DNA of 11,976 nucleotides from an uncultured Deinococcales bacterium (lineage in GTDB: Bacteria > Deinococcota > Deinococci > Deinococcales > JAAFIG01), in assembly GCA_964244895.1 (NCBI GenBank), contig CAXTKV010000166.1:1-11976 (forward strand), in the 5' to 3' direction. The translations under genes were made by a program, and so were the position numbers. Under the pieces are notes generated by a model. The model did no database searches and was not told the DNA's origin. It saw nothing but the letters and a program-made list of their open reading frames with translations. This document shows, piece by piece, positions 1 through 11,976 of this stretch (the stretch's first letter is position 1; each line of letters opens with the position of its first letter).

Positions 1-2
1 CC

Positions 3-155
3 CGAGAATTCAAAGGCCACGACATGACCCTGACCCTGGAGGCCGACGGCCTACAGCTCGTCGTGCAGGCCGATCACACCAGCCCGGTGCGCCCCGGCGA
101 CCGCGCCCGCGTTCTGTTCGAGGGTCGCGCGGTCGTGGTCGGCTCGAGCACCTGA
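3..155 (+). CDS. 3' end (TOBE-like domain) of an ABC transporter ATP-binding subunit, partial
   Basis: Frame 3 reads REFKGHDMTLTLEADGLQLVVQADHTSPVRPGDRARVLFEGRAVVVGSST*, with TGA at 153-155. It resembles the C-terminal TOBE domain of FbpC/PotA-type ATPases. 5' end lies outside the window. Confidence 0.6.
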   Translation, partial: REFKGHDMTLTLEADGLQLVVQADHTSPVRPGDRARVLFEGRAVVVGSST

Positions 156-177
156 TCCCGGCTCGAGCGTGGGATCC

Positions 178-242
178 AGAAAAGACCGTCCCGCACGGTG
201 TTCTCGAGTGTCCAGGATTGATCGTGCGGGACGGTCTTCTGG
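178..242. repeat. REP-like inverted doublet (ACCGT-N5-ACGGT family), copy 1
   Basis: AAGACCGTCCCGCACG (182-197) and CGTGCGGGACGGTCTT (223-238) form a perfect 16-bp inverted repeat between convergent genes. Confidence 0.85.
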
Positions 243-253
243 CGGCCTCGAGC

Positions 254-778
254 TCATTTTTTGCGCCGCCACAATTCCCACGTGACCGGGCCAGCCTCCC
301 GGTCGCTCATCGCGCGACCCGTCAGTTTGAGCGCCAGCTTGATCTGACCGACGTGGTAACCCTCGTGCCAGAGCATGTGTTGCAGGAGCAGGATCGGGTG
401 GTCGTAGTCGTAGTAGACGCCTTTCACGTCCCAGCCTTCTTCGACGTAGCGTTTCACCGCGTCCCGCAGCGCCTTCGCGCTGTCGTTCAACATCGCGGCG
501 ATGCGGTCTACATCGCGTTCGTCCACCCACTCTTCGTCGTCCGGCAAGGTGAATTCGGGGTGGGCTTTGGCGAATTCCTGGGCGTTTTCCGCGACGATGG
601 ACAGCCGCACGTAACGGATGTGCATGAACAGTTCCGCGATGGACGGGCCGCCCTCCATCGCCCTGGCTTCCAGACCGCCTTCCGGCAGGGCGCGCAGCAG
701 GCTGACGACGATGGCGTTGTTCCGATCCCAGGAGTCCAGCACGGCCTCGAGCAGGCGTTGGTCGGGCGCATCCGACAT
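254..778 (-). CDS. DinB/YfiT-like superfamily protein
   Basis: 174 aa with the metal-binding His pattern (SIAELFMHI ... QHMLWHEGYHVGQI). GGAGGT RBS just upstream of ATG. Confidence 0.88.
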   Translation of the reverse strand: MSDAPDQRLLEAVLDSWDRNNAIVVSLLRALPEGGLEARAMEGGPSIAELFMHIRYVRLSIVAENAQEFAKAHPEFTLPDDEEWVDERDVDRIAAMLNDSAKALRDAVKRYVEEGWDVKGVYYDYDHPILLLQHMLWHEGYHVGQIKLALKLTGRAMSDREAGPVTWELWRRKK

Positions 779-810
779 ACTTACCTCCGCTACTTTAAGA
801 ATTTAATCTG

Positions 811-830
811 ATTTTACGCTAACACCGTAT
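811..830 (-). promoter_or_regulatory. -10 box (TAAAAT) overlapped by an RDRM-like 17-mer upstream of the DinB-family gene
   Basis: TTACGC-TAACA-CCGTAT at 814-830 matches 10 of 12 informative positions of TTMYGY-N5-RCRKAA. ATTTTA at 811-816 reads TAAAAT on the minus strand. Confidence 0.45.
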
Positions 831-916
831 CATTGCGCCTGCAACTCTCGGACAGTGCGCGAAGCTCGAGCGACCCGCCCATTTCGGGCGCGAACTTTAA
901 GCCCCGCCCGAACGGG

Positions 917-1011
917 TAAACTCGAGCCGATGCAACCCACGTAATCCTCCCCTCGAACGCCGTTCACGCGCCCCGATCGGCGCGCGTTCTTTCGTCTTCT
1001 CGAGAGGAGGA
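917..1011 (+). promoter_or_regulatory. Putative translational attenuator: -10 box, leaderless uORF MQPT*, anti-SD/SD stem
   Basis: TAAACT at 917-922 lies 7 nt before ATG CAA CCC ACG TAA (930-944). 945-956 TCCTCCCCTCGA pairs 11/12 with 1000-1011 TCGAGAGGAGGA, which contains the MFS RBS. Confidence 0.6.
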
Positions 1012-1017
1012 ATGTTC

Positions 1018-2274
1018 ATGTGGTCGTTGCTCTTGGAACACCGTCTGCGCACCATCTGGCTGGGCGAGGCCGTCAACGCGCTCGGGTCAGGCTTGAGCTT
1101 CTGGGCGCTGGCCTGGCTGATGTACCGCCGGTACCCGGACGCGCCGTGGGTGGCCGCGAGCCTGCTGGCAGCGCAAGCCATCGGCACGATGCTGGGCACG
1201 GTCGGGCTGGGTGCGTACCTGGATCACTGGGATCGGCGGCGCGCGCTGGTGGCGGTCAACTTGACGCTGGCAGGGCTGACGGCGGTGGCGGTCGGCGTCA
1301 TCCAGTCGGGTTTCAGTCCCGCGATTCTGATGGGCGTCGCGTTCGCGCTGGGCGCGGCGGGCAGCTTGCCGCAACCCGCGTTGTCTGCATCGTTGCCGTC
1401 TTTCGTGCCGATGGCGCGATTGCAGAACTTGCAGACGCTGTTCAGCCTGACGTGGCTGAGCGCCGGATTGATCGCGCCCGGACTGGCCGGGGTGCTGATC
1501 GCGCTGATCGGTGCGCCGCGCGTGCTGTGGCTGGACGCGATCAGTTTCGTGGTGGTGGCTGCGGCCTACTGGCTGGTGCGCTTTCCGCCGCAACTCGAGC
1601 CCGCATCCTCGAGCGCGGGTTTGGGCGCGTGGTGGTCGCAGGTGCGCCACGGTTTCGGTTTTTTCGCGTCTCGTCCCGCGCTGTGGGGCGCGATGATCGG
1701 CGTCTCGAGCGTCAACGGGTTGTTCGAGGCCTGGGGCGGCCTGATCCTGCCGCGCGTCTCGGATCGGTTGCTGCATGGCGCGCGCTTGCCCGCGTGGTTG
1801 GGGGCTGACGCCGGAGCGCTCGGACTGGGGTTGTTCGACACGGTCGTGGTCGCCTTCGAGACGCTGTCGTCCGTCTGGCTGGGTTCGCGGTTGAACGTCA
1901 CCGACGCGCGAAGCAGCTTGCGGTTGGTGCTCTTGGGTTGCGTCGGCCCAATGATGGGCATGTTGACGGTCGCGCTCGCGCCGAACCTGGCTGTGGCGGT
2001 TGTCGGTTGCGCCGTGCAGGGCGCGTGCATCGCGCTGGTGTCGGTCGTCTGGCCGGTCGTGTTCGCGCGGATCGTGCCGGAAGAATCCAGGGGTCGCGTC
2101 TCGAGCGTGCGCTTTTTTATTGGCAACACCACCCGCCCCGTCGTGACCAGTCTTTCCGGCGCGTTGCTCGGGCGTTTGGGCGTGCGGGCGCTCGGGCTCG
2201 TGCTGACGTTGGCGTTCATCGGCCTTTCGGTTTTTGGTCACCTTCGAGCTGTCGAAGACGAACAACTCGAGTGA
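1018..2274 (+). CDS. MFS transporter (DHA3/macrolide-efflux-like)
   Basis: About 12 hydrophobic segments and MFS motif A-like GAYLDHWDRRR. ATG 1018 is preferred over 1012 because AGGAGG (1005-1010) is 7 nt upstream. Confidence 0.88.
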   Translation: MWSLLLEHRLRTIWLGEAVNALGSGLSFWALAWLMYRRYPDAPWVAASLLAAQAIGTMLGTVGLGAYLDHWDRRRALVAVNLTLAGLTAVAVGVIQSGFSPAILMGVAFALGAAGSLPQPALSASLPSFVPMARLQNLQTLFSLTWLSAGLIAPGLAGVLIALIGAPRVLWLDAISFVVVAAAYWLVRFPPQLEPASSSAGLGAWWSQVRHGFGFFASRPALWGAMIGVSSVNGLFEAWGGLILPRVSDRLLHGARLPAWLGADAGALGLGLFDTVVVAFETLSSVWLGSRLNVTDARSSLRLVLLGCVGPMMGMLTVALAPNLAVAVVGCAVQGACIALVSVVWPVVFARIVPEESRGRVSSVRFFIGNTTRPVVTSLSGALLGRLGVRALGLVLTLAFIGLSVFGHLRAVEDEQLE

Positions 2275-2335
2275 AGAACACCGTCGTACACGATGAACCC
2301 TGAACGCTCGGGAAGACCGTGCTGGACGGTCTTCT
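2274..2335. repeat. REP-like inverted doublet, copy 2
   Basis: AACACCGTCGTACACGAT (2277-2294) and GAAGACCGTGCTGGACGGTCTTC (2312-2334; perfect 9-bp stem). Confidence 0.8.
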
Positions 2336-2344
2336 GATGTGCGC

Positions 2345-2381
2345 TTGACTCTTCCCCAGGGTCAGGCTGCAAGCTATTCCC
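2345..2381 (+). promoter_or_regulatory. MerR-type promoter/operator with 19-bp spacer, leaderless
   Basis: TTGACT (2345-2350), 19-nt spacer CTTCCCCAGGGTCAGGCTG with imperfect dyad, CAAGCT (2370-2375), then 6 nt to ATG 2382. Layout recalls BmrR-type promoters. Confidence 0.75.
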
Positions 2382-3221
2382 ATGAACGAGATCCGCTCGA
2401 AGGATCGCATGACGATCGGCGAGTTCGCCCGTCAGACGCAACTGACCCAAAAAGCCTTGCGGCTCTACGACGCGCTCGGTCTACTCGAGCCGCGTTTCAC
2501 CGATCCGCAATCGGGCTACCGCTACTACGCATCCGATCAACTCGAGCGGGCGCAGTTGATCGCCTGGTTGCGGCAGCTCGAGATGCCTCTGAACCGGATC
2601 GCGGTGATGCTCGAACTCGATGGGCCGTCCGCCGCTTCAGAGTTGATCGCGTACTGGCGCGAAATTGAAGCGCAAATGCGTCAACAACGCAATCTGGTGC
2701 TGTTCCTCGAGATGAAACTCAATCCGCTCGAGGGGAAAGGACGTTTCATGTTCGAGATTAAGACCCGCAGCGTTCCGGAGCAGAAGATCGTCACGATTCA
2801 GAGGCACGTGTTCAAGGATGGGATCGGTCAGTTCATTCCCGAGGCGACCTCGAGGCTCTTTGGCCTGGTGGCGGCGGCTGGCGCACAACCGAGCGGTGCG
2901 CCATTCGTGATCTACTATGGCAAGGTGGACGCAGATTCCGACGGTCCTGCCGAGGTCTGCGTGCCCTTCAGCGGGTCGCTCGAGCCCGTGGGCGAGGTCA
3001 GGATTCGGATCGATCCGGCGCACGAGGAAGCGTTCATCGTCATGACGCGCGGTTCTGTTGATGGCCCGGAGTTGATGCAGGGTTACGACGCGTTGTTCAC
3101 CTACATGCGCGAGCGCGGCCAGACCGGTGTGGGTGGGCGCGAGATTTATTTCGAGGCTTCCCCCTGGGACAACCTGCGCCCGGATCAGCCCGCCTTCGAC
3201 ATCGCGGTTCCGTTCGCGTGA
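2382..3221 (+). CDS. MerR-family transcriptional regulator with C-terminal GyrI-like effector domain (BmrR-like)
   Basis: N-terminal MerR HTH (MTIGEFARQTQLTQKALRLYDALGLLEP...SGYRYY) and C-terminal GyrI-like pattern (GAPFVIYY...EVCVP...REIY...IAVP). Confidence 0.92.
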   Translation: MNEIRSKDRMTIGEFARQTQLTQKALRLYDALGLLEPRFTDPQSGYRYYASDQLERAQLIAWLRQLEMPLNRIAVMLELDGPSAASELIAYWREIEAQMRQQRNLVLFLEMKLNPLEGKGRFMFEIKTRSVPEQKIVTIQRHVFKDGIGQFIPEATSRLFGLVAAAGAQPSGAPFVIYYGKVDADSDGPAEVCVPFSGSLEPVGEVRIRIDPAHEEAFIVMTRGSVDGPELMQGYDALFTYMRERGQTGVGGREIYFEASPWDNLRPDQPAFDIAVPFA

Positions 3222-3254
3222 CGCGCCGCGCGTCCGCATTCGGCTGACGAAAAC

Positions 3255-3314
3255 GAGAACACCGCCCAGCACGACAGTCTCGAAGCTCGAGAATCAGCGT
3301 GCTGGACGGTGTTT
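3255..3314. repeat. REP-like inverted doublet, copy 3
   Basis: AACACCGCCCAGCACG (3258-3273) and CGTGCTGGACGGTGTT (3298-3313). Confidence 0.8.
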
Positions 3315-3328
3315 GTGTTGATCCGTTT

Positions 3329-3544
3329 TTAGCGCTCGAGCCCGTAGCGCGCGAGGTTCGTGATCGCCACGGCCAGCACGTACCCAACGATGATGAGGCA
3401 GGCCCAGGCGCGGAAGCTTCCGGCGGCGCTGAGGGCTCTGACGGCGCTCTGTGCGATGCTGCGAACCCGAGAAAGATCGAGGCCGCGACGGGTTTGCGTT
3501 CTGGGTTGGCGCAGGGCGCGCGGGTCGTGTTCTGTGACTAACAT
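3329..3544 (-). CDS. Small (71 aa) hypothetical protein with C-terminal transmembrane helix
   Basis: MLVTEHDP...AWACLIIVGYVLAVAITNLARYGLER*. ATG 3544 sits 6 nt downstream of TAAAGT (leaderless geometry). The ORF fills an otherwise empty gap between two REP doublets. Alternative ATG at 3550. Confidence 0.65.
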   Translation of the reverse strand: MLVTEHDPRALRQPRTQTRRGLDLSRVRSIAQSAVRALSAAGSFRAWACLIIVGYVLAVAITNLARYGLER

Positions 3545-3581
3545 AACCATACTTTACGACATGGACATAACGGTTTGTCAA
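3530..3581 (-). promoter_or_regulatory. Promoter with two tandem RDRM (DdrO-box)-like palindromes
   Basis: TTCTGT-GACTA-ACATAA (3530-3546) and TTACGA-CATGG-ACATAA (3554-3570). Minus-strand TTGACA (3581-3576) and TAAAGT (3556-3551) with a 19-nt spacer. Confidence 0.7.
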
Positions 3582-3667
3582 GTTCCGCCGGACACATTCT
3601 CAAACTGGTCGGCGTGCCAATCGGATCGCGGCTTCTCGAGGGGTACAACTCGAGAAGCTGCACCAGG

Positions 3668-3713
3668 GAAACCGTTCTGGACGACGCTCTAAAACGCCGT
3701 CCAGAACGGTCTA
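3668..3713. repeat. REP-like inverted doublet, copy 4 (opposite unit order)
   Basis: ACCGTTCTGGACG (3671-3683) and CGTCCAGAACGGT (3698-3710) form a perfect 13-bp inverted repeat. Confidence 0.8.
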
Positions 3714-3722
3714 TTCCGCACC

Positions 3723-4340
3723 TCAACCCTCGTTTTTCTCGAGCCAATCGGCGTAAGAGACGCGCTTGATCTCGAAAGCCTCGCGGGTTTTGGTGTAGCC
3801 GCCCAGACCACCCATGCGCCCGATCAACCGCAGTTCTTTCGTGTGGACGTAAAACTTTTCCGCGTCCACGAATTCGTCCGCGATGTGAATCTCGAGAACT
3901 TCACCGATGACCACACGGTTGTTGCCGATTTCCAGCACGGTGTTGACCCGGCATTCCAGGTTGACCGGCGATTCCGCGATGCGCGGCGGTTTGATCTTGA
4001 CGGACGGCAGCGTGGTCAAACCCGCGTGCTCGAGTTCGCTGATGCCCTCCGGGAAATCCGTGGCGGTCACGTTCATGGCCTCCGCGATGCTTTCACTGAC
4101 CAGGTTGACCACGAATTCCTGCGTCAACCGCAGGTTGCGCTGCGTGTGCTTGGTCACGCCGGGACTGAAAGCCACGATCGGCGGGTCACTGCCCATCGCG
4201 TTGAAAAACGAGAACGGCGCGGCGTTGACGCGCCCCTCCAGATCGAGCGTCGTGACGAGCGCGATCGGTCGCGGTACGACCACGCCCGTCAAAAGTTTGT
4301 AGCGTTCGCGCGGCTCGAGCCTGTGCATGTCGAAGTTCAT
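3723..4340 (-). CDS. Flavin reductase (DIM6/NTAB) family protein
   Basis: RERYKLLTGVVVPRPIALVTT...NAAPFSFFN...PPRIAESPVNLEC...IGRMGG..Y family motifs. Start MNFDM (4340) avoids overlap with the upstream gene. Confidence 0.9.
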   Translation of the reverse strand: MNFDMHRLEPRERYKLLTGVVVPRPIALVTTLDLEGRVNAAPFSFFNAMGSDPPIVAFSPGVTKHTQRNLRLTQEFVVNLVSESIAEAMNVTATDFPEGISELEHAGLTTLPSVKIKPPRIAESPVNLECRVNTVLEIGNNRVVIGEVLEIHIADEFVDAEKFYVHTKELRLIGRMGGLGGYTKTREAFEIKRVSYADWLEKNEG

Positions 4341-4392
4341 GAAATCCAGTGTTTCACGTGCGCTCAACTCGCACCAGGGTGCGCGCTCGATT

Positions 4393-4782
4393 TCAGAGCG
4401 GCGGCTGGAGAATACGCTCGGCGCGCCACGCCCCGCCCAGACCAGTTGCATTGACCAGCAGATACCAGATCAATGCCAGAAGCATCGCGAGCATCGCCGC
4501 TCCGACGTGGCGGCTGAGAAAAAAGTAGATCAGTAGGGCTGGTAGAAGCGCGAATCCGAGCCCGACCCTGAACAAACCGGAAAGTTTGAAATCTCGAGAC
4601 TGCGCGTCCAGATGAGCCCAGGCGAGCATGAACGGCAGGATGGCGAAGCTGCTGATCAACCCGAAATTGACGTTCCCACGTTGCCCGGTCAGGGCCTGCT
4701 CGAGAAACCCCATCACGAAGCTTGCGACGATCATTCCGATCAGGGCTTTTCGTTTCGTGTCGAGTCGAAAAAGGGGCGACAT
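4393..4782 (-). CDS. Hypothetical membrane protein (~4 TM)
   Basis: 129 aa with four hydrophobic stretches. Extended -10 TGaTAATTT lies 6 nt before ATG. Confidence 0.75.
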   Translation of the reverse strand: MSPLFRLDTKRKALIGMIVASFVMGFLEQALTGQRGNVNFGLISSFAILPFMLAWAHLDAQSRDFKLSGLFRVGLGFALLPALLIYFFLSRHVGAAMLAMLLALIWYLLVNATGLGGAWRAERILQPPL

Positions 4783-4794
4783 GACTTCAAATTA

Positions 4795-5433
4795 TCACGC
4801 GATGTTGCGCATCATCGCGCGCACCGCGTCCAGTTCGTCAGCGTTGATGGTGTGCCCGAAATTCGGGTAAATTCTCGCGTCCACCCGAGCGCCGATGTTC
4901 GAGAGCACCGTAGCGCTTTCCTCGACCCTGGTTTTTGGAATGTGCGGATCCACATCGGAGCAACCCATGAACACTGGCGTGCCGGACAGCGATTTCGGAT
5001 AGCGCGACGGCTCGAGGACATCACCGATCAATCCGCCCGAAAGCCCGACCACGCCGCCGTAGAGAGCGCCGTTCCGGGCAGCGTACTCGAGCGCCAGGCA
5101 CGCGCCCTGAGAGAAGCCCAGCAGGATGGTTTTTGACAGCGGCACGCCTGAGGCCTGCGTCACCTCGAGCGCGTTATGCACGGCCTGCAACGCGCTCGAG
5201 AGCCAGGGTTCGTTGGCGCTCACCGGCGCGATGAAGCGGTTCGGATACCAGGTGTGGCCCGCGGCTTGGGGCGCGACGTAGACCCAGCCCGGACGCTCGA
5301 GTTCGTTGACCAGTCCCAGGATGCCTTCGGCGGAATCGCCGCGCCCGTGCAGCAGAACCATCGCGGCGCTCGCACCTTCGAGCGCGCCGCGCGTCAATCT
5401 GGGTTGACCCCGGTGCGGGTCGCTGGGCGTCAC
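4795..5433 (-). CDS. Alpha/beta hydrolase (phospholipase/carboxylesterase, MhqD-like)
   Basis: LLHGRG, GFSQG nucleophile elbow, DPHIP and GHTIN give the catalytic triad. GTG 5433 follows AAGGTGA; the longer 5454 start runs up to the REP doublet. Confidence 0.88.
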   Translation of the reverse strand: MTPSDPHRGQPRLTRGALEGASAAMVLLHGRGDSAEGILGLVNELERPGWVYVAPQAAGHTWYPNRFIAPVSANEPWLSSALQAVHNALEVTQASGVPLSKTILLGFSQGACLALEYAARNGALYGGVVGLSGGLIGDVLEPSRYPKSLSGTPVFMGCSDVDPHIPKTRVEESATVLSNIGARVDARIYPNFGHTINADELDAVRAMMRNIA

Positions 5434-5451
5434 GGGATCACCTTGTTCCGG

Positions 5452-5509
5452 CACACCGTCCAGGACAGCGTTTCCTGAATCTCGAGAAATACTGTGTGGG
5501 ACGGTGTCT
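5452..5509. repeat. REP-like inverted doublet, copy 5
   Basis: ACACCGTCCAGGACAG (5453-5468) and CTGTGTGGGACGGTGT (5492-5507). Confidence 0.75.
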
Positions 5510-5524
5510 CCTGGCGTATTCGGG

Positions 5525-6487
5525 TCACGATCGCCCCGCGTCGGATGGTTCGTTCAAGCCCGGCATCTGAAGCGGCCTGAGGTGCGCCTCGATCTGGGCG
5601 CGTTGGGCTTCCAGCCACGGCGGCAGCACGAGGTTCTCGCCCAGGTGATCGGCGGCTTCGTCGGCGGCGAAACCCGGCCCGTCCGTGGCGATCTCGAAAA
5701 CCGCGCCGCCCGGCTCGCGGAAGTAGACGCTTTTGAACCAGAAGCGGTCGATCACCTCGGTCGGTGCGCGCTGGTGGGATGCCAGCACCCGCTGCGCGGC
5801 CAGTTCCGTGGCGTCGTCCGGCACGCGCCAGGCCAGGTGGTGGATCACGCCCGCACCGAATTGCGCCATCGGCGCGTCGGCTTCGGCCTTGACCTCGAGC
5901 ACCCTGCCGGAGCCGCCGTCGCCCAGCGCGAAGCGCGTCCAGCCGTTCTCCTGGCCGACCTGATGAAAACCCAGCGCCTCCGTCAGAAACCTTCCGGTCG
6001 GCCCGAGCGCGCGCTGCCACATGCGCGCCCCGTGCAGGCCGCGCACCTGGTGTTCTGCGGGCACGGGGCTGTGTTCCCAGGTTTGCCCGTCGCGTTCGGC
6101 CTCCACCAGCGCGACCTCGAGCCCGTGAGGGTCGGTGAAGGGCAGGGTTTGCTCACCGAAGCGCGTTTCCACGCCGCGAACCGCCGCGCCGTAGCGTTCC
6201 AGACGAGACGCCCAGAATCCCAGGCTGCCGTGCGGCACGGCCAGCGCGACCTCGACGGACAATCCGGCACCCAGGCGCCCGCGCCGGGCGTCCTTACCCC
6301 ACGGGAAGAACGTCAGGTCGCTGCCGGGTGCGCCCTCACCGTCGGCGTAAAACAGATGGTAGGTGCCGGGGTCGTCCTGATTGACGCTGCGCTTGACCAG
6401 CCGCATGCCCAGCACGCCCGCGTAAAAATCCAGGTTTTCTTGTGCGTCGCCCGTCATGGCGGTGACGTGGTGCAGACCCGTAATCAT
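5525..6487 (-). CDS. Ring-cleaving dioxygenase / glyoxalase family (MhqA/MhqO/PcpA-like)
   Basis: GLHHVTAM, LVKRSVNQDDPGTYHLFY, IHHLAWR and DRFWFKSVYFREPGGAVFEIATDGPGF signatures. Confidence 0.93.
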   Translation of the reverse strand: MITGLHHVTAMTGDAQENLDFYAGVLGMRLVKRSVNQDDPGTYHLFYADGEGAPGSDLTFFPWGKDARRGRLGAGLSVEVALAVPHGSLGFWASRLERYGAAVRGVETRFGEQTLPFTDPHGLEVALVEAERDGQTWEHSPVPAEHQVRGLHGARMWQRALGPTGRFLTEALGFHQVGQENGWTRFALGDGGSGRVLEVKAEADAPMAQFGAGVIHHLAWRVPDDATELAAQRVLASHQRAPTEVIDRFWFKSVYFREPGGAVFEIATDGPGFAADEAADHLGENLVLPPWLEAQRAQIEAHLRPLQMPGLNEPSDAGRS

Positions 6488-6604
6488 CTCGGTTCACATC
6501 CTTTCGCGTCCTCGAGTCAATGGCCGGAGTGCAGGGGCTACGTACCCAGACCGCCGCGCCTATTGCGATCCTCACCCCGAGGATCATTCGCGCTTTTGCA
6601 CCGA

Positions 6605-6657
6605 AGAACACCGTCCTGGACGCGGTTCCTCGAGAGATGCCGTCTGGGACGGTGTTC
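6605..6657. repeat. REP-like inverted doublet, copy 6
   Basis: GAACACCGTCCTGGACG (6606-6622) and CGTCTGGGACGGTGTTC (6641-6657). Confidence 0.8.
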
Positions 6658-6796
6658 AAATTTTACGCCCCAGGATGGCGCTGCGTTTGTGGTCGCGCTC
6701 GAGTTCCAAGGCTCGGGTTCAGAGCGGTGGGCCATCGCCCAGCGCCCGCGAGCGATGAGCGCCGCCGATCGGACGACGTTCACGGTCAGTGCAAGA

Positions 6797-6822
6797 GCCG
6801 ATAAAGCGCGCGCTTTATCGGC
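6797..6822 (-). terminator. Perfect 26-bp palindrome downstream of the YceI gene, possible terminator or stabilising hairpin
   Basis: GCCGATAAAGCGCGCGCTTTATCGGC, 23 nt past the stop codon. Weak U-tract (TCTTG). Confidence 0.5.
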
Positions 6823-6845
6823 CCGTCTTCAGGATTTCGTGCGGT

Positions 6846-7379
6846 TCAGGCGGCTGGCGGAACGATGGCTTCGACCTCGAGTGCGATCTTGACATCGTCA
6901 CCGACGAGCAGTCCGCCGAACTCGAGCGTCTGGCTCCAGGTCAATCCCCATTCTTTCCTGGAGATTTTGCCTGTTCCGGTGGCGGCGGTGCGCTGAAGGC
7001 CCCACGGGTCCTTGATCGGTGCGACCGTCTCGACATCCAGGGTGACGGGTTTGGTCACGCCGTTCATGGTCAGGTCGCCGGTGACGCTGTACTCCAGGCC
7101 GCCCTTCGGGGTGATGGTGGTGCTTTTGAATTCCAGGGTCGGGTTCTTTTCGGTATCGAAGAAATCGGCGGATTTCAGGTGTCCGTCGCGCTGGGCGTCG
7201 TTGGTGTCGATCGAGTTGGCGTCGATCACGACATCCACCTTCTCGAGAACGCCCACTTCGCTGGTCTGGATCGAGCCCGAGAGCGCCTTGAAGCGTCCCT
7301 TGACGGTGCTGATGGCCATGTGTTTGATGGCGAATTCGAGGATCGTGTGGCTGGCGTCGATGTTCCAGGTGGTGCTCAT
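6846..7379 (-). CDS. yceI: YceI family (polyisoprenoid-binding, lipocalin-like) protein
   Basis: MSTTWNIDASHTILEFAIKHM..STVKGRF, SIDTNDAQRDGHLKSADFFD, GDLTMNGVTKPV. AAGGAGG RBS before ATG 7379. No signal peptide. Confidence 0.92.
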   Translation of the reverse strand: MSTTWNIDASHTILEFAIKHMAISTVKGRFKALSGSIQTSEVGVLEKVDVVIDANSIDTNDAQRDGHLKSADFFDTEKNPTLEFKSTTITPKGGLEYSVTGDLTMNGVTKPVTLDVETVAPIKDPWGLQRTAATGTGKISRKEWGLTWSQTLEFGGLLVGDDVKIALEVEAIVPPAA

Positions 7380-7430
7380 GTTGCCTCCTTGCGCCCCGAG
7401 CGTCTCTCGGGGCGGTCTGATTTCCAGTGC

Positions 7431-7494
7431 AGTATAAGTTTCATAGTGATACGTTCTGTCAACCATAATACAGGCCCGTGCTAACATCGGGAGT
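7431..7494. promoter_or_regulatory. Divergent promoters for yceI and the HxlR-family gene
   Basis: Minus strand: TTGACA (7462-7457), 20 nt, TATACT (7436-7431). Plus strand: TGcTAACAT (7479-7487), 7 nt before ATG 7495. Confidence 0.6.
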
Positions 7495-7827
7495 ATGAAC
7501 GAGGGCATGTTCTGCCCCGCCGCGAGCGCCATCGGAATCCTTCAGGAAAAATGGACGCTCTTTATCGTCCGTTCCCTTCTGGAAGGGCCAAAAGGTTTCA
7601 ACGAGCTGCGCCGCGAGATCGACTGCAATCCCAGCACGCTTTCCGATCGCGTGGACACGCTCGAACGCGCCGGGATCATCACCAAAACGGTGCATTCCAC
7701 CATGCCGCCGCGCACCAGCTACGAACTGACCTGCGCGGGGCGCGAGCTTCAGAGCGTGATCGACGCGATCGACACCTGGGCGCGCGCGTACCTGAAGCCC
7801 GAATCCGAACTGGTCGAAGCCGGTTAA
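7495..7827 (+). CDS. HxlR/DUF24 (MarR-type) winged-helix regulator with N-terminal Cys
   Basis: FCPAASAIGILQEKWTLFIV...FNEL...LERAGII...PPRTSYELT..G.EL. Confidence 0.92.
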   Translation: MNEGMFCPAASAIGILQEKWTLFIVRSLLEGPKGFNELRREIDCNPSTLSDRVDTLERAGIITKTVHSTMPPRTSYELTCAGRELQSVIDAIDTWARAYLKPESELVEAG

Positions 7828-7857
7828 AACGAAGCCGGCTAAAACGAAGCCGGTCAA
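7815..7857 (+). repeat. 15-bp tandem repeat x~3 spanning the stop codon
   Basis: CGAAGCCGGTTAAAA / CGAAGCCGGCTAAAA / CGAAGCCGGTCAA. Confidence 0.9.
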
Positions 7858-7921
7858 CGCCCGTCGCGCTTTGGGTTTGCTCGAGATGCCGACGTGACCG
7901 CGTTCCGGTACGATATCCAGC

Positions 7922-8356
7922 ATGAACGGTTGCCTTCGCGCGTTGGTGATTCTCGGCGTCGTGGTCGCCCTCGGGATCGGTGCGCTGGTGTTCGTGGGCG
8001 TGAATTTCTGGAATCGCGTCGGCCCGAGCGTCCAGGGTTTCCTGAAACTCCCGCAGCAGATCGAACGCGTCGTGCCCGACCTCAAGGGCATCGGCGTGAA
8101 CTTCCGCGACCAGAACGGTCGGCGCACGCTGCACCTGGACGCCCGCGTGCCTTTCGACCCCACCAGCGCGCCGCGCGCCCCGCAGATCGCCAATCAGATC
8201 CTGGGCATCGTGCAATCGCAGATGCCAAAGGATTTGCCCGTGCAGCGCCTCGAGGTGCGCCTGTACCGCGAGCAGAACGGCGGGCGTCAGGAAAAAGTCT
8301 TCAGCTTCGACCTGACCAACCCGAAACCCGCTCCCGTGCCGCGCGGCTCGAGCTAA
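7922..8356 (+). CDS. Hypothetical protein, N-terminal membrane anchor plus ~90-aa unknown domain
   Basis: 144 aa with TM at residues ~7-27. TACGAT (7909-7914) lies 7 nt before ATG. Paralogous to the C-terminus of 8943..10208. Confidence 0.85.
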   Translation: MNGCLRALVILGVVVALGIGALVFVGVNFWNRVGPSVQGFLKLPQQIERVVPDLKGIGVNFRDQNGRRTLHLDARVPFDPTSAPRAPQIANQILGIVQSQMPKDLPVQRLEVRLYREQNGGRQEKVFSFDLTNPKPAPVPRGSS

Positions 8357-8403
8357 AACCCGCGCCAGACGGTGTTTGCACTGTGTATACCGTCTGGCAC
8401 GCT
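8357..8403. repeat. REP-like inverted doublet, copy 7 (opposite unit order)
   Basis: CGCGCCAGACGGTGT (8361-8375) and ATACCGTCTGGCACG (8387-8401). Confidence 0.7.
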
Positions 8404-8546
8404 AAAACGGATGCTCGAGTTTCGGATTTCGTGCAAAAGCCGAGCGCACCGGATCAATCGTGCGGGTCTCAGGGTGCTCGAGGTTCGCCCTCGAACAGTC
8501 GCGAGACTGCAAAATGAAGCCTGCAGCACGGAGAATTCCTCGAGAC

Positions 8547-8692
8547 TAGACCTGCCACGAACGTGATCGAATGCGTTCCGGGGGAAGGGTATGGACAAGC
8601 CCAACCTCTTCAACACCCTGTCCTGTAGGGGCAACCTTTATGGTTGCCCTCGAGTGAGGACGTACTCGAAACTGACGTTCGCAAGAAGTCTA
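8547..8692. mobile_element. Degenerate MITE-like element with imperfect terminal inverted repeats enclosing GTAG-type REP(s)
   Basis: Left end TAGACCTGCCACGAACGTGA vs reverse complement of right end TAGACTTCTTGCGAACGTCA (14/20). TA at both termini. Internal GTAG REP. Confidence 0.5.
8625..8650 (+). repeat. GTAG-family REP
   Basis: GTAG-GGGCAACC-TTTAT-GGTTGCCC: GTAG foot, perfect 8-bp stem, 5-nt loop. A decayed inverted partner lies at 8587-8612. Confidence 0.7.
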
Positions 8693-8942
8693 TTTGCGCT
8701 CAGGTTTCGCGACGGATTGACCCTCGCACGGAGCATCCCGAACCGGTGCGTCCGGGAGTTCCTTTTGAAGGGCGCAAAATGGTCGATCGGCACGCTGCAA
8801 CCTAGGCGCGATTCGGGCTGCACTTCCTTCAAGAATGTGTAACAAAATAGAAAATTAATTTTTTAACCCTAACCTCTGCGTACTCGAGAACCGTCCGAAA
8901 AAGACTGGATATCCCAGCCCGACGCGCTCGAGACCCCAGACC

Positions 8943-10208
8943 ATGGCCGTCCTTCGCCCAGACCCCCCCACGATTCGCGCCAGCATCGGCGCGGTCATCG
9001 GCGCATCGAGAGCTCTGGCACGCAACATCCCGGACGGTGCGATCACCTGGCTGGGCGCGCTCGGGCTGGCCGCCGCGCTCGAAATCTGGGCGCGAACCCA
9101 ACCCGAAGCCGCGACCGACCTCGGGCTTCGTTGGGGGTACGCGCACCTGGCGCTGGGCATGCTGTTCGCCACGCTGGTCGTGCGATCGCTCACGGACGCA
9201 CGGGTGCTGCCCCGAAGCTTGCGACGCCGACTGACCATCCTGAGCGCCTTGCTCTGCGCCGCGTGCGCCGCCTACACCCTGCCTGGCCTCGAGATCGCAA
9301 AGATCGACCTGCCCGCAGAGGCCAGCCTCGCGATCGGCCTGATCGTGCTTTTCGGATTGCTGCCCACCGCGACTGCCGCTCACGTCCGTCAGTCTGCACC
9401 GCGTCGGATCGCCCAGAATCTTGCCGTCCTGGTCGCCCTGTTCACCACCATGCTAGCGCTGATCCTGCTGGGCAACGTATCGGGATTGAGTGGTGCGGGA
9501 CTGGTGTGCGCCAGCCTGATCTCGTTCAGCCAACTGGTGTGGCCTTCAGGAAACGCTGCGCGCCAGAGACGAAAAAACTTGTCCGGCTGGGTGGGAAACG
9601 CCATCTACGCCAACCGCGAAGAGAACCCCAAATCCACGCGCACCCAGACCGACCACCCGACTGAAGCAGAAGCGACCAGACCGGAAGCCTCGACCGTAGA
9701 ATCTCAGCCAGAACCACAGGTGGTCAAACGCATGCGATTCCAAGCGCCGAATTTCACCCCGATCATCGATTACGAACTCGACCCGGACGACGGTCCACCC
9801 TCGAAGGAGACCGAAGAAACCCAACGCGCCTACCAACGCCCCCAAGGCACGCTGGAAGCATCGATCATCAGCAGCCTGGAATTGCTGGACCGGCTCGAGC
9901 AGTACGCCGGTGACGCCGACAAACTCAGCGTGCTGTACCGCCGCAGCGAAGGCGAGCGCGTGCTGCGGTGCAGCCTGGCCGTCAACTTTGACCCCTTAGA
10001 GGACGGCTGGACGGCCCTGGAAGTCGCCAACAAGATCCTCGAGATCGTCCGGGAGTTCACGCCGCGCGGCCTGAAGCTCATTCGGCTCGAGATTCGCATC
10101 TATCAGGAACGTTTCCGCCAGGGCGAACAGCGCCGATTCGAGCGCACCTTCAACTTCGATTTGACCAACCTGGAACCGCCCCCGCTCGAGTCACCCGACC
10201 AGCTTTAA
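8943..10208 (+). CDS. Hypothetical multi-pass membrane protein with low-complexity linker and C-terminal unknown domain
   Basis: 421 aa with ~6 TM in residues 30-200, an acidic/Pro-rich linker, and a C-terminal domain homologous to 7922..8356. Start codon uncertain (no RBS). Confidence 0.75.
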   Translation: MAVLRPDPPTIRASIGAVIGASRALARNIPDGAITWLGALGLAAALEIWARTQPEAATDLGLRWGYAHLALGMLFATLVVRSLTDARVLPRSLRRRLTILSALLCAACAAYTLPGLEIAKIDLPAEASLAIGLIVLFGLLPTATAAHVRQSAPRRIAQNLAVLVALFTTMLALILLGNVSGLSGAGLVCASLISFSQLVWPSGNAARQRRKNLSGWVGNAIYANREENPKSTRTQTDHPTEAEATRPEASTVESQPEPQVVKRMRFQAPNFTPIIDYELDPDDGPPSKETEETQRAYQRPQGTLEASIISSLELLDRLEQYAGDADKLSVLYRRSEGERVLRCSLAVNFDPLEDGWTALEVANKILEIVREFTPRGLKLIRLEIRIYQERFRQGEQRRFERTFNFDLTNLEPPPLESPDQL

Positions 10209-10270
10209 GAAAAGACCGTCCAGTACGGGGTATTTGACGATTCAAAGAACATCGTGCTGGACGGTCTTTC
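10209..10270. repeat. REP-like inverted doublet, copy 8
   Basis: AAAGACCGTCCAGTACG (10211-10227) and CGTGCTGGACGGTCTTT (10253-10269), between convergent genes. Confidence 0.85.
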
Positions 10271-10295
10271 GATGCTCGAGCTTGTTTGGGACTCG

Positions 10296-10376
10296 CGCCG
10301 CAGTGCCTTTAGCGCGTCTACGCCGCAGTGCACTCAACGCGTCTGTGCCGCAGTGCGCTCAACGCGTCTCCGCCGC
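10296..10376. repeat. 25-bp tandem repeat x3 spanning the helicase stop codon
   Basis: CGCCGCAGTGCCTTTAGCGCGTCTA / CGCCGCAGTGCACTCAACGCGTCTG / TGCCGCAGTGCGCTCAACGCGTCTC / CGCCGC. Confidence 0.9.
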
Positions 10377-11975
10377 GATCGCCTCCAGAAACCAGCGCGG
10401 CAGACGCTCGCGCTGCCGTCCGACCCAACTGCTAAAAAGCGCGTCCAGCACGTAGGTCACGGCGTGATCGTCGGCGGAACGCACCGCCCGACCGTAAGCC
10501 TGCACCAACCGCAAGGCCGTGCGCCACTCGTACCAGGCCGGGTCTATGGCGCGACGGGCCGCGACTTGCGGATCGCCCAGGTACGGGTACGGCACCTTGA
10601 CGATCACCTGCCAGCGCGCCAGATCGCCGTGCAGGTCGATGCCTTCGGTCATGGATGGCGTCAGCAGCACGCTGCCGCCGTGCCTGGATTTCGTAGGGCT
10701 CGAGAGGTGGCGCGAGAGCGCGTCCTCTCGGTCTTTTGGCCCCGTGTGGTACACCAATCGCGGCTGGTGGCGCGCGGGCAGATTCTCGATCAGGTAGCGC
10801 AGAATCCGGTACGAGTGCGCGTGAATCACGCCCTTGGTTTCGTGCTTGTCGAGCAATTTTGAAATCACTTCGGTCAGCCTGGGCAATTCCGCGTTCAGCG
10901 TGTCGCGGTTCAAACGCGCCACCGCCAGCGGGTAGATGGGTCGGTTGCGCGCTGGGAAGCTCGAGGGCACGCGGATGAACGCCGCGTCCTCTATCGGTAC
11001 GCCGAGCGCCCGCAAAAACGTCTCCGGATCGAGGATCGTGGCGGATAAAAACAGCACCCGGTGCGCGTGCTTGAAGATGTAGTCCTGGACGAAACTCGCC
11101 ACGCGCACGGGACGGAACTTCCACCACCACGCCCCGGAATCCTTCGCGCCGTCGAAGCCCAGCTCCATCTGCCCGCCTTCCTCGCAGACCCAGGCGTTCT
11201 CGTCGTCCTGCAAAAGGTGCAACCTCGAGACCAGACTCTCGAGTTCGGACTTGTGCATCGCCACGTCCGGCGGCACGTCCTGGAGCTTGGTTATTTCTTC
11301 CTCGAGCTTCACCAGCGACCGCACGATCTGCGGAATCAACTGCGTAGCGAAATGAATGCGCTCTTCCAAATCATCAGTGCGCGGAAATTCCAGGTGGATG
11401 CCCGCGCGCGCCAGCGTGGTTCTGGACAGACTCACCTCGACGAAACGCATCAGCATCTCTTCGGTATTGTGCGCCTCGTCCAGCACCAACAGATCGCGCT
11501 TGCCAAACGCACCCTGGTAGTTGGTTTCCGCCAGAAAATACGGGTAGTTGAGCGTCGCGACCTGCGCGTGAACCGCGTCATCCTTGGCGATCAGGTACGT
11601 GCAATCCTCGCAGATCGGGTACTTGCGGCCCGCCATGCACGGCGCAGCGCCCGCGTGCGTGTCCTGCACCAGACACGGGTAATTGGAACGGCCCTTGACC
11701 ACCGACAAATCCGGGAAATCCCGCACGTACTGATCCTGCAAGAGCTTCTGCGCCGTCAGGATGTACGCGCTTTTGGATTCGCGCGCCAGCGTGACCGCGA
11801 TGCCCGACTTGCCCGCGCCCGTCGGAGCCTCGATCACCACGAAGCGCTTGCCCTTCGCGAAGGCTTTGCGCGCCGCCTCGAGCGCCTCGCGTTGACCTGG
11901 GCGGTAACTGGCGTATGGAAAGTGTTCTGAAACTGTTGGCTCGAGCGGTTCCGGGTTCTCGAGCGCGGGTTCCAT
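10359..11975 (-). CDS. ATP-dependent DNA helicase, DinG/YoaA/XPD (Rad3-like) family with Fe-S cluster
   Basis: Q motif YRPGQ, Walker A APTGAGKS, KGRSNYPC..APC..PICEDC (4 Cys), DEAH, SAT, EGIDL, QAYGRAVRSADD. The start is at the window edge and may extend further. Confidence 0.92.
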   Translation of the reverse strand: MEPALENPEPLEPTVSEHFPYASYRPGQREALEAARKAFAKGKRFVVIEAPTGAGKSGIAVTLARESKSAYILTAQKLLQDQYVRDFPDLSVVKGRSNYPCLVQDTHAGAAPCMAGRKYPICEDCTYLIAKDDAVHAQVATLNYPYFLAETNYQGAFGKRDLLVLDEAHNTEEMLMRFVEVSLSRTTLARAGIHLEFPRTDDLEERIHFATQLIPQIVRSLVKLEEEITKLQDVPPDVAMHKSELESLVSRLHLLQDDENAWVCEEGGQMELGFDGAKDSGAWWWKFRPVRVASFVQDYIFKHAHRVLFLSATILDPETFLRALGVPIEDAAFIRVPSSFPARNRPIYPLAVARLNRDTLNAELPRLTEVISKLLDKHETKGVIHAHSYRILRYLIENLPARHQPRLVYHTGPKDREDALSRHLSSPTKSRHGGSVLLTPSMTEGIDLHGDLARWQVIVKVPYPYLGDPQVAARRAIDPAWYEWRTALRLVQAYGRAVRSADDHAVTYVLDALFSSWVGRQRERLPRWFLEAIAAETR

Positions 11976-11976
11976 T

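Follow-up and report, generated by a model that had tools for sequence, protein, structure and literature searches.

A lineage-specific family of small proteins with a predicted membrane helix, very likely part of the IrrE/DdrO regulon in uncultured Deinococcales and a possible brake on division

An uncultured family of the Deinococcales carries a family of small proteins that, judged from its sequences, is a new and lineage-specific membrane protein family and very likely belongs to the IrrE/DdrO regulon. The member described here, a 71-aa ORF under two RDRM boxes, lies in a window of 11,976 nucleotides, the whole stretch of DNA analysed, which is contig C166 of a host genome of 5.12 Mb (62.7% GC, 91% complete). 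We have little doubt that this is a real gene regulated by DdrO, and a scheme of DdrO repression, IrrE-dependent induction and a leaderless mRNA, carried over from Deinococcus biology, seems very probable. The family may perhaps work like SidA, SosA and YneA, and it stands outside every named family; a role as a brake on division or wall synthesis, for which both the target and the arrest of division are drawn by analogy, is a possibility that falls somewhat short of even. The fullest version of this proposal, which we put forward tentatively and which may well be wrong, is that the IrrE/DdrO system, which works independently of RecA and LexA, would here have its first membrane protein dedicated to a division checkpoint. 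Such a protein would restrain the septal wall synthase in the manner of SidA and SosA but would have arisen independently in Deinococcota; its first five codons would serve at the same time as operator, and its activity would lie in a 30-residue helix that closes with the invariant N-x3-Y-G-x2-R.

Both palindromes of the original prediction were recovered (Table 1). The first, TTCTGTGACTAACATAA at 3530-3546, matches TTMYGY-N5-RCRKAA at 12 of 12 positions and the second, TTACGACATGGACATAA at 3554-3570, at 11 of 12, with their starts 24 nt apart. On the minus strand TTGACA (3581-3576) is followed after 19 nt by TAAAGT (3556-3551), and after a further 6 nt by the ATG at 3544; the promoter was missed by a consensus scan because that scan takes spacers of 16-18 nt, and spacers in relatives are 17-19 nt. 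Box 2 had been placed in the -35/-10 spacer, a position that stands with the refinement that the box also covers the first three bases of the putative -10. Because the -10 lies at -12 to -7 from the ATG, a leaderless mRNA is implied, and we infer both the transcription start and the leaderless status from the sequence. A further in-frame ATG at 3550 is upstream of the putative start site and is missing in genera g3 and g4.

Table 1. Features of the 71-aa ORF, its promoter and its flanks, in coordinates of the window.
Feature	Position	Strand	Details
71-aa coding sequence	3329..3544	-	ATG 3544 to stop at 3329; GC3 0.78
Conserved C-terminal motif N-x3-[YF]-G-x2-R-stop	3332..3358	-	61/61 members
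Predicted single transmembrane helix, residues 47-65	3350..3406	-	Mean hydropathy 2.13; N-in/C-out by charge
Predicted amphipathic helix, residues 24-41	3422..3475	-	AlphaFold2; hydrophobic moment 1.5; follows predicted disordered basic linker
RDRM box 1	3530..3546	.	Covers start codon; codes M-L-V-T-E; 20.9 bits, rank 11; 18/18 loci
Putative -10 hexamer TAAAGT	3551..3556	-	At -12..-7 from ATG 3544; start site inferred
RDRM box 2	3554..3570	.	Promoter spacer and -10 overlap; 11/12; 15.4 bits, rank 28
Putative -35 hexamer TTGACA	3576..3581	-	TTGAC in 11/11 aligned promoters; -35 to -38 in 18/18 loci
Strong hairpin	3258..3313	.	Between ORF and convergent MerR-family gene; z = -4.2 and -3.8 (two strands); terminator-like site
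Hairpin	3671..3710	-	After upstream flavin-reductase-like gene; region 3600-3725 folds with z = -6.9

The neighbours of the ORF, a MerR-family gene and a flavin-reductase-like gene, are unrelated to it. Of the flanking hairpins, the one on the MerR side is a likely terminator and the one after the flavin-reductase-like gene likely insulates the promoter; with hairpins on both flanks and unrelated neighbours, the ORF is likely to be a single-gene unit. Short inverted repeats containing CTCGAG are present at window positions 3279-3301 and 3631-3660 and recur between genes, here and in relatives, in the manner of REP-type elements. The window also holds a DinB-family gene (254-778, minus strand), a DinG-like helicase gene (10359-11975, minus strand) and two unannotated plus-strand ORFs (7922-8356 and 8943-10208) with similar C-terminal stretches of about 70-100 aa that end in F.FDLTN.

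To score the boxes we used a matrix made from 11 of the 22 exact consensus matches in the whole 5.12-Mb genome, picked by eye before recognisable genes and with the sites of the window excluded. In a scan of 5,119,686 genomic positions box 1 scores 20.9 bits and ranks 11th, and box 2 scores 15.4 bits and ranks 28th. Sites of at least 18 bits number 19 in the real sequence and 2.0 in shuffled sequence, and box 1 is strong as a site; at 14 bits or more there are 45 real and 23 shuffled sites, so that box 2 on its own is weak and needs context. Together the boxes are the top-scoring of the four pairs that lie within 60 nt of one another genome-wide, another of which is just upstream of ddrO. By chance, a further site with at most one mismatch would be expected within 40 nt of any given one with a probability of about 0.004.

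The identification of the boxes as RDRM sites is supported by the rest of the genome, which encodes both ddrO and irrE and carries the motif before repair genes. Both proteins were found by matches to solved structures: DdrO is a 129-aa protein on contig C77 (E 2.6e-66 to 6JQ1), and IrrE is encoded about 640 bp from it (E 1.8e-63 to 8SLM, 1.4e-59 to 3DTE). The motif precedes ruvB, cinA, uvrB, uvrC, gyrA and gyrB, among others; ten of the 11 genes behind the training sites belong to the RuvB, CinA, UvrC, RecQ, PcrA/UvrD-type, GyrB, UvrB, DnaE, GyrA or SRAP families, and no family was assigned to the remaining one. This boxed set agrees largely with the Deinococcus regulon lists in the available portions of PMC5552922 and PMC8533742. 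DdrO was found in 17 of the 18 other genomes of the host family (f1), in all 36 from the family of D. radiodurans (f3), whose DdrO is about 80% identical, and in 14 of 23, 13 of 36 and 0 of 37 genomes of families f4, f5 and f2 respectively, so that its occurrence beyond f1 and f3 is patchy.

Several other features of the host regulon can be recorded. At C77:1653-4037 ddrO and irrE share a strand and are separated by a single gene, and an ORF divergent to ddrO, with no Pfam match, shares two boxes with it (C77:2059, 2107); it holds the ddrQ position, a name given by position only, which is also the typical place of division inhibitors beside a repressor gene. Three of the four top-scoring boxes (C126:6795, C208:1820, C270:4443) precede unrecognised ORFs of 155 aa, 100 aa and at least 191 aa, the last of which begins MYITE within its box. 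Boxes at C2:29007 and C37:22645 precede similar-looking helical ORFs of 146 and 158 aa, an 18.9-bit box at C289:3055 precedes an 82-aa ORF with two CXXC pairs that is DdrS-like by description, and another candidate for a small membrane protein is a hydrophobic ORF of 42 aa with a 16-bit box (C159:1710) 110 nt ahead of it. At C41:4887-4929 and in two related genomes (G012:C16:8145-8185 and G008:C82:18474-18514) tandem boxes spaced by 24-26 nt have no long ORF behind them, and in the two relatives the box codes for a five-codon MLITE or MFITE followed by a stop; such pairs are possibly the source of a damage-induced RNA, or a relic. Boxes also precede a DnaE-family gene (C328:1491), a SRAP gene (C139:1275) and, at C90:16955, an ORF that we take to be a probable radical-SAM protein, and the divergent ORF at C139 presumably resembles a Y-family polymerase accessory protein; these boxes suggest a mutagenesis arm under DdrO control. 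The host genome has three LexA-like genes (C122, C45 and C276). In genus g22 a box lies over the ATG of cinA (three genomes) or of another gene (one genome).

The promoter and the protein are both conserved among relatives. We collected 18 loci with promoter DNA by protein search, and all of them keep TTGAC at -35 to -38 and the start-codon box at -2; the spacer box matches at no fewer than 11 of 12 positions in 14, the four g3-like loci having a degenerate copy. Further upstream, a weaker third box is present at -58 in all seven g5 loci and at -77 in all four g3-like loci. The -10 element is TAnnnT at -12 or -13 in 11 loci and CAAAAT in seven, and DNA conservation decays upstream of about -45. 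The boxes, the -35 and the ORF travel jointly across four genera, and since the neighbouring genes differ between genera, promoter, boxes and ORF appear to move as one unit; the ORF is conserved together with its boxes. Over residues 41-71 the 17 full coding sequences give pN/pS values of 0.09 in g4, 0.21 in the g3-like group and 0.21 in g5, as against 0.18, 0.89 and 0.62 respectively over the linker, all being uncorrected pairwise counts among related sequences that are not independent. Synonymous changes in the C-terminal half are 5- to 11-fold above non-synonymous ones, and on these counts that half is under purifying selection.

The N-terminal residues are conserved in a different manner. 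Codons T4 and E5 are ACA GAA in all 17 full genes, while G42, L50, N63, G68 and R71 each use two to five codons in the same genes, and ACA accounts for 4% of the Thr codons in the host genome; the invariant MLxTE is therefore best seen as the operator read as protein. With the linker likewise best taken as a poorly constrained spacer, the function should sit in residues 42-71. These observations also bear on the possibility that the boxes are not DdrO operators of the 71-aa ORF, or that the ORF is untranslated. This would be consistent with the score of box 2, which is in a range where shuffled sites are about half as many as real ones, and with the atypical length of the promoter spacer, but we consider it very unlikely indeed in view of the joint movement of boxes, -35 and ORF in four genera, the excess of synonymous change in the C-terminal half, and the use of so rare a Thr codon by every gene.

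A profile search of the phylum finds the family in 16 of 19 genomes of the host family, the host included, with one copy each, one of them cut by a contig end; this distribution and the protein-level selection (pN/pS 0.09-0.21 in the C-terminal half) show the ORF to be conserved. A repeated search of the three remaining genomes, G001 (74% complete), G005 (87%) and G018 (57%), did not recover a true match, and three further weak matches were due to chance. No true match was found in the other 345 genomes searched in the phylum, including 125 of f3, 128 of f2, 68 of f5 and one of f6. Five weak matches in f4 (E 0.002-0.009) were rejected; the three inspected consist of a boxless membrane helix, which from its motifs we take to be like that of cytochrome c oxidase subunit II. 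Protein searches gave 55 and 15 matches, the 15 coming from HMMER against 1.84 billion representatives and all family-like. The family alignment holds 61 sequences of 67-96 aa, clearly extended upstream starts having been excluded, and a fused longer form was absent among 7,995 candidates, which is a weak test. The restriction of the gene to a single uncultured family, with no occurrence found among the 125 f3 genomes, means that it does not belong to the IrrE/DdrO regulon in general. The tandem-box pattern has 40 matches in 364 genomes, and at 26 tandem-box loci (25 of the 28 places outside this gene) the ORF listing has no comparable small membrane ORF starting in a box.

The gene is not beside ddrO, which in the host is on another contig (C77 versus C166) and on the closed chromosome of G006 is about 1 Mb away (2.69 Mb for the family gene versus 3.73 Mb). 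In genus g5 the gene is followed on its own strand by an mltG-like gene in four genomes and by a member of the rodA/ftsW family in one. We take this arrangement as a weak hint in favour of a brake on wall synthesis. It goes back to no more than two independent events, a hairpin-like sequence separates the neighbouring genes, and at the remaining loci the gene has unrelated genes beside it. Where the g5 locus extends far enough, the mltG-like gene is followed by a SWIM-domain gene resembling ddrT, and in g3 the family gene is about 0.8 kb from a divergent gyrB.

The original description of the ORF, with a basic N-terminal side and one hydrophobic C-terminal segment, is borne out: the net charge ahead of the hydrophobic segment (residues 47-65) is +6 in the 71-aa protein, and in 61 of 61 members the best 19-residue hydropathy is 1.75-2.53, the preceding charge is +2 to +9 and the tail is 5-10 residues. 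With one hydrophobic segment, a positive N side and a short tail, the protein is predicted to be tail-anchored with an N-in/C-out orientation. AlphaFold2 gives a disordered region at residues 1-23 and helices at 24-41 and 44-68 (mean pLDDT 72, pTM 0.42), and the hydrophobic moment of the first helix is variable in the family (mean 1.14, minimum 0.19). ElaB and YqjD tether ribosomes or the nucleoid to the membrane, and a similar tether acting through the basic N-terminal region would suit the N-side charge and C-terminal anchor common to all 61 members; however, no other part of the protein is as poorly conserved as the basic region, where pN/pS reaches 0.89, and none of the 61 members matches such a Pfam family, and we regard this as remote. 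Only slightly less improbable is a protective role, in which a tail-anchored disordered protein stabilises the membrane or limits aggregation in desiccation or oxidative stress. The linker is variable in length and weakly constrained, and such a role was proposed for D. deserti Deide_15148, which has the same layout (PMC4007540), but that N63, G68 and the C-terminal R71 never vary points to specific recognition rather than a generic anchor, and stacked operators would be superfluous for a harmless product, though ddrA shows that they can occur.

Conservation is concentrated in and around the membrane helix, with G42 in 59 of 61 members, W47 in 60, N63, G68 and the terminal R71 in all, and Y or F at position 67 in all. 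N63, Y67, G59 and P/V56 lie on one helix face, with N63 near the outer end, and the helix is not amphipathic (moment 0.34-0.51). Residues of this kind usually mark helix-helix packing, and the pattern suggests that the outer end of the helix carries a surface for binding a specific partner. Such a face and the invariant C-terminus would suit any specific partner, and the protein could be a damage-induced modulator, without a part in any checkpoint, of some other membrane protein: a protease, transporter or efflux pump, for example, or an enzyme of the Rod system or a lytic one such as MltG. The mltG-like gene that follows in four genomes would fit this, as would the indirect remodelling of the D. 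radiodurans envelope on loss of DdrO (PMC12934235), but across genera no conserved partner gene adjoins and nothing singles out a target; we think a modulator of this kind unlikely, though a serious contender.

Searches of Pfam, NCBIfam and PHROGs with the 61 members gave only weak matches to the hydrophobic segment (best E 0.0047 for BatA, 0.029 for NapE and 0.0049 for one PHROG), nothing significant was found in the PDB by sequence or with Foldseek, and the ESM Atlas gave no usable match for two members. Mimicry of SecE was rejected, with an hhalign probability of 0.35% and a secE gene of its own in the host genome. Identity with DdrQ, DdrR or DdrS was also set aside: another ORF is divergent to ddrO, and the protein has neither a DinB fold nor two CXXC pairs, PMC5552922 describing DdrR as a DinB-family protein and DdrS as having two CXXC pairs. 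We found no published paper on the family, and supplementary RDR tables could bear on its novelty.

In the mechanism that we propose, DdrO dimers on the spacer/-10 box and on the start box would block initiation during undamaged growth. After DNA damage IrrE would cleave DdrO, and the leaderless transcript would be translated directly; leaderless mRNAs make up 60% in D. deserti and the position of the RDRM relative to the start varies (PMC4007540). The protein would then insert in the inner membrane, where its conserved helix would likely contact a partner; most likely it would hold up the synthesis of septum or cell wall, through FtsW or another SEDS or late-divisome protein, until repair is done. 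We chose a brake on septal or wall synthesis because small damage-induced inhibitors of this type most often act in this way. Those known are 29-165 aa long, lineage-restricted and mutually non-homologous (PMC13689564), and the membrane helix of YneA binds FtsW, with models suggesting the same for SidA, SosA and ChiZ (PMC13396833). SosA has conserved essential residues just outside its helix (10.1101/364299), and conserved residues lie just outside the membrane helix in this family also.

Other observations count against the brake. The membrane helix of YneA alone fails to block division (PMC13396833) and SosA requires its extracellular part (10.1101/364299), so that an outer tail of 5-10 residues is shorter than these precedents would call for. 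The host genome encodes a kinase with PQQ-type repeats that is RqkA-like, and RqkA is reported to arrest FtsZ in D. radiodurans (PMC9832530). Neutral in this respect is a complex prediction that paired FtsW (residues 1-366 in a 29-row alignment) and the family (residues 24-71 in 59 rows): it scored 0.00 in two runs, but with the fold of the partner uncertain and the controls not folded this value speaks neither for nor against the pairing. Many division inhibitors adjoin the repressor gene divergently, according to PMC13689564, and this family differs in that its gene is not adjacent to ddrO and another ORF occupies that spot. The location of the family gene on closed chromosome and contigs was given above. 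Divergent placement beside the repressor gene is common among inhibitors but is not known to be universal.

The double operator had been taken to point to a toxic product, and this is not borne out. Neither ddrA nor cinA is known as toxic, yet the RDRMs of ddrA are paired in each of the species surveyed in PMC5552922 and stand 21 nt apart in D. radiodurans (PMC8533742, Table 2), and in other genomes a box covers the start codon of cinA, so that tight repression is no sign of toxicity. A membrane toxin that lowers membrane potential and leads to slow growth, dormancy or death after damage nevertheless has some appeal, the protein being small and damage-regulated, with one hydrophobic helix that has a buried polar residue and with two or three operators. 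TisB and DinQ, the models for such a toxin, are tightly repressed, damage-induced membrane toxins under 30 aa with long leaders and antisense RNAs. Here the predicted leaderless mRNA would offer no 5' leader to an antitoxin RNA, upstream DNA conservation fades at about -45, Rfam gave no match at its thresholds, the gene is single copy in each genome and the membrane helix lacks amphipathic character, and we judge a toxin of this type improbable.

The gene, kept in most genomes of its family, provides a short candidate effector for stopping division during repair in IrrE/DdrO bacteria. SulA was not found in the 91%-complete host genome; D. radiodurans also is without SulA, and a kinase route has been proposed for its division stop (PMC9832530). 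The promoter is suited to an assay in D. radiodurans, given the similarity of the DdrO proteins, although the host family remains uncultured and the searches did not recover the gene in the family of D. radiodurans. Should the protein block septation, membrane division inhibitors would have arisen convergently once more, this time under the control of a different damage sensor; should it not, the IrrE/DdrO regulon, known mostly for proteins that act on DNA, would still gain a new membrane protein.

With the IrrE/DdrO regulon of Deinococcus the gene shares the 17-bp RDRM, the DdrO and IrrE orthologues and the core targets, and the ddrA-type tandem boxes and a box over the putative start site are alike in both; it differs in that the host belongs to an uncultured sister family and the gene was not found in the f3 genomes, and none of the RDR members in the lists seen in PMC5552922 and PMC8533742 is described as a small membrane protein. 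Deide_15148 of D. deserti is likewise small and leaderless, with a cytoplasmic part of low complexity ahead of a C-terminal helix, but it is Gly/Ser/Arg/His-rich and is not described as RDRM-controlled in the part of PMC4007540 available, and no homologue of this family was detected in f3. In contrast to TisB and DinQ, the proteins are of greater length and predicted to be leaderless, and no conserved flanking RNA was found with Rfam or in the promoter alignment, though an antisense RNA from within the gene is conceivable. From SidA, DidA, SosA, YneA and ChiZ the family differs in sequence (0 of 61 members match, as far as Pfam and NCBIfam hold models of these inhibitors), in its control, by DdrO/IrrE rather than LexA/RecA or DriD, and in having a C-terminal membrane helix with a short tail where the named inhibitors have a LysM domain or a 40-residue outer part. 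It resembles them in being small and lineage-restricted, in having one membrane helix, here predicted, whose outer end is conserved, and in answering to a master damage regulator.
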